NCBI GenBank assembly: GCA_963804955.1
Contig: CAWDSQ010000035.1
Location: 27,373-91,372, forward strand
Source of the DNA: an uncultured delta proteobacterium
GTDB lineage: Bacteria > Desulfobacterota > WTBG01 > CAIYCZ01 > CAIRTM01
DNA: 64,000 bases
Reading direction: 5' to 3'
Shown: one piece after another, positions 1 through 64,000 of the stretch
Numbering within the stretch: position 1 is the first letter of the stretch
Layout of the letters: every line of letters begins with the position of its first letter
Position numbers and translations under genes: made by a program
The notes under the pieces: model-generated
Seen by the model: the letters and a program-made list of their open reading frames with translations, nothing else
The model's database searches: none
What the model was told of the DNA's origin: nothing

Positions 1-345
1 TTGAGCAGAATATTAAACAAGCTATTTCAGCTAGTTAAAAACAAAGAGCCCTGCATATCACTCCAACAGCCCTGCGAAAAAAGTTTTCAACAGGATTTTT
101 TTATAGACCTGAAAACGGCACGCTCAATGCATTGTTTTTCCGAAATTCAAACGCCCCTATTTTGATTGCCGCGAAATCCGTGTTGTGCAGGCAAGAAGTA
201 GCACTTTCTTGCAATATGAAGCGGTTTGAAGTATGTTTTTTATATTAATGCTTGTGACGGAGTTGGTCGCAGCAGCGCTGGAGCCGTTTGCATGGCTTAA
301 GCACCTTTAAACAGCAGACCAGGTAATAGAATCTAGGCTTATACT

Positions 346-1277
346 ATGGAAAAATCTGACAAAATTTTTATTGCCGGACATCTGGGCCTGGTAGGCTCAG
401 CCATAAAAAGACGGCTTGAAGCAGAAGGGTATACTAATTTCATACTGCGAACCCTTCACGAGCTCGACCTTACCAACCAGCAGGCGGTGCGTGATTTTTT
501 TGCGGCAGAGCAGCCTCAGTACGTGTTCCTCGCCGCGGCAAAAGTTGGCGGCATCAGGGCGAACAATGTTTATTCCGCCCAGTTCATCTACGAAAATCTG
601 ATGATTGAGTGCAATATCATCCACAGCTCCTGGGAGCAGAATGTCAAAAAGCTTTTGTTTCTGGGCTCCTCCTGCATCTATCCGAAACTGGCCCCCCAGC
701 CCATCAAGGAAGACTGTCTGCTCACAGGCCTTCTTGAAGCCGACCAATGAGGCCTATGCCATAGCAAAAATCGCCGGCATCAAGCTCTGCCAGATGTATC
801 GCAAGCAGTACGGCTGCAACTTCATATCAGTCATGCCCACAAACCTCTATGGCCCGGGCGACAACTACCACCCCGAAGACTCCCATGTCATCCCCGCGCT
901 CATACGCCGGTTTCATGAGGCCAAAATGCAGGGGCTTGCCGAAGTGGTCTGCTGGGGCACGGGCAGCCCGCGGCGCGAATTTCTCTATGTCGATGACCTT
1001 GCCGATGCCTGTTATAGCTCTCATGCATACCTATAATGAAGCCGAGCATGTCAATATAGGCACGGGAGCAGACCAGACCATTAAAGAAATCGCGGAACTG
1101 ATTGCCGAAACCACAGGTTTTAAAGGCAGCATCAGCTGGGACAGCTCAAAGCCCGATGGCACGCCCCAAAAGCTGCTGGATATGTCAAAGCTGCACAGCC
1201 TTGGCTGGCGCCACAAAACAGAGCTGAAAGAAGGGCTGAAAATCGCCTATGAAGATTTCCTGAAGCGCTATCAATAA
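346..1277 (+). CDS. fcl: GDP-L-fucose synthase (two apparent frameshifts)
   Basis: [14 protein letters not shown]ossmann motif, [42 protein letters not shown] and [11 protein letters not shown] across ORFs 346-750, 605-1036 and 849-1277. Confidence 0.95.
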
Positions 1278-1300
1278 AGCCGCTTTCCATGTTCCATAGA

Positions 1301-1330
1301 AAAAAGGCCTTCCCCATCGGGAAGGCTTTT
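1301..1330 (+). terminator. Intrinsic terminator after fcl (probably bidirectional)
   Basis: AAAAAGGCCTTCCC-CATC-GGGAAGGCTTTT hairpin with A-run and T-run. Confidence 0.75.
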
Positions 1331-1461
1331 CTTATCTTTTATATAATGTAGCTGTGGCCACCCTGCATATAAGAAAAGCCCCGCTCTCCCAGATAATAGG
1401 TGAACGGGGCCGGTACTGTTCTTTAATAAAAGATTAAAGCATCAGCAGGCGCTGCCAACCA

Positions 1462-2820
1462 TCATTTCGCCCATGTGATTGAGCCCTCGCAGTCGCCAAC
1501 AAGCACGCGATACTCTTGTGGATCAAGCGGCTCTCCATTAAACTTCGCCCGCATGAACAGGAAGCGCTTGAAAAATACTCGTGCGCGCACTACCTCTATT
1601 GCATCAGACTCCCATTTTATCACCGGGTTCTCGTCAAATTCCGTTCCCCTCTTGCCAATGACGAGCAGGGATCTGTTTTTTTCTTTGTCGCCAACCAACC
1701 AGCCAAGAGTTTTGGGGATGATTTTTACCTCGCAGGTCGGTAAAAAGTCGGTATAAAATGGATCAGTGTCATCAACGTCAAAGCCGCTGCTGTTATCTGC
1801 ATAGCCTTCAGGCGGCGTCAGAGAGCAAAATTCCGTCGCATTGTCGGCAATGCCGTACCCGTCGCCGTCGGCATCGGAGTAATAGGTGACTGTGGCGTGA
1901 ATTGCAGAATCATTGTCGTTGCAGTCCGGCCCCGCAGCGCAGTAATGTCCATACGTGTCATTGTCATTATCAATGCAGTTAGAAACAAACGCCAAGGAGT
2001 CGACCTCGGCCCCACCCGGGAACGCGCCCACAAGAGTGGTGCTGCCGGTGGCGGTATCTGCCGTGCGCAACTCACCCTGAAAGGCAGTATTATTGAATGC
2101 GGCAAGATAAAGCACCCCTGTATTCCAATCGAAGGACATGCCCTGGGCATAATTAGCATCGAAACCGAGAGCGCCTACAATCGTACCAGCGCCGGTTGAA
2201 GGATCTATGCTGATAAGGTTGTCATTGAGGATATCCACGCCGTACATCTCATTTGATTCGTTGATGGCAATGTCGATGATGCCCGGGGCATTGGTTATCT
2301 CACCAATCACGGTCGCGGTCCCGGTCGCGGGGTCTATGGTATAGAGGGTGGACCTGCTTATACTAGTAGATGAAGCATACAGGGGGCCGTCAACAGTCGA
2401 GGTCATGCCCGACCATATTTCGGCCCCGAAGGGTGTACAGGCGCCCACAAGGGTGTCAGCCGCGGTTTTTGTGTCTATGGTGTAGAGATTGTTCTCAGAA
2501 TAGCTGATGGCATATAGTGTTGAATTGTCCCCATTTAGAAAATCCCCGGCGAAAAATTGTCTGTTCGTGACAGGACCAATAACCGTCCAGACAGTAGGAT
2601 CGTCGGTGTTGAACCTAACGAGATTGCTGCCAGGAGAGGCTTCCAGGGCATAAGCGTTGGAGCCGGCCATTGGCTGATTTATTGATACGGGAGCTTCGAA
2701 TACAGGTGAAACTATTTTTGATGCACGCCCGCTAGAGGGGGCGGCGGCCTGACTCGTTCCAGCGGCCAGCGCAAAACAGAAACAAACTGCAACAACCATA
2801 ACCTGCAATACTTTTTTCAT
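1462..2820 (-). CDS. Secreted protein: beta-propeller-like repeats, acidic DxDxD/Cys motif region and conserved C-terminal domain
   Basis: Signal peptide MKKVLQ..SQA; repeated LYTID..TG..T.IG units; DNDNDTYG..DCND and DADGDGYG motifs; AGGAGGG RBS. Confidence 0.8.
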   Translation of the reverse strand: MKKVLQVMVVAVCFCFALAAGTSQAAAPSSGRASKIVSPVFEAPVSINQPMAGSNAYALEASPGSNLVRFNTDDPTVWTVIGPVTNRQFFAGDFLNGDNSTLYAISYSENNLYTIDTKTAADTLVGACTPFGAEIWSGMTSTVDGPLYASSTSISRSTLYTIDPATGTATVIGEITNAPGIIDIAINESNEMYGVDILNDNLISIDPSTGAGTIVGALGFDANYAQGMSFDWNTGVLYLAAFNNTAFQGELRTADTATGSTTLVGAFPGGAEVDSLAFVSNCIDNDNDTYGHYCAAGPDCNDNDSAIHATVTYYSDADGDGYGIADNATEFCSLTPPEGYADNSSGFDVDDTDPFYTDFLPTCEVKIIPKTLGWLVGDKEKNRSLLVIGKRGTEFDENPVIKWESDAIEVVRARVFFKRFLFMRAKFNGEPLDPQEYRVLVGDCEGSITWAK

Positions 2821-3098
2821 CCTACCCTCCTTTTATACATGCGGTTTGTGTAAATAACCTGAAATCGATATATTTAAATAATATAGCATGGTTTGTACAA
2901 ATATATATCTAAAAAAAACCCCTCCTCTGACGGACAGTCGCAAGCGCCCGTGCGCACAAGGCTTTTTTCTGTCTGAAGCAACACAGAGCAGCTGCCACTG
3001 AGAATAAAAAAGCCCCGTTCATCCGGGTGAATCAACAGGTGAACGGGGCATATTCTGTTAAGAGAGCAGATTAAGGCATCAGCAGGCGCTGCCTGCTC

Positions 3099-4997
3099 TC
3101 ATCTCGCCCATCTGATCGCGCCTTCGCAGCCGTCGATAAGCACACGGTATTCCTGCCACTCAAGCGGGTCGCCGTTGAACGTCGCCCGCATGAACATGAA
3201 CCGCTTGAAAAACACTCGTGCGCTTAAAACCTCAATCGCATCAGACTCCCACGTGATAGTCGCGTTATCGCTGAATTCCGTGCCCCTCGCGGCAATGACC
3301 AGCAGTGTTCTGGTTCTCTCTTTGTCGCCGATAAGCCGACCAAGAACTCCGGGTATAATTTTTACAGCGCATGCCGGTAAGATGTCGGTATAAAAGGCAT
3401 CCGTATCATCAACGTCAAAGCCACTGCTGTTATCTGCATAGCCTGCAGGCGGCGTCAGAAAGCAGAACTCCGAGGCATTGTCTTCATTGCCGTAACCGTC
3501 GCCATCGGCATCGCGGTAATAGGGAATCGGGTTGTGAATGGCGGAATTATTGTCATCGCAGTCCGGCCCCGCAGCACATCCTTGTCCATACGTGTCATTA
3601 TCATTATCAATACAGGCCGCCCAGATCAGCGAGTTAGCCATCAGCAGGGCGCCATCTGTTGTGGCAGTCCAGTAAGTCCGCCTGGGCATCGCTGGAGGGT
3701 GGGAAAAAGTTCAGGCCCACGATTTTCCCGGTGGTCGGCTGTTTTGTGGCCACCAGCGGAACGTCGTTGCTCCAATGCGCCACCTGGGTCGCTCCAGCCG
3801 TTAGGGTTACGACATTATGCCAGCTGCCAGATCCTCCGTCGAAGAAATTGACGCCCGCCATGATGGGATGGGCTGGCAGGTCCGGGATCAAAGTAAGCGG
3901 TGTTCCGAAGGTAAACGCGCCTGTCGTAAAAGGCAGGTAGCCTGCGCTTGCGAACCGCCCGGAAATATCACAACCCGGAACACCCCCGAACGCAAAGGAA
4001 GCCAGTACAACGCCGCCTCCGGCATCTGCATAGTTTGCCAGCACATCGCCCATTGCAGTGCTGTTACTGAAAGGAAAATCACTATACACGAGCACAGCGC
4101 TATATTGTTGCAGTTCTCCCCGGCTCGGAGTGTACGATCTTACATCGTGAACATCCACCCGGGTAAACAACCCGGTGCTGTTCAGTTTGCTCTGGACATC
4201 TGCAGCATTCGCTGAACTTTCTGCGCCATAAATGCCAACCACACCGCTGGTGTCTTCCGTGATGCAATTTCCCGCCCAGGCCAGTGCATTGCCCATCAGC
4301 CGTGCGCCATCCGTTGAGGCAGTCCATAAGGTCGGACTGGCATCGCTGGAGGGTGGATAAAAGTTCAGGCCCACGATTTTCCCGCTGGTCGATTGTTTTG
4401 TGGCCACCAGCGGCACGTCGTTGCTCCAATGCGCCACCTGGAACGCCCCGGCAGTCAGGGAGATTGTTTCATGGTAACTATCTAAACCTCCGTCGAAGGA
4501 GCTGACGCCTGCCAGGATGGGATGGGCCGGCACGTCCGGAATCAACGTGAGAGGTGTTCCTGAAGCCTGAGAGCCTTCTGTAAAAGGCAGGTAGCCGCCG
4601 CTTACGATCCGCCCGCGACAAGGCTGCTAATATTGAACGCAAAGGTAGCCACTACAACGCCGCCTCCGGCATCTGCATAGTCTGCCAGCACATCGCCCAG
4701 TGCAACGTTGTCACTGAAGGTATAATTACTGAACACAAGCACAGCGCTGTATTGCTGCAGTTCTGCCAGGGTCGGAGTGTAGGATCTTACATCGTGAACA
4801 CCCACCTGGGTAAACAGGCCGGTGCCCTCCAGTTTGCTCTGGACATCCTCTAATCTGTCTAAAGTGTTTGCGCCATAAATGCCAACCTTGCAGGGACCTG
4901 CTGCTGCGGCTTGATGCGGCGCTATAGAGAATACCGCGAAACTTGCCAGGAGCGCCACTGACAGGGTTAATGAAAAAACGCGAAAAACACGGTGCAT
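3099..4997 (-). CDS. Secreted protein with two tandem ~215-aa domains and the same C-terminal tail as 1462-2820 (frameshifted)
   Basis: ORFs 4602-4997 (signal peptide), 3634-4545 and 3099-3689 join; duplicated VHDVRSYTP..ELQQYSAVLV..HWSNDVPLVATK..VGLNFxPPSSDA. Confidence 0.75.
3620..4888. repeat. Intragenic ~650-bp tandem duplication
   Basis: CATCGCTGGAGGGTGG at 3687 and 4341; CGCCATAAATGCCAACC at ~4224 and ~4871. Confidence 0.85.
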
Positions 4998-5234
4998 AAA
5001 AACCCCCTTTCGAAGAAAAAATTTTTATGAATACATGCTTGAAAAAGAAAGTAATAACTAAAAAATAGCATACTAAAAAAGTTGCTTCAAATTAAATTTT
5101 ACAATACCGCATAAGCATACCAATCATGCCATTAAAAAAAGCCGGCATGAAGATTTCACCTCTGGCACCGGAGGCCTTTTTTCTTGCTTATCTAGTTGAA
5201 AAAGTATATGTTTTCTCATCTTGCGGCCCGGTAA

Positions 5235-6175
5235 ATGCCCATGCTTGAACACTATATCCGCACCTTTGAACAGCACCTGAGCGCTGAGCGCAATGCCTCG
5301 GCCCACACAAGCCGCGGCTACCTGCATGACCTGGCTGAGTTTGACCTGTTCCTGCAGGATAAGGGCTACGCGGCTGCGGGCCTGGCAGACATTGACAATT
5401 TTGCGGTGCGGGCCTGGCTTGCCTGCCTTGCCAGAAAAAACAAAAAAAGCTCGCAGGCGCGCAAGCTTTCAAGCATCAAGGCTTTTTTCAGGTTTTTAAA
5501 GCAGCAGGGCGTCATCGAGCACAACCCTGCCCAGCCCGTAAAGACGCCCCGGCAGGACACAGTACCTGCCCCGGCATCTGAGCGTTGACGAAATGTTCGC
5601 CGTGCTCGACAGCGTGCCCGAGGATAGCCAGTTGCAGGTGCGCGACAGGGCGATTCTTGAGCTGCTGTACTCGAGCGGTCTGCGCGTCAGCGAGCTTGTT
5701 GGCTTAAACCGCACCGGGCTTGAGCTTGCGGCGGGCTCGTTTAAAGTATTCGGCAAGCGCCGCAAAGAGCGCATTGTGCCTGTGGGCAAAAAGGCTGTGG
5801 CATGTATCGAGCGGTATATAGCCGCAAGCTCTGATCTGTGCCGGACAATCTATGGCGACGGGGCGCAAAAAAAAGCGCCCCTGTTTCTCAACCGCAATGG
5901 CGGCAGGCTCACGGCCCGGAGCATTGCCCGGATAGTTGATAGATACACCCTGCAGGCAGGGCGTGCTGCATAAGATGAGCCCCCACGGCATGCGCCATTC
6001 ATTTGCCACGCATATGCTCAATGCGGGCGCCGATCTTCGGGCCATACAGGAACTGCTGGGGCATGAAAGCCTGTCGACCACGCAGAAATACACCCACCTG
6101 AACATCGACAAGCTCATGGAGGTGTATGACAAGGCCCATCCCCGCAGCAGAACAAAGGAAGGAAAGGACTTGTAA
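5235..6175 (+). CDS. xerC: Tyrosine recombinase XerC (frameshifted)
   Basis: [45 protein letters not shown]; directly upstream of hslVU. Confidence 0.9.
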
Positions 6176-6176
6176 C

Positions 6177-6711
6177 ATGGACCAGTTTCGCGGCACCACC
6201 ATTCTTGCCATACGCAAAGAAGGCAGGGTCTGCATCGGCGGCGACGGCCAGGTGAGCTTCAACAACACGGTCTTGAAGCACAAAGCCAAAAAGCTCCGCA
6301 GGCTCTACCAGAACAAAATAGTTGCCGGCTTTGCCGGCGCTACGGCAGATGCTTTTACGCTGTTCTGAAAAATTTGAAAAAAAGCTTGAGCAGTACAATG
6401 GCAATATCGTCCGCGCCGCTGTGGAGCTTGCCAAGGACTGGCGCTCCGACAAAATTCTGCACAAGCTCGATGCGCTGCTGATCGTGGCAAATGAGGAGCA
6501 TCTTTTTATTCTTTCGGGCAATGGCGATGTGATCGAGCCCGATGACGATGTGGCCGCCATCGGCTCGGGCGGCCCCTATGCCCTGGCGGCAGCCCGTGCG
6601 CTGCTGCGCCATGGCAGCCTGCCTTTGCGCCAGGTTGTCGAAGAGTCCATGAAAATAGCCGCCGAAATTTGCATTTATACCAACAGTGAAATCTGCATCG
6701 AAGAACTGTAA
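6177..6711 (+). CDS. hslV: ATP-dependent protease subunit HslV (frameshift ~6366)
   Basis: [51 protein letters not shown]. Confidence 0.95.
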
Positions 6712-6758
6712 ACCGCTGCCGCCTGTGATGACAAAAGATTGTATTCACGCCCCGGCAT

Positions 6759-8149
6759 ATGAATGGTTATAACGACATATGGAATCCCAGACATCCCTTA
6801 AATCCCCGCGAAACCGTGGCCGCACTGGATAAGTTCATCATCGGCCAGAACAATGCAAAAAAGGCCGTTGCCATAGCTCTGCGCAACCGCTGGCGCCGCC
6901 AGCAGGTGCCGGAAGACCTGCGCGACGAAATCGCCCCGAAAAATATCATCATGATCGGCCCCACGGGCGTCGGAAAAACCGAAATCGCCCGCCGGCTTGC
7001 AAAGCTTGCCCAGTCGCCGTTTTTGAAGATCGAGGCCTCCAAGTTCACCGAAGTCGGCTATGTCGGCCGCGACGTTGAATCGATGATCCGCGATCTGACC
7101 GAGCTTGCCGTCAAGCAGGTGAAAGACGAGGAAGCTGAAAAGGTGCGGACAAAATCTCTTGAGATTGCGGAGGAAAAGCTCCTCGATCTGCTGCTGCCGC
7201 CGCAGCGCCGCCCCCGCAAAGATCAGCCCCGCAAATCGAAGACGGCCAGAAAACAGAGGTCGAAACGCAGGCTGAAACGCGCGAGAAGCTGCGGGCAATG
7301 CTGCGCGACGGCAAATTCGACGAGCGCGAAATCGAGCTTGAGATCACGCAGCAGAACATTCCCATGGTTGAAATTTTTTCGGCCTCGGGCCTCGAGGAGA
7401 TGGATATTAACATCAAGGATATGTTCGGCAATCTTTTGCCGAAAAAAACCAAAAAGCGCAAGGTCAAGGTTCCCGAGGCCCGCGAAATTATAGCCAAGGA
7501 GGAAGCACAGAAACTCATCGATATGGACAGGGTGACGTCCATGGCAGTGCAGCGCGTGGAGCAGTCGGGCATCATCTTTCTCGATGAAATCGACAAAATC
7601 GCCAGCCGCGAAAGCGGCCACGGGCCCGATGTGTCGCGCGAGGGTGTGCAGCGCGACCTGCTGCCGATTGTGGAGGGCTCGACCGTCACCACCAAGTACG
7701 GCATGGTCAGAACGGATCATATTCTGTTCATCGCCTCGGGCGCATTTTATGTTTCCAAGCCCTCGGACCTGATACCCGAGCTGCAGGGCCGCTTCCCCAT
7801 TCGGGTTGAGCTCAACTCGCTGTCCAAGGAGGATTTCATCCGCATACTCACCGAGCCGCAGAATGCGCTCATCAGGCAGTATATCGCCCTCATGGATACC
7901 GAGGGCGTGAAGCTTGTGTTTAGTACGGATGCCATTGAACGGCTTGCAGAAATCGCCACAACGGTCAATGAAAAGACGGAAAATATCGGCGCACGGCGCC
8001 TGCATACCATCATGGAGCGCCTGCTTGAGGATATTTCCTTTGAGGCACCGGAGCGCAGGGGCGATGAGATCGACATCGATGCGGCCTATGTGTCCCGGCG
8101 GCTCGATGATTTTATAAAAGATGAAGACTTGAGCAGATATATACTATAA
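6759..8149 (+). CDS. hslU: ATP-dependent protease ATPase subunit HslU (frameshift ~7230)
   Basis: [33 protein letters not shown]-terminal DLSRYIL; exact start uncertain. Confidence 0.95.
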
Positions 8150-8168
8150 TTATCAACAGATAACGGAC

Positions 8169-9050
8169 ATGCCCATGCAGACAGCCATTGAAAAAGTCAA
8201 TATCCTCATGGAGGCCCTTCCCTATATCCGGAAGTTCGCCAACAAGACCTTCGTGATCAAGTTCGGCGGCAATGCCATGATCGACGAAGCCTTAAGCCAC
8301 AGCTTCGCCCTGGATATTATTCTTCTGAGCTATGTGGGCATACGGCCCGTGGTGGTGCATGGCGGCGGTCCGCAGATAGGCGGGCTTATGGAAAAACTGG
8401 GCAAGCAGCCCGCATTCATCGACGGCCTGCGGGTGACGGACCAGGAGACCATGGACATTGCCGAGATGGTGCTCACGGGCAGCATCAACAAGGACATCGT
8501 GAGCCATATCAACAAAAACGGCGGCCGGGCCGTTGGCCTGAGCGGCAAGGACGGCAGCCTCCTCATGGCCCGCAAGATGCTTAAAAAAGACAAAAATGAT
8601 CCGTCGAAAACCATCGACATCGGTTTCGTGGGCGAGATCACCTCGGTGAACCCCCGCGTCATCAATACGCTTGACTCAAACCAGTTCATTCCCGTTATTG
8701 CACCTGTGGGCTGCGGCGAGGACGGCCAGACCTACAATATCAACGCCGATACGGCAGCAGGCGCCATCGCCGGCGCGCTCAAGGCTGAAAAGCTCATCCT
8801 GCTCACCGATGTCGAAGGCGTGAAGGACAGAGGCGGCAGCCTGCTCTCGACGCTCACCGAGCCCGAGGTGCAGCGCCTCATCAGCTCAGGCGACATATCC
8901 GGCGGCATGATACCCAAGGTGACCTGCTGCTGCAGGGCCCTTGATGAGGGAGTGGCAAAAGCCCATATCATCGACGGCCGCCTGGATCACGCGGTGCTAC
9001 TTGAAATTTTTACCGATATCGGTATCGGCACGCAGATTGTTAAGGCATAA
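8169..9050 (+). CDS. argB: Acetylglutamate kinase
   Basis: [45 protein letters not shown]. Confidence 0.96.
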
Positions 9051-9114
9051 AGGGATAACGGAGCCAGAGGCGGAAAATTTTTCAACCGGCACGGGCCGGC
9101 AAGCGAGGTTGAGC

Positions 9115-10304
9115 ATGGTAAACGTTGTTGAAACGACTGACGAAAGCATTTTTCAGACCTATAAGCGGTACCCCGTCGTGCTTGACCACGGCAAGGGCTG
9201 CCTTGTGTGGGATGACAGGGGCAAGGAGTACCTGGACTTCCTTGCCGGCATCGCCGTGTGCAATCTGGGGCACTGCCACCCGGCGGTGGTGCAGGCGGCA
9301 AAGGAGCAGCTTGATAAGCTTATGCATGTTTCCAATTATTTTTACACCGGACCGCAGGCGGAGCTTTCCGAGCTGATCATCAAAAACTCATTTGCCGACC
9401 GCATTTTCTTCTGCAACAGCGGGGCCGAGGCCAATGAGGCGGCGCTGAAGCTGGCGCGCAAATATGGCCAGGACCACTCGGACGGCAAAAAGTATGAGAT
9501 CATCACCATGGAGTATTCCTTCCACGGCCGCACCTTTGCAACGCTCACCGCAACCGGGCAGGATAAGTTCCATCACGGCTTCGGCCCCCTGCTGCCCGGG
9601 ATTCAAATACGTGCCGTTTAATGACATCAAGGCGCTTCGCGAGGCCGTCAGCGACATTACCTGCGCCGTCATGCTCGAGCCCATTCAGGCCGAGGGCGGG
9701 GTGAACATGCCCGCGAAAGGCTATCTCAAAAGCGTGCGGGAGCTGTGCGATGAAAAGGGCCTGCTGCTCATCTACGACGAGGTGCAGGTCGGCCTGGGCC
9801 GCACGGGCAAGCTCTTTGCCTATGAGTACGCGGGCGTTGCCCCCGACATTATGACCCTGGCCAAGGCCATCGGCGGCGGGCTGCCGGGCGGTGCCATGCT
9901 GGCGGGAAAAACCGTGGCTGAGACATTCACCGCAGGCAGCCATGCCACGACCTTCGGCGGCAACCCCGTAGTGATGGCCGCCGGCGTTGCCACGATGAAA
10001 ATTCTGCTCGAGGGCTCGGTGCTTGAAAACTGCCGCGCCATGGGCGCTTATTTCATGGAACAGCTGGAAAAGTTCAAGGCGAAGTACCCGCAATTCGTAA
10101 AAGAAATCCGGGGCGCGGGGCTGATCATCGGCATGGAAACCACCCTTGACGGCCGCGATATCGTCAGCCGCTGCCTTGAGAAAGGGCCTCATCATCAACT
10201 TCACGCGCGACACGGTGCTGCGGTTCCTGCCGCCCCTGATCGTTGAGAAGCAGCATATCGACCGGTGCATGCAGGTGCTTGACGAAATATTTGCAGCTCT
10301 ATAA
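9115..10304 (+). CDS. argD: Acetylornithine aminotransferase (frameshifted)
   Basis: DFLAGIAVCNLGH, NSGAEANE, SFHGRT, DEVQVGLGRTG, TLAKAIGGG; follows argB. Confidence 0.92.
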
Positions 10305-10332
10305 CGCAATAAACAGCAAATCGAATATGGGG

Positions 10333-10364
10333 CCCTGTTATCTGAAGCGATGACAGGGCTTTTA
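10333..10364 (+). terminator. Intrinsic terminator after argD
   Basis: GCCCTGTTATC-TGAAGC-GATGACAGGGC followed by TTTT. Confidence 0.7.
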
Positions 10365-10532
10365 TTTTCAGCAACTGTTTCCAGTGCCCCTCACTGAAGC
10401 CGGACACTGCGCGGTATAACCCTTCAGTCCGTAGAAAGGGTGGCAACCCGCCGTTTCAGTTTTTATCATTGCTTCCCGCCGGTCATTTCATTTTTCAGGT
10501 TTTGTTCCGCAAACCCGACCTGTGAACTTTAG

Positions 10533-10633
10533 TATGACCATGGCGAGAAGATGCAAGGCTTCACCTGACTCCAAAAAGCCGCAGCCTGCTTCTTGAAAAA
10601 GCAGACCCGGCAATAGAAATGATCCTGGAATAA
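10533..10633 (+). pseudogene. Degenerate orphan 3' end of a paralogue of the 11281-13563 gene
   Basis: TATGACCATGGCGA..AAAAAGCCGC..CTTCTTGAAAAAGCAG..TAGAAATGAT..TGGA.TAA aligns by eye with 13450-13563. Confidence 0.7.
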
Positions 10634-10656
10634 CTAGCGGAAAATCAATTAAAGAA

Positions 10657-10697
10657 AAAAGCGGCGACGGCCCTGCATTCAGGGCCGTCGCCGCTTT
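10657..10697. terminator. Strong hairpin / bidirectional terminator
   Basis: AAAGCGGCGACGGCCCTG-CATT-CAGGGCCGTCGCCGCTTT perfect inverted repeat. Confidence 0.75.
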
Positions 10698-11280
10698 AAT
10701 GGGAGAAGGCATGCAGAGTGAATGAAAAGGGGGGGGGAACACCCACTCTGCACGCCATGAGAACATTTTATTTAAAAGATCCTGCACGAACCGTTGTGCG
10801 TTATTCATCGTTCATTTTAGTTTTAATATAGCACAACGATTATTAAAGGAAGGTTAAAAAAAAATTAGATAATATTAATGTGCCGCCGGCCTGCGGCAAT
10901 CGACTGAAAGCAGAAATGACAAGGCTAAAATGGCCCTGCCTTTTCTGTATCATTATAAAAAAGCGTTGAATTGATCTCATTATCACGTCTCCGTTTTCGT
11001 CGGTGTCAACGGTGTTTATAGGACTTCTATGTCCGGCCTGTTGTGGAACAATTAAAAACGGCACTGCATCATGCAGGAAGTCCTTCCCTGCCGTTTCAAA
11101 AAGGCATTAATGCCGGCCTCGATCCCGCAGCACTTCTATGCTATATTTTACATCATTGGGCGTCATATACCAACAGGAGGAACAAGGCAGGGTTGGTCCA
11201 CGGGTCTAATAACCCAGCTGTTTACCCGTGCATTCTCACAGGACTATCAAAATAATCATTTTTTGACCAAGGGGGTGTCT

Positions 11281-13563
11281 ATGAGCGAAAAAAAACAAAG
11301 CCGTCGATGGTTATCAGCCTTTTTTTGCTGCTTGCAATGCTGCCGGACATGCCTGCTTTCGGCGCTGGTGACATGCCTGTATTTAACGAGGATTACTTTG
11401 GGCAATGCACCATTCCGGGAATGAAGCTTGACTATGCCGTCACTTCCGAAACCGACACATCCACCGGAATAGCCGGAGAATACTGGGATGAAAACGGTTC
11501 ACCGCAAACGCCCGGCACGTCTTTTATAGACTTTACAGTTTCTTATTATCTGAACGCCGTTGAGGCGCAGGGCTATTACCTGGCCGCAAAGAATAATACC
11601 ATCGAAAGTTGCGATGTGCTGGGACAATATCCCGAGAATACGATACTGCAGTGCGATACGTCTGATAATGAATCGACGGAGGTGTACCTCCAGATCGGCT
11701 TATATCATGGCGCCTATTATCTCCTATATGCTGAACATTATTTCCTGTTTTTTCAATTCGAGCTGCATCCGCCGGTTACTGAACAGCATATGTGGGATGT
11801 GCTTGCCCAAACAAAGGAGTGCATGCAAAATGCCCTGACAAAGGAGCGCGCTCTTACGGGAACGGTTACCAATGCCTGGGGAGAGATACTGCCTGGCATG
11901 GTGGTGAAGCTGACCTATAACGGCAAAGAGCAGGAGACCACGACCGATGAAAACGGCATCTACAAGTTCCCGTTTAATGGCGCCTTCGGCAGGCAGGCCC
12001 GGCTGAGCCTTGTCATGCAGTGCCGTGACGGGCAGACCACGTATTTTACCCTTGCAGACAACCTCAGCCCCCTTACTCCCCACGTTGTGAGGGAAACCTT
12101 CACCATACGAACGGAGGCCGACCTGAAGCATGATGCCGTGATTCAGGACAAACAGAGGGGAACGGAGTATCTGGGAGACGTCTACCGGGATATGCTGGAG
12201 GCGCTTGCCTTCTATCAGGAGGTGCTGAAAGTCCAGCCCGAGCCCTGCGTGGTCCTGCCATACTCAAACGGCAAGACAAAATATGTCCCGTCGGGAAAGG
12301 GTTTTCAGCTCAGGGATTCAGAAACTATTTACAAGGGCTACAATGATGCATACCTGCGCTCTCCTCTGCCTGTGTTTCATGAATATTCCCACCATATCAT
12401 GTACTGCATGTACGGCAGCAAATTCCCCGCACCCCCTGCAGGCGCAGCGCCCGAAGAAAAAAATCACGGCGGGTACATGAACCCCTCCACCTCAGACAGC
12501 TTTGTCGAGGGCTTTGCCCAATTTATGACCCGGGTAATGATCGCCTCATACAGCGGTGGCTCCTCCGGTGCCGGGGATGTTAACGAGCGCTCATGGGACA
12601 GCTTCGGCTATGCTGAGGAAGACGCGGTTGACGGGGTGTTCTGGGACCTGCATGACGGCATATACCCTCTGGACAATGACAGCCTGCAGCTGACGCTTGA
12701 CGAAATATGGGCAGTGCTCAAAGACTATCGCGCCAACATGCATGAAGTGTATAAGGGTTTTATAGAAGCCTATCCTGAGAAAAAAACGGACATTGACCGG
12801 ATTTTTATTAATCATGGGTTTTTTGCGGATACAAATGAGGGGAATAAAAAATATGACTTCAGAGAGCCCACCTGGGGAAATCCTGAGTTGCGTGGCGACC
12901 CCTACATTGATCTTGCCAGCTCCCATCAAGTATGATACCGGCGAAACCATAGGGCAGGCTACCAACTACCAGCGGCCGGAACGCTACAGCAAGGAGCCTT
13001 GGCCCAATCATTTTATAAAGACAGGCGACGCCTACCCGTTTTTTAAAGTGACCTTCACCTTCCCTGACCACCCCTATCTTGACTATGACCTGCATCAGGA
13101 GCAGCAGAACGGGCTTATTTATGTGCCCGTGCCGCCTGACATATACCAGGCGGACATAAAAATTGAAGGCTTTGGCGATGGTATTACAACCGGCAATCCT
13201 TTGAGTTTTACCAATCAAGAATTCATCAGCAGCTATGAGACGATCATCGCACTGGGGTTTTACCGCGAACATGATTTTGACATAACCGGCACCATGCCGG
13301 TCAGGCCCCGAACCGACCCAAGGCGCAAAGGCGTGTGCCCGGCGCAGAGGGTGTTGGAAGGCAGCGCGCGGGAGCTTGAAATACTGCGCCGCTTTCGGGA
13401 CGAGACGCTTGGGAAAAGCGCTCTTGGAAAGCTCTGCATACGGCTGTATTATGACCATGGCGAAACGATAACCGGGCTACTGGACAACAGACCTTATCTT
13501 AAAAAAGCCGCGGCTGTGCTTCTTGAAAAAGCAGCCCCGGCACTAGAAATGATTTTGGAGTAA
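11281..13563 (+). CDS. Large secreted protein: carboxypeptidase-regulatory-like domain, HExxH motif (putative metalloprotease) and CFI-box-CTERM-like C-terminus (frameshifted)
   Basis: Signal peptide; LTGTVTN..TTTDENGIYKF; FHEYSHH..SFVEGFA; C-terminal CPAQRVL..LRRFRDETLGKSALGKLCIRLYY. Confidence 0.7.
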
Positions 13564-13586
13564 CTTGCAAAATATTGATTAAGACA

Positions 13587-13619
13587 GAAAAGGCAGGGCG
13601 CAAACGGCCCTGCCCTTTC
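13587..13619. terminator. Bidirectional terminator between convergent genes
   Basis: GAAAAGGCAGGGC..GCCCTGCCCTTTC inverted repeat. Confidence 0.6.
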
Positions 13620-13691
13620 TGTAAAAAATGTTAGGTTGGTTTAATTAGAACCGTTGCCGATTACATCTGAGCTCTCGTGCCTGCAGAGAAT

Positions 13692-14123
13692 TTAGGTCGT
13701 TGCCGCCCGTTCGAGAAGCTCCTTGACCTGTTCATATTCCTTCAGCCTGGCATAGTCCTTCTCGGAGGGTTTTCCGATGCGCCTGAGATCCATGTTGTCC
13801 GTGACGTCAGCCAATTTGACTGCGCGGGCAATGGGTTTCTGAGCTGCGCGTTGTGCTGCTTCCAACCGCGCTTCTCCATCAACTTTGGTTAGGGCTTTTA
13901 CCGCTTCCAGGACATCTTCGCTGAATCCCTCCGCCCTCAGGTCATCAAGTGTGAGGTTTGTGTCTTCGACCACATCATGCAGCACGGCGGCAATTTGCTG
14001 CTCCCGGGTCTTGACGGCCAGCATCAGGCGCAGAGGGTGAAAAATATATGGCTCACCAGCCTTATCAACCTGCCCGGCATGGGTGCGTGCAGCAATTTCG
14101 ATTGCCCTTTCGATGGTACTCAT
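13692..14123 (-). CDS. Stand-alone RelA/SpoT-type HD-domain protein (small alarmone hydrolase-like)
   Basis: HAGQVDKAGEPYIFHP, AAVLHDVVEDT, VKLADVTDN motifs in 143 aa. Confidence 0.85.
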   Translation of the reverse strand: MSTIERAIEIAARTHAGQVDKAGEPYIFHPLRLMLAVKTREQQIAAVLHDVVEDTNLTLDDLRAEGFSEDVLEAVKALTKVDGEARLEAAQRAAQKPIARAVKLADVTDNMDLRRIGKPSEKDYARLKEYEQVKELLERAATT

Positions 14124-14236
14124 AGGTGTTCTCCCCCCGACGAAGTAATATTGGATTTGACAGGCGGCGAAATTGGTAGACTGTGCAAAGTCCGCTACGG
14201 CTTATGCCAAAAAATTCTGTTTATTGATAGACGGTT

Positions 14237-14264
14237 GTTGGGCACGTTTCACTTTGCCCAACCT
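14237..14264. repeat. REP-like palindrome
   Basis: GTTGGGCACGTTTCACTTTGCCCAACCT imperfect inverted repeat in intergenic DNA. Confidence 0.55.
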
Positions 14265-14270
14265 TGCTGA

Positions 14271-14633
14271 TCAATCCGAACCGCGAACTACTTTTTTAAA
14301 AATGAGGTCAAAAACAATCGACATTCCAATAAAAAAACGCCAAGCACAGAAAATGCGGCATTTTTCTTTCAGTCAGTTATTGTAAGTCTTTGATCCGTAG
14401 GTAGAAGGCCAATGGTAGTGCCAATTTTGAGAAGCATTTCCTGACATTTGGTTAACCCGCCACCATATATTCCTTCACCATAGCGGCCCTCTCCGTACCC
14501 AGTTGTGGTAACAATATCTGAGAAATTTTCGCGCAGGACACCGTAAGATGCAAAAGCAGCTCCGGCAATTTGAGATATTAGCCATACGGCAAAAACAAGC
14601 TTCTAGCTTATATAATGTCGAATGATTGGCCAT
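14271..14633 (-). pseudogene. Degraded small membrane-protein gene, probable second integron cassette
   Basis: AGGAG RBS and ATG just past attC; translation KLVFAVWLISQIAGAAFASYG..GYGEGRYGEGIYGGG.. with frameshifts and an in-frame TGA at 14369-14371. Confidence 0.55.
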
Positions 14634-14652
14634 ATCGGGTACTCCTATCATT

Positions 14653-14712
14653 GCCTACCGCTGGAGTTAAGCGACCGCGCGTAGCGCGGTCCGCTTGAAC
14701 GACTTGTTAGGC
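14653..14712 (-). mobile_element. attC: Integron attC recombination site (60 bp)
   Basis: Minus strand GCCTAAC-aagtc-GTTCAAGC-GGACCGCGC-TAC-GCGCGGTC-GCTTAAC-tccagc-GGTAGGC: R'' box, L boxes with extrahelical bases, R' with GTT>GGT; the upstream gene's stop codon lies inside R''. Confidence 0.85.
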
Positions 14713-15096
14713 GACCACCTTTTTATGGAGCAATTTTATAACAGAAACAATAATAACAAAGATGGCACATGCACTAACAACTACTATTTGCTCAGATTTG
14801 TTGGGTGGAATTACGAATATAAACCCGTGGCCCTTTATTAACGACGAAAAACTTGAAACACAAAATGGCATAGCAAACAGTCTAAAAATCTGCCATCTGT
14901 CCATTTTAGAGCCGGGCTTTCCCGAAACGCTAAGAATCAGTGCAACCCCGATTACAACGCAAATACCGGACGAATTAATCCATATACGAATATCTGGATC
15001 AAAATAGAAAGAGACAATCACGATGTACCAAATCAGGTAACACCATAAGATTATCTTTCCTTTCTGCAAATTGGCTAAATAGTCATATATTCCCAT
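14707..15096 (-). CDS. AT-rich hypothetical membrane protein (about 4 TM), integron cassette gene
   Basis: 129-aa hydrophobic ORF bounded by GTTAGGC (15118-15112) and attC. Confidence 0.75.
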   Translation of the reverse strand: MGIYDYLANLQKGKIILWCYLIWYIVIVSFYFDPDIRIWINSSGICVVIGVALILSVSGKPGSKMDRWQIFRLFAMPFCVSSFSSLIKGHGFIFVIPPNKSEQIVVVSACAIFVIIVSVIKLLHKKVVA

Positions 15097-15111
15097 TGAC
15101 GATTACTGCTA

Positions 15112-15165
15112 GCCTAACATATTATTTATATAGACATCTGTATTTTCCGAATTTTGCCCAAAAAG
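15112..15165 (-). mobile_element. attI-like site
   Basis: AT-rich, non-palindromic CAAAATTCGGAAAATACAGATGTCTATATAAATAATAT ending in GTTAGGC, complementary to the attC R'' box GCCTAAC. Confidence 0.55.
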
Positions 15166-15293
15166 CTTATTTCAAATTTTATAATTTTCGTCAAATAGAT
15201 AATATTTTATTCTGCATAAACCCCGTATTCACATGATCTAGAGACTTCTATATATCATCAGATTTTTTGCAAGTCTGCTCTTCCCCTATTCGC

Positions 15294-17187
15294 TTAACTC
15301 CCGCAAATCTCATCAAGCCCCAGGCTTTCCAGCGTCTGCCGGGTGGGGTTTCCGGTTACAATGTCCCAGCCGCGGAGGCGATAGTAGTCGGAGAGCATGT
15401 CCTGCCACTTTTCAGGGTCAAGCTCCGCTCCATCGTACCTTCCGCCCTGCACCGGGCCGCGCGACCATTTGCCCAGAAGCACATCGTCTTTGCGGGTGAT
15501 GCCCTCGCGGGCTAAAAAGGAGCGTTCTAAGGCAAACACCCGGTTTGCCACGGTGCGCAGCCCGGCAGTATCAAACTCCATGCCGGTAACGGCGCGCAGC
15601 ATATCGGCCATGTCCTGCAGGGTGATGCCGTGGCCCACATGTTCGGTGATGAACTTGCAGACCTCAAGGCAGTCGGCAATGGTATACATGTCCTGGCAGA
15701 AAACCGCGGCGGCAGCCTTGTTGTAGGACATGGGGTCGAGCACATCGGCTGTGCCGAAGCGGTCAACAGCCTCCTGCAGGCGATATGGCGGTTTTACCCT
15801 CCTTCGACGGCAGTTCGAACAGCACGCCGCCACGCAAATGGTCGCCGCCGCGCGTGCCGGTTGCATAGCACAGGCCGCTGCCCCGCAGCACCCGGGGATC
15901 GACTCCGCCGAACAGCATGCCCTTGCTGGAGCTGACATAGCTTGCTGCATCGCCGCCGATCTTTTGTGCTGCCAGTACCGCGCCTTCGGCAAGCAGATCG
16001 CCAAAGCCCTCGCGCCGGGCTATTTTTTCGAGCATGGCAACCATGGCTTCGTGATTGCCCCAGTTAAGGCTGATGCCGCCGGTGTCGGCAGGCCCGATAA
16101 TACCGTGCTCATACCAGTCCATGGCCGTTGCCATGAGCAGGCCGAAGTCCAGCACATCGATGCCGTAGTCATTGCAGAGATTATTGATTTTGAAAAGCGA
16201 CTCGGGGCTCGTGTTGCCGCAGCTCGGGCCGCAGGAAGAATTGCACCCCTCGGTCATCTTCGTGCCGCTGAAATGTCCATACTGCCCGGCCTTCACCTCA
16301 TAGCCCTGTATGCAGTGCACTGGGCAGGCAAAGCAGGCATGCGACGAGGTCAGGTAATTTTTTATTGTCGTGGCGCTCACCTGCACAGACTCGGGGTAGT
16401 TGCTTGTCTGTGTGTAGTTTTTCACGGCAAGTATGCCTGACTCGTCTTCGCGCTCAAGGGGCCCTGCCGAGCCGTACTGGCCGAAAAATTTCGTAAAAGG
16501 ATTTGCCTTGATCCTGTCGTTCCAGCGCTGCCGCACTTCTTTAAAGAGTGCCGCATCGGCAACTGGAATCTTAGCACTTCCCATGACGCACACTGCTTTC
16601 AAGTTCTTTGCGCCCATGACCGCTCCCATGCCTGTGCGGCCGGCTACATTATAGTGGTGCACCACGCAGGCCATGCGCACGCGGTTTTCACCTGCAGGGC
16701 CGATTATCGCTGCCTGCACAGCGTCGCCGTGGGCCTGCTTTAAAGCAGCCTCGGTTGCTCCGGTCGATTTCCCCCACAGGTGCGCGGCATCGCAAAAGCT
16801 GACGCCGCCGGCTGTCACCAGCAAATAAAGGGGCTTCTCAGCGCAACCGGTGATGATGATATGATCATAGCCCGCCCGCTTCATGACCGGCGCAAAGAAC
16901 CCGCCGAAATTGGCATCGCCCAATATGCCGGTGAGGGGCGATTTGGCCGTAACCGTGCAGCGGGCACATCCCGGAGCAAGCGTACCTGCCAGGGGGCCGG
17001 TGCCGAAGATGACGGCATTGTCCGGGCCGAAGGGGTCGGCCTGTGCAGGCACGAGCCTGTAGAGCAAATGCGAATTTCTACCCCGACCACCGAGAAACAG
17101 CCTGCGGCTGTGTTCATCGTTTTCAATGATGGTGGATGTTTGCGAGGTGAGATCGATCTGAAGAATTCTGCCTGTCCAGCCGTGCAT
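15294..17187 (-). CDS. Aldehyde:ferredoxin oxidoreductase family tungsto-/molybdoenzyme (frameshift ~15775)
   Basis: MHGWTGRILQIDL, KSPLTG, GRTGMGAVMGAKNLKA, CFACPVHC, CNDYGID, YYRLRGWD. Confidence 0.92.
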
Positions 17188-17205
17188 GATGTGTTCCTTT
17201 CTTTT

Positions 17206-17234
17206 GTAGAGACAGGTTTGAAACCTGTCTCTAC
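17206..17234. repeat. GTAG-type REP-like palindrome (second copy ~51299-51325)
   Basis: GTAGAGACAGGTTTGAAACCTGTCTCTAC. Confidence 0.7.
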
Positions 17235-17291
17235 GGGAGAACCAAAAACCCTTCACCACAGGTTCAGCCCGCGGCGAAATCCTGCTGAAGC

Positions 17292-17990
17292 CTACGGCTT
17301 TTCGCCGGTGTGAATAGCTGCAATGCCATTGGTGAGCCGGATATAGCGCACCTGGGTAAACCCCGCTGCCTGCATTATAGCTAAGAGTTCATCGGGCAGG
17401 GGAAATTTTTTTATTGAGTCGGGAAGATATTCATAGGCTTCGCGGGAGCCGGCGATGAGAAGCCCGGCCGTGGGGATGATATAGCGGGAATAGAAATCAT
17501 ACAGCAGGCGGAACCATGGCCACACGGGCGTTGAAAACTCAAGGCACACGAGCCTGCCGCCGGGCCGCAGCACACGCAGCATTTCCTTCAGCCCCTGCTC
17601 GCGGTCGGCAAGATTGCGAAGACCGAAGCCGATGAGCGCCACGTCAAACGAGCTGTCGGCGCAGGCGATGCGCTGGGCATCGCCGCAGACAAATGAGACA
17701 GCCGGGACAGCGGCAGCCTTTATTCTTCCGACGCTCAGCATGCCGGGGCTGAAATCACAAACTGTTACGGACTGCGCGCCTGCTTTGGCCGCACGCAGGG
17801 CAAGGTCTGCCGTGCCGCCGCACAAATCAAGCACACATGCGCCCGGCGTGATTCCGGCCAGCTTAATTGTCCGGCGCTTCCAGAGATGATGCAGGCCGAA
17901 GCTGAGCAGGGTATTGAGCAGGTCATAGCGGCCTGCAATGGCGTTGAAATAGCCCCGGACGGTTTGTGCTTTATTGTCGGTCTGTGTCAT
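17292..17990 (-). CDS. ubiE: Demethylmenaquinone methyltransferase UbiE/MenG
   Basis: YDLLNTLLSFGLHHLWK, LDLCGGTAD, FGLRN, LEFS, AYEYLPDSI. Confidence 0.92.
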   Translation of the reverse strand: MTQTDNKAQTVRGYFNAIAGRYDLLNTLLSFGLHHLWKRRTIKLAGITPGACVLDLCGGTADLALRAAKAGAQSVTVCDFSPGMLSVGRIKAAAVPAVSFVCGDAQRIACADSSFDVALIGFGLRNLADREQGLKEMLRVLRPGGRLVCLEFSTPVWPWFRLLYDFYSRYIIPTAGLLIAGSREAYEYLPDSIKKFPLPDELLAIMQAAGFTQVRYIRLTNGIAAIHTGEKP

Positions 17991-18003
17991 GGCGCAATAA
18001 ACA

Positions 18004-18039
18004 GCAAAGGGGATTCAGGTGTGCTGAAATCCCCTTTGC
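18004..18039 (-). terminator. Hairpin downstream of ilvC
   Basis: GCAAAGGGGATT..AATCCCCTTTGC inverted repeat. Confidence 0.55.
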
Positions 18040-18094
18040 CCTCCTCCTGGCGGTGCATAAACAAAAGCGGGCATGCGCCCGCTCCCGTTATTGC

Positions 18095-19195
18095 TTAATT
18101 TGACTTGCGGCCTGCGATACCCTTGGTGGCCTTGGTGATCTGCTTTGCCGCTTCCCTGGGCCGAAGTGCGCGGGTGGCTTTGCCTGCCAGCCACATCTCG
18201 GAATTTCCGAGCGTTGCAAGCTCTTTGGTCAGCAGCTCCTGATAATTGGGCTTGCTGCAGGTGGTGAGCACGCGGCGGGTTTCGGCGCCTGTTTTCACGC
18301 GCTTGTACAGATCTTTAAATACGGGCATAACGGCCTTCTTGAATTTCGGCTTCCAGTCAAGGGCGCCGCGCTGTGCTGTTGCTGAGCAGTTCGCATACAT
18401 CCAGTCCATACCGTTTTCGCTCACAAGGCGGATAAGGCTCTCGGTGAGCTCCTCAACGGTTTCATTGAATGCTTCGCTCGGGCTGTGGCCGTTTTTGCGC
18501 AGCACGTCATACTGTGCTTCCATAACGCCGGCAAGAGCGCCCATGAGAATGCCGCGCTCGCCGGTCAGGTCGCTGTACACTTCCTGCTGAAAGGTCGTGG
18601 GGAACAGATAGCCTGCGCCGATGGCGATGCCCACGGCGACGGTGCGCTCAAGCGCGCGGCCCGTTGCGTCCTGAAATACGGCAAAGCTTGCATTGATGCC
18701 TGCGCCGGAAAGAAAGTTGCGGCGCACCGATGTGCCCGAGCCCTTGGGTGCAACCAGTATCACATCAACATTCTTGGGCGGAATGACCTTGGTCTGGTCT
18801 TTGTACACGATGGAAAAGCCGTGAGAGAAATACAGCGCATCGCCGGCTTTCAGGTTTTTCTTAACTATGGGCCAGATGGTGCGCTGGGCAGCATCCGACA
18901 CGAGCATCTGGATGATGGTGCCGCGCTGCACAGCCTCTTCAATGTCAAACAGGGTCACGCCGGGCTTCCAGCCGTCTTTGACCGCACGGTCCCAGTCCCT
19001 CTTGATCTTTTTTGACTGGCCGATGATGACATGAAAGCCGTTGTCCTTCATATTGAGCGCCTGTGCCGGGCCCTGCACGCCGTAGCCGATCACAGCGATG
19101 GTTTCTTTGCTCAGAACCTTGCGGGCCTTTGCCATGGGAAATTCTTTGCGCATGACGACGTTTTCTTTCACGCCGCCGAAATCGATAAGTGCCAT
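18095..19195 (-). CDS. ilvC: Ketol-acid reductoisomerase
   Basis: IGYGVQGPAQALN, FSHGF, VAPKGSG, SDLTGERG, EAFNETVEE, NCSATAQRGALDW. Confidence 0.95.
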   Translation of the reverse strand: MALIDFGGVKENVVMRKEFPMAKARKVLSKETIAVIGYGVQGPAQALNMKDNGFHVIIGQSKKIKRDWDRAVKDGWKPGVTLFDIEEAVQRGTIIQMLVSDAAQRTIWPIVKKNLKAGDALYFSHGFSIVYKDQTKVIPPKNVDVILVAPKGSGTSVRRNFLSGAGINASFAVFQDATGRALERTVAVGIAIGAGYLFPTTFQQEVYSDLTGERGILMGALAGVMEAQYDVLRKNGHSPSEAFNETVEELTESLIRLVSENGMDWMYANCSATAQRGALDWKPKFKKAVMPVFKDLYKRVKTGAETRRVLTTCSKPNYQELLTKELATLGNSEMWLAGKATRALRPREAAKQITKATKGIAGRKSN

Positions 19196-19359
19196 ACTAA
19201 AAATCCTCCTTGCATGAATGATAAAAAAAGTAATGCACCTGAAGCGGTGCAGCATGTGCGGGCGACAGTGTGCAAGCGCCGGTTTTCCCTGCGCATTTCC
19301 TGAATACTCTATATCGAACCCGCCAATATGTCAATAACTATGCAGGAATGCTTCCGTAC

Positions 19360-20070
19360 TTAAAAATGATAGCTCACGCCCTTGTTGAAATTGGCCATGC
19401 CCACAAGGGATTTTAGTTCCGGGTCGTCGGAGCCGGCATAGCGGCTCAGCAGCTCGTCATAGGCTGCATTGGCAGCCTCGCGGTGCATGGCCTTGCCATA
19501 TGACAAGCCTTTGCTGAACAGGGCATTGGCAATCAGGCTCTGCAGCGCAGGCTCCTGCGAAGCGCCGAAAAGCTCCAGGAGCTTGTCATAGCAGCCGCGC
19601 TCTTGTTCAAGCATGTTCTTGCGGGTACAGGTAAAGCCCTTCTGCAGCAGGGCCTTTGCCACCTGCTCCTGAATGGCCGGCTCCTGCGCGCCTGCAAATT
19701 GCTGCACTACCGCGTCATAGACGGCAATGGCATCTGCGGTTTTGCCCTGCTGGTCAAGGGTAATCGCCTTGTTCACCTGGGCGATGGCGCTGCTCTCGCG
19801 GCTTGCTGCATCATCGCTCCCGGACACAAGCGCAAGCGCCTGGTCAAAAGCAGCCAGCGCATCGGCATGGCAGTTCTGTTTGCCCAGAATGACGCCCTTG
19901 TTCACGAGCGCTTTTGCCGCAAGCTTTTTCAGCTCCGGCTCCGGCGCTGTGCCGAAACGCCCGGCTATGTCGTCATAGATTTTTTTTTCATCCCCGGCAG
20001 CGCCCTGCCGGGAACATATCTCAGCCTTTTTAAAAAGCTCCTCAACCTCTGCAACTCTCGCGTCACTCAT
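19360..20070 (-). CDS. Tetratricopeptide repeat protein
   Basis: Repeated ~45-aa units AKALxxKG..YD.L...F. Confidence 0.8.
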   Translation of the reverse strand: MSDARVAEVEELFKKAEICSRQGAAGDEKKIYDDIAGRFGTAPEPELKKLAAKALVNKGVILGKQNCHADALAAFDQALALVSGSDDAASRESSAIAQVNKAITLDQQGKTADAIAVYDAVVQQFAGAQEPAIQEQVAKALLQKGFTCTRKNMLEQERGCYDKLLELFGASQEPALQSLIANALFSKGLSYGKAMHREAANAAYDELLSRYAGSDDPELKSLVGMANFNKGVSYHF

Positions 20071-20101
20071 TGCCAAATCCTTATCGCTGTTTCAGATCAG
20101 A

Positions 20102-21082
20102 TTACAGTTCAGTCAAATGCCGGCAGCCCGGAACAAGATAGTCGCGCACATAGCGCGCCACAAACTCGCGGAACCGGTCGGGCTGCTCAGGAAAGCCTGC
20201 CGCACGGAGCCGCTGCATGTCGGCCTGCGTAAAATACTGATACCGGCCCTGCAGCTCATCGGGCATGGGGAAATATTCAATGACCGGCGGCTTGCCAAGG
20301 CCGTCGAATACGCCCTGGGCAAGATCATTGAAGGTATGCGCCCGGCCCGTGCCAACATTGAAGATGCCGTTTGCCGTGTCATTGGCAAGAGCAAACAGCG
20401 TGGCATCGATCACTTCATCAATATAGATAAAATCGCGGGCCTGCTCGCCGTGGCCGCAGTCGGACCGGTGGCTTTCAAAAAGCCGTATTTTGCCTGTCTT
20501 CTGCGCCTGTGGCACGGAATGAAAAACAACGCTTGCCATTTTGCCCTTGTGGTATTCATTGGGCCCGAACACATTGAAATACCGAAGGCCCGCAACTGTG
20601 CCTGCAAGGCCGTTTTCAAGCACCCACATGTCAAACATCCATTTCGAGAAACCGTACTTGTTGAGTGGCCGAAGCCGGGGCGTGAGCTCGTCGGCATCGG
20701 AAAACCCCAGGCTCCCGTCGCCGTAAACGGCAGCAGAGGAGGCATACACAAACCGCCTGCCGCGGCTGCGGGCCCACTGGCAGAGCAGTATGGAGAAATC
20801 GACATTGTTGGCCAGCAGGTAGTCCATGTCGGTCTCGGTGGTGTCGGAGCAGGCGCCCAGATGCACCACGGCGGTGATTGCCTCCGCCTGCGGGTCTTCA
20901 TTGAGGAAGTCGAGCAGCTCCGTGCAGTGCACAAAGCGGCTGTAGCGCAGCCCGACAATGTTTTTCCATTTGTCCCGCTCGCCCAGGCGGTCGGAAAGAA
21001 TAAGATCGCTTCTGCCCGTGCGGTTGAGCGCGCAGGCAATAGCGCTGCCTATAAAACCGGCAGCACCCGTTATAAGTATCAT
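20102..21082 (-). CDS. rfaD: ADP-L-glycero-D-manno-heptose 6-epimerase
   Basis: TGAAGFIGS, HLGACSDTTE, YASSAAVYG, PLNKYGFSK, YFNVFGPNEYHKG, YQYFTQAD. Confidence 0.95.
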   Translation of the reverse strand: MILITGAAGFIGSAIACALNRTGRSDLILSDRLGERDKWKNIVGLRYSRFVHCTELLDFLNEDPQAEAITAVVHLGACSDTTETDMDYLLANNVDFSILLCQWARSRGRRFVYASSAAVYGDGSLGFSDADELTPRLRPLNKYGFSKWMFDMWVLENGLAGTVAGLRYFNVFGPNEYHKGKMASVVFHSVPQAQKTGKIRLFESHRSDCGHGEQARDFIYIDEVIDATLFALANDTANGIFNVGTGRAHTFNDLAQGVFDGLGKPPVIEYFPMPDELQGRYQYFTQADMQRLRAAGFPEQPDRFREFVARYVRDYLVPGCRHLTEL

Positions 21083-21870
21083 GACGGTTCTCCTTTGCTG
21101 GTAATGAACTGTCGCACTGCCGCGTTGAATCCAACGACAGCTTCCTGCATGACCATGTGGCCGGCTTTTGCAAAAGCCATGAAATCGCCCTGCGGCAATT
21201 TTTCTGCAAGCTCGCGGCCCGCCTCAGGAGGCGTAATTGTATCATGATTGCCGGAGATGACAAGGGCAGGGACTGATATTTTGCCTGCCCAGGCCGTAGC
21301 GTCAAACTGCGTGCAGGCAAACACATCTTCATACATCGCCTCGCCCCCATTGCTCAAAAGCATTTCAAGCCCGCGGTGATAAAGCTCTGGCGCAACGCCC
21401 GGGGCATAGGCGCTGTCGCAGGAGGCCCGCGCTGCGCGGTTAAAGTCCTTCTGCAGCACCTTCAGATATTCCGGCGCAACCACAAAGCGCATAGCCGTGC
21501 TCACGAGTAGAAGCCCCGCAACCCGCGTGGGATAGGAATGGGCCATGGCCTGCGCTATGGCGCCGCCCATGGAATAGCCCATGAGAATAAAGCGGTGCAG
21601 CCCCAGGGCCTCGGCAAAAGCCTCGATCCATGAGGCATAATCTTCGATACTGTACCCGCCCCTGCCGTGCGTGGCGCCATGGCCGGGAAGATCGGGGGCT
21701 ATAAGCGTACAGTCGGCAGCAAGGCCAGAAAACTGGCTTGCCCAGACCGAACTGTCGCCGCCCGAGCCGTGAATGCACAGCAGAGTCGGGCTGCCATGCC
21801 CGGCGACCGAGGAAATTCTATATACTGATTTATGTCCGTCGATGTCTGTAAACAGCATAATTTTTACCAC
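21079..21870 (-). CDS. Alpha/beta fold hydrolase
   Basis: IHGSGG, DLPGHG, GYSMGG nucleophile, AGH. Confidence 0.9.
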   Translation of the reverse strand: MVKIMLFTDIDGHKSVYRISSVAGHGSPTLLCIHGSGGDSSVWASQFSGLAADCTLIAPDLPGHGATHGRGGYSIEDYASWIEAFAEALGLHRFILMGYSMGGAIAQAMAHSYPTRVAGLLLVSTAMRFVVAPEYLKVLQKDFNRAARASCDSAYAPGVAPELYHRGLEMLLSNGGEAMYEDVFACTQFDATAWAGKISVPALVISGNHDTITPPEAGRELAEKLPQGDFMAFAKAGHMVMQEAVVGFNAAVRQFITSKGEPS

Positions 21871-21892
21871 TGAGGCACAGAGGATTTTTAAA

Positions 21893-22043
21893 TCCCCTCA
21901 TCCTAACCTTCTCCCCTTTAAAGGGGAGAAGGGACTTTTTTTCAGCTGCTTTAAACTTGCTAATAATCTTTGACTAATTTCAAAGACGCAGCATGGGTTC
22001 CTCCCTCTCCGCCATTTTGCGGGGGAGAGGGTCGGGGTGAGGT
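21893..22043. repeat. Inverted pair of REP-like elements
   Basis: CCCCTCATCCTAACCTTCTCCCC-TTTAAA-GGGGAGAAGGG and TCCCTCTCC..GGGGAGAGGGTCGGGGTGAGG. Confidence 0.65.
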
Positions 22044-22418
22044 GGCATTAAAGGCTGGGCAAACAAAGTGTGCCCAGCTTTCATTCGGCTCCTGATTTCA
22101 GCAAGGACACTGCTTCATCTTTTACAAAAAGTGTTTGCATGGTTTTTTTCCAAAGTTTCATTGTCCGCCGCCACCGCCTTCGGCTGTTGGTGGCGGAAGA
22201 CAACTTGGCACTTCGTGCCCATGTCTCCCCCTTTCAGGGGAATCCAAGCCGCCTGCCATGCGGGGGGTATCGACTATATAACCCAAACTATAGCAAAAGA
22301 ACTGCAAGCATGTCAAACAAGGCCGTCAGACAGAAAGATCCACCGCAAAGTCGGGGGGGGGAAGGGGCCAGCAGTTGTCTTTTTGTTTAAGTTAACCGGC
22401 GCCCCGAAATTAATCGTA

Positions 22419-22769
22419 TCAAGCGCCGTGGGCCCGTATCTGCTCAAGGCGGCGCTCGCGCATGAGAAGAAACAGCGGGAAGGCGAAAGCAAACGCAACC
22501 CCAAGGGTCAGCACTGCGTACATCCACCACCGCCTCATGCCGAGCCTGCGCGCCTCAAACGGCAGCCACAGTAAAAAGGCCACAGCACCTATCGACACAT
22601 CGCTTGCCAGAGATGCGGCTGCGGGGTTGGCAAAGCCGTCCTTTATAAAGGCAGCAAGGCTGAAAGCGCCGCCCGCATCGAGCATGAATCTGATGTTGAA
22701 ATACCAGGTGACTGCTGCCCCGGCAAGGGCGAGCAGGCCATACAGAATGGTGCGGAAGGTATGCTGCAT
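22419..22769 (-). CDS. DUF2834-like membrane protein
   Basis: FANPAAASLASD..EARRLGMR..VAFAFAFPLFLLMRER. Confidence 0.8.
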   Translation of the reverse strand: MQHTFRTILYGLLALAGAAVTWYFNIRFMLDAGGAFSLAAFIKDGFANPAAASLASDVSIGAVAFLLWLPFEARRLGMRRWWMYAVLTLGVAFAFAFPLFLLMRERRLEQIRAHGA

Positions 22770-22859
22770 GACGGTCTCTCCGGAAAGAATTGTTCGGGAA
22801 ACGCTATCGCCAAACCCGCAGACGCTGCCTGCCGGTTGTGTAACCGTCATTAGGAAAGG

Positions 22860-23084
22860 TCAGGTATTAGTCCATTTGATCTGAAATTCAAGCTCCTCGT
22901 GTGCTCCTTCACGCTCATGTTCTATTGAGCACACCGCCCGTGCCGGCACGCAGATCCGCTCGCCTCCTACCTGCACCCGGAACTGACCGCCCTGCTCCAG
23001 CGCATCGGCCAGCCGCCGGAGCTTGACGGCGAATTCAGCCGCTGAATACGTTTTTTCAATATCGCGCTTTTTTTTCTTTGCCAT
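22860..23084 (-). CDS. Amphi-Trp domain protein
   Basis: RDIEKTY..KLRRLADALE..IEHERE..ELEFQIKW. Confidence 0.85.
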   Translation of the reverse strand: MAKKKKRDIEKTYSAAEFAVKLRRLADALEQGGQFRVQVGGERICVPARAVCSIEHEREGAHEELEFQIKWTNT

Positions 23085-23110
23085 AATCCGCAACCAGAAT
23101 ATTTTTTATT

Positions 23111-24118
23111 CTACTGAATGGTTCCCGCCAAAATACCTGCAACGGCCTGCCGGTAGCTGGGGCCGCCATAATTAAAGCGCCCCCCCGTAAGCCGGCACAC
23201 TTCTTCTTCCGTGTGCACGGAATCAAAGTCGGTGTTTCGTGATCCGGCGATATTAGTAAAGAGTTCGGCAGTGACCATGACGCCGTTGCTGCCAGGAGCC
23301 AAAGATATTTCAAGCCGCGAATAGACCTTGCCGCCTCTGCCCTTATGATACAGGCTGGCTTTGCCCCCCCGGCTTTTATCAACCGTATACAAAAAAGACG
23401 GCACATAGCCGCTGCCGGGGGCAATATGCGGCGAGCCCTCCTTTTCAGCAAGGCCGTTATTCCTGCCGGGGGCGGTTACCAGCATGTGGCAGGAGTCCTC
23501 ATTTGGAACCTGGTCGATAAAAACCTGTATGTCCGGTGCTGTTTCGTCTTTTGCAATATTCATCTGCGGATCTGAAAACCCCTTGAACAGATCCACGGTA
23601 AACCCTTGAAAGGATGGCCGCATCAGCATGCGGCTTTTTTTGCTGTCAACCAGCCCGGGATCGCATTTTTTCTCCAGCGTAAACACAACAGGCTTGCCGC
23701 GGTCGGGAAGGAACAAAGGATCTTTACTTCCCTCATCATAGGAATACGATTTCTCGTAAACTGTGCGTGGCGCTTCATAGCAGCGCTTTTCTATGGACCT
23801 GATGTATAACCTTTTGACCAGGAGTCCGGTCAGCACAAAATTTCCGTCGTCATCAGCTTCGGTCTTCACGGTTTCCACGCCGAAAAAACGTACGCTATTG
23901 GTGCTGAAGAACTCTCTGCCGGCTGTTATTTTTGCTCCGGCAACCGGCTGGCCATTCTGGTTGATGACCTTACCGTAAAAAATTATTGCCGTATCAGAGG
24001 AGTTTTCTGTCGGCTGGGCCAGATTGTTTTTTTCGCTATAGGTATCTGCTGCAAAAACATCGCAGGCCAGAAAAAGCCCCAGTAAAAAAGCAAAGGACAT
24101 CACGGATTGTTTTTTCAT
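23111..24118 (-). CDS. Secreted protein with carboxypeptidase-regulatory-like N-terminal domain
   Basis: Signal peptide; FYGKVINQNGQPVAGAKI..DDDGNFVL. Confidence 0.7.
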   Translation of the reverse strand: MKKQSVMSFAFLLGLFLACDVFAADTYSEKNNLAQPTENSSDTAIIFYGKVINQNGQPVAGAKITAGREFFSTNSVRFFGVETVKTEADDDGNFVLTGLLVKRLYIRSIEKRCYEAPRTVYEKSYSYDEGSKDPLFLPDRGKPVVFTLEKKCDPGLVDSKKSRMLMRPSFQGFTVDLFKGFSDPQMNIAKDETAPDIQVFIDQVPNEDSCHMLVTAPGRNNGLAEKEGSPHIAPGSGYVPSFLYTVDKSRGGKASLYHKGRGGKVYSRLEISLAPGSNGVMVTAELFTNIAGSRNTDFDSVHTEEEVCRLTGGRFNYGGPSYRQAVAGILAGTIQ

Positions 24119-24170
24119 AATGTTATTCCATTGCAAGATGTGTGGTGAGCAGAGCACTGCCCGTTTATTG

Positions 24171-24293
24171 TCTTCAGAAAACCATCAGCCACAGGCGATG
24201 GTTTTCTGAAGAATGCAACACAAACACTGCGTGTTTTTGCTAACGCCCTTTCAGGGCGAAATCAAGCCACCCTCTCTGCGTGTGGTTGTTGAC
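24171..24293 (-). mobile_element. Non-autonomous palindromic element with an IS200/IS605-like end
   Basis: Minus strand begins GTCAACAACCAC..GTGGCTTG; internal CGCCCTGAAAGGGCG hairpin; long inverted repeat TCTTCAGAAAACCATC..GATGGTTTTCTGAAGA. Confidence 0.5.
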
Positions 24294-24575
24294 TTGCCGG
24301 ATGGGCGCATCTAACCGCAACCCATCATTGAAGGCAATACCCACCTGCATAGACGATGATTTTCCTAAAGACAATAAGTTTTTTATCAGGAAGCCCGCTT
24401 CATATTCAAGCTTTTAATATCGTTAGAAACCATGGCCTGCCAATAAAGCCAGAGAGGCCGGCATGAAAACCTGTACCCGGGAAAAATTTTTGTTTGCGAA
24501 CATTCCCGTAAAAAACTTTCGCATTTTTGCCCGTGGACTTCTTGCCCGCCCTATCTGTTGTTAATAAGGCCCTGC

Positions 24576-26495
24576 TTACCGCTGAAGAAGCCTGCCCCGC
24601 TTCCAGGAAGAAGACAAGCGCTGTGCCTCGGCAATTTGCTGACCGTTCATATCTTTTTTAAGCTTGTTTTGAAAGGTGCGATAGCGGGCTTCACCCGGGT
24701 CCTGAGCCGCTGCCACGTTCAGCCATGCGCAAGCTATAACTAAATCCTGCGGCACCCCCGCACCCAAAACATAGAGCCTCCCAAGGTTGCACTGCGCATC
24801 AGCATGCCCCTGGGCAGCGGCCTTCTGATACCACTCGGCAGCTCTATCCATGTCCTTCGGGACTCCATCGCCCTGGTCATAAATAACCCCAAGATTATAC
24901 TGAGCTGCAGCATTACCCTGTGCTGCTGACTTCTGACACCACTCGATTGCCTTGTTCATATTTTTAGGAACACCATTGCCGCTTGCATAAGAAAAGCCAA
25001 GGGTAGCCTGTGCTCCTGCATGCCCCTGCTCCGCCGCTTGCTGATACCACCCGATTGCTTTGACCATGTCCTTCGGGACTCCATCGCCCTTCGCATAAAT
25101 AAGCCCCAGGTTATACTGTGCAGTAGCGTTTTTCTGTGCTGCTGCTGTATGCCACAGGTCAACTGCTTTGCTCATATCTTTAGGCACACCCTTGCCTGTC
25201 GCATAGGCAAATCCGAGTTCAACCCGCGCTTTGGCATTTCCCTGGTCAATGGCTTTTTGATACCATGCAACAGCTTTTTGCAGGTCTTTAGGTATACCGT
25301 CACCATTGGCATAGCTGAGCGCCAGAAAAAATTGAGCGGCAGCGTTTCCCTGATCAGCAGCTTTTTGATACCATGCAGCAGCCTTTTGCGTATTCTTGGG
25401 AATACCGTCACCATTGGCATACCTGATCCCAAGCAAATAGTGCGCGCCAGCGTTTCCCTGGTCAGCCGCCTTTTGCCAGCACTCAACAGCCTTTTTCATA
25501 TTAAGAGGAGCACCACTGCCAGTGGCATAACAAAGCCCGAGAGAAAATTGAGCATCAGCGTTTCCTCGCAAAGCTGCAAACTGGTACCACTCGACAGCCT
25601 TTTGCATGTTTTTGGCTACACCGTTACCCGTCGCATAGCAGAGGGCAAGGAAATATTGCGCATCGGCGCTGCCCAGCTCAGCTGCTCTCTGATACCAGTT
25701 CACAGCCTTTTTCATATCCAGAGGAACACCTTCCCCCAGATTATACTTGAACCCAAGCTTAAATTGCGCACGGGCTTCTCCTTGTTCTGCTGCCTTCTGA
25801 TACCAGTACAGTGCTTTCTCCATGTCTTTCGGGACGCCATCACCCTGATCATAGAGTAAACCAAGTTGAAACTGCGAAGGGACATATCCCCGCTCTGCTG
25901 CCTTTTGCGATGCTTCAAATAGTTTTTGCCACCACGCATAGCTTGCTTTGGAAGCATCGACGTCCAGATTATTATGCATGAGCCAAAATTTTAACTGTGC
26001 ACGGGCAGCTTCCTGCTCAGCGGCCTTTTGATACCACTCAACAGCCCTGTTCATATCTTCCGGGACACCTTCTGGAATCTCATTGCGGAGATCAAGAAGA
26101 AATTTTGCGGCAGCGTTTCCCTGCGCAGCTGCTTTTTGTACCCATTCAATGGCCTTATTTTTATCTTCGGGAACACCGTCACCTTTAAGGTAACAGGCTC
26201 CAAGGGAATATTGCGCAGCAGCGTTTCCCTGCTCTGCCGCTTTTTGATACCACTCGGCAGCCTTTTTGATATCTTTTGGGGCGCCATCTCCATTTTCATA
26301 GATGACACCTGTTCTGTATTGTGCATCGGCATTGCCCGCAGCAGCCAGCTTGTGGATCCTGGTAAATTCTTTTGTTTCAGCAGCTTGTGTAGAGTCTTTT
26401 TTTTCTGCGGGATAGGAACGGTTGGCGAACCCGAAGGATATAAGCATGAAAAGGGATATGCCTAAAAAAAATTTCAGGGAAATTCGAAGCGGCAT
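24576..26495 (-). CDS. Secreted Sel1-like repeat protein (about 15 repeats)
   Basis: 36-aa units GDGVPKDxxKAxxWYQKAAEQGxAxAQ; signal peptide. Confidence 0.95.
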   Translation of the reverse strand: MPLRISLKFFLGISLFMLISFGFANRSYPAEKKDSTQAAETKEFTRIHKLAAAGNADAQYRTGVIYENGDGAPKDIKKAAEWYQKAAEQGNAAAQYSLGACYLKGDGVPEDKNKAIEWVQKAAAQGNAAAKFLLDLRNEIPEGVPEDMNRAVEWYQKAAEQEAARAQLKFWLMHNNLDVDASKASYAWWQKLFEASQKAAERGYVPSQFQLGLLYDQGDGVPKDMEKALYWYQKAAEQGEARAQFKLGFKYNLGEGVPLDMKKAVNWYQRAAELGSADAQYFLALCYATGNGVAKNMQKAVEWYQFAALRGNADAQFSLGLCYATGSGAPLNMKKAVECWQKAADQGNAGAHYLLGIRYANGDGIPKNTQKAAAWYQKAADQGNAAAQFFLALSYANGDGIPKDLQKAVAWYQKAIDQGNAKARVELGFAYATGKGVPKDMSKAVDLWHTAAAQKNATAQYNLGLIYAKGDGVPKDMVKAIGWYQQAAEQGHAGAQATLGFSYASGNGVPKNMNKAIEWCQKSAAQGNAAAQYNLGVIYDQGDGVPKDMDRAAEWYQKAAAQGHADAQCNLGRLYVLGAGVPQDLVIACAWLNVAAAQDPGEARYRTFQNKLKKDMNGQQIAEAQRLSSSWKRGRLLQR

Positions 26496-27194
26496 TACGA
26501 TCTCCTTAATGGAAAACGGCACGAACTATATTCTGCGATTCTTGACCTAATGGATGCGCTATCAACCCGATAGATTTTTATGGGGTGCTGCTCACACGCT
26601 TTCCGCCACACGGGTCTTGCTGTAGACCCTCCCTTTTTTATCTCCGCCCATTGCCCGATTGGTACTATCCATGGCTGAGGTTGCAGGCACATGCGAGCCG
26701 CACAGGGGATTTTTGTTGGTTCATAAATGAGATACATATTACATGCCTTCGCCATCTGTGCATGTGCCGATACAAAATATTCATTTCTCTGCGGAGGGCA
26801 ATTCGTACTATGCTCAGCAGGGGGAAATACTGCTTCACACAAATCTTCTTCTATGATAATTTTTATATTATTTTAAAACAAAAGAAACAAGTGTTTTATA
26901 GCGAAGCGGTTTGCACGAACAGAACTATAACCTGCCACCAGGCCTTTTTTCTTCTCCTGCTGCGCCGATTGAGAGCTCCTTTCTGGCGGGGCAGTGATTG
27001 CTGGTGTCGCAGATGGTGATATGTTAACCGTCATGCATCAAGGCTCGGATAAGCAGAGAAGGCTGTAGTTGTTGCTGGTTGCCCCGAGAAAAATTATCCA
27101 TGTGTCAACGGTTTGTGCGCATCATCCTGGCCGGTGAGCCTGCCGGATTTCATGCTGTGAATGCTGCGGCAGGGCTCTGGGTACGATCAAAGCT

Positions 27195-27656
27195 ATGAAA
27201 ACAATTTTAGTTATATATCATTCCCAGGGAGGCACTACGGAGTGTATGGCGCGGGCTGTAGCCGATGGTGCGGCCGGGATGGAAGGGGCCTGCGCTCTTC
27301 TGAAGCGGGCCGTCGAGGCATCCCTTGATGATCTTTTGAGCTGCGACGGCCTTGTGATCGGCTCGCCTGAGTACTTCGGCTATATGGCAGGAGCTGTGAA
27401 GGATTTTTTTGACAGAACCTATGAAGCGGGGCATACAGGGAGAAGGTCTTTTCGTAAGCCGTATGCCGTTTTTATTCATGCAGGCAATGACGGCACCGGC
27501 GCCCTTGCCAGCATCGAGCGCATCTGCCGCGGGTATACATTTAAAAAAGTATATGAACCCCTTATTGCCTGCGGCGACGTGACGGACAGTGTGCTGGCGC
27601 GGTGTGTAGAGATGGGGCAAACCATCGCGGCAGGCTGTGTTGAGGGGATTTATTAA
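27195..27656 (+). CDS. Flavodoxin-fold (WrbA-like) protein
   Basis: YHSQGGTTECMA, GSPEYFGYMAG.VKDFFDR, HAGNDGTGA. Confidence 0.88.
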   Translation: MKTILVIYHSQGGTTECMARAVADGAAGMEGACALLKRAVEASLDDLLSCDGLVIGSPEYFGYMAGAVKDFFDRTYEAGHTGRRSFRKPYAVFIHAGNDGTGALASIERICRGYTFKKVYEPLIACGDVTDSVLARCVEMGQTIAAGCVEGIY

Positions 27657-27858
27657 GCAGTGGGAAACATGAAATCAGAGCTTGCATGTGTTTTGCTGGC
27701 ACGCATCGCTATATATTTACGCTATGCCCTGAACGCGGACAGGCTCAGCAGTTCTTCGCGGGATGATTTTTTCAAGGCGGTAAAAAAAGCGCAGATCGGC
27801 GCTGCACGTTTAACCGGCCTGTATAAACGCAAATAAGTTATTCAAAACGGGGAGAGAC

Positions 27859-28263
27859 ATGGAACACATTTCAGATCCTGTAGCCTATGCGCGCGATGTG
27901 GTCGGCGGCGACCCCATGGCAACATTTCTCGGGGTGCATATCGATGAAGTGCGGCAGGGCTATGCCCGCTGCTCGCTTTTAGTAAAGCCTGAATATTTGA
28001 ATGCCGCTGATCGGGCCCATGGGGTGACGGTCTGCGCCGTTGCAGACCAGGCTTTTGCCGTCGCCTGCAACTCTCTTGGTACAAAAGCCCTCGCGGTGAG
28101 CCTTAAGCTTACCTATACGGCTGCTGCGCCTCCGGGTGATATTATCGTTGCCGAGGCAACGCCGGTCAATGTGGGCCGCAAGGTAAGCGTCTGGAAGATC
28201 GAGGTGCGCGGCAGGGAAAATGGCCTGATTGCCTCCTGCGAAGGAATTGCCTATCATAAATGA
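27859..28263 (+). CDS. PaaI family hotdog-fold thioesterase
   Basis: LNAADRAHG..ADQAFAVACNS. Confidence 0.88.
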   Translation: MEHISDPVAYARDVVGGDPMATFLGVHIDEVRQGYARCSLLVKPEYLNAADRAHGVTVCAVADQAFAVACNSLGTKALAVSLKLTYTAAAPPGDIIVAEATPVNVGRKVSVWKIEVRGRENGLIASCEGIAYHK

Positions 28264-28282
28264 ATGCTGCGGGAGAGCGCTC

Positions 28283-28681
28283 ATGCTGAAGAAAAAGAGC
28301 AAGGGCATGATCGAGGCCGAGATCAGCGAGGCCATGATCAAGTTTGAAAAAGAGTATATGGGCCGCGGGCCACTGGAGACAAAAACCTATATTGTTGAAG
28401 ATATGGTCATCGTGCGGCTTACCAAAGTGCTGACCCGTGCAGAAGAGCAGCTCACCAGAACAGCCGAAGGTCTGGCGCTCATAAAAAAGGTACGGGTGAC
28501 GCTGCTTGAAGAGGCCCGTCACCTTCTTGAGGCCATAATCAAGGATATCGCCGACAGTCAGGTGCTGAGCATGCACACGGATATCAGCACGACAACCGGT
28601 GAGAGGGTTATCATTTTCGTTCTTGACCGTAACCTTGAGGAGGTGTTAAAAAAATCTATTGAAAAACAGAAAGTGTTATGA
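28283..28681 (+). CDS. DUF2294 / MpsC family protein
   Basis: KGMIEAEISEAMIKFEKEYMGRGP..LTRAEEQL..SMHTDISTTTGERVIIFVL. Confidence 0.88.
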   Translation: MLKKKSKGMIEAEISEAMIKFEKEYMGRGPLETKTYIVEDMVIVRLTKVLTRAEEQLTRTAEGLALIKKVRVTLLEEARHLLEAIIKDIADSQVLSMHTDISTTTGERVIIFVLDRNLEEVLKKSIEKQKVL

Positions 28682-28689
28682 GATAATAC

Positions 28690-28850
28690 AAGAAGATTGG
28701 AAGATTGTGTTAAATACCTGAGGCATGACACGGGGCGTTCGCGGGCAAAAACCGGCGAAATCCCTTGAGCCGATAAGGTGGTTAATAAATAAGCCAATAT
28801 CAGACAAGCCCTCTCAATGCGGGCCCGCTGATATTGGCTTTTTGTTTTTT
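28690..28850 (+). promoter_or_regulatory. Structured leader / transcription attenuator upstream of the PEPCK-like gene
   Basis: Three small hairpins, then a 13-bp terminator stem (28791-28803 with 28828-28840) plus T-tract ending at the GGAGG RBS (28851). Confidence 0.65.
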
Positions 28851-28860
28851 GGAGGTGTTT

Positions 28861-30628
28861 ATGGATAGAGCTAAATTCATGATTTTTTGCCCGTAAGGTG
28901 ATCATCTATACCAGGGGCAAGGTATGCGAAACGCCGGAAGAGTTGCTGTCAAGCCCGTTGTTTACAGAACTGCTGCGCCGGTATTTTGATGAGCTTGCCG
29001 AAAAGCAGTCCTACCTTATAAAGGTGCTTGGCGACAGGCCGGCCGATGCCGAAACGATCAGCCTGCTTGTGGAAACACTGCGGCATCTTGCAAAGCTGCC
29101 GTATACAAAAGTACCCAGCGTGGTGCCGGGCGCCGAGGTGTTTTTTCGTGACATGGCCCTGATCAGCGAGTTTATCGAGCAGCTTTATAACTACTGGCGC
29201 AGCCATGACCGGTTTCTGCTGTGCGATTCCGAAGGCGACATTCTTGACCAGCGCCCCTACAGGACGTTCAATTTTTCCATAGAAACGCTTACGCATCTGA
29301 TCCGGAGCGTCTACCGCGACATCCAGGAGAATATCACGCTGTCGCATCCGCGCATTTACCGTCAGGTCACGGCGGGAGCTGAAATAGCAGCCATATCCCT
29401 GCCGCAGAAGCTGCAGCTGCCAGGGGGTGTCTATGAGAAGCTTTATAAGATACCGGTCATCAGGCAGGTTCTTATCAATCCGCCCCTTATTTTGAACCCG
29501 CCCATGAACAAGCGGACCGGGCAGTTCGTGAAGGTGGAGCGCAACCCGCTTGAGTTAGTGGAGTTTCATCAGGATGAATGGCTCTGCTATCCGGCCAAGG
29601 TCGGACCGCTGTTGATACTGGTGTATTTTCACGCCCGTTTTTTTGAGCTTGGGTTTACCCTGTGCAATCTGTTCGAGCTTGCTGAAGATGAGGATTTGAA
29701 CAGGCCACCCGATGCTGTCTATGCCTTCGGCGCGCCAGCCGGCAGCCTTGACGGGCTTGGCGTTTTCCCGACGGTTTTCCATGAAGATGCTGAACATGAT
29801 TTGCTTGTTGCAGCAGCGCCCTGTGATGATGCTTTCGGCTATTTTGGCTATCTTAAAAAAATGGTGCTCACGCTGCACAATATCAAGATGATGCAGGCCG
29901 GAAAACTGCCATTTCACGGCGCATTTGTCAAAATGCTCCTGAACGATTACGGAGAGAAAAATATCCTGATCATCGGCGACACGGGCGCGGGCAAGTCCGA
30001 GACACTGGAGGCCCTCAGAACCCTGGGTGAAGGCCGCATCAAAGGCATGTTTATCATTGCCGACGATATGGGCTCCCTTGATATTGATGAAGAAGGCCGC
30101 ATCATCGGCTATGGAACCGAGACAGGCGCTTTTCTGCGCCTTGATGACCTGCAGGCCGGCTATGCCTTTGGACAGATCGACCGTTCCATTATCATGAGCC
30201 CCAGCCAGGTGAATGCCCGGATCGTGCTGCCCGTCACGACCTATGCTATGGTCATGCAGGGCCACAGGGTCGATGTGGTGCTGTATGCCAACAACTATGA
30301 GCAGGTTGACGATGAGCATCCGGTCATCGAGCGGTTTACCTCTGTTGATCAGGCTTTCAGCGTTTTTCGCGAAGGCACGGTCATGAGCAAGGGCACAACT
30401 ACCTCGAGCGGTATTGTGCACTCTTATTTTGCCAATATTTTCGGGCCTGCACAGTACCGGCAGGTACATGACCGGCTTGCCACGATATTTTTTAACGCTT
30501 TTTTCAGCAAAGACGTTTTTGTCGGTCAGATGCGCACACGCCTGGGCATTGCGGGATATGAAACCGATGGGCCTGCCCAGGCTGCCGAAGAATTGCTTGA
30601 GAGACTACAGCAGGCAACGAATAAGTAG
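28861..30628 (+). CDS. Atypical phosphoenolpyruvate carboxykinase-like P-loop protein (indel in T-run ~28885)
   Basis: YFGYLKK, LPFHGA, Walker A GDTGAGKSET, IIADDMG; GGAGG then ATG at 28861, long frame resumes by 28898. Confidence 0.75.
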
Positions 30629-30772
30629 AAGCCTCAAGAAGGGTAGTGCTATGCGCTGTATTGTGTTTGCTAATTATATTATTAGTACCGCCAAGCAAGC
30701 GGCTGGTTTTTTCTTGCGGCGCGCACTTGCGGATTCATAAATTTACATAGGAACTATAAGTAGTTATATATA

Positions 30773-30802
30773 TTGACAGGGGAATGCTTCGTGTGCTATA
30801 AA
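30773..30802 (+). promoter_or_regulatory. Sigma70-type promoter of the por operon
   Basis: TTGACA-18 bp-TATAAA with extended TG. Confidence 0.6.
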
Positions 30803-30859
30803 TTCTCCTCTTAAATTAGAAAATGAGTGGGGTTTTGAAAATATACAGGAGGACACGGT

Positions 30860-31411
30860 ATGCTTGAAGTTCGCTTACATGGAAGAGGCGGGCAGGGATC
30901 AGTCACGTCTGCCGAGCTGTTTGCCGAAGCGGCAATCGGCGAGGGCAAGTACGCCCAGGCTTTCCCCAGCTTCGGTCCCGAGCGCCGCGGCGCGCCGGTG
31001 CGGGCCTTTATCCGCATCGACGACAAAGCCATTCAGCTGCGCAATGAAATTGACGAGCCTGATGTGGTGCTGGTGCTTGATCCCACACTGATTCGGGTGG
31101 TCAATGTGACCGAAGGCTTGAAAAAGGACGGGATTGTCATCTTGAATACCAGCAAGTCCGTTGCTGAGATCAGGAAAGAGTACGGCATCACGGCAAACGT
31201 CGCAACAGTCAATGCCACCAGAATCGCAACCGAAAATCTTGGCCGCCCCATTGCCAATACCACCATGCTGGGCGCCCTGATCAAGGTGACCAATGTTATT
31301 GCCATCGAATCGCTCAAGGAAGCATTCGGGCACCGGTTCGGCAAACTGGGGGAAAAGAATTACAAGTCATGCCAGGCAGCTTTTGGCGAGACGGTAATGG
31401 AGGGACGCTGA
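30860..31411 (+). CDS. porC: Pyruvate/2-oxoacid:ferredoxin oxidoreductase gamma subunit
   Basis: EVRLHGRGGQG, FGPERRGAPV, NTTMLGA. Confidence 0.92.
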   Translation: MLEVRLHGRGGQGSVTSAELFAEAAIGEGKYAQAFPSFGPERRGAPVRAFIRIDDKAIQLRNEIDEPDVVLVLDPTLIRVVNVTEGLKKDGIVILNTSKSVAEIRKEYGITANVATVNATRIATENLGRPIANTTMLGALIKVTNVIAIESLKEAFGHRFGKLGEKNYKSCQAAFGETVMEGR

Positions 31412-31412
31412 C

Positions 31413-31706
31413 ATGGCAAAAAAAGATTTTGAACTGACCTGGAAAGAGATACCTGTCGGCGTCATCGTGCATGAGCCCGGCAATGCAAGCGAATATCAGA
31501 CCGGCGACTGGCGCTCGCAGATGCCCGTGCTGGACAGGGCAAAATGCGTAAAGTGCGGCATTTGCTACCGCTTCTGCCCCGAGCCCTGCATCGTCAAAGA
31601 CGACGAAGGCTATTATGTGGCGGATCTGTTCTACTGCAAGGGCTGCGGCATCTGCGCCTATGAATGCCCCAAGGATGCAATAACCATCGTGAAGGAGGAA
31701 CATTAA
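31413..31706 (+). CDS. porD: Pyruvate/2-oxoacid:ferredoxin oxidoreductase delta subunit
   Basis: TGDWRS, CVKCGICYRFCP and CKGCGICAYECP. Confidence 0.92.
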   Translation: MAKKDFELTWKEIPVGVIVHEPGNASEYQTGDWRSQMPVLDRAKCVKCGICYRFCPEPCIVKDDEGYYVADLFYCKGCGICAYECPKDAITIVKEEH

Positions 31707-32883
31707 TGGCAAAACGAGTCGGAGCAGAAGGATCGTTTGCAGTTGCCGAGGCTGTTCGTCTTGCCGATACGGATGTTGTGGCAGCCTATCCCATAACACC
31801 TCAGACCCATATCGTCGAGCGCCTCTCCGAAATGGTGGCCGACGGCGACCTTAATGCAAACTTTATTTATGTTGAATCCGAGCATTCGGCCATGAGCGCC
31901 TGTCTGGGCTCTGCGGCTGTTGGCGCCCGCACCTTTACCTCCACGGCAGGCCAGGGCCTTGAGCTGATGCATGAGGTGCTCTATCTTGCCTCATCCATGC
32001 GCCTGCCGATTGTTATGGCGGTTGCCGACCGTGCGCTGTCGGGCCCCCTGAATGTCTGGGGCGACCATTCAGACGCCATGGCAACCCGCGAATGCGGCTG
32101 GATTCAGTATTTCGGCGAAAACGCCCAGGAGGTGTTTGACCTGACCCTGTGCGCCTTTAAAATAGCCGAGCATCATGATGTGCTCTTCCCGGTCATGGTG
32201 CATATGGACGGTTTCCATGTCTCGCATGTGGTTGAGCCCTATTTGCTGCCTGACAAAGAAGAGCTCGGAGACTTTTTGCCCCCGATCGACTATCCCTATC
32301 CGCTTGACCCCAATAAGCCGGTAACCATGGGCGCTTTTGCCCCGCCGGCGGTCTATTCCGAGTGCCGCAAGGCCCAGGATGTGGCTGTCAACAGCACCCA
32401 TCGGCACCATCGAGAACGTGTGGAACGAATTCGGCAAGCGGTTCGGCCGGCAGTACAAGCCGATTGAGACCTATAAGACCGAAGATGCCGAAACCATTCT
32501 GGTTTCTATCGGCAGCTTCAACCAGATGGCAGCGGTAGCAGTCGATAAGCTGCGCGTCAGAAGGCAAAAAGGTCGGCCTTGTCCGGATTCGCCTGTGGAG
32601 GCCTTTTCCGCTGCAGGCATTCCGCCAGGCAGTAAAGTCAGCCAAAAACGTTGTCGTTTTTGAGCGCTCCATGACCTATGGCGGCACGGTGGGCCCGGTC
32701 TGCGCCGAGGTAAAATCGGCGCTGTACGGCATCAAGGGCGCCCCGCGCGTCATGGATTTCATCGGCGGCCTGGGCGGCAGAGACATGAGCCCGAAGCAGT
32801 TTGAGGCTCTCTTCAAGCGCGCTCAGGAAATATTCGACAAAAACCTTGATATTCAATATGAAACGATTGGAGTGAGAGAATGA
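31706..32883 (+). CDS. porA: Pyruvate/2-oxoacid:ferredoxin oxidoreductase alpha subunit (frameshifted)
   Basis: AAYPITPQTHIVE, ESEHSAMS, GDHSD, GGLGGRD. Confidence 0.92.
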
Positions 32884-33810
32884 GCACATTTAAATACACT
32901 TCAAAAACTTAGAAGCGCCGGGGAACTGTTCATGCCCGGCCATCGCGCCTGCATCGGCTGCGGCGAAGTGCTTGCCATGCGCCAGGTCTGCAAGGCCCTG
33001 GGCAAAGACATTATCATCGCTAATGCCACGGGCTGCATGGAAATCATTTCATCGCCGTTTCCCACGACCAACTGGGACGTGCCCTGGATTCACGCGCTGT
33101 TTGAAAACACCGCTGCAGTGGCCTCGGGCGTTGAGTCGGGCCTGGATGCCATGAAGCGCAAGGGCAGGGGCCCTGCGCAGGACGTGACGGTTGTTGCCAT
33201 GGGCGGCGACGGCTCAACGTTTGACATCGGCCTGCAGTCGCTTTCAGGCGCCCTTGAGCGCGGGCATAATTTCATCTATGTCTGCTTTGACAATGAAGGC
33301 TACATGAACACGGGCATTCAGCGCTCCTCGGCCACGCCCTTCGGCGCCTCGACCACGACATCGCCGGTCGGCAAAAACAGCATCGGCCAGACAACGCAGA
33401 AAAAGGATATGCCCCTCATAGCCCTTGCCCATCATATACCCTATATTGCCACCTGTACGCCGGCCCATCCGACGGACCTTGCCAAGAAGATCAAAAAGGC
33501 AAAGGAGATCAAGGGCCCGGCATATATTCATGTGTTCAGCCCCTGCCCCACGGGCTGGGGAACGGACTCTGATGTGGCCATCGAGCTGTGCCGGCTGGCT
33601 GTTGATACGGGTGTTTTTCCCCTGGGCGAGTGCGTGTACGGCACCTACGCGCTCACGAAGCACATCAAGGAGCTCAAGCCTATCCGCGATTATATGAAGC
33701 TGCAGCGCCGGTTCCGCCATCTTTCCGATGATGTGATCGATCAGATTCAGGCGCAGGTGCGTGAGCATTATGAAATTGTCAAGTCCAAGTGCGGCGTGGC
33801 AAGTAATTGA
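32880..33810 (+). CDS. porB: Pyruvate/2-oxoacid:ferredoxin oxidoreductase beta subunit (frameshift near start)
   Basis: GHRACIGCG, TPP motif GGDG..DNEGYMNTG, SPCPTGW. Confidence 0.92.
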
Positions 33811-33837
33811 GTTTTGGTTTTTCGTGGAAAGCAGCAC

Positions 33838-33862
33838 AAGCCTCCTTGCTACCGGAGGCTTT
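33838..33862 (+). terminator. Terminator after porB
   Basis: AAGCCTCC..GGAGGCTTT followed by T-rich sequence. Confidence 0.6.
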
Positions 33863-33970
33863 CTGCTTTCTTTTGACAGCTTCTTGAGAAGGCCCTGTCT
33901 TTGTTGCGGGGTGTGGTGTAAGTCCTGCACCTATGCAGGTATGCGCTTTTTCACATGCGTTGGAGCACTT

Positions 33971-34994
33971 ATGAACGACGACAATCTGCGAAAAGGGCCA
34001 TGGCAGGGCCAGCAGCCGCCCGATATCGCGGAGTTTTTAAAAAAGCTCCGCGAAGGACTGCCGGGGGCCGGTATTATCGGCGGCCTGATCCTGATCGCTT
34101 TCATCGCCCTGACCTGCTGCTACAGCATACAGGCCGGCGAGGTGGGAGTCGTGCAGCGCTTCGGGAAGTTCGTGCGCCTATGCAACTCCGGGACTTAACT
34201 TCAAAATGCCTGCGGGCATTGAGAGCGTCATGCGTGTGCCCGACCAGTATATCGCCACGGAAGAATTCGGCATGCGCACCGTGAACCCCGGCGTGCGCAC
34301 CCAGTATGCCCCGGAAAAGCAGTTCGTCGACGAGGCGCTTATGCTCACGGGCGACCTTAACTGCGCCCTGGTGCCCTGGATCGTGCAGTACCGTATCAGC
34401 GACCCCTATAAGTATGTTTTCAAGGTGCGCAACCGGCAGCTCATGCTGCGCGACTTTTCCGAGGCTGTTATGCGGCAGATCGTCGGGGACCGCAGCATCA
34501 ACGAGGTGATCACCGAACGGCTCGAGATAGCAACCGAGGCAAAGCGCCAGCTGCAGGCATCACTTGATGCTGCCGAGACGGGCATTCAGGTGGTGAACCT
34601 GGAGCTGAAAAACACAACCGTGCCGGAGCCGGTGCAGCCATCGTTTAACGAGGTCAACCAGTCCGTTCAGGAAAAGGAGAAAATGATCTATCAGGCCCGC
34701 GAGGCCTACAATAAGATCATCCCCGAGTCAAGCGGCGAGGCCGAGCGCGCCATCAAGGATGCCGAGGGCTATGCCCTTGAGCGCATCAACCGCGCCACCG
34801 GCGATGCCAACAGGTTTTCCTTTCTGCTCAATGAGTATATCAAGGCAAAAGACGTGACGCGCCGCAGGCTCTATCTTGAGGCCATGGGCGCGGTGCTCCC
34901 GAAGCTCGGCAGCAAATATATTATCGATCCGGAGCAGAAAAGCCTTCTGCCGTTTCTGAATCTGAATGAAAAAGCCGGGGAGAAGAAGCCATGA
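33971..34994 (+). CDS. hflK: FtsH protease modulator HflK (frameshifted)
   Basis: GVVQRFGK, MLTGDLN, VQPSFNEV, TRRRLYLE. Confidence 0.92.
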
Positions 34995-35943
34995 TGAAGC
35001 GTTATGCAGGAATTATCGCAGCACTGGTGCTCGGCTTTTTTATCTTCGGGCAGCCGTTCTACACGGTTAACGAGACCGAGCAGGTCATTATCACGCAATT
35101 CGGCAAGCCTGTCGGTGATGCCGTGACCGATGCGGGGCTGCATTTCAAGGTCCCGTTTATTCAAACGGTCAACAGCTTCCCTAAAAACCTGCTTGAGTGG
35201 GACAGCGATCCCGGCCAGATTCCCACGCAGGATAAAACGTTTATCTGGGTTTCCGCATTTGCCCGGTGGCGCATAAAAGACCCTCTGGCTTTCTACAAGG
35301 CCGTAAACAATGAACGGGCGGCGCAGAAAAAGCTTGATGACATTCTTGACGCGGCGACATATAATTTCGTGACCTCGCATCATCTGATCGAGATCGTCCG
35401 GAGCTCAAACCGGCTGATGAAGGCTGAAAACATAGTTACGGTCGGGCTTCCCGACAAGGCCGCCGAGCAGCTGCAGATAAAGGTGGGCCGGGAGGAAATG
35501 GCGCGTCTCATTCTTGAGCAGGCATCACCCGAAGCTCGTGCAGTTCGGCATCGAGCTTGTTGATTTTCGCATCAAGCGCATCAACTATGTTGAGGAAGTG
35601 CTCAAGAAAGGTCTATGAGCGCATGATTGCCGAGCGCAATCAGATATCGGAAAAGTTCCGCTCCGAGGGCAAGGGCGAGAGCAAGAAGATACAGGGCGAT
35701 CAGGAGAAGGAGCTGCGCCGGATTCAGTCCGAGGCGTACCGAAAAGTTGAAGAGATCAAGGGTAAGGCCGACGGCGAGGCTACGCGCATCTGCGCCGAGG
35801 CTTTCGGCCGCGACCCCGAGTTTTATTCATTTGTCATGACGCTGGATATTTATCGCAATGCGCTCAACGCCGATACCAATGCGATACTGAGCACGAACAG
35901 CGATTTTTTTAAATACTTTAAAGAATATAAACCGTCAAATTAA
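34991..35943 (+). CDS. hflC: FtsH protease modulator HflC (frameshifted)
   Basis: [36 protein letters not shown]. Confidence 0.92.
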
Positions 35944-35956
35944 GGAGGAACACAGC

Positions 35957-36232
35957 ATGGCACATAAAAAAGCGGGCGGCAGTTCACGCAACGGACGCGA
36001 CAGCGCGGGCCAGCGGCTGGGCGTCAAGCGCTACGGCGGCCAGGTCGTCAAGGCCGGCAATATTCTCATCCGCCAGATCGGCAGCACGGTGCATCCGGGC
36101 AAGAATGTGGGCATGGGCAGAGACTATACCCTGTTTGCCCTGATCGACGGCGTGGTGCAGTTTCAGCGCTACGGCAAAGACCGCAAGAAAGTAAGCATCA
36201 TTCCTGTTTCAGCTGACGTTACCGCTGCATAA
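35957..36232 (+). CDS. rpmA: 50S ribosomal protein L27
   Basis: [24 protein letters not shown]. Confidence 0.98.
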
Positions 36233-36245
36233 GTGAAGGCAGACC

Positions 36246-37386
36246 GTGTCGGCGGACGCGATCAGAAAAGACATTGTCGGCAAGGTCCGGCGGGTTGTGG
36301 TGAAGCTCGGCAGCTATGTGCTCACCACGGCCTCATGGAGCCTTGACCGCAAGGTTTTTACCGATGTCACGGACTCGATAGCGGCACTGCGTGCCACGGG
36401 GATCGAGTTTGTTGTCGTGTCTTCAGGGCGCAGTGGCCTCAGGCATGGGCAGGCTCGGCCTGAAAGAGCGGCCGCGCGTGCTGCAGCAGGAGCAGGCCGC
36501 CGCGGCCGTGGGGCAGATAAGCCTCATGGCCTACTGGGAGAAGATGCTGTCGCGCCACGGCCTGCACGCGGCGCAGATTCTGCTCACCCACGGCGACGTG
36601 CGCGACCGCAAGCGCTTTCTGAACGCGCGGCATACCCTGACAAGCGTGCTTGAATTCGGCGCCGTGCCGGTCATCAATGAAAACGATACGGTCACGGTCG
36701 ACGAGATCAAGTTCGGCGACAATGACTACCTTTCATCGCTGGTCACCAATCTCGCGCAGGCCGATCTCCTGATCATACTCACCGATATCGACGGCGTGTA
36801 CGATAAAGACCCGCGCGCCAACCCCGATGCAAAGCTGCTGCCGCTCATAAAGACCGTTGATGAAAGCATCGAGGAGCTGGTTTTCGGCTCCAAGAGCAAG
36901 ATATCCCGCGGCGGCATGGCAACAAAAATCAAGGCCGCAAAGACTGCGGCACTGTTCGGCGTTCCCACCATCATCGCAAACGGCAAGCGTGCCGGCACGC
37001 TGCAGGACATATTCGCCGCCAAACAGGTGGGCACCCTCATTCTTCCCGAAAAAAACAAAATTACCAGCCGCAAGCACTGGATAGCTTTCACCCTGAAGCC
37101 CCATGGCGTTATTTGCGTCGATGACGGCGCAAAAACAGCCATGATGGACAAGGGCAGAAGCCTGCTGCCGTCGGGCATCGTGAGCGTCAAAGGCGACTTC
37201 GGCCCGGATGAGGCGGTGAGCTGCTGCGACAGGGATGGCGTTGAATTCGCCCGCGGCCTTGTCAAATACGGCTCCGGCGATATCGATAAAATCAAGGGCC
37301 TTAAAACCGATCAGATCGAGGAAGTGCTCGGGCATTTTGCAGAGCCGGAAGTCATACATCGGGATGATATGGTGATTCTGGGATAA
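36246..37386 (+). CDS. proB: Glutamate 5-kinase (frameshift ~36425)
   Basis: VVKLGS, PVINENDTV, FGDND, GGMATK, PUA domain ending IHRDDMV. Confidence 0.95.
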
Positions 37387-37495
37387 TTAAATAAATTGTT
37401 TTATTACGTTCGATTGGTTTAATTGGTTGGATTGGGTTGAGTTTATACACCCGAAACTCATCAATTTAATAATTGTTTTTATTGGAAATGAACCT

Positions 37496-38753
37496 ATGGG
37501 TATCACACAACAGATTACCGAACTTGCCGTAAAGGCGCGTGAAGCCTCACGGGCCATGGCAAAGGTCGACTCCGAGCGCAAGAACCGCGCTTCTGTACGC
37601 CATGGCGCGATTGCTTCGGGAGCGAAAATCCCATCTGCAGGCTGAAAATGCAAAAGACCTTGCCGCAGCGCGTGAGCAGGGCCTGTCGGCGGCGTTTATC
37701 GACCGGCTGACCTTGAGCGATACGGTTATAGAGAGCATGGCCGCAGGCCTTGAAGATGTGGCGCGGCTGCCCGATCCCGTGGGCGAGGTCACGCGCATGT
37801 GGAAGCGCCCCAACGGCCTGCAGGTCGGCAAAATGCGCATACCCCTGGGGGTCATCGGCATGATCTATGAGTCGCGCCCGAATGTCACCATCGATGCCGG
37901 TAGCCTGTGTCTCAAGTCGGGCAATGCCGTTCTGCTGCGCGGCGGCAAAGAGGCAATCAATTCAAATCTGGCCCTTGCCGCCATTATGCAGCAGGCGCTT
38001 GAAACGGAAAACATACCGGCAGCCGCCGTGCAGGTCATCCCCATGACCGACCGAACGGCTGTCATGGAGATGCTCAAGCTTAAAGAGTATATCGATGTTA
38101 TCATTCCCCGGGGCGGCGAATCGCTCATAAAGACCGTCTATGAAAATTCGCAGATTCCGGTGATCGCCCATTACAAGGGCGTCTGCCATGTCTATATTGA
38201 CGAGAGCGCCGATTATGCGATGGCCGAGAGCATAGCCCTCAATGCCAAGGTGCAGCGGCCCGGCGTGTGCAATGCCATGGAGACGCTGCTGGTGCATAAG
38301 AAGTTTGCAGACAGGCATATGGCCGGGCTCATGGAGAGCTTCAGAAAAGCACAGGTCAGCCTCAAAGGCTGCGGCCGGACACGGGCTCTTGATGCGGCCG
38401 TTGCCGAGGCAACCGAGCAGGACTGGCATGAGGAATATCTTGATCTCGTGCTGGCCGTGAAGGTCGTCAAGGATATGGACGAGGCGCTGGACCATATCGC
38501 AAAGTATGGATCAAAACATACCGAAGCCATTGTGACGCAAAATTATGACAATGCCCGGCGCTTTCTTGCCGAGGCTGATTCATCGGTAGTGCTGGTGAAT
38601 GCCTCCACGCGCTTCAATGACGGCGGGCAGCTCGGCCTCGGGGCGGAGATCGGCATCTCGACCTGCAAGCTGCACTCCTTCGGGCCCATGGGCCTTGAAG
38701 AACTGACGACGACCAAGTTCATCGTCTACGGCGACGGTCAGGTGCGGCAGTAA
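37496..38753 (+). CDS. proA: Gamma-glutamyl phosphate reductase (frameshift ~37590)
   Basis: [34 protein letters not shown]. Confidence 0.95.
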
Positions 38754-38849
38754 GATAGTTCGGAGTTCGGAGTGCGTGTTCGAAAATTCCCCGGGGGCTG
38801 AAAAATTTACGGCCTCACTCAGATCCTTTGTCGTACAGGAGACTGTCGT

Positions 38850-40806
38850 ATGAAAGAGCTCTGCGGATGGACCGGAAAATTTCTTCGCATCAACCTCACC
38901 GCTAAAACGTGCCAGCCGGATTCAATCCTGCAGCATGCAGAGCGCTTCATCGGCGGCCGGGGCATTGCAAGCCGCCTCTACTGGGAGGAGATGAACAGCG
39001 CTACCGGCGCTTTCGACCCCGACAATACCCTCTATTTCATGAACGGCCCCCTGTGCGGCATGCATGCACCCGGCGCATCGCGCTGGGTGGTGCTCGGAAA
39101 ATCGCCCATGGCCATCCCGAGCAGTACGCCTTCGGCAATCTCGGGGGCTCGTTCGGCGCAGCGCTGAAATGGGCGGGCCTTGACGGCCTTGCAATCAGCG
39201 GCGCATCCGGCAAACCCGTCTATCTGATGATCGGCCCTGACGGGACCTGCTCTTTTGAAGATGCCGGCGATCTCTGGGGCAAGGACACTGAGCAGGTGCT
39301 CGCGCTGCTGGTGCAGCGCCATGGCCCCGGGGCCCAGGTGCTGGCTATCGGCCCGGCGGGCGAGGCGCGCGTGCGGTTTGCCAACATTATTGCCACGGGC
39401 GGCGCGGTGGCGTCCAAGGGCTTCGGAGCGGTTCTGGGCGCGAAAAACCTGAAGGCCATTGTGGTCAAGGCTCCCCGCCGGCCGCTCCCTGAGGCGCGGC
39501 CCGATGAAGCCAGAAAGGTGCGCCGGGAAATTACGGCCCTGTGGAAGGGCGCCGCGTCCGGGCGGTTCTGGAGCGAGCTGATGCTTGAGGATGTTGAAAA
39601 GGTGAAGCATGAGCCCTGCGCCGGCTGCCCGGGCATCTGCCGCCGCGGCATCTACAAAAGCCCCACGGGCGAGCTGGGGCACCGCAAGAACTGCGTATCG
39701 TCGGTGTTTTACTATAATCATGAGATGGAGCGCACGGGCAAGATGTCCACTGCCACGTTCCATGCCACGCAGGTTGCAAACCGGCTCGGCGTCTGCATGC
39801 TTGAGCTGCGGTTTATGCTCCACTGGCTGCCCGAGGCGATACAGCGCGGGCTTATCGATCCGGTGCAGACCGGGCTTGCCGTGGAAGAGATGGGCACGGA
39901 CGCGTGGATCGACAACCTGGTTGAGCTTATCTGCAGCCGCCGGGGCGTCGGAGATCTTCTTGCCGAAGGCAGCCGCCGCTGCACCAAAGCCTTGGGCGCC
40001 GAAGACCTCATCGAGGGCCTTGTCACCGCCGCGGGCTTTGACGCCGACTTTTACACGCCCCGCCTGTTCCTGGCCAATGCCCCCATCTACGCCACCGAGC
40101 CGATCTACCCCATCACGCAGCTGCACCGCATCAGTTTCCCCATGCTTAAATGGATCATCTGGTACGGCACCGAGGGCATGATGGGTTTTCTCGACACGGA
40201 CAAGCTGCGCACGCTGGCCCGGACATTCTGGGGCAGTGAAGAGGCCCTGGCCTGCGACACGCCCGACAAAAAGGCCGAAGCCGCCATTTTAAATCAGAAC
40301 CGCTGCTACGCCATGGAAAACATGGTCTTCTGCGACTGGTTCTGGCCTATTGAGTACTCGGCAAACAGCCCGACCGGCGTGGGCGACCCCGGGCTTGAGG
40401 CGCGCCTTTTTTCTGCCCTGACGGGTGTTGACATGGACCTGCCGGGCTATCTGCGCTCGGGCGAGCGCAGCGTCAACCTGTGCCGCGCCATCTACCTGCG
40501 CGAGGGCAGGCAGGGCCGCGCAGGCGACGTGCTGGAGCCTTTCAATCACAGCGTTCCGCTGGCAGGCCAGGATCCGCCCATCGGTCTCTTCAATCCCGAG
40601 CTGCTTCATGCCGATGAGCGACGGCGAAATACGATCACGCCTTGGTGCCATCGTGGAGCCCGGAGATTTTTAAGCGAATTATGGACGACTACTACCAGGG
40701 CCGCGGCTGGGATCTGTCTACGGGCTTATTCACGCGGGAGTGTCTTGCAAGGCTTGACTTGACCGATATGGCCCCCGAGCTTGAAAAAAAAGGATTTATT
40801 AAGTAG
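38850..40806 (+). CDS. Second, divergent aldehyde:ferredoxin oxidoreductase family protein (frameshifted)
   Basis: GWTGKFLRINL, IGGRG, GFGAVLGAKNLKA, GDLLAEG; YYQGRGWD in the last frame. Confidence 0.85.
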
Positions 40807-40919
40807 AATAATTAAAAGAGGCTTCAGCAGGGTCTTTGCACGCCTCCTGAAACGGGATGGTTTTTTTAAGAACAAAAACCTGCGTCAAGAGAACACTTAC
40901 GTTATGGGGAAGGGGGATC

Positions 40920-41460
40920 ATGGCACTTCGAACATATGTTTTCAGCCTCATGGCAGTGTGTTTGCTTCTTTCCGGCTGCTATGAGTCGAAATACGCCCTT
41001 TCATCCTCCGATGCTTCCCGCATTGACACGCGCCTTTTGAAAACCTGGATTGAAGAGTCGCAACAGCTCCGGCGATAAGCCCTACAGGGTTGAGATATGC
41101 AAATTCAACGACAGGGAGTATTTCGTCGCTTTTTGCAATGACAACGGCACCGCAACCATCGCCCGCGCATTTACCTCCATGATCGACACTGTGCCTGTTT
41201 TGAACATGCAGGGCATAGAATCTGAAAAACCCAAAGACAGAACCTTCGTATTCTTCAAATATTCTTTCTCCCCCGACGGCAGACTCCAGACATGGATGAT
41301 CAGCAGCGATTCGCCCCTTCTGGAGAAGAAGGCATTTTCGTCCCAGGCCTCGTTTGCGGCATATATCAAAAAACATATCCATGATAAGCGCCTCTTCGGG
41401 AATATGCAGCGCTTCAGGCCCGTTGACGGCATGCACCTGAAACTGTTTTTTGAGCCCTAA
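40920..41460 (+). CDS. Hypothetical lipoprotein (frameshifted)
   Basis: Lipobox LLSGC; continues in ORF 41050-41460. Confidence 0.65.
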
Positions 41461-41524
41461 AAACGCCCCTGCGGCTGTTCGTGCCCGTGGCGGTCAGGAT
41501 CAAACCATAATCAAGGAGGGAGCC

Positions 41525-41858
41525 ATGATTTCAGTGCAAAGAAAAAATCTGATTATTGCAGTTTCTGTTTTTCTGCTGCTGTTTGCCGTGGCTGAGTTTG
41601 CCCCGTCCCGGAGTGCCTGCGCGGCAGAAGTTAAAGGCCCTGTGCAGCTTAATGCCGGCATCACGCTGGCAGACAACCTTGTCGCCCTCACGGGCAAAAC
41701 CGTTACCATAACATTCAGCAGGCGGGCCGTCGATGACCGGCATCGTGAAAGAGGTAAAAAACGGCCTTGTGCATCTTGAAAAACTCAGCCAGAAAGAGTT
41801 CTATGACGGGCTGGTAAGCATCGATAAAATAGTTGCTATAGAAACAAGGGTCAGGTAG
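41525..41858 (+). CDS. Small secreted hypothetical protein (frameshifted)
   Basis: AGGAGG RBS, signal peptide; shifted frame VKNGLVHLEKLSQKEFYDGLVSIDKI. Confidence 0.6.
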
Positions 41859-41871
41859 CTGCAAAGACAGC

Positions 41872-42732
41872 ATGATGCGAAAAGAGCTTGAATCCCCCCT
41901 CGCCATATGGATTGAGAATACCATACGGGACTTTCTTCAATCGCCTGCAAACAGCCTTGGCACAGATCCGTATGAGCCTGCCTGGGGAGAGCCGCTGGTG
42001 GGGTTTTCCCGGGGGGATGACCCCCTGTATCGTCAGTTTAAGGAGGATATAGGGCCTTTTTACCTGACGCCCGAGGAGATTTTCAGCCGGTCATTTCCCG
42101 CAAGGCCTGTTCCTGCCAAACACTTGACCGTTATCAGCTGGGTTTTGCCGCAGACGGAGGCGACTAAGAGCGAGGCTCGCAGAGAATTCTGGTATCCGTC
42201 GGAACGCTGGGCCCGGTCACGGAAATACGGCGAGGATAGCAATGTGCTTTTGCACGAGCATCTTGCAGGCACGCTTCAGCGCGCTGGATATAAGGCTCTG
42301 GCGCCATCACAGTCGCCCCTCTGGGCTTTGGCTGCATCAGAGCTCTTCGGCCTCTGCTCGAACTGGTCTGAGCGGCATGCAGCCTATGCTGCGGGACTGG
42401 GCACCTTCGGGCTGTGCGACGGCCTTATCACGCCTGTCGGGAAAGCCATGCGCTGCGGCTCGGTGGTTGCCCGTATGGATATTCCGCCGACAAAGCGCCC
42501 CTATACCGACCCGCACGCCTACTGCCTTTTTTTCTCCAAAGGCACCTGCGGCGCCTGCATTATGCGCTGTCCTGCCGGGGCTATTTCCGATAAGGGACAT
42601 GACAAAGAGAAATGCAAAGCCTATATGGCCAATGCAACCCTTCCGTATGTTCATTCCCGATTCGGCATACAGACCCATGCCTGCGGCCTTTGTCAGACAA
42701 AGGTGCCCTGCGAGTCAGGAATTCCGCGATGA
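41872..42732 (+). CDS. QueG-like (epoxyqueuosine reductase family) Fe-S protein
   Basis: WSERHAAYAAGLGTFGL, CGACIMRCP, CGLCQTKVPC. Confidence 0.8.
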   Translation: MMRKELESPLAIWIENTIRDFLQSPANSLGTDPYEPAWGEPLVGFSRGDDPLYRQFKEDIGPFYLTPEEIFSRSFPARPVPAKHLTVISWVLPQTEATKSEARREFWYPSERWARSRKYGEDSNVLLHEHLAGTLQRAGYKALAPSQSPLWALAASELFGLCSNWSERHAAYAAGLGTFGLCDGLITPVGKAMRCGSVVARMDIPPTKRPYTDPHAYCLFFSKGTCGACIMRCPAGAISDKGHDKEKCKAYMANATLPYVHSRFGIQTHACGLCQTKVPCESGIPR

Positions 42733-42896
42733 GGGCATTGTGCGATCCGGCCGTGCTCGCGGTCTGGTTCATATTTTATAGAAAAAAGTTCTGCATCTTT
42801 TAGTAAATATGATAGCTGTTATGTACATAGTTCATGTATCCGCGGAGCTGCGCGACATGGGCGGGATAAGAATAATCGGATTGACCGGAGGGCACG

Positions 42897-43722
42897 ATGA
42901 CAGATACTGCCAGACCTTTTACACCGTTGTCTATTGAAGCAACCTCCCTGCCTGATGCCTGGTTTCAGACCGTTTACAAGTGCATCGAAACAGGCAGGGA
43001 TTTTACCATTGACCGCGGGTCGTATGCGGGCATGAAGCGCCTGGAGTTCGACTATGTGACCGTACATATCCGATTCCCCGGCGCGCGGCCCCTGCTGCCG
43101 CAGATTCCGCCGCAGTATAATCTGCCCAACCCTGTTGCCGATGATTATATCGACGACTATCTTCCCTACCTGATGACCGGCCAGACCAAGCCCGGCGAGT
43201 CCTATACCTATGGACAGCGCATCTGCAAATATCCCATACCCGAAGGGTTCTTCGATTATGCGGACCGCAGGAATCACGATATCGTCATTCAGGAAGAGGA
43301 GGTGTGGGAGAATGAGCGCATAATCGTTCGGGAAAACGGCAAACTACTATCTAAACCAGATCGAGCTTCTCATCTGGACTTATAAAAACAAGGGCTTCCG
43401 CAATAACCAGATGGTGCTGCAGGTGGCGCATCCCACGGACATGGTGCTGCAGGATCCGCCGTGCCTGCGCGCTATCGACACGCGCATTCAGGATGGCAGG
43501 CTCAACTTCATCATATACTTCCGCTCATGGGATCTCTGGGGCGGGTTCCCTGCAAACCTTGCGGGCATTCAGACCATGAAAGAGTATATCGCATCCGAGA
43601 TCGGCGTGGACGACGGGGAGATGATCTGCTCCACCAAGGGCCTGCACCTGTACAATTATGTGTGGGAGCTTGCCGAATGCCTCCGCGGCAAAACCATGGA
43701 TGAGTTCCGGCAGGGAAAGTAG
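42897..43722 (+). CDS. thyA: Thymidylate synthase, short type (frameshift ~43345)
   Basis: YTYGQR, DPPCLR, FRSWDLWGGFPANL, GLHLY. Confidence 0.85.
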
Positions 43723-43895
43723 ACAATTGTGGATGTGCGGAAGCATCCGCCGCTGCGGGCGACTGTGTATGTGATGCCCTGCCTGCAAGGCGGGGCATCC
43801 CGGTTCTTAACCTTGATTTAATCAGATACCTGCCTTTTCATGCAGGCCTTGCCGTTTCAGACCATGTTGTCAACCCAACAGGAGACTCACCCCCC

Positions 43896-44030
43896 ATGGA
43901 AGCAGCAGCACTTGAAAAAACAGATGTGATTTTAGAAAAATGGCGACCGCAAAAGGGCAACCTCATCATGATTCTGCATGAGGTGGAAAACACCTACGGC
44001 TATATACTACGTAAAGCGGGGGGAGTGTGA
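43896..44030 (+). pseudogene. N-terminal fragment of a NuoE/HndA-like subunit
   Basis: Hand translation MEAAALEKTDVILEKWRPQKGNLIMILHEVENTYGYI then stop; the 2Fe-2S cysteines are missing. Confidence 0.65.
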
Positions 44031-44143
44031 TTGAAAAGGAGAGAAGGTGAAGCCCATTTTTACTGCGTACTTCTATCTGTAGCAATAGGCTATGCACTGC
44101 GCACCACAAACAATTGAGCAGGAGCGCTCCATCGGGCTTTTAA

Positions 44144-44188
44144 TTGACAGATCAGGCATTTGTAATTATAATTACAATTGTAATTACA
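44144..44188 (+). promoter_or_regulatory. Consensus sigma70 promoter with overlapping palindromic operator
   Basis: TTGACA (44144)-17 bp-TATAAT (44167); palindromes TGTAATTATAATTACA and TGTAATTACA. Confidence 0.8.
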
Positions 44189-44203
44189 CAGATGGAAGGT
44201 TTC

Positions 44204-44448
44204 ATGGAAACAAAACTGGTGCAGATCGGTAATTCCAAGGGGATACGCATACCGCAGAAAATCTCGGCCAATGCCATTTTGAAGACAGCGTTGACCTGTC
44301 GGTTAAAAACGGGGCTTTGATTTTAAAACCGATAAAAAAAACACCCAGGGAGGGATGGGCTCTTCATGCAGAAAAAATGCATGAAGCGGGTGATGACCGC
44401 CTGCTGATACCTGATGTGCTGTGCGATGATCTGGAGCTCAACTGGTGA
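44204..44448 (+). CDS. AbrB/MazE family antitoxin (frameshifted, absent from the ORF track)
   Basis: METKLVQIGNSKGIRIPQK..PREGW..GDDRLLIPD; stop overlaps the toxin start (GTGA). Confidence 0.85.
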
Positions 44449-44765
44449 TAAAGCAGTATGATATCTATCTGGTCAATCTTGATCCGACAATCGGCTCTGA
44501 GATAAAAAAAACAAGGCCCTGTGTTGTAATATCGCCGGATGAAATGAACGCAGGACTCCGGACGGTTCAGGTGGCGCCCATGACAAGCACTTTGCGCGAA
44601 TATCCCTGGCGGGTTGCGATCATGTTCAGAAAAAAAAAGGGTTATATTGCTCTTGATCAGATTCGCACCGTTGACAAACAGAGGCTTTTGAAACGCGGTG
44701 GTTCTTTACAGACGGATACCATAGACAGGGTGAAAGATACCCTGCATGAAATGTTGATTGCATAG
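44445..44765 (+). CDS. PemK/MazF family toxin
   Basis: LVNLDPTIGSEIKKTRPCVVISP..DQIRTVDKQRL. Confidence 0.93.
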   Translation: MIKQYDIYLVNLDPTIGSEIKKTRPCVVISPDEMNAGLRTVQVAPMTSTLREYPWRVAIMFRKKKGYIALDQIRTVDKQRLLKRGGSLQTDTIDRVKDTLHEMLIA

Positions 44766-44818
44766 CCTGCAGGCCGGGTCGGTAAAACTCCTGCAAACCT
44801 ACATATAGGGGGTGTTGT

Positions 44819-45084
44819 ATGAAACAATGTAAAGCTCTGCTCTGATTTTCTCTCTTGCAGCCATGATGCTGTGTGGCGCCGGCTGCAGCAAGCTCACCAA
44901 ACAGAATTACGACAAGCTCAAAGTCGGCATGGAGTATAAGGCGGTTACGGCACTGCTGGGCGATGCGCCTGCCTGCGATGCCGCCATGGGGGCAAAAAGC
45001 TGCACGTGGGGTGATCAGGAAAAAAACATCACGGTAAATTTCGTTGCCGATAAAGTTGTTTTTATGACCTGCAGGGGCATATAG
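44819..45084 (+). CDS. Small lipoprotein (DUF3862-like; frameshift near start)
   Basis: GAGCSKLTKQNYDKLKVGMEY..CTWG. Confidence 0.7.
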
Positions 45085-45119
45085 CCTGCGTGTACGAAAA
45101 GCCAAAGCACCTTTGGGTT

Positions 45120-45191
45120 GCCTTCTGGGCGCAGCGAAGAATCTCGTAGTTTTAATGAATTCAGGGATCCTTCACTTCGTTCAGGATGACA
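45120..45191. repeat. REP-like element
   Basis: GCGCAGCGAAGAATCTC..GGATCCTTCACTTCGTTCAGGATGACA paired arms. Confidence 0.6.
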
Positions 45192-45439
45192 TTACATGAC
45201 TTCTCATACACGCTCTAAGACGTTTGTTCCAAATTCTATGCATGTTGTCAAATACCGTCGTCCTTTTAGAGGGCTTCACTTATATACGTTGAATTTATCT
45301 CACACATTGCATCTTTTTTCCTGAACACCTCCCCTAGAGCAGATCATAACAGCAGGCTCGTGATGCATTAACTTAAATTATTTTAAAAGCAACGGATTAA
45401 TGCTATAAAAAAACTCAATTGAACAGCGGAAGGTCTTGT

Positions 45440-46929
45440 ATGAAAAAGCTGTTGCTTGTCGGTGTTGCGCTTGCCGTATGCTGCCTGTGTTTTGCAGGCT
45501 TTGCCGCAGCCTCGGACAATAGAACCACTCCTCCGGTTTCAGACCTCGCACGCCATGCTGCCGGGCGTGCTGCCCCTGTTCTACAAGGCCACGGCCGGAT
45601 ACCTTGTTCTGAAAGACGACAAGGGCGCCCAGACCGCACGCATTTTTTATATCGCCTATGAAAAGCGGGGCCTGTCAGCGGGCAAGAGGCCCATAACCTT
45701 CGCTTTCAATGGCGGGCCGGGCTCATCTTCGGTGTGGCTGCATCTGGGCGCGCTGGGCCCGAAGCGGGTGGCCCTCAATGACGACGGATCACCGCCGGCG
45801 CCGCCGGCGCGGCTCATCACAAATGACTTCTCCTGGCTTTCTTTCACCGACCTTGTATTCATCGACCCTGTGGGCACGGGCTACAGCCGCCCGGCAGATG
45901 AAAAAAACGACAAGCAGTTCTACGATATGAAGGCCGATATCGAATCGGTCGGGGATTTTATCCGGCTCTATCTCACGCGGGCGCAGCGCTGGTCGTCGCC
46001 CGTGTATCTCTGCGGCGAAAGCTATGGCACGACCCGCGCCGTCGGCCTGCTCGGCTATCTCCACGACAAACACGGCATCGACCCAAGCGGCATCGTGCTC
46101 ATCTCGCCTGTGCTTGATTTTTCAACCATCGCTTTTCAGCAGACAAATGATCTGGCCTATGTGCTCGCGCTTCCGACCTATGCCGCCACCGCACGGTTTC
46201 ATAAAAAAGGCTCGTGCGCCTTCCCCCAGCCCGATGACGCACGCGCCGCAGCAGAGCAGTTTGCCATTGGCGCCTATATCACCGCTCTTGCCGAAGGCAG
46301 CGCCCTGAGCGCCCGGATGAAAGCGGAAGTCTCTTCCCAGCTTGCCGGGCTGTGCGGCGTGTCGCTCTCACTATGCGCTGCAAAACAACCTGCGCATTGC
46401 GCCTTCGCGCTTCCGCAAGGAGCTGCTGCGTGATAATCTCCACATTGTCGGCCGCATGGATGCCCGCATGACCATGCCCGACACGGACGGGGCCGGCGAC
46501 ACGGCAACGGCTGATCCGTCCCTTGACCGGTACAGCGGTCTTTTTGCCTCGGCAGTCAATGATTACCTGCGCCGTGAGCTGAACGTGCGCGATGACCTGC
46601 CGTACTGGTTTCTGAACGGCGATGTGGGCAAAGCATGGAACTGGAGGCCGGGCATACAGGGCAGCCAGGGCTATGTGGACGTGTCGCAGCAGCTTACCGA
46701 TGCCATGCACCTGAACCCGAGCCTGCGCGTCTTCATAGCCGCCGGGCTCTATGATCTTGCAACACCGTATTTTGCAGCCGTTTACACGGTCAATCATCTG
46801 GCCCTTGACCAGAGCCTCGCAAAAAATATCGTCCTTCGCACCTATCCTGCCGGGCATATGATGTATACCGAGCGGGCAACACTGCGGCAGCTCAACCGGG
46901 ACGCTGCGGCATTCTACAGGAACCGGTAG
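45440..46929 (+). CDS. Secreted peptidase S10 (serine carboxypeptidase; frameshifted)
   Basis: FNGGPGSSS, IDPVGTGYS, GESYG, YDLATP, AGHMMY. Confidence 0.92.
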
Positions 46930-46930
46930 C

Positions 46931-48280
46931 ATGCAGCAGCTGCACGATGCTATCATCTGGCTCAACGGCTGGCTCTGGGGCCCGCCCATGCTCATGCTGC
47001 TGTTCGGCACGCACCTGTTTCTCACCTTCCGCTTAAAAATCATTCAGCGCTATCTCTGGGTTGCCATAAAGCTGTCTTTTAGCAGCGACAAGAACAGCCC
47101 GGGCGATATAAGCCAGTTCGGCGCGCTTATGACAGCTCTTGCCGCAACCATCGGCACGGGCAATATCGTGGGCGTTTCCACCGCCATAGCCCTTGGCGGG
47201 CCGGGTGCGGTGCTGTGGTGCTGGCTTACGGGCGTGTTCGGCATTGCCACCAAATACGCCGAGGCGGTGCTTGCCGTGCGCTACCGCGTGCAGACCTCCG
47301 ACGGCACCATGCTCGGCGGCCCCATGTATGCCCTGGAGCGGGGGCTGGGGCAGAAGTGGCTCGCTGTCATTTTCTGCATCTGCACCTCCATTGCAGCTTT
47401 CGGCATCGGCAATACGGTGCAGGCAAATTCACTGGCATCGATCATGAAGGAAACATTTGCATGTGCCGCCGCTTGTTTCGGGCTCTGTTATGGCAGTGCT
47501 GGTGGGCCTGGTGATGCTCGGGGGCGTGCGCTGGATAGCGCGTGACCTGCGAGGCACTGGTGCCGTTTATGGCCCTGTTCTATGTTGTCGGCTGCGGAAT
47601 AATTCTTTTTTTGAATGCCCAGCATGTGCTGCCTGCCATTGAGCTTATCGTTAAGTCTGCTTTTACGCCGCAGGCGGTGGGCGGCGGTTTTGCCGGCGCA
47701 AGCGTCATGATGGCTGCCCGCTACGGCATTGCCCGCGGGCTTTTTTCAAATGAGTCGGGCCTGGGGTCTGCGCCCATTGTTGCCGCTGCCGCCCGGACGC
47801 GCAATCCCGTGCGGCAGGCCCTGGTATCAGCAACCGGAACATTCTGGGACACGGTGGTCGTCTGCGCCATGACAGGCCTTGTCATCGTGAGCAGCATCCT
47901 GCGCGACCCTGCGGCCTTTGAGGCCCTGCGCGGCAACGGCGCCCTGTTCACGAAAGCCGCCTTTGCACAAATCCCTTTTGTGGGGCCGACGGTGCTTGTC
48001 GGTGGGCTTGATCACTTTTGTTTTTTCAACCATTCTCGGCTGGTCCTATTACGGCGAGCGAGCCATGGAATATCTGTGCGGCAAAAAAGCGATTCTGCCG
48101 TACCGCGTCGCCTGGGTCATGGCAGTCTATGCCGGTTCGGTCATGACCATGCCTCTTGTATGGGACCTTGCTGATGCCATGAACGCACTGATGGCCATTC
48201 CCAATCTCGTGGCGCTTATTTTACTCAGCAAAGTAATCGTTGCCGAAACCCAGAAAGTATCTTTGGAGCGGAAGGCTTGA
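46931..48280 (+). CDS. Alanine/glycine:cation symporter (AGCS family; frameshifted)
   Basis: LAATIGTGNI.GV, GGPMY, RGLFSNESGLGS, GWSYYGE, MAIPNL. Confidence 0.93.
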
Positions 48281-48354
48281 CGATAAAGGAGATTGAAAGG
48301 TCCGGCTCAGCAGGCTCAACCTCTGCATGTATGAACATCAATGAAAGGGACGGG

Positions 48355-48570
48355 ATGGCGGAAAACGAACATGAAGATGAAGACAGGGAAATCATCGATG
48401 ACGAAATGACAGAGGATACCGATATCGTCTTTTTTTCAAATGATGCTGAAGAAATTCTGCGGCTGTGTGACAATGGCGATATTTTTGTAAAGGGCCGCCT
48501 TGCGGAAAATGACAAGGACGTTGTCGATGGTTTGCGCGAGTTTCTGAAACGCGCGGGTCATATCGGCTGA
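48355..48570 (+). CDS. Small acidic hypothetical protein
   Basis: MAENEHEDED..EILRLCDNGDIFVKGRL; purine-rich upstream. Confidence 0.55.
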   Translation: MAENEHEDEDREIIDDEMTEDTDIVFFSNDAEEILRLCDNGDIFVKGRLAENDKDVVDGLREFLKRAGHIG

Positions 48571-48592
48571 ACAGGACGCGCGTCGCGGTGCC

Positions 48593-49705
48593 TTACTGCC
48601 CGATCAGTTCATGGGCATCGACCCAGGGCAGGCCGAAAACCTCCGCGACGGCAGGGTTGGTTATTTTCCCCTCGATAGATATTCAGCCCCCGCAGCAGAC
48701 TCTCATTCCTGAAAGCCCCCAGCCCCTCAGCGGCAAGCTGCAGCACATAGGGAAGCGTGGCCCCGGTTATCGCAAGGGTTGATGTGCGCGGAAATATGCC
48801 GGGCATATTGGCCACGCAGTAGTGCACGACTCCTTCCTCGATATAGGTGGGACGGGCATGCGTGGTCGGCCTGCTGGTTTCAATGCAGCCGCCCTGGTCG
48901 ATGGCGATATCGACAATGACCGACCCGGGCTCCATTTTCCTCACCACATCGCGCGACACCAGCCGCGGCGCCTGCGCGCCGGGCACATGCACGCAGCCGA
49001 TAAGCACATCTGCTGCGGCAACATATTTTTCAATGGTATCCGGCGTTGCCGGCGCGCATGTGGCAGCAGGAAAAAGTTCTTTCAAGCGCTCAATGCGGGC
49101 CTGCATCCTTCTCGATAATTACAACCTCAGCCCCGATGCCCGTGGCAATGGTTGCTGCAGCCTGGCCTGCCGTGCCCCCGCCGAGTATCACAAACCGCGC
49201 TGCCGGCACACCGGCTACCGGGCATGCCAGCACGCCCTTGCCGCCTGCGGTTTTTGCAAGACAGGAAAATGCCATCAGGGGCGCCATTTTCCCGGCTATT
49301 TCGCTCATGGGCGCAAGAAGTGGCAAAGATCCTTCAGCTGTCTGCACGGTTTCATAGCCCACGCATACGGTGCCGGCATCGATCATGGCCTGCGTGAGCT
49401 GCCTGCTTGAGGCAAAATGAAAAAAGGTGAAAATGATCTGCCCGGGCCTGAAAAGGCCATACTCGCGCGGCAGGGGCTCCTTGATTTTGACAATCAGATC
49501 GGCAGCCGCGCATATGCTGCCAGCATCAGCGGCAATGCCGGCTCCCGCCAGCTCATAGTCCTTATCGCCAAAACCGCTGCCCGCTCCTGCATCATGCTCA
49601 ACCAGCACGCTGTGGCCTGCCGCAACTAAGAGCCCCGGCACCGTCAGGCGTGAGCCCCACGCGGTTTTCATTGTCCTTGATCTCCTTGAGAATCCCGACA
49701 ATCAT
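48593..49705 (-). CDS. ald: Alanine dehydrogenase (frameshifted)
   Basis: MIVGILKEIKDNENRVGLTP, PMSEIAG, DIAIDQGGC, HYCVANMPG. Confidence 0.93.
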
Positions 49706-49729
49706 GGCTTTCAGGACTCCTGCGGAATT

Positions 49730-51268
49730 TTAGCTGATCGGCTTTTCAGGCACGCGGCCATAGAGGCCGGCCATATGCCGCAGCTGCTCCATGACAGCCG
49801 TGGTCAGGCGGCCCGGCATAAGCTTCCAGCGCCAGTTGCCCTGCGCGGTGCCGGGCGTGTTCATGCGCAGCTTTTCCCCGAAACCGAGAATGTCCTGCGC
49901 AGGCAGTATGGCCAGATCCGCAATTGAGCCGTAGGCAAGACGAATGGCGTGCCAGTGAAAATCAGCTGAGCTTTCAGCGCCTGTATAGTCCATAATATAG
50001 CGCCGCATGCTGTCCCCCGTTTCAGCGCCGTAGAACCAGCCGTTGGTTGTGTTGTTGTCATGCGTTCCCGTGTACACCACGCAGTTTGTGTCCGTATAAT
50101 TATGCGGCAGATAGGGATTTTTACTGCTCCCGTCAAAAGCAAACTGCAGAATTTTCATGCCCGGCAGCTTCAGGCTTTGGCGCAGCCGGGTTACCGCAGG
50201 GGTAATGACGCCCAGGTCTTCGGCAATCAGCGGCAGCTCGCCAAGCTCCTCCCGAATCCGTTTGAAAAAAGGCGCGCCGGGGCCCTTCTTCCACGAGCCG
50301 TTCACCGCTGTTTTTTCCTGAGGGGGGATTGCCCAGTAGGATTCAAACCCCCGGAAATGATCAATCCGGGTGCTGTCAAACAGCCGGCACAAATGGCGCA
50401 GGCGGCCGGTCCACCAGACCATGGTCGGCTCAAAAAGTTTTTTATCCGGGCCATGCCAGCGGTACAGCGGGTTGCCCCAGTGCTGGCCGGTTGCGCTGAA
50501 ATAATCAGGCGGCACGCCTGCCACGGCCTCAGGCAGCAGGGTGCGGTCATCGAGCTGAAATACCGGGGTATGGGCCCAGGCATCGGCACTGTCGAAGGTG
50601 ACATAGATGGGAATATCGCCGATGATTTTAATACCGAGGGTCGAACAGTAGTTTTTCAGCGCTGCCCACTGCTTGAAAAAAAGATATTGCAGAAAACAGT
50701 GGAATCGCACGGAAGGCTGCAGCCTTCCGTGCCAGCTTTCGATGGCGTCGGGGTGTCTGCGGGCAATGTCTTTGTCCCATGAAGGCCAGTGATTGGTGCC
50801 GAAGTGATCGCCAAGAGCCGAAAACAGCGCATAGTCGTCAAGCCAGCACGCGGCCTCTGCGCAGAAGGCCGCAAAATCATCCAGCTCAGCCGGTGCGGCA
50901 TGCGCAAAAAAGCTTTCGCAGGCCGAGCGCAAAATCGGCAGCTTATGCCGGGCTGCGGCGTCAAAGTCGCAAAAATCGCTGTCGGGAAAAACCGCGGTGT
51001 CGATGTCGCCGGTAAACCAGCTCTCCCTGCGAAGTTTTTCAAGGCTTATGAACAGCGGGTTGCCGGCAAATGTCGAGGTCGAAGCATAGGGCGAGTAGCC
51101 CAGGGCCGGCGCAACCGGGCCGATGGGCAGCACCTGCCAGTAGCTCTGGCCGCCTGCATGAAGCAGCTCGGCGAATTCATATGCCTCGGGGCCGAGCGTT
51201 CCCGTGCCATAGCGGCCAGGCAGGCTTGATATATGCAGCAGTATGCCGCAGGATCGCTCAAGTTTCAT
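49730..51268 (-). CDS. malQ: 4-alpha-glucanotransferase (GH77)
   Basis: LHISSLP, GVPPDYFS, RIDHFRG, AEDLG, YTGTHDN. Confidence 0.96.
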   Translation of the reverse strand: MKLERSCGILLHISSLPGRYGTGTLGPEAYEFAELLHAGGQSYWQVLPIGPVAPALGYSPYASTSTFAGNPLFISLEKLRRESWFTGDIDTAVFPDSDFCDFDAAARHKLPILRSACESFFAHAAPAELDDFAAFCAEAACWLDDYALFSALGDHFGTNHWPSWDKDIARRHPDAIESWHGRLQPSVRFHCFLQYLFFKQWAALKNYCSTLGIKIIGDIPIYVTFDSADAWAHTPVFQLDDRTLLPEAVAGVPPDYFSATGQHWGNPLYRWHGPDKKLFEPTMVWWTGRLRHLCRLFDSTRIDHFRGFESYWAIPPQEKTAVNGSWKKGPGAPFFKRIREELGELPLIAEDLGVITPAVTRLRQSLKLPGMKILQFAFDGSSKNPYLPHNYTDTNCVVYTGTHDNNTTNGWFYGAETGDSMRRYIMDYTGAESSADFHWHAIRLAYGSIADLAILPAQDILGFGEKLRMNTPGTAQGNWRWKLMPGRLTTAVMEQLRHMAGLYGRVPEKPIS

Positions 51269-51459
51269 AAACACCACTCAGCTTTTAATTTTTAAAGAGA
51301 AGACAGGTTTAAAACCTGTCTCTGCGGATCCATAAACATTTATTATTGTGGTTTTTTTCTGCCCGGTTCTTAGGATGGGTGCAGTCCGTCGAGGAGGAGG
51401 GAGCCCATCGTTTTTATTGGTGGGATTCACCCACCCTGCCCGTTGATGAGAGATAGTTT

Positions 51460-52119
51460 TTATGCCCCGGTCAGCCTGCGGTATTTTCTCATCAGCTTTG
51501 TCACCAGGTGCACCCACAGCGGGCTTTTGCGCGCTACGATGCCGGCGCTGCGCAGATTCAGGAGAAACTCCTGCGGCGTCGAAAAATCTTCCATCTCCAT
51601 GCAGGCCCTGCCCACCTCGATGGGCAGATGGGCATCGCTTGCCGCAATCGGCACTGCTCCGGCGGCAAGCACCCGCGACAGCAGATCGGGGTCCTCTTCA
51701 ATGAACATATTGCGGGCATTGAAAATTTCAATCATGTCGATGCTGCCCACGAGCGCCTCTATGGCAGGCTTTCGCAGGCGCGAGCTGCGCAGCCGGTCGA
51801 AGGGATGCGGCACGGCCACAAGGCCGCCCTGTTCCCGTATGCGCGCAACCGTCTCCTGCGGCGACAGGCCCGGAGGAATTTCCTCCTGCAGGAAATAGCC
51901 GATGATTTCTCCCTGCGTGGTGCGTATCTCCTCGGCGCAGATGATTTTTAAGGAATGAACCGCAGCCTGCACGTCGCGTGCGCCGGCCATGGTATTGTGG
52001 TCGGTGATGGCAACAGCGCCGATGCCGAGGCGCAGGGCTGCCTTCTCGATTTGTTTCGGGCTCAGGCGCGCGCACAGCGAGTGGCTTGTGTGCACATGCA
52101 GATCAACCTTTATTTTCAT
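51460..52119 (-). CDS. PHP domain protein
   Basis: DLHVHT, AITDHN, PHPFD, SDAH. Confidence 0.9.
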   Translation of the reverse strand: MKIKVDLHVHTSHSLCARLSPKQIEKAALRLGIGAVAITDHNTMAGARDVQAAVHSLKIICAEEIRTTQGEIIGYFLQEEIPPGLSPQETVARIREQGGLVAVPHPFDRLRSSRLRKPAIEALVGSIDMIEIFNARNMFIEEDPDLLSRVLAAGAVPIAASDAHLPIEVGRACMEMEDFSTPQEFLLNLRSAGIVARKSPLWVHLVTKLMRKYRRLTGA

Positions 52120-52124
52120 GCTCC

Positions 52125-52362
52125 CTACAGCTCCTGCTGAACCCGGTCGATAAGCGCCTGCATGGACGGGTGAAATGCCGGGCACCGCGGACAGGTATCG
52201 TGCAGGTAGCTCTTCCACTGCAGCTGTTGCTCCCTGGCTCATTGCTTTGAGCTCCGGCATCCAGTCGTATTCCCAGCAGCTTTTGTCATGGGTAAGCGCC
52301 GGGCAGGGAATGCCTTTTTTTGCCATGCAGGTTGGATTCAACTTGCTGCACTGATTTGCCAT
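52125..52362 (-). CDS. Small Cys-rich hypothetical protein (frameshift makes it appear fused to PHP)
   Basis: C..C..C..CWEYDW, then shifted frame WKSYLHDTCPRCP..QQEL-TAG just before the PHP start. Confidence 0.55.
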
Positions 52363-52379
52363 GGTCTGCTCCCGAAAAG

Positions 52380-52884
52380 CTATGAAGTTTTTTTTATAGG
52401 CTTCAGGTCAAAGTGATCCCGCAGACGGTTTGCCGCCGTGAGCAGATCACCGTCGCGGCCCACTACTTTAACCAGCTGCCCGGTAGACAGGTGCAGCAGC
52501 TGAGCTGCAGTGCTCAGACTCCCCCTGGAGGCAAAAAGCGCATCAAGCACGGCCGCGCAGACCTGCGGATACAGCGGGTTCCGGGCGTTTACCCGCACGG
52601 GTACGGCAGCAGAAAAAATTTCCTGCACGCTTTCGTGAAGCGCAAAATCAGCGCTTCGCACCTGCAGGGCAAGGGCCATACGGAGCCTGCCCAGGGCTTT
52701 CTGTTTATTTTCGATGCTGCGACCGGCGTTCTTCGCCCGTAACGGTCACGCCCGTGGGGACATGCGTCAGCCGCACTGCGCTATAGGTGCGGTTGCGGTG
52801 CTGGCCGCCCGGCCCCGAAGCTATATAGGTATCCACGCGGCACTGCTGCAGCAGGTGCCCGTCATCAGAGGCGAGCATGTTCAA
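52380..52884 (-). CDS. Peptide chain release factor-like (GGQ) protein (frameshifted)
   Basis: [27 protein letters not shown]. Confidence 0.85.
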
Positions 52885-53271
52885 AGCCCCGCCCTCACGC
52901 ACAATCATTTCCTTCACGCCCGGCCCCGCTGAAAAACGCTTTAAGCCCCTGCCCGGCAGGGCAGCCAACGGCTTCAATTAAAAGAGTAGCTGTATTATGA
53001 TGGGGTTGCAATAAAAAATTGTCCTTTGGCCAAAATCCGGGGGGCAGCAAAACCAGGGGTCAGAATTCAGAAGCCAGTAGTCAGAAAGTATGGAAAGAAG
53101 TTCGGTGTTATGAGTTCGGTGTTGGGAGTGAAAGGTTCAAGGTTAAAAAAGGGAAAGTTTGAAGCGCAGGGATCCGCCGTGGCGGACGGGTTTCTTTGTT
53201 AATGGACTGGTAGAAATATCCACGGATAGATTGATGCTAAGGCGAAAAATACCGGCATTGAAAAAATATTA

Positions 53272-53526
53272 TTAATCGAAGGGTAAAATTTTTTCAATAA
53301 ATCCGGTAGTCATACAAGAAACTCTGTGAAAGATTGACGGCTTCGGGCGATATGGTTCGGGCAGCATATCCAGTGCAATTTCAGACTCGGCTCGGTCAAA
53401 TTCAAAAGTATCAGAAAGATACTGTATAATTTCTTCTCTGTTCATGCCGCGCATGTGTAAGGCATAAATTGAATATAATATTTTTCGTGCATATATGTCC
53501 TGATGTTCTATAAAATCATAAAACAT
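53272..53526 (-). CDS. AT-rich hypothetical protein
   Basis: 84-aa ORF with AAGGAGGT RBS. Confidence 0.55.
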   Translation of the reverse strand: MFYDFIEHQDIYARKILYSIYALHMRGMNREEIIQYLSDTFEFDRAESEIALDMLPEPYRPKPSIFHRVSCMTTGFIEKILPFD

Positions 53527-53763
53527 AATTTTATACCTCCTTTAAATTAATAAAGAAGACTTATTTAATGTATTTAGTGATAATAAAAAAATTTTCAACC
53601 CTTTTTTTGCAACAATCTGCAATTTTATCCGAATTATACCAGTACACGGACTACAGTATCCGTGCAGAGCGTCAAATTGATTACTGATTATAGTATTATT
53701 AGATCGGAGGTCATAGCGGTGCACGACTCAGGATCTCAGACGCTCGTGCATTAAAAGCAGTGT

Positions 53764-55306
53764 TTATTTTCCCGGTCGGATGGCAGGTATATAACCGGGT
53801 TCTATCGTCTGCAGGACTTCGCTGCTGCGCAATGGCCGGGTCGCCCGTCCGGTCATGCTCAGCAGAAATGTCGCGCTGCTCGTCTGGTTGAGACCTCCAT
53901 GTGAAGAGGCCATGTCGATAAAGGCTCTAAAGAGCGGATATCCGCTCATGTATCCATCATTGAGAGTTATCATCAGGTCGGACGGGCAAATGACAATGCC
54001 GTGAAAGGCCTCCCATATCCGGGGGGGAGCATTGGGCCATTCATGGTCAGCCGTTGCTGCAAACCAGTCGTCTGCTGAGGCATAACCTTCCGCATCAGCC
54101 TTTCCGGACATGGCCAGCAAAGCGTGTATCGGCTGGTAGCCCAGTACATCCCGGTCAATGACAACATAGCGTAGTTTGCCGCCTTTTTTTTCTATGGCTG
54201 CCGAGCCCCTGTTGTCACGCACGATAACCCTGTCGCCTTGCATATACAGTGCAAGCTGCATCTGAGTCTTCTGCAGCAGCACGTCGGCAACCGCCGCCGG
54301 TCGTCGCGTATGTATGCCCGCATAGGTGACCAGCCCTTCCGTGTCGATAACGATATCGGTATCCGACTGGATTTTGTCCCTCACGGTAAATCCCGCCTCG
54401 TTTAAAATATTTTTTATGGATACGAACTGTGACGGCATGAGGTTGTGGCCGTGGTCGGCCAGTATGGAAATTTTAAGGGCGCCCTGACGCTCCCATAAAA
54501 GCTGAAGGCACAGACGCTCGACTTCGCGCAGGCAGTCATCGACGCCCTGCCTGCCATATCTGCAGACCATGGCTGCGGAGCTGACGACATACACCAGCGT
54601 TACCCGGTCCGGGCTTTGGTCGAGGGTCTGCTTGATGCTTTCCAATTCGCGGCTGAATGTCTTGCGCGTGTTTACAAACCCCAGCCCTTCCCTCATATAG
54701 TCTGCGTTATAGTGCAGGCAGCGCTGCCAGGCGGTCTCTCCGCCCGTGGCAGCATCCCAGAAGCGATTACATATGCGATTGATGCGCTGATCGTAGAAAT
54801 AATTGTTTGTTCCCGCAAGCGGAGGGGCCTGCAGAATCTGGTTGAAAATAACGGCGCTCAGCGTCGGGAAGGGAGCGATCACCTTCTGGGGCGGCGGAAA
54901 CCAGCTGAAATGGCCGGCAGTATAAAAATCAAGCACGCACTGATAGGGTATTGAATCCAGCAGAATAATCAGATGCGGCACACTGTCTGTCTCATAGTCA
55001 TTAATGCGGTATATTCGGTCATAGCGGCCGTCTTCTTCATGGGCATAGGCAAGAGAGGTCGTCCGGTTGTCTGTATCGGCCTGCAGCGCAAAGTCGGCCC
55101 TGCCATTGCCGTTGACATCATAGCGGATTTCCTGTGGCGTTGCGGGAAAGCGGGGCATCGGGGAAAAACAGGTTTTTTGAGGAGGCGCACCCCAGAGTGC
55201 AGATGCATAGGATTACCGTGAGCACCATTGAAACCAGCCGCATAAAAACGGCCTGGGCTGAACCAGCTCTATGCTTCTTAACTAAACCTGCAATCTTCCG
55301 TATCAT
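53764..55306 (-). CDS. Lipoprotein, alkaline-phosphatase/nucleotide-pyrophosphatase superfamily-like (frameshifted)
   Basis: Lipobox TLGC; IILLDSIPY, APFPTLS, ILADHGH, SSHGGL. Confidence 0.65.
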
Positions 55307-55704
55307 ATGGCTGTTGTATGCCAGCGGAATTCAATTTGCAAGAACGATGTGTGTTTGGTACTGTCTATTCTAAGCGCAGCGGATGTCAGCTTCGAATCGA
55401 TCTGTGTCGCATACTTTTCTCCAAAAGAATGTACGTGATGAAGTCAAGCAGAGTTAACATACTGTCATTGCGATACGATACAGCTCCCGAAGCAGGGGCG
55501 TACTGCCATTGTATACGGGCACAATAAGCTTTTAATCCCCTACTTAGAAAAAGGGGGACACAGGGGGATTTCTTGCAGCCTGATAAATCCCCCTGACGCT
55601 TTTGCGAAAGGGATCAAAATTTAATTCACAGCCCCTCTTTAATAGGCTGTAGAACATCGTGCCTGCGGTATGCCGGCTTCAGAAAAATACAGGCTGAGAA
55701 TAGA

Positions 55705-57065
55705 GTGCCTGTGACAAAACTATTACTGGTCTCTGCCAATCAGTATACCGACCCCTCACCGGTTTACCCGCTGGGTATTTCGTATCTTGAGACCTATCTG
55801 AGAGAAAAAATGCCCGCGCTCGACATTCAGGTGTTTGATTTTGTGGTAAACAGCCCTGCTGATTATGCAGACTATCTGCAGACATACACCCCTGACTATG
55901 TCGGCATTTCGCTGCGCAATATTGATGATGTGAATATGTACCGGCAGGAAAGCTTCTTCAAACACTACAGCGACATTATCGACACCACGCGGCAGTGCAG
56001 CCGGAGCACGATCATTATCGGCGGGCCCGGCTATTCCATCTATCCCCGCCTGCTTTTTGAATATCTGAAGCCCGACTTTGCCATCTATGGTGAAGGTGAA
56101 GAAAGTTTTTATGAACTTGTGAAGGCGCTGGAGAGCAAGACCGACTATGCTGCAATTGAAGGGCTGGTCTATGCGGATAACGGTGCGACCCGGGTGAACG
56201 CAAAAAAGCGCTATTGCCCTGATCCGAAAGTATGCTTTAACACAGGGCTTCTTGACTTCTACTGGAAGCAGGGCGGCATGCTCAATATCCAGACCAAACG
56301 CGGCTGCCCGTATCAGTGCATCTATTGCACCTATCCTTTAATTGAAGGAAGCACGGTGCGTACGCTCGACGCCGGCACGGTTGCCGACACGCTGGCGGAC
56401 CTTTATTTTAAAAAAAAGATCGACTATGTTTTTTTTACCGATTCGGTCTTCAATATCAATAATGCCTATAACCTCGAGCTGGCCGAGCGCATGATCAGCA
56501 AAAAGATGGACCTCAAATGGGGCGGCTACTTTAATTTTGCAAACCTCGATGAAAAATTATTGCGGGTATTGCAAGCAGGCGGGTCTTGCCCATATTGAGT
56601 TCGGCACAGACTCGCTGTCTGATACCGACGCTCAAGAATTACGGTAAGCCTTTCACGGTGGCTGATATTCTTGAAGCTTCCAAGATATGCAGCCGGCTGA
56701 AAATCGACTGCGCCCATTTTCTTATACTGGGCGGCTACGGAGAAACTGAAGATACCCTGAACGAAACCTTTGAAAACTCAAAAAAAATAGAGCGGACAGT
56801 GTTCTTCCCTTTTGTCGGCATGCGCATCTATCCCGGCACAAAGCTTCATGCCCTGGCCCTTCAGGAGAACAAAATCAGCAAAGACGATAGTCTGCTGCAC
56901 CCCGCATACTACGTCTCGGACAAAGTGGATCTTTCCCTCTTGAAAGAAAAGGCAAAAAAAACAGGCAGGCCGTGGATATTCCCGGATGAAGACATGACAG
57001 GCGTGATGCAGCGGCTGCGATCACGAGGCAAAAAGGGCCCGCTCTGGGAGTATTTGCTGCGCTAG
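55705..57065 (+). CDS. B12-binding radical SAM protein, lipid-biosynthesis type (frameshift ~56578)
   Basis: PVYPLGISY, GISLRNIDD, QTKRGCPYQCIYC, FTDSVFN, GMRIYPGT. Confidence 0.9.
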
Positions 57066-57088
57066 AGCCTCTTGCGGCGAACTTTATA

Positions 57089-57117
57089 TTGACACCCAAC
57101 AGCCCGGGTCCTATATT
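57089..57117 (+). promoter_or_regulatory. Internal sigma70-type promoter
   Basis: TTGACA-17 bp-TATATT. Confidence 0.6.
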
Positions 57118-57156
57118 CGCCTCATCCCAAAGCGAGATCCTATCCGTCGAGATCCA

Positions 57157-57848
57157 ATGACGAACATCAAGGGTTCCAGAGACAAACCATACGATTTCAG
57201 GTCGCGCCTATGCCGAAGCCTATGACCGGATGCAGGCAGATCTCCGGGAGAAGGGATGGCTTGAGACCGGGGATCTTCTGCTCAATGGCAGTGTGACTGG
57301 CTGTGCGCTGGAGGTCGGATCGGGGCCCGGTTATCTCGGGCTTGACGTGGCTGCTGCAAACGAAGGATACCCGCCTCGTCGGTCTTGACATAAGCCCGGA
57401 CATGGTCGCGATAGCCAGGAATCACACGCGGGAGTTGGGACTTGTCGACCGCGCCGAACACCTCCTTGGCTCCGCTGATGCCATACCCTTTGAAGACAAT
57501 GCCTTCGACGCGGTCTTTACCAGCCGTTCGCTGCATGAGTGGCTCAATCCCTGCACGATTTTTACCGAGCTTTGGAGGGTTCTGAAACCCGGCGGAAGAT
57601 TATACGTGTCCGATCTGCGCAGGGATCTGTCACGCTCGGCCTGCAACTTTCTCGAGCAAAGGGTGAATTCCGAAGTGATCAGGGAAACTCTCCGCGCCTC
57701 AATCGGCGCTGCCTATACCATGACAGATGTACTGGCTTTACTCACTCATGGCAGAACTCGCCGGATGCGAGGTTGTCGAGACACCGTTCGGTTTGCGAGT
57801 GACGGGAATAAAGCCGGTTTGATCCGCGCTTCTGGAGAATGGCCATGA
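57157..57848 (+). CDS. Class I SAM-dependent methyltransferase (frameshifted)
   Basis: LEVGSGPGYLG (shifted frame), GLDISPDM, PFEDNAFD, SLHEW, RVLKPGG. Confidence 0.85.
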
Positions 57849-59038
57849 AATTGAGCGTTGCTGCGAACTGGGATATCGAACTTCTTGACGGACTCGCGCA
57901 CATCCCCGAGGTGACTTCGGTCTATGCAAAGCTGCCCTATGACCTCGTGGGTGGCGGCAGGGCCGGCTCCGTGCTGCCTTCAGTTGACCTTGCTGCAGCC
58001 GCCGCTTATATCCGGGAAGCCCACAAGCGTGGCTTGTCGTTCAGCTATCTGCTCAATGCACCGTGTCTGGGAAATCTTGAGCAGACACAGGAGGGCAAAG
58101 AGCGCCTGCTCGCATTTGTCGGACAATTGGTTGAGCTTGGGGTTGACAATGTGTCGATCTCGAACTTGGCGCTTGTGTCGCTGGTTCGGCGCAACTACCC
58201 GGACTTGAGCATCCGCGGAAGCGTGCTCAGCTGGCCCACCAATCTGCCCAGGCTGAAGTATCAGGAATCTCTTGGCGTTGATCCGCTGCTTCTGCCATAC
58301 AGTGAGTTTAACCGCGACTTCCAGGCTCTTGAGCTCATCAGCTCAAACCTTTCGTGCGGTATTGTGCTCTTTGCCAACATAGCCTGCATCTATCATTGCC
58401 ATTATCTGGCAGAGCACGCATGCAGCGTGGGGCACGCCTCCCAGGAGAATCAGGATGGCAAAAAAACGCACTCCATGCTTGATTCGTACCTGTGGCAGTG
58501 TACCCGGCGCCGATTAGTGCAGCCGGAGCTCTTCCTTTCGAGCCGGTGGATTCGTCCGGAGGATTTACATGGCTACGAGTCCCTGGGTATTGAGGAGTTT
58601 AAGATCATTGATCGATCGCGCTCAACGGCATGGCTTTTGCGTGCCACACAGGCATATGCTTCCCGGCGTTATGACGGAAACCTTCTTGATATTCTCTCCA
58701 TCGAGATGCTGGGAGATCCGAACGGATTTCACCCAAGTATCGAGGAGCAGAGCCGCAAAAGCCTGTTACAGCTCGACAGGGAAGAGCGGCGCCTGCAACT
58801 TCGAATGTTCAGGTTGCGGCAGCGCCTGCTGGCTCTCAACGTCACCATCGACAACGGGCTGCTTTCGGATTTTTTGGAGGGTTTCGGAAAAATACGGTGC
58901 GAGGAGACCTTCTGCGATGACTGCCGCTACTGCCATCGCTAGGCCGAGCGCGCTGTGCGCTTCGATCGCGACGAAGCAGCGCGCCTCGTGGCGGAAATCG
59001 ACGAGCTGGTTGATGATTTCATGACAGCAAAGGGGTAA
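57845..59038 (+). CDS. U32 family Fe-S protein (in-frame TAG at 58940)
   Basis: YLLNAPCLGN, NIACIYHC, WIRPEDL, FKIIDR, C-terminal C..CDDCRYC; frame stays open after TAG to TAA at 59038. Confidence 0.8.
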
Positions 59039-59132
59039 CCCCCGGCTCTCCTTTTGTAGCTCTTCTAATTTTTTTAGTTCATGTTCATAACGCACCGTCT
59101 GCCGCAGCCTCATGAAGGAAGACGCTGCCGTG

Positions 59133-59161
59133 TTGACAGTGGGGGGCTTTTTGTCTATAGT
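59133..59161 (+). promoter_or_regulatory. Sigma70-type promoter for the ACP/KS operon
   Basis: TTGACA-17 bp-TATAGT. Confidence 0.6.
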
Positions 59162-59198
59162 GTTAGACAATCGGAAAAATACATGCAGGGCGCTCTAA

Positions 59199-59347
59199 CA
59201 GGGGTGAAAAACGCTCATCTGCGGCGTTGCGCTCATCACGCTTCACTGCGGCGTACAGCCAAGTACGCCTCATTTCGCGTGATTTCACGCGCCTTGCATC
59301 TGAGCATTTTTGAACACCCTGCGAAAACATACTTTTTCAAGAGCCTG
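59199..59347. mobile_element. MITE-like palindromic element
   Basis: Terminal arms CAGGGGTGAAAAA / TTTTTGAACACCCTG, central GGCGTAC..GTACGCC, no coding capacity. Confidence 0.65.
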
Positions 59348-59356
59348 TAAAGCATT

Positions 59357-59749
59357 ATGAAGAAGCTGGTTCGAAACGGCCTGGAAAAGCTTGCGCGCAA
59401 GCCGTATATCCAGCGCATTCTGCAGGAGGAGCTTGACCTGAGCTGCCTGAAGCGGCGGCCAACGGCCCGCGAGCAGTGCGGCATTGTCCTTGTGCTGTTC
59501 AGCTATGTTATCGGCTGGCCGGCGGTTGCTTTTTTCGGATTTCTCGCCCTGTATCTTAAGCAGCCCCTTATTCTTATCATCGGCGGGCCGCTTATTTACG
59601 GTTTTTCACATATCGTTTTTTTCGCGGGCATGTATATTGCCGGAAAGGATTACACCAAACTGTTTATAAAATGGTCCGTTAAAAAAATATGCGAAAAGAT
59701 TGCACCCGGCACTCCGGTGCTGCCGGCAGATGCTGCAAAAGCCGAGTGA
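59357..59749 (+). CDS. Hypothetical membrane protein
   Basis: Hydrophobic core SYVIGWPAV..GGPLIYGFSH. Confidence 0.7.
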   Translation: MKKLVRNGLEKLARKPYIQRILQEELDLSCLKRRPTAREQCGIVLVLFSYVIGWPAVAFFGFLALYLKQPLILIIGGPLIYGFSHIVFFAGMYIAGKDYTKLFIKWSVKKICEKIAPGTPVLPADAAKAE

Positions 59750-59769
59750 TGCATACAGGGAAGACGCAC

Positions 59770-60037
59770 ATGGAAGAACTTATACAGGAACTCAAAGTCA
59801 AAATTGTCGATACGCTCAATCTCATCAGCATCACCCCGGACAGCATCGATGCAGACGCCCAGCTTGTGGGCGGTGAGCTGGGCCTTGACTCCATCGATGT
59901 GCTTGAGCTGGTGATGATGGTTGAAAAGGATTATGGCCTTCGGATCGACAACAAGGAGCTCGGCATCAGGGTCTTTGCCTCCCTCAAGGCCCTGGCGGAC
60001 TATATCCACCAGAACCGGCCGGAGACGCAGCCCTTGA
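59770..60037 (+). CDS. Acyl carrier protein
   Basis: LGLDSIDVLEL phosphopantetheine motif; 3' end inferred from a probable TGA/TTG overlap. Confidence 0.9.
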
Positions 60038-62196
60038 GCAGCATGCGGGTATTTGTCACCTCCCTCGGCATCATAAGCCCTCTCGGCAGAAACGCCACAG
60101 AAACACTGGCAGCTCTTACATACATCGACATGCGGACTCGCGCCGCTTTCGCTTTTCCCCTCCTCCGTTGATCCTCCCCTGCCGGCAGGGGAAATCAAAT
60201 GCCTTCTGCCCGATGATGTGCCCCGCACGCACGGCCTTGCTCTCATTGCAGCCCGTGAGGCTATGGCTGGTGTCGCCGGCCCCCCCGATGCCATCGTTGT
60301 GGGTGTTACAACGGGCGGCATGCCTGCAAGCGAGCCCTTTTTAAAAAGCGGCGCTGCCGACCCAGGCATGTATCGCCTGCATGGGGCTGGAACTGTTGCC
60401 CAGTATGTGGCTGAAGCGCTCGGCTGCCAGGGCCCGGTGCTGACCGTGTCAACGGCCTGCTCTTCAAGCATGGCGGCTTTGAAATTAGCCGTTGAGCTTC
60501 TGCGAAGCGGCAGGGCGCGGCGCGTGCTTGCCGGAGGCGCTGACGGCCTGTGCCGTTTGACCTATTACGGTTTTCATTCCCTGCAGCTTGTCGATCCGGC
60601 AGGCGCCCGGCCTTTTGATAAAGACCGGCGGGGCATGAGTCTCGGTGAAGGAGCTGCCATGCTTTTATTAGAGGCTGCCGCAGAGCCGCCGGCAGGGGCG
60701 ATGGCTGAGGTTCTTGGCGTTGGCCTGAGCTGCGATGCCTATCACCCCGCAGCTCCTCACCCTGATGGTGACGGGCGCTCTCCGCGCCATGCAGCAGGCC
60801 CTTTCTGCGGCAGGACTGCAAGCCTCTGAAATAGAGTATATTAATCTGCACGGCACCGGAACCCCTGACAATGATCTGGCAGAGGCGCGGGCAGTGCAAG
60901 CCCTCTTCGGCCAGTCGCCCCTTCCGCCGGTTTCATCTCTTAAGGGCGCCATCGGGCATACCCTGGGCGCAGCCGGTGCGGTCAATGCGGCAGTGTCTGT
61001 GCTGTGTATCAGCCACGGCATCATACCGGCCAATACCGGTTGCCGCGAACCTGATCCGGCTTTACTTCTAAGGCCTGTTGCTGCGCCGCTGCGCAGGCCC
61101 GTTGCAGCGGTGCTTTCCAATGCTTTCGGCTTTGGCGGCAATAATGCATCAATCGTTCTCGGGAACCCAGCCGCAGCGAGAGTACCCGTGCACAACAGAA
61201 GCGGGAGCAGTGTTTTTGCCGTGCTTGGCAGCGCCTGCCTCACCGGCGGGGGCAATCGTATGCAGACCATGAAGCGCCTTGCCTCAGGAGAAACTATCTG
61301 CGGCATGGCGCCGGCGCAGGCCATTATGCAGGGGCTTCAAGAGAGCGCCGTGCGGCGGCTCAAGCGTCTGCCGCGCATGGCCCTGTCGCTTGCCGCAGCT
61401 GCCTGCGAAGGCCGGGATGGGCCGGCCGCAATATGTTTCGGCACCGGCTGGGGCGGGCTGTCTGAAACGCATGATTTTCTCGAGAGGCTCTTTTCAACGC
61501 AAGAGCGCTTTACCAGCCCCACCGATTTTATCGGCTCCGTGCACAATGCCCCGGCAGGCCAGGCTGCCATGCAGCTGCAGGCACAGGGTGCAAACCTGAC
61601 GCTCACGGATGGTGATTATTCTTTTGAGCAGGCCCTTTTCAGCGCGGGGCTGATTGCCCATGAGGCAGACGGGCCCCTGCTGGTGATGGGCGCTGATGAA
61701 TACCATGAAAAGTTAACCCCGTCTTTTTGACCCCTCGGCAGCCTGCGGTGTAGACGGCGGCGGCGCGCTGCTGCTTCGCCCCGGGGCCGCCGCGGCAGAG
61801 GCACTGAGCATCACCCCTGTTTTTCTTTCAAATGCACTCCAGCCTGAAGATGCCCTGCACCGGCTTATCCATGAGTTGGGAGGGCCTGTGGCTGTGGAAA
61901 AAAAGTTCGGCGCCATCTTTGCAGGCATTCCGGCAGCCCGGCCTGATATGGCCCGGAAGCAGCTCAGGCAGTTTCTGGAGATGACAGGCTGCACCTGTCC
62001 GGTCATAGATTACAGAAAAATAACCGGCGAGTTCGCCTCGGCTGCAGCTGTGGCAGCAGTCATAGCCCTGGAGTGTGTCAGGGCAGGAGCAGTGCCCGCA
62101 GCCGTGCATCCGGCCGGCCCGTGCCTTCTGCACAACAAAGCCGTACTGCTGCTGGGGTTGGGCCGGTGCATAACTGCTGTGGAGATACGGGGTTGA
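60034..62196 (+). CDS. Ketosynthase fused to a chain-length-factor-like domain (frameshifted)
   Basis: STACSSS, HGTGT, KGAIGHTLGAAG, SNAFGFGGNN, then an in-frame second domain with FIGSVHNA. Confidence 0.85.
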
Positions 62197-63017
62197 ATAC
62201 ACAGAATGCCGTGCCAGCCCGGCTTCTGCCGGTCGTGAAAGTAGCCCTCCTGTGTGCCTTCGCATCACTGGTTCTGGCAATGGTCAATGAGCGGCTTTGT
62301 GTGCTGCCGCTTGCGGTATTTGTCAGTTCATGCCTCGTAGCTCCGTTTTTGCCGCGGTACGGATTTTTTCTGCCGGTCCTCAGCCGGGGATGCACGGGTA
62401 AAAACATGGTTGCCCTGACATTTGACGACGGCCCTGATCCTGCAACAACCCCCCGGCTTCTGGAACTGCTTGAGAAATACAGGGCGAAAGCAGCCTTTTT
62501 TGTCATTGGAGAAAAGGCGCAGCGCCATCCGGAGCTTATGCGGGATATTATCGCCTGCGGCCATGCTGTGGGCAATCATTCCTACAGCCATGATGTGCTG
62601 CTCATGCTGCGGTCCCGCCGGACACTGGCGTCGGAAATCCGCACGGCCCAGCAGGCCATGAGCGCCTTTGACATACGACCGCTTGTTTTCAGGCCGCCCG
62701 CAGGAATCACCAATCCGAAACTGGGAAGCGTTTTAAGACAACAGGGCCTGCAGTGTCTCACCTTCAGCTGCCGAGGCTTTGACGCCGGCAATCGGCGCAT
62801 CAAGGGGCTGGCTGACAGGTTACTGCGAAAAGTCCGGCCTGATGACATTATTCTGCTGCATGATTGCATGCCCCGAGGGCCTGCTACGGTGGACCTGTGG
62901 CTTGACGAGGTTGAAGCTCTCCTTGCGGGGCTTGCGGAAAAAAGTCTCGCTCCGGTGCCGCTTGATCGTCTGATCGCCAGCCCCGTCTGCAGCAGTCTGG
63001 CTGAAAAAGTTTTGTAA
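62193..63017 (+). CDS. Membrane-anchored polysaccharide deacetylase (CE4)
   Basis: LTFDDGP, GNHSYSH, FRPPAG, IILLHD; hydrophobic N-terminus; start approximate. Confidence 0.9.
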   Translation: MNTQNAVPARLLPVVKVALLCAFASLVLAMVNERLCVLPLAVFVSSCLVAPFLPRYGFFLPVLSRGCTGKNMVALTFDDGPDPATTPRLLELLEKYRAKAAFFVIGEKAQRHPELMRDIIACGHAVGNHSYSHDVLLMLRSRRTLASEIRTAQQAMSAFDIRPLVFRPPAGITNPKLGSVLRQQGLQCLTFSCRGFDAGNRRIKGLADRLLRKVRPDDIILLHDCMPRGPATVDLWLDEVEALLAGLAEKSLAPVPLDRLIASPVCSSLAEKVL

Positions 63018-63114
63018 ATCTTGCTCTGCAGCAATTCAATTGACTCTGCGCATGGTTTTTCATATACTTGCGTACACTTGTCAGAACGATTAAATACCGT
63101 GATAGGGGGATCTC

Positions 63115-63987
63115 TTGAAAGCATATTCCGTGAGCTGGGGTGTTGCAGCGCTGTTTACTCTGGCATGCATGGCGACGGGCTGCGGGCACTTCAACAAAGC
63201 AGTGTATGAAAACTCATTTACCACCCTTCAGGAAAGCGCGGTCAAATACAGCGATCAGGGCAGATATGAAGAAGTGGTCTATATTACCCGGGCGCTGCTT
63301 GATGCCGAGCCTGACAATTATGAAGTCAGAAGAGTGCAGGACACCGCTGTGGCAGCCCAGCCTGGCACTGCGGCCATGATCCACAAGTCGCTGCTGGGTG
63401 CAAATCTAAGCGACCGCGTCACCGACGAGAACTTTCCGATACTGGGCAGCATATTGCTTTATGTTCCCAACCGGCTTTTTGATTTGATAGATCTCATTAC
63501 AGTTGAGGCAGGCGTCTGCTTTGGTCTTGGCGTAAAAGCACAGGCGACGGACATGTTGAGTCTGGGGTTTCAGGGAGCCGCTGGAGAAGCCATGTTTGGC
63601 CTTTCCCGCCGCAATTTATCCGTGCGCGGGACACAGGAGGAGTTTGCTCACCTTCTGCCGGTCGGCAGCGCCTATATTGCCGAGGCGCGCGCCTGTACTT
63701 CAGGGTCATACGGAGTGGCATCAAGCCAGGCTGGCCTGAAATTACCAACGGACCATATTTATCAGCGCGCGCGTGATTACTGGGCCATCGGCGCACAGGC
63801 TGAGGCAGTATTTTATTCTGCCAATGTGAAGCTGCATCCAGTTGAAGCTTTTGACTTATTAGCGGGTTTTTTCTTTTTTGATCCGCTCAAGGATGACATC
63901 GGCTCGACGCGGCCGATCCATGTCGACCTTACGGACAATGAAACTTTGGCTTTGGATAATCTGGCGTATCAAACACGATATCGGTAA
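63115..63987 (+). CDS. Hypothetical lipoprotein
   Basis: Lipobox MATGC; 290-aa open frame. Confidence 0.65.
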   Translation: MKAYSVSWGVAALFTLACMATGCGHFNKAVYENSFTTLQESAVKYSDQGRYEEVVYITRALLDAEPDNYEVRRVQDTAVAAQPGTAAMIHKSLLGANLSDRVTDENFPILGSILLYVPNRLFDLIDLITVEAGVCFGLGVKAQATDMLSLGFQGAAGEAMFGLSRRNLSVRGTQEEFAHLLPVGSAYIAEARACTSGSYGVASSQAGLKLPTDHIYQRARDYWAIGAQAEAVFYSANVKLHPVEAFDLLAGFFFFDPLKDDIGSTRPIHVDLTDNETLALDNLAYQTRYR

Positions 63988-64000
63988 AAGCCATGCCGCG

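Follow-up and report, generated by a model that had tools for sequence, protein, structure and literature searches.

What does the 179 nt spacer (28682-28860) between a DUF2294/MpsC gene and a gene for a predicted PEPCK-fold protein do in an uncultured delta proteobacterium, and does the DUF2294 protein act upon it? A preliminary description of the window, by which we mean the whole 64,000 nt stretch of DNA that was analysed, proposed that DUF2294 is a regulator, plausibly an antiterminator, acting on a structured leader RNA within this spacer, or else that the leader is a riboswitch. We find in the spacer a copy of a conserved, uncatalogued RNA with a choice between a hairpin and a terminator, and we put the probability at about 0.55 that it is an antitermination switch, OFF by default, operated by DUF2294. 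The features of the locus are as follows.

28283..28681, + strand: DUF2294/MpsC gene, 132 aa, a stand-alone single domain (Pfam PF10057); the proposed trans-acting factor.
28659..28687, + strand: promoter-like site, TTGAAA, 17 nt, (TG)GATAAT (consensus scan, 10/12 matches).
28694..28850, + strand: leader RNA element, long form, comprising the antiterminator hairpin and terminator (covariance model R2).
28697..28797, + strand: antiterminator hairpin (minimum-energy nascent fold; architecture common to about 45 copies).
28791..28850, + strand: intrinsic terminator, stem 28791-28803 with 28828-28840 and T-tract 28839-28850.
28851..28863, + strand: RBS GGAGG (28851-28855) and true start ATG (28861-28863), from the sequence and homologue N-termini.
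28861..30628, + strand: PEPCK-fold P-loop gene, predicted from homologues and Foldseek, about 588 aa (listed ORF, 28898-30628).

The product of the first gene matched Pfam PF10057 (MpsC) with an E-value of 4.1e-38 (130.3 bits, cut-off 23), residues 7-116 aligning to positions 2-111 of the 111 in the profile, which bears out the stand-alone DUF2294 gene of the preliminary description. MpsC was the sole Pfam match of this protein (E<=0.01), and CAT domains, PRD domains and the HutP profile were absent. The gene is present as a single copy in the source genome, and its neighbours in the window encode a thioesterase, a flavodoxin-like protein, the PEPCK-fold protein and POR subunits. As had also been proposed, neither mpsA (NuoL-like) nor mpsB/DabA is adjacent, and PF10070 (DabA/MpsB) was not found in the source genome, which is 87% complete. 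The predicted fold of DUF2294 has no clear structural relative despite a confident AF2 model (pLDDT 94.7). Foldseek gave no match in the PDB at E<=1e-3 (uL23, H-NOX and Bet3/TRAPP came up weakly), and in the VIA wide search the best Z was 6.7, with Bet3 at 5.9, RbfA at 5.3 and V4R at 4.6, all at background level; HutP was missing among the rows of these structure searches, which returned background-level matches, and sequence searches of the PDB gave nothing meaningful. A homodimer prediction scored 0.23 (mark, 0.42), and the family pI (median 6.8) is near neutral and uninformative on RNA binding. Of fused, longer forms, a search yielded only four, each a single-member protein (one fused to PP2C, one with a ParA/DRTGG-like part and two others), and so small a number points to no particular partner. 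Literature searches under the names DUF2294 and PF10057 found nothing relevant, and the name MpsC has many other meanings.

The listed ORF of the downstream gene (GTG start, 576 aa) is truncated at its 5' end. The homologue P0001 (588 aa, 95% identical) begins 12 codons earlier, and other homologues also fit the ATG at 28861, which is in frame only after removal of one T from the run at 28883-28888; the extra T is missing from all five of the related metagenome contigs that cover this run. By these comparisons, the frameshift reflects one extra T in the assembly, the true start being ATG 28861. Homologues with 60-95% identity occur in many anaerobe phyla, and the family alignment shows an invariant P-loop (G-x-G-x-GKS) along with invariant KK, H and DD columns. 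The earlier label of PEPCK-like stands for the fold and fails for the sequence families. Foldseek searches with the AF2 model (pLDDT 78.9) gave PEPCK chains for all of the top 50 matches (best, 2pc9_B, E 1.9e-11, TM 0.43/0.49, 453 columns), and an Atlas structure search gave a TM of 0.58 to the PEPCK_ATP cluster. In sequence comparisons, the protein matched no Pfam family at E<=0.01, including PEPCK_ATP (PF01293) and PEPCK_GTP (PF00821), the NCBIfam models PRK09344.1-3 gave an E-value of 0.052 (12.1 bits, cut-off 369), and a PDB profile search with the family found no PEPCK and nothing meaningful. The product is best regarded as a PEPCK by predicted fold and not by sequence family, with a putative carboxylase role. 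A canonical GTP-PEPCK is also encoded in the source genome.

The spacer itself folds more stably than shuffled versions of the same sequence (z -3.42, a single one of 200 shuffles being equally good), in agreement with the structured region first described. Near its end is a 13 bp stem (-26.8 kcal/mol when folded alone) followed by a T5 G T6 tract, i.e., the stable stem-loop and immediate U-tract that define an intrinsic terminator, although a simple terminator scan missed it because the loop is longer than 8 nt. The tract ends at 28850 and the GGAGG lies directly 3' of it, so that the terminator does abut the RBS, as claimed. It had further been argued that transcription from upstream must read through this structure. 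This part of the claim is upheld insofar as a consensus scan found no promoter-like site between the terminator hairpin and the start codon, but it is weakened by the promoter-like site at the end of DUF2294, which overlaps the stop codon (28679-28681) and is also present in two close relatives (L001 and L002), so the leader may start there too, besides being reached by upstream read-through. Across the family a promoter ahead of the element is not the rule, 7 of 52 copies showing at least 9/12 matches, compared to 3.75% of shuffles. Public RNA runs contain at most 0.12 of the sampled sequence words.

Two alternative structures are available to the leader. In the nascent RNA up to 28827, the minimum-energy fold forms the P1 hairpin (-41.7 kcal/mol), while in the full leader the terminator state has an energy of -55.9 kcal/mol versus -46.8 kcal/mol with P1 forced. 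P1 pairs 28697-28700 with 28794-28797, P2 pairs 28704-28706 with 28788-28790, and the distal part of the hairpin is extended; between the two helices is an internal loop with AAG (28701-28703) opposite AAG (28791-28793). The basal helix is UUGG/CCAA in the window, and its GG/CC pairs are conserved across copies. Residues 28791-28797 are common to P1 with its loop and to the terminator stem, and the antiterminator hairpin and the terminator are mutually exclusive.

A covariance model (R2, 24 seeds, replacing the 7-seed R1) was built from the copies of other genomes only, with the window copy left out. It matched the window at 28694-28843 (39.3 bits, E 3e-6), its sole match in the 64 kb, and the element begins 13 nt past the DUF2294 stop codon. 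The same architecture was seen in all of the first ten copies found beside DUF2294 and later in about 45, and consists of P1 (YGG/CCR), a loop (AAG/AAG or AG/AR), P2, purine loops and P3. A copy-by-copy table covers 38 of the 45, and in each of these the terminator takes its 5' arm from the 3' strand of the hairpin. Covariation was assessed on a MAFFT alignment (A5), made without structure fitting, which comprises 24 short-form copies and spans three phyla; the alignments A2 and A3, in which long and short forms were mixed, were not used because the 5' anchor was misaligned. For the hairpin with P1, 82.6% of the cells in A5 are paired, against 21-46% when the partners are slid and with none of 500 shuffles as high, and 11 of 13 pairs have changed on both sides (10/10 for the hairpin pairs alone). 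For the hairpin and terminator together, the paired share is 88.3% and both partners have changed in 18 of 21 pairs, and the terminator pairs are 95.1% paired across copies. The core letters are nearly invariant, with G7, G10, C60 and C61 found in 24/24 copies and G6, A9, G55 and A57 in 23/24. At a threshold of E<=1, the 4227 models of Rfam 15 gave no match to the window (26000-32000) or to 12 other element-bearing loci, and a published description of a DUF2294-linked leader RNA was not found among the papers listed by the literature searches. Attenuation by a leader peptide was also considered and appears unlikely, as an ATG-initiated frame in the long-form leader is not kept by the short forms (compared by eye).

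Whether a conserved leader occurs at other DUF2294 loci had been set in advance as a check on the regulator proposal, and R2 matches (E<1e-3) were found in 42 of 53 such loci, from three phyla, the other 11 having no element at that threshold. In the window and loci L001-L080 (739 kb), R2 matched only the window and eight DUF2294-bearing loci, and there were no matches in 72 PEPCK-like loci lacking DUF2294. The 49 matches in DUF2294 loci include 34 that are on the strand of the gene and no more than 300 nt downstream of it, and four that precede a DUF2294 gene by no more than 300 nt. In many Bacillota loci the element begins just 2-13 nt past the DUF2294 stop codon, indicating that it is co-transcribed with this gene, and in genomes with multiple paralogues (e.g., G637, G606 and G583) an element is found beside each DUF2294. 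The copy in L109 is convergent with DUF2294, unlike the same-strand downstream copies. When 151 Bacillota genomes were searched whole, 16 had a match (E<=1e-4) and all 16 carry PF10057, a family present in 92 of 301 sampled Bacillota genomes; a DUF2294 gene lies no further than 600 nt from 15 of the 19 matches. In the phylum of the window, strong matches (E<=1e-6) were found in three genomes, two of which have DUF2294 (base rate 11/301), and one genome with a strong element (G007, 91% complete, 560 contigs) gave no PF10057 match. Within the source genome, whole-genome searches with R1 and R2 detected the window element at E-values of only 0.016 and 0.027, respectively, the models being weak on long-form copies and these searches consequently low in power. 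The other weak matches (on C7, C22, C25 and C1) resemble plain terminators, so that with one detectable copy no regulon is visible there.

An inorganic-carbon theme among the downstream genes, the other expectation of the preliminary description, was also recovered, with 23 of 47 downstream ORFs linked to CO2 or bicarbonate, which we regard as an enrichment. These specify eight members of the PEPCK-fold family, two DUF4914 proteins, three PEPcase_2, one PEPCK_GTP, three Sbt_1, three AIRC/PurE, a monomeric IDH, a NuoL-like protein and a CODH subunit. Five further ORFs are DUF2294 genes themselves, and about half of the downstream genes are without an obvious inorganic-carbon link, such as those for GH18, MFS, HtpX, Usp, TrkA and aminotransferases. 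The distance from the element to the start of the downstream ORF is 5-45 nt in many loci. Recurring after DUF2294 genes in three phyla, and often ahead of genes for CO2 or bicarbonate metabolism, the RNA has the appearance of an undescribed gene switch.

A mechanism can be proposed for such a switch. The polymerase would arrive at the leader either after reading on from DUF2294 or after starting at the promoter-like site in the 3' end of that gene, or by both routes. The emerging RNA could then fold as a rod-like hairpin with a very short basal helix beside a conserved purine loop, and the 3' half of the hairpin base (AAGCCAAUAUCAG) also provides the 5' arm of the strong intrinsic terminator. 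By default, the terminator would win by about 9 kcal/mol, and transcription would stop just ahead of the RBS of the PEPCK-fold gene. DUF2294 protein bound to the basal helix and loop would keep them in place, blocking the terminator and letting the polymerase read into the PEPCK-fold gene. The trigger is likely to be inorganic carbon (CO2/bicarbonate) or the carboxylation status of the cell. The linkage and the exclusive folds lend partial support to the idea of a regulator acting on this leader; that DUF2294 binds the RNA, which way it acts and that CO2 or bicarbonate is the signal are our inferences. Counting against this mechanism are the 11 DUF2294 loci with no element, the G007 and L109 copies, the lone copy in the source genome, the downstream genes with no inorganic-carbon link, the DUF2294 fold and pI, and the frameshift in the target gene.

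Several known systems have comparable features. HutP of the Bacillus subtilis hut operon binds RNA in response to a small ligand, preventing termination, much as is proposed for DUF2294, and the gene order is alike, a small stand-alone regulator gene being followed by an intergenic terminator and then the regulated genes. DUF2294 differs in matching PF10057 only and not the Pfam HutP family, and its element is a rod-like hairpin with purine loops, whereas hut RNA has spaced triplet repeats. In the BglG, LicT, SacY and GlcT systems, an imperfect RAT hairpin with internal loops, itself weak, shares sequence with the 5' arm of the terminator and depends on the protein to hold it. There, too, the regulator gene is often directly upstream, paralogous protein-RNA pairs can occur in one genome, and some regulator genes are preceded by their own copy of the RNA, as for the 4/49 matches noted above. 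In contrast, DUF2294 has no CAT or PRD domains and no link to PTS sugars, the RNA differs in sequence and loop geometry, with a longer and more variable hairpin, and the targets belong to carboxylation and bicarbonate metabolism. The Na+ (DUF1646 motif) and Li+ (nhaA-I) riboswitches are terminator-coupled ON switches with rod-like aptamers. They resemble the element in their elongated hairpin, in its conserved internal loops, in the competition between its 3' strand and the terminator, and in having ion and bicarbonate transporters among the downstream genes, but the element has no Rfam 15 match, and near-obligate linkage to a protein gene is not a riboswitch trait. Lastly, DUF2294 shares with the mpsABC/DabAB inorganic-carbon transporter of Staphylococcus aureus its membership of the MpsC family and the theme of CO2/bicarbonate supply, and differs from it in the missing mpsA/mpsB neighbours and DabA. 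In the available excerpts of the S. aureus study (Fan et al. 2019, PMC6689103), MpsAB transports bicarbonate without need of mpsC, and mpsA is transcribed less at 5% CO2; those excerpts report neither a regulatory role for mpsC nor an RNA element.

It is conceivable, though somewhat unlikely, that the element is a protein-independent riboswitch, in which the hairpin base and loops bind a ligand or ion (candidates are bicarbonate, a carboxylation-related metabolite or a cation) that stabilises P1, with DUF2294 merely co-located or co-regulated. A rod-like hairpin overlapping a terminator is the architecture of an ON-riboswitch and is shared by some ion riboswitches, so the RNA alone leaves room for a ligand. 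The coherent metabolic theme of the downstream genes is likewise what riboswitch regulons display, the fold of DUF2294 offers no hint of RNA binding, and there are copies away from any listed DUF2294 (4 of the 19 whole-genome matches, and a second copy in G049), as well as the G007 copy, for which no DUF2294 was detected. However, a riboswitch requires no neighbouring protein gene, yet DUF2294 is present in 16/16 element-bearing Bacillota genomes against a base rate of 92/301, and 15/19 matches are close to it. The gene is mostly upstream of the element (34-38 of 49 matches), which indicates that the element is not regulating DUF2294. Conservation is limited to some 12 letters, the fold lacks the junction or pseudoknot from which metabolite pockets are usually built, and no Rfam riboswitch model matches. 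Between an antiterminator protein and a riboswitch, the genomic linkage favours the protein.

DUF2294 may instead act on the RNA in some other way, e.g., by promoting termination, by protecting or processing the transcript, or by controlling translation, or the terminated RNA may be an sRNA that titrates DUF2294. We consider this improbable. The genomic linkage would be equally strong, some copies form free-standing promoter-to-terminator units far from the next gene, or tandem duplicates (L021, L040/L085 and L083), and L109 has no co-oriented gene directly downstream, but the terminator is already the default by 9 kcal/mol, which leaves little for a termination-promoting factor to do, the conserved letters are exactly where the hairpin competes with the terminator, and in most loci a downstream ORF begins within tens of nucleotides. 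Highly improbable is a plain 3' UTR and terminator of the DUF2294 unit with no switch, DUF2294 being an accessory subunit of an MpsAB-type transporter; the element is directly 3' of DUF2294 in most loci and the Pfam family was named for the S. aureus mpsABC operon, but the upstream hairpin covaries (10/10 pairs changed on both sides) and overlaps the terminator arm in every tabulated copy, some copies precede other genes with no DUF2294 before them, DabA/MpsB was not found in the source genome, and S. aureus mpsC is dispensable for transport (PMC6689103).

If DUF2294 does operate an antitermination switch, then a function would be gained for the widespread domain PF10057, and the element would be a new RNA motif and probably part of a new protein-RNA antitermination pair, to stand beside HutP, BglG/LicT, ANTAR, PyrR and TRAP. 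It would also provide a handle on the regulation of carboxylation and bicarbonate uptake in non-photosynthetic bacteria, a matter that the MpsAB study in S. aureus, with no phenotype for mpsC and a CO2 response of mpsA, left open (PMC6689103). With a protein of 120-130 aa and an RNA of 90-150 nt, the system is compact and could become a CO2-responsive genetic part, and a highly conserved PEPCK-fold family that has no Pfam model would be flagged as belonging to inorganic-carbon physiology. More tentatively, DUF2294/MpsC could be the founder of a family of small RNA-binding antiterminators that sense inorganic carbon, as bicarbonate/CO2 or as a carboxylation intermediate, and switch on, through one RNA, a cross-phylum regulon of PEP carboxylase, PEPCK and PEPCK-fold enzymes, PurE, SbtA and NuoL/MpsA-like transporters; this would be the first dedicated post-initiation gene switch for CO2/bicarbonate in heterotrophic bacteria. 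A NuoL-like gene is seen in locus L120, where it comes after DUF2294 and the element.

The layout given in the preliminary description, a DUF2294 gene followed by a structured spacer with a terminator at the ribosome-binding site (RBS), was confirmed in the sequence, with the start codon of the downstream PEPCK-fold gene corrected and a frameshift added.

Features of the locus (window positions; read from the sequence unless stated otherwise)
28283–28681, + strand: DUF2294/MpsC gene, 132 codons, matching PF10057 across the whole Pfam profile (E 4.1e-38)
28659–28687, overlapping the DUF2294 stop codon: promoter-like site from a scan (TTGAAA, 17 nt, GATAAT with TG; 10/12)
28682–28860, + strand: 179-nt spacer after the DUF2294 gene (ORF list and sequence)
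28791–28803 paired with 28828–28840, + strand: 13-bp terminator stem near the 3' end of the spacer
28839–28850, + strand: T-tract (five T, G, six T) after the terminator stem
28851–28855, + strand: GGAGG (RBS), directly 3' of the T-tract
28861, + strand: ATG start codon of the PEPCK-fold gene, behind the RBS
28898–30628, + strand: listed ORF with GTG start, 576 aa, 5' truncated relative to the ATG at 28861

The spacer folds better than its shuffled versions (z -3.42; 1 of 200 equally good), and its hairpin was omitted by a simple terminator scan because the loop exceeds 8 nt. The promoter scan found no site between the terminator hairpin and the start codon, and the six sites it returned in 4.5 kb do not exceed the 4.0 ± 2.2 expected from shuffles. 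Downstream of the PEPCK-fold stop codon lie a scanned terminator-like hairpin (30643–30659) and, judged by eye, another GC-stem, with a run of T (near 30690–30715), so the gene looks monocistronic; the POR operon starts at 30860 and has its own promoter-like site at 30835–30864.

Eighty genome loci encoding the PEPCK-fold family (L001–L080) were retrieved. Eight of them (L001–L004, L006, L021, L040 and L041; tblastn E ≤ 1e-3) have an upstream DUF2294 homologue in the same orientation; in eight of the other 72 the upstream DNA, at less than 600 nt, is too short to judge. All eight, and the window, share a motif 3' of the DUF2294 stop codon: GGAAGA(Y), a variable hairpin, (R)GUAAGCC, a variable stem and GGCUUUUUU. 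The motif adjoins DUF2294 even where it is separated from the PEPCK-fold gene, by another gene in L003, a further promoter region in L021 and a second tandem copy in L040. When each copy was folded without the 3' arm of the terminator, a basal helix P1 of 2–4 bp (GG/CC plus a flanking pair) was found in all, next to a symmetric purine loop, AAG/AAG, which becomes a third G-C pair and an AG/AR loop if the first loop letter is C. Helix P2 and more 2x2 purine loops lie beyond this loop, followed by a distal hairpin whose length varies. In every folded copy, the 3' strand of the loop and P1 (AAGCC...) is also the 5' arm of the terminator. The tandem copies in L040 (3471–3572 and 3730–3831) stand behind one DUF2294 gene, as do those in L083 (1229–1321 and 1334–1431, - strand), which are followed by a divergent DUF2294 paralogue. 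Bacteroidales loci (L019, L023–L029 and others) carry neither DUF2294 nor the element; an A/T-rich motif ending in (T)ATTTTTG(C), about 30–70 nt upstream of the PEPCK-fold start, by eye resembles the Bacteroidetes -7 promoter type.

Covariation was assessed in A5, a plain MAFFT alignment of 24 copies with the shorter hairpin from three phyla; the window, which has the long form, was left out. Over the hairpin and P1, 82.6% of cells are paired, compared with 21–46% when partners are slid by 1–3 columns, and both partners change in 11 of the 13 pairs. The covariation score was reached by 0 of 500 shuffles, counts that are not probabilities because the sequences are related, yet the slid controls preserve this relatedness and stay far below the real pairing. 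Two GG/CC pairs of P1 are invariant and therefore carry no covariation information, and the flanking pair is U-A in 10 copies, C-G in 4, U-G in 3 and other in 7. For the hairpin and terminator, 88.3% of cells are paired, with both-side changes in 18 of 21 pairs. The base of the terminator and the loop letters covary (AAUCC occurs with GGAUU, and AGGCC with GGCCU), and the core letters are near-invariant.

In the window, the nascent leader to 28827 folds at -41.7 kcal/mol with P1 (28697–28700 / 28794–28797), the AAG/AAG loop and P2. The terminator state of the full leader reaches -55.9 kcal/mol, against -46.8 kcal/mol with P1 forced; it is thus favoured once the 3' arm is made, and the default would be termination right before the RBS. 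We propose that the nascent leader would first form P1, the loop and P2, that the terminator would outcompete P1 when the 3' arm is transcribed, stopping transcription ahead of the RBS, and that a factor holding the weak, conserved base of the hairpin would permit read-through. The element is very probably (about 0.9) a conserved, DUF2294-linked terminator switch.

The linkage was examined with R2, a covariance model derived from A5, in 53 DUF2294 loci selected by PF10057 alone from the window's phylum, Spirochaetota, two further genomes and Bacillota (best 30 loci). PF10057 is carried by 11 of 301 genomes of the window's phylum, 9 of 201 Spirochaetota and 92 of 301 Bacillota. A full-length match (E < 1e-3) was present within the 1.5-kb flanks of 42 of the 53 loci, and absent at this threshold from L087 (weak, E 0.0095), L089, L092, L100, L108, L110, L111, L115, L128, L129 and L130. 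In the control set (window plus L001–L080, 739 kb), such matches occur only in the window and the eight DUF2294-carrying loci, the best elsewhere having E 0.0094. The co-occurrence check proposed earlier thus yielded a conserved leader at other DUF2294 loci, and none in controls lacking the gene. A whole-genome search of 151 Bacillota, apparently a subset of the 301 profiled, found 16 genomes with a match at E ≤ 1e-4, all 16 carrying PF10057, and for 15 of the 19 matches a listed DUF2294 match is no more than 600 nt away.

Fifty matches were obtained in DUF2294 loci, one being the reverse strand of another. Among the 49, 34 are on the strand of the gene and at most 300 nt downstream of it, 4 are at 325–412 nt downstream, 4 precede a DUF2294 gene by no more than 300 nt and 4 lie further upstream, with 2 on the other strand and 1 overlapping an ORF call. 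Many Bacillota elements begin 2–13 nt past the DUF2294 stop and are therefore co-transcribed with the gene. In L109 the element (1304–1393, + strand) is convergent with DUF2294, which is on the opposite strand with its 3' end 102 nt away, and the only ORF downstream of the element has 93 aa and no family.

Within the window's phylum, matches at E ≤ 1e-6 were found in G086 and G049, both with DUF2294, and in G007, a genome (91% complete, 560 contigs) with no PF10057 match. The G007 copy (C1:9238–9327, + strand; E 2.9e-8) is an exception to the linkage; by eye, it follows a TerC-like membrane gene. Five weaker matches (E 5e-4 to 8e-3) in genomes of this phylum lacking DUF2294 are at chance level over 151 genomes. 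G049 has a second copy (C142:35774–35860, - strand) far from its DUF2294 gene, followed by small membrane ORFs that by eye resemble Mrp-type antiporter subunits E, F and G, and this copy may be a trans-regulated target.

For 47 elements, the longest ORF starting within 330 nt was searched against Pfam, after excluding seven rows: the window, L001 and L002 (known PEPCK-fold), the first members of two tandem pairs, L119 (near-identical to L120) and L082 (cut at 55 aa). The families were MpsC (5); Sbt_1 (bicarbonate transporter superfamily), AIRC/PurE, PEPcase_2 and GH18 (3 each); DUF4914, MFS and aminotransferase (2 each); and PEPCK_N/GTP, monomeric IDH, a NuoL-like antiporter subunit, a CO dehydrogenase/ACS subunit, CitMHS/Na-sulfate symporter, chorismate synthase, Nuo51-like, Fer4, TrkA, HtpX-type peptidase and Usp (1 each). 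Thirteen ORFs had no Pfam family, eight of them being PEPCK-fold by tblastn. From general enzyme knowledge, we take 23 of the 47 products to act on or transport CO2 or bicarbonate. The PEPCK-fold gene had served to pick the loci of three of the 47 ORFs (L003, L004, L021), and DUF2294 alone those of the other 44.

The interpretation in the preliminary description is partly supported: the leader is conserved at other DUF2294 loci; its regulator and its signal we infer with less confidence. DUF2294 is a somewhat favoured candidate for the antiterminator itself, and inorganic carbon as the signal is a tentative suggestion. Like DUF2294 and the element, protein antiterminators and their targets are tightly placed, with the regulator mostly upstream and unregulated, and an element at each DUF2294 paralogue, with a few copies before DUF2294 genes, fits this pattern. 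A ligand-binding riboswitch, the alternative raised earlier for the leader, needs none of the tight upstream position of DUF2294, the copies beside paralogues or those before DUF2294 genes. DUF2294 is a stand-alone domain (only four single-member fusions in a search for longer proteins), and structure searches with its model (pLDDT 94.7) found no clear structural relative or sign of RNA binding. A purely transporter-subunit role had been argued against earlier. According to Fan et al. 2019 (PMC6689103), deletion of mpsC in S. aureus gave no growth phenotype, a weak terminator lies between mpsC and mpsAB, and the mpsA transcript is lower at 5% CO2, data that argue against a transporter subunit and are compatible with a regulatory role. 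DabA/MpsB was not found in the source genome (87% complete).

Neither the window region nor 12 loci with the element gave an Rfam 15 match (E ≤ 1), and no publication on a DUF2294-linked RNA motif was found in the full texts of openly accessible main articles. The principle of a hairpin competing with a terminator is already known; on that coverage, the RNA and its presumed protein partner appear to be new.

The gene called PEPCK-like earlier is correctly so named as to its predicted fold, and its sequence places it in no Pfam family. NCBIfam matches of the listed ORF are marginal and around the P-loop (HPr kinase E 0.034, PEPCK E 0.052). Homologues (3935 proteins at E ≤ 0.001 among 8000 candidates scored; 60–95% identity) occur in Desulfobacterota, Spirochaetota, Bacteroidota, Omnitrophota, Planctomycetota, Bacillota and others, and NCBI labels some of them 'phosphoenolpyruvate carboxykinase'. 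The family, which accounts for 565 of the 597 pattern matches in species-representative genomes, has no Pfam model although identity stays at 60% across phyla. With an AF2 model built from the family alignment A1 (pLDDT 78.9, pTM 0.80), the best 50 Foldseek rows are all PEPCK (top E 1.9e-11, TM 0.43/0.49, 453 columns). A canonical GTP-PEPCK (E 5.4e-175) is encoded elsewhere in the source genome, in which no ATP-PEPCK was found. In the ESM Atlas the protein sits beside the PEPCK_ATP and DUF4914 clusters; its similarity to DUF4914 around the P-loop is weak (BLASTP E 7e-4 with a DUF4914 fragment; Atlas feature score 0.91), and the two families may be distant relatives in one superfamily. DUF4914 proteins are also found 3' of the element (L137:3–1289, - strand; L102:2100–3329, + strand).

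A 95%-identical homologue (P0001, 588 aa) starts 12 codons before the listed ORF, whereas the frame from the ATG at 28861 is lost after 11 codons. Deleting one T from the T6 run at 28883–28888 gives a homologue-like N-terminus, and this T is missing from all five related contigs that cover the site in three public metagenome runs (X1, 1; X2, 3; X4, 1), so that it is either an assembly error or a strain-specific frameshift (pseudogene). The POR alpha-type gene (31664–32467) ends early, leaving a 460-nt gap before the TPP-binding subunit (32932–33810), and the Band_7/SPFH gene is divided into two overlapping ORFs (34206–34994 and 34991–35563); these apparently split genes fit indel errors, of which they may be further cases in the assembly.

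Follow-up and report, generated by a model that had tools for sequence, protein, structure and literature searches.

A candidate factor-dependent attenuator RNA between an mpsC-like gene and a PEPCK-like gene in an uncultured delta proteobacterium

In the hut operon of Bacillus subtilis, a terminator lies between hutP and hutH, and antitermination at this site depends on HutP, whose RNA site consists of spaced UAG triplets. In leaders governed by PyrR or TRAP, the protein favors termination. Terminator-coupled ON riboswitches with rod-like aptamers include the Na+ riboswitch (DUF1646 motif) and nhaA-I, both of them Rfam families. Here, we analyzed an intergenic region of an uncultured delta proteobacterium (WTBG01; CAIYCZ01; CAIRTM01) within a 64,000-nt stretch of DNA, referred to as the window (assembly GCA_963804955.1, contig CAWDSQ010000035.1, positions 27,373 to 91,372 of the forward strand). 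The region lies between two plus-strand genes, a small ORF of the MpsC family on its 5' side and a 576-aa ORF on its 3' side. Proposed by analogy with hut, the locus would comprise a small regulator gene, then a leader terminator, and then one or more metabolic genes. An initial annotation of this region had described a leader RNA with competing terminator and antiterminator pairings; every sequence string that it named was found where it had been placed.

Layout of the intergenic region and its terminator

The features of the region, in window coordinates, are as follows.

28283..28681, plus strand: mpsC-like gene (PF10057/DUF2294), directly 5' of the leader; Pfam MpsC E value 6.2e-38; listed as an ORF from TTG 28229, the start at ATG 28283 being a guess; protein of 132 aa
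28659..28687, plus strand: sigma-70-like promoter, TTGAAA-17-GATAAT with TG; 10 of 12 matches; overlaps the end of mpsC
28696..28700, plus strand: 5' strand AUUGG of the candidate antiterminator helix P0; pairs with CCAAU at 28794-28798; the -1/+1 pair covaries
28699..28704, plus strand: conserved word GGAAGA; the same in 24 of 24 copies
28705..28789, plus strand: variable hairpin P1; 85 nt here, 30 to 114 nt elsewhere; from minimum-energy folds
28732-28765, plus strand: inner module of P1, GGGG-CG-UUCGC..GCGAA-AU-CCCU; recurs with compensatory changes
28790..28795, plus strand: conserved word UAAGCC; the same in 24 of 24 copies; AAGCC is the base of the terminator 5' arm
28791..28850, plus strand: intrinsic terminator; 13-bp stem, inner stem, and U-run at 28839-28850
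28851..28863, plus strand: Shine-Dalgarno sequence GGAGG (28851-55) and ATG 28861 of the downstream gene; abuts the U-run
28861..30628, plus strand: PEPCK-like P-loop gene (the putative controlled gene); an open frame from ATG 28861 requires T5 in place of T6 at 28883-88

The terminator that the initial annotation had described, at 28791-28850 in our analysis, was borne out by its fold and by covariation of its arms in relatives. Its arms, AAGCCAATATCAG (28791-28803) and CTGATATTGGCTT (28828-28840), form a 13-bp stem that encloses an inner GCCC/GGGC stem (28808-11 with 28821-24) and is followed by T5-G-T6 up to 28850. The element thus has the stable, G+C-containing stem-loop with a U-run directly after it that defines an intrinsic (Rho-independent) terminator. 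The region from 28682 to 28860 folded at -59.7 kcal/mol, compared with -45.4 +/- 4.0 for shuffled sequences (z of -3.5), and 1 of 200 shuffles folded as well. A consensus terminator scan missed the element because its 24-nt loop exceeds the 8-nt limit of the scan. Among 12 compact leaders from the relatives described below, aligned with MAFFT, the base of the terminator was 93.1% paired, against 28 to 56% for slid controls; furthermore, 7 of the 12 terminator pairs varied on both sides, and none of 500 shuffles matched the covariation score. Over 22 copies there were 15 distinct arm sequences, every one of them with a complementary partner. In four compact Spirochaetota copies (L034:1225-1270, L036:1379-1424, L050:1358-1406, and L060:1325-1362), the inner part of the terminator hairpin contains CCUCC; the corresponding stretch in L034, ACCUCCUUUCU, looks like the anti-Shine-Dalgarno sequence at the 16S rRNA 3' end.

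With the last U of the run at 28850 and the Shine-Dalgarno sequence beginning at 28851, a promoter would not fit between the terminator and the PEPCK-like gene. Since its ribosome-binding site is placed directly after the U-run, the PEPCK-like gene in the window can be transcribed only by read-through of the terminator. As part of our best reading, we tentatively take 28690-28850 to be the 5' leader of the PEPCK-like gene, acting as a transcription attenuator. The promoter-like site predicts a transcript start near 28694. The promoter scan, which is weak evidence on its own, returned 6 sites per 4 kb where 3.8 +/- 2.4 were expected, about 1.6 times the shuffle rate, and only 11 of 24 leader copies carry a promoter-like site of at least 9 of 12 matches within 110 nt 5' of GGAAGA. 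A promoter-like site and a strong terminator of its own would suit a free-standing small RNA gene of about 155 nt, running from promoter to terminator and acting in trans, and in some loci the 170 to 217 nt from the terminator to the next start codon leave room for a promoter of the following gene. We regard such a gene as improbable, however, given the U-run abutting the Shine-Dalgarno sequence in the window, the gaps of 63 to 81 nt in L036, L032, and L050, and the constant position of the unit directly before the next gene and on its strand. A leader-peptide attenuator, which would have a short conserved ORF enriched in a regulatory codon, was considered and rejected: the only leader ORF (28725..28868, 47 aa) has no counterpart in the compact copies, whose span between GGAAGA and the U-run is about 100 nt.

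The product of the 576-aa ORF matched no Pfam family, and NCBIfam gave only faint similarity to HprK/PEPCK P-loop proteins. A protein atlas grouped it with clusters whose automatic name is "putative phosphoenolpyruvate carboxykinase" (score, 0.99), and a profile of its family searched against the PDB returned P-loop entries only, at E values of at least 0.35. As assembled, ATG 28861 opens an 11-codon ORF with its stop at 28894-96, and the long ORF runs from GTG 28898. In both same-genus relatives and in a contig from run X2, the T6 run at 28883-88 has one T fewer and the gene reads in frame; the ORF begins at the codon equivalent to ATG 28861 in both relatives. The gene appears to be frameshifted at its 5' end, through either an error in the assembly or a frameshift particular to the strain. 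Immediately downstream of the PEPCK-like gene, ORFs at 30860-32467 on the plus strand resemble subunits of pyruvate:ferredoxin oxidoreductase, another CO2-handling enzyme adjoining the cassette. The first of these (30860-31411), the sole one compared with Pfam, matched POR at an E value of 2.1e-43, and a promoter-like site lies at 30835-30864.

Conserved words, hairpin, and the candidate P0 helix in related leaders

The comparison of homologues that the initial annotation had suggested revealed conservation beyond the terminator. In two same-genus genomes the leader region is 89% and 84% identical to that of the window, and the roughly 100 nt before the terminator are conserved to the same degree as the flanking coding DNA. 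Relatives of the downstream protein were examined in two collections (the best 80 of 459 in genome_contigs and the best 80 of 368 in metagenome_contigs). The protein itself is present in 14 of the 21 genomes of the window's order. A similar leader was found at only a minority of the loci of this protein, with a clear common architecture. In total, 24 distinct leader copies were collected from Thermodesulfobacteriota (the window's group and four more genera of its family) and from Spirochaetota/Leptospirales metagenome-assembled genomes. Within the window's own assembly (87% complete), the whole-genome pattern matched once, at the leader described here.

The conserved unit begins with GGAAGA and ends with an intrinsic terminator, a length-variable hairpin and UAAGCC lying between the two. 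The full order, 5' to 3', is a promoter-like site, 5'-NNGG-AAGA, a hairpin of 30 to 114 nt, UAAG-CCNN, and a terminator whose 5' arm starts with AAGCC. The invariance of GGAAGA and UAAGCC is partly a matter of ascertainment, since most copies were retrieved with a regular expression requiring GGAAGA and TAAGCC. For 20 of 22 copies (all but G001 and G011), the minimum-energy fold of the segment between the two words was a single hairpin whose closure lay no more than 6 nt from either end. The window carries a long-hairpin variant (85 nt) found in Thermodesulfobacteriota. Its inner module (28732-28765) is also present in L105 and L199 and, in a looser form, in L204 and L206, while L008 retains it with compensatory changes (ACGG/CCGU and UUCC/GGAA). 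The Spirochaetota locus L030 encodes a downstream protein 72% identical to that of the window, and the two leaders share both the GGAAGAUUG start and the inner module; from this likeness we infer that the cassette probably crossed phyla by horizontal transfer.

Outside the hairpin, ATTGG at 28696-28700 can pair with CCAAT at 28794-28798 to form P0, in which the GG/CC pairs are invariant in all copies. At the innermost variable position of P0, 19 of 22 copies can pair (U-A in 10, C-G in 6, and U-G in 3; A.A in 3), and the same pair on the MAFFT alignment was C-G in 6, U-A in 3, U-G in 1, and unpaired in 1. When the 5' flank of each copy was matched with the 3' flank of another, 17 of 10,000 permutations reached the observed run of pairs, a count that is not a probability because the copies are related. 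The outer positions are mostly unpaired (-2/+2 paired in 12 of 22 copies and -3/+3 in 8 of 22), and beyond GG/CC only one P0 pair covaries. As predicted from these alignments, P0 is a helix of only 3 to 5 bp, which fits the earlier remark that a ligand or protein would have to stabilize so short an alternative helix. The 3' strand of P0 is the start of the terminator 5' arm, so that P0 and the terminator are mutually exclusive. The AAG(A) and (U)AAG segments between P0 and the hairpin could, in turn, face each other as a symmetric purine-purine loop.

Three of the five pairings proposed in the initial annotation did not prove to be the conserved ones. The GTGTTA/TGACAC pairing (28707-28731) is broken by an uncompensated C-to-A change in the same-genus relative G002, and CCTT/AAGG (28763-28778) is incompatible with the long hairpin seen in the minimum-energy folds of 20 of 22 relatives. 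As to the two alternative partners suggested for the terminator 5' arm, ATTGG was retained, with a covarying pair, whereas TGGTT (28779-28783) belongs to the 3' strand of the long hairpin and is no separate competitor. The hairpin CGG-GCAAAAA-CCG (28742-28754) was also recovered, but as the tip of the larger conserved hairpin at 28732-28765.

The initial annotation had also allowed for a plain terminator of the upstream operon. A strong, intrinsic terminator 110 nt past the mpsC stop codon is what a terminator of mpsC accompanied by chance hairpins would look like. Such a terminator does not account for the preceding 100 nt being conserved like the coding flanks, for the recurrence of GGAAGA, hairpin, and UAAGCC across phyla, for two copies in genome G308 (see below) that lie away from any mpsC gene, or for the lack of promoter room before the downstream gene in the window. 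We consider this explanation highly improbable.

A comparison with catalogued RNAs, also suggested in the initial annotation, matched no family in the window or in nine related loci. No match at gathering thresholds was obtained for the whole window against Rfam 15. In E-value mode, the sole rows for the region from 28500 to 29100 were two to mir-283, at 17.0 and 16.4 bits where the threshold is 50 (E values of 2.7 and 3.9); these chance-level scores arise from the long stem, and the Rfam PyrR and T-box models had no match there. Four rows were returned for the nine related loci, all at E values of at least 4.3. A covariance model (R1) built from five compact copies, and not used for any count given here, recovered its training rows together with L013 (21.8 bits) and L012 (14.5 bits). 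On the long form it left the window copy unmatched and returned only L007 (10.3 bits; E value, 8.8). One further R1 row in the window, at 55237-55307 on the minus strand (12.6 bits; E value, 2.7), is due to AUACGGAAGAUUG; it has neither UAAGCC nor a terminator and is probably a chance match. A literature search, with subscription journals outside its coverage, turned up no paper on this RNA family or on mpsC as its partner. Both the family and the partnership appear uncatalogued; the kind of mechanism, factor-controlled read-through of a terminator in a leader, is already known.

Association with mpsC and the candidate effector

In the window, the PF10057 gene lies directly 5' of the leader on the same strand, and the leader has GGAAGA, a single hairpin, and UAAGCC, with AAGCC as the terminator base. 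Every motif locus with enough upstream DNA proved to have an mpsC homologue on its 5' side when searched by tblastn with the MpsC-like protein of the window. Searches that made no use of the RNA sequence located PF10057 in 10 of 251 Spirochaetota genomes and, within the phylum of the window, in 7 of 201, with a single gene in the window's assembly (87% complete); the two phylum searches and five further genomes yielded 24 PF10057 hits. The exact GGAAGA...UAAGCC unit lies within 450 nt 3' of the gene in 16 of these 24, and by a cruder test a hairpin plus T-run lies within 450 nt downstream in 23 of 24. In the 251 Spirochaetota genomes, a compact-form pattern gave 13 hits, against 8 for a reversed control pattern. 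Six of the 13, in five genomes, were credible (hairpin and full arm complementarity), and all five genomes are PF10057 positive; the other seven, in PF10057-negative genomes, lacked the hairpin, the arm complementarity, or both. No credible leader copy was thus found in the 241 PF10057-negative genomes among the 251.

The RNA keeps company with mpsC rather than with any one downstream gene. The genes that follow the strict motif encode PEPCK-like proteins, GTP-PEPCK, DUF4914, two class I/II aminotransferases, citrate synthase, an MFS transporter, and, in some cases, a GH18-domain ORF followed by a PEPCK-like gene. The last arrangement belongs to one Spirochaetota lineage, in which the GH18-domain ORF stands between leader and PEPCK-like gene (L030:362-1468 and L199:1159-2262, the latter compared with Pfam); in L030 its stop codon overlaps the next start codon, so that the leader would control a two-gene operon there. 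The leader probably decides the transcription of these downstream genes of central carbon metabolism. Genome G308 combines a single mpsC with three leaders: that adjacent to mpsC (L203) lies before an aminotransferase, and those far from mpsC (L215:964-1057 and L222:1904-2012, both on the minus strand) lie, as judged by eye, before DUF4914-like and pckG-like ORFs. Their arrangement makes the three a putative three-member regulon.

In other phyla, variant leaders with the words GGCAGR ... AGGCC follow mpsC and precede genes for monomeric isocitrate dehydrogenase, an M48 peptidase, a Usp protein, and the PEPCK-like proteins of those phyla. We noted such leaders, with GGCAG(A/G) words and with AGGCC placed ahead of the terminator, in L076, L086, L091, L094, and L099, all between mpsC and a PEPCK-like gene, and in L187, L188, L189, and L191, sometimes with two tandem terminators. 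They may represent sister forms of one system.

The best reading of these observations, which we hold with some reserve, is a factor-dependent ON attenuator in which the factor would probably be the MpsC-like protein, a candidate RNA-binding protein. By default, the strong terminator would form and transcription would stop, since P0 is by far the less stable of the two competing structures. A factor that held GGAAGA and UAAGCC together would block the base of the terminator, and RNA polymerase would read on. The held structure would stack on the hairpin and consist of a short NNGG/CCNN helix adjoining a purine-rich 3x3 internal loop (AAG/AAG); the GGCUU beside the U-run would be left unpaired, leading to read-through. 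The most likely factor is the MpsC-like (DUF2294) protein encoded directly upstream, which could pass on a signal from metabolites of the PEP / oxaloacetate / CO2 node. A protein effector is favored because the RNA is strictly linked to a same-strand mpsC whatever the target gene, and because the RNA combines a very small invariant core with a hairpin of free length.

Pfam assigned the upstream protein to MpsC (PF10057) alone, and 1,246 relatives were found at E values of at most 0.001 in a representative library. Its AlphaFold model (pLDDT, 96.1) has an alpha-beta-beta-alpha3-beta-beta-alpha order. With this model, Foldseek gave no match at E values of at most 0.001, and the best VIA-align Z score (6.6) lay below the stated noise level of 7 to 8; the weak TRAPP-Bet3, V4R, and H-NOX rows among these matches at most hint at a ligand-binding fold. 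No HutP chain was among the 50 best structural rows. The sequence, compared with PDB chains, gave only chance-level rows (E values of at least 0.032), and a search of the protein atlas with PF10057 left out gave no usable match. The predicted homodimer scored 0.16 against a mark of 0.42. According to PMC6689103, deletion of mpsC in S. aureus causes no growth phenotype and mpsC stands outside MpsAB function. That dispensability (PMC6689103) and the lack of a clear match of the MpsC-like model to a solved fold both count against the factor-dependent reading, as do the single covarying pair of P0 beyond GG/CC, the partly ascertained invariance of the two words, the occurrence of GGCAGR/AGGCC leaders in other phyla, and the promoter rule that holds in only 11 of 24 copies.

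The initial annotation had seen here a switch of no class known to it. Its leader, its terminator, and the absence of an Rfam family all stand; the small-molecule riboswitch that it implied is not the best-supported reading. A direct metabolite riboswitch would be a transcriptional ON switch in which the rod-like hairpin and internal loop bind a molecule of the PEP/oxaloacetate/CO2 node, or an ion, and thereby stabilize P0, with mpsC only a co-inherited neighbor or another member of the pathway. Features that speak for it are a short closing helix over the terminator 5' arm, a conserved internal loop, and a variable distal stem, the architecture of terminator-coupled ON riboswitches; the metabolic coherence of the controlled genes (PEPCK-like, GTP-PEPCK, DUF4914, aminotransferases, and citrate synthase); the several copies before different genes of G308; and the MpsC-like protein itself, for which no known RNA-binding fold was found. 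However, only about 12 nucleotides are invariant, and these sit in a symmetric loop; the hairpin, whose length ranges between 30 and 114 nt, shows no distal contact that is conserved. Nor does a riboswitch lead one to expect mpsC directly 5' and in the same orientation regardless of the downstream gene, or an absence of credible copies from the 241 PF10057-negative genomes of 251, and no Rfam riboswitch family was matched. We regard a metabolite riboswitch as a serious rival, less probable than the factor-dependent reading but clearly more so than the small RNA gene considered above.

Significance and comparison with known attenuators

Carried further, the factor-dependent reading leads to a broader and slightly more doubtful proposal, namely, that MpsC/DUF2294 may be a new family of RNA-binding, probably metabolite-sensing antiterminators. 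Its site would be the purine-rich symmetric loop GGAAGA/UAAGCC at the foot of a hairpin overlapping the terminator, carried in a mobile cassette across several phyla and switching on enzymes of PEP - oxaloacetate - CO2 metabolism, including a large unstudied PEPCK-like P-loop family. If true, this would supply a first function for the orphan MpsC family, which is named from a neighborhood in S. aureus where the gene proved dispensable (PMC6689103). It would also add one more RNA family that is missing from Rfam and would join PEPCK-like P-loop proteins, DUF4914, GTP-PEPCK, citrate synthase, and aminotransferases in one oxaloacetate/PEP regulon.

The leader would share with the Na+ and nhaA-I riboswitches a hairpin with a conserved internal loop and a closing helix that competes with a terminator placed directly before the gene. 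Unlike those RNAs, it gave no Rfam score above chance in the window or in nine related loci, its motif was found only in genomes with mpsC, and its conserved core amounts to about 12 nt. The PyrR binding loop, the GAG/UAG repeats, and the RAT sequence that mark the sites of PyrR, TRAP, and LicT/SacY are absent here, yet the proposed principle is theirs: a protein would choose between terminator and antiterminator in a leader. Compared with hut, the upstream protein matches only Pfam MpsC and not HutP, and a separate promoter-like site lies between the regulator gene and the leader. The RNA sites differ as well, in that 28690-28850 contains no TAG/UAG triplet and instead carries GGAAGA and UAAGCC on the two flanks of a hairpin. 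What the two systems would have in common, if the analogy holds, is a protein that binds RNA overlapping the 5' side of the terminator and so allows read-through.
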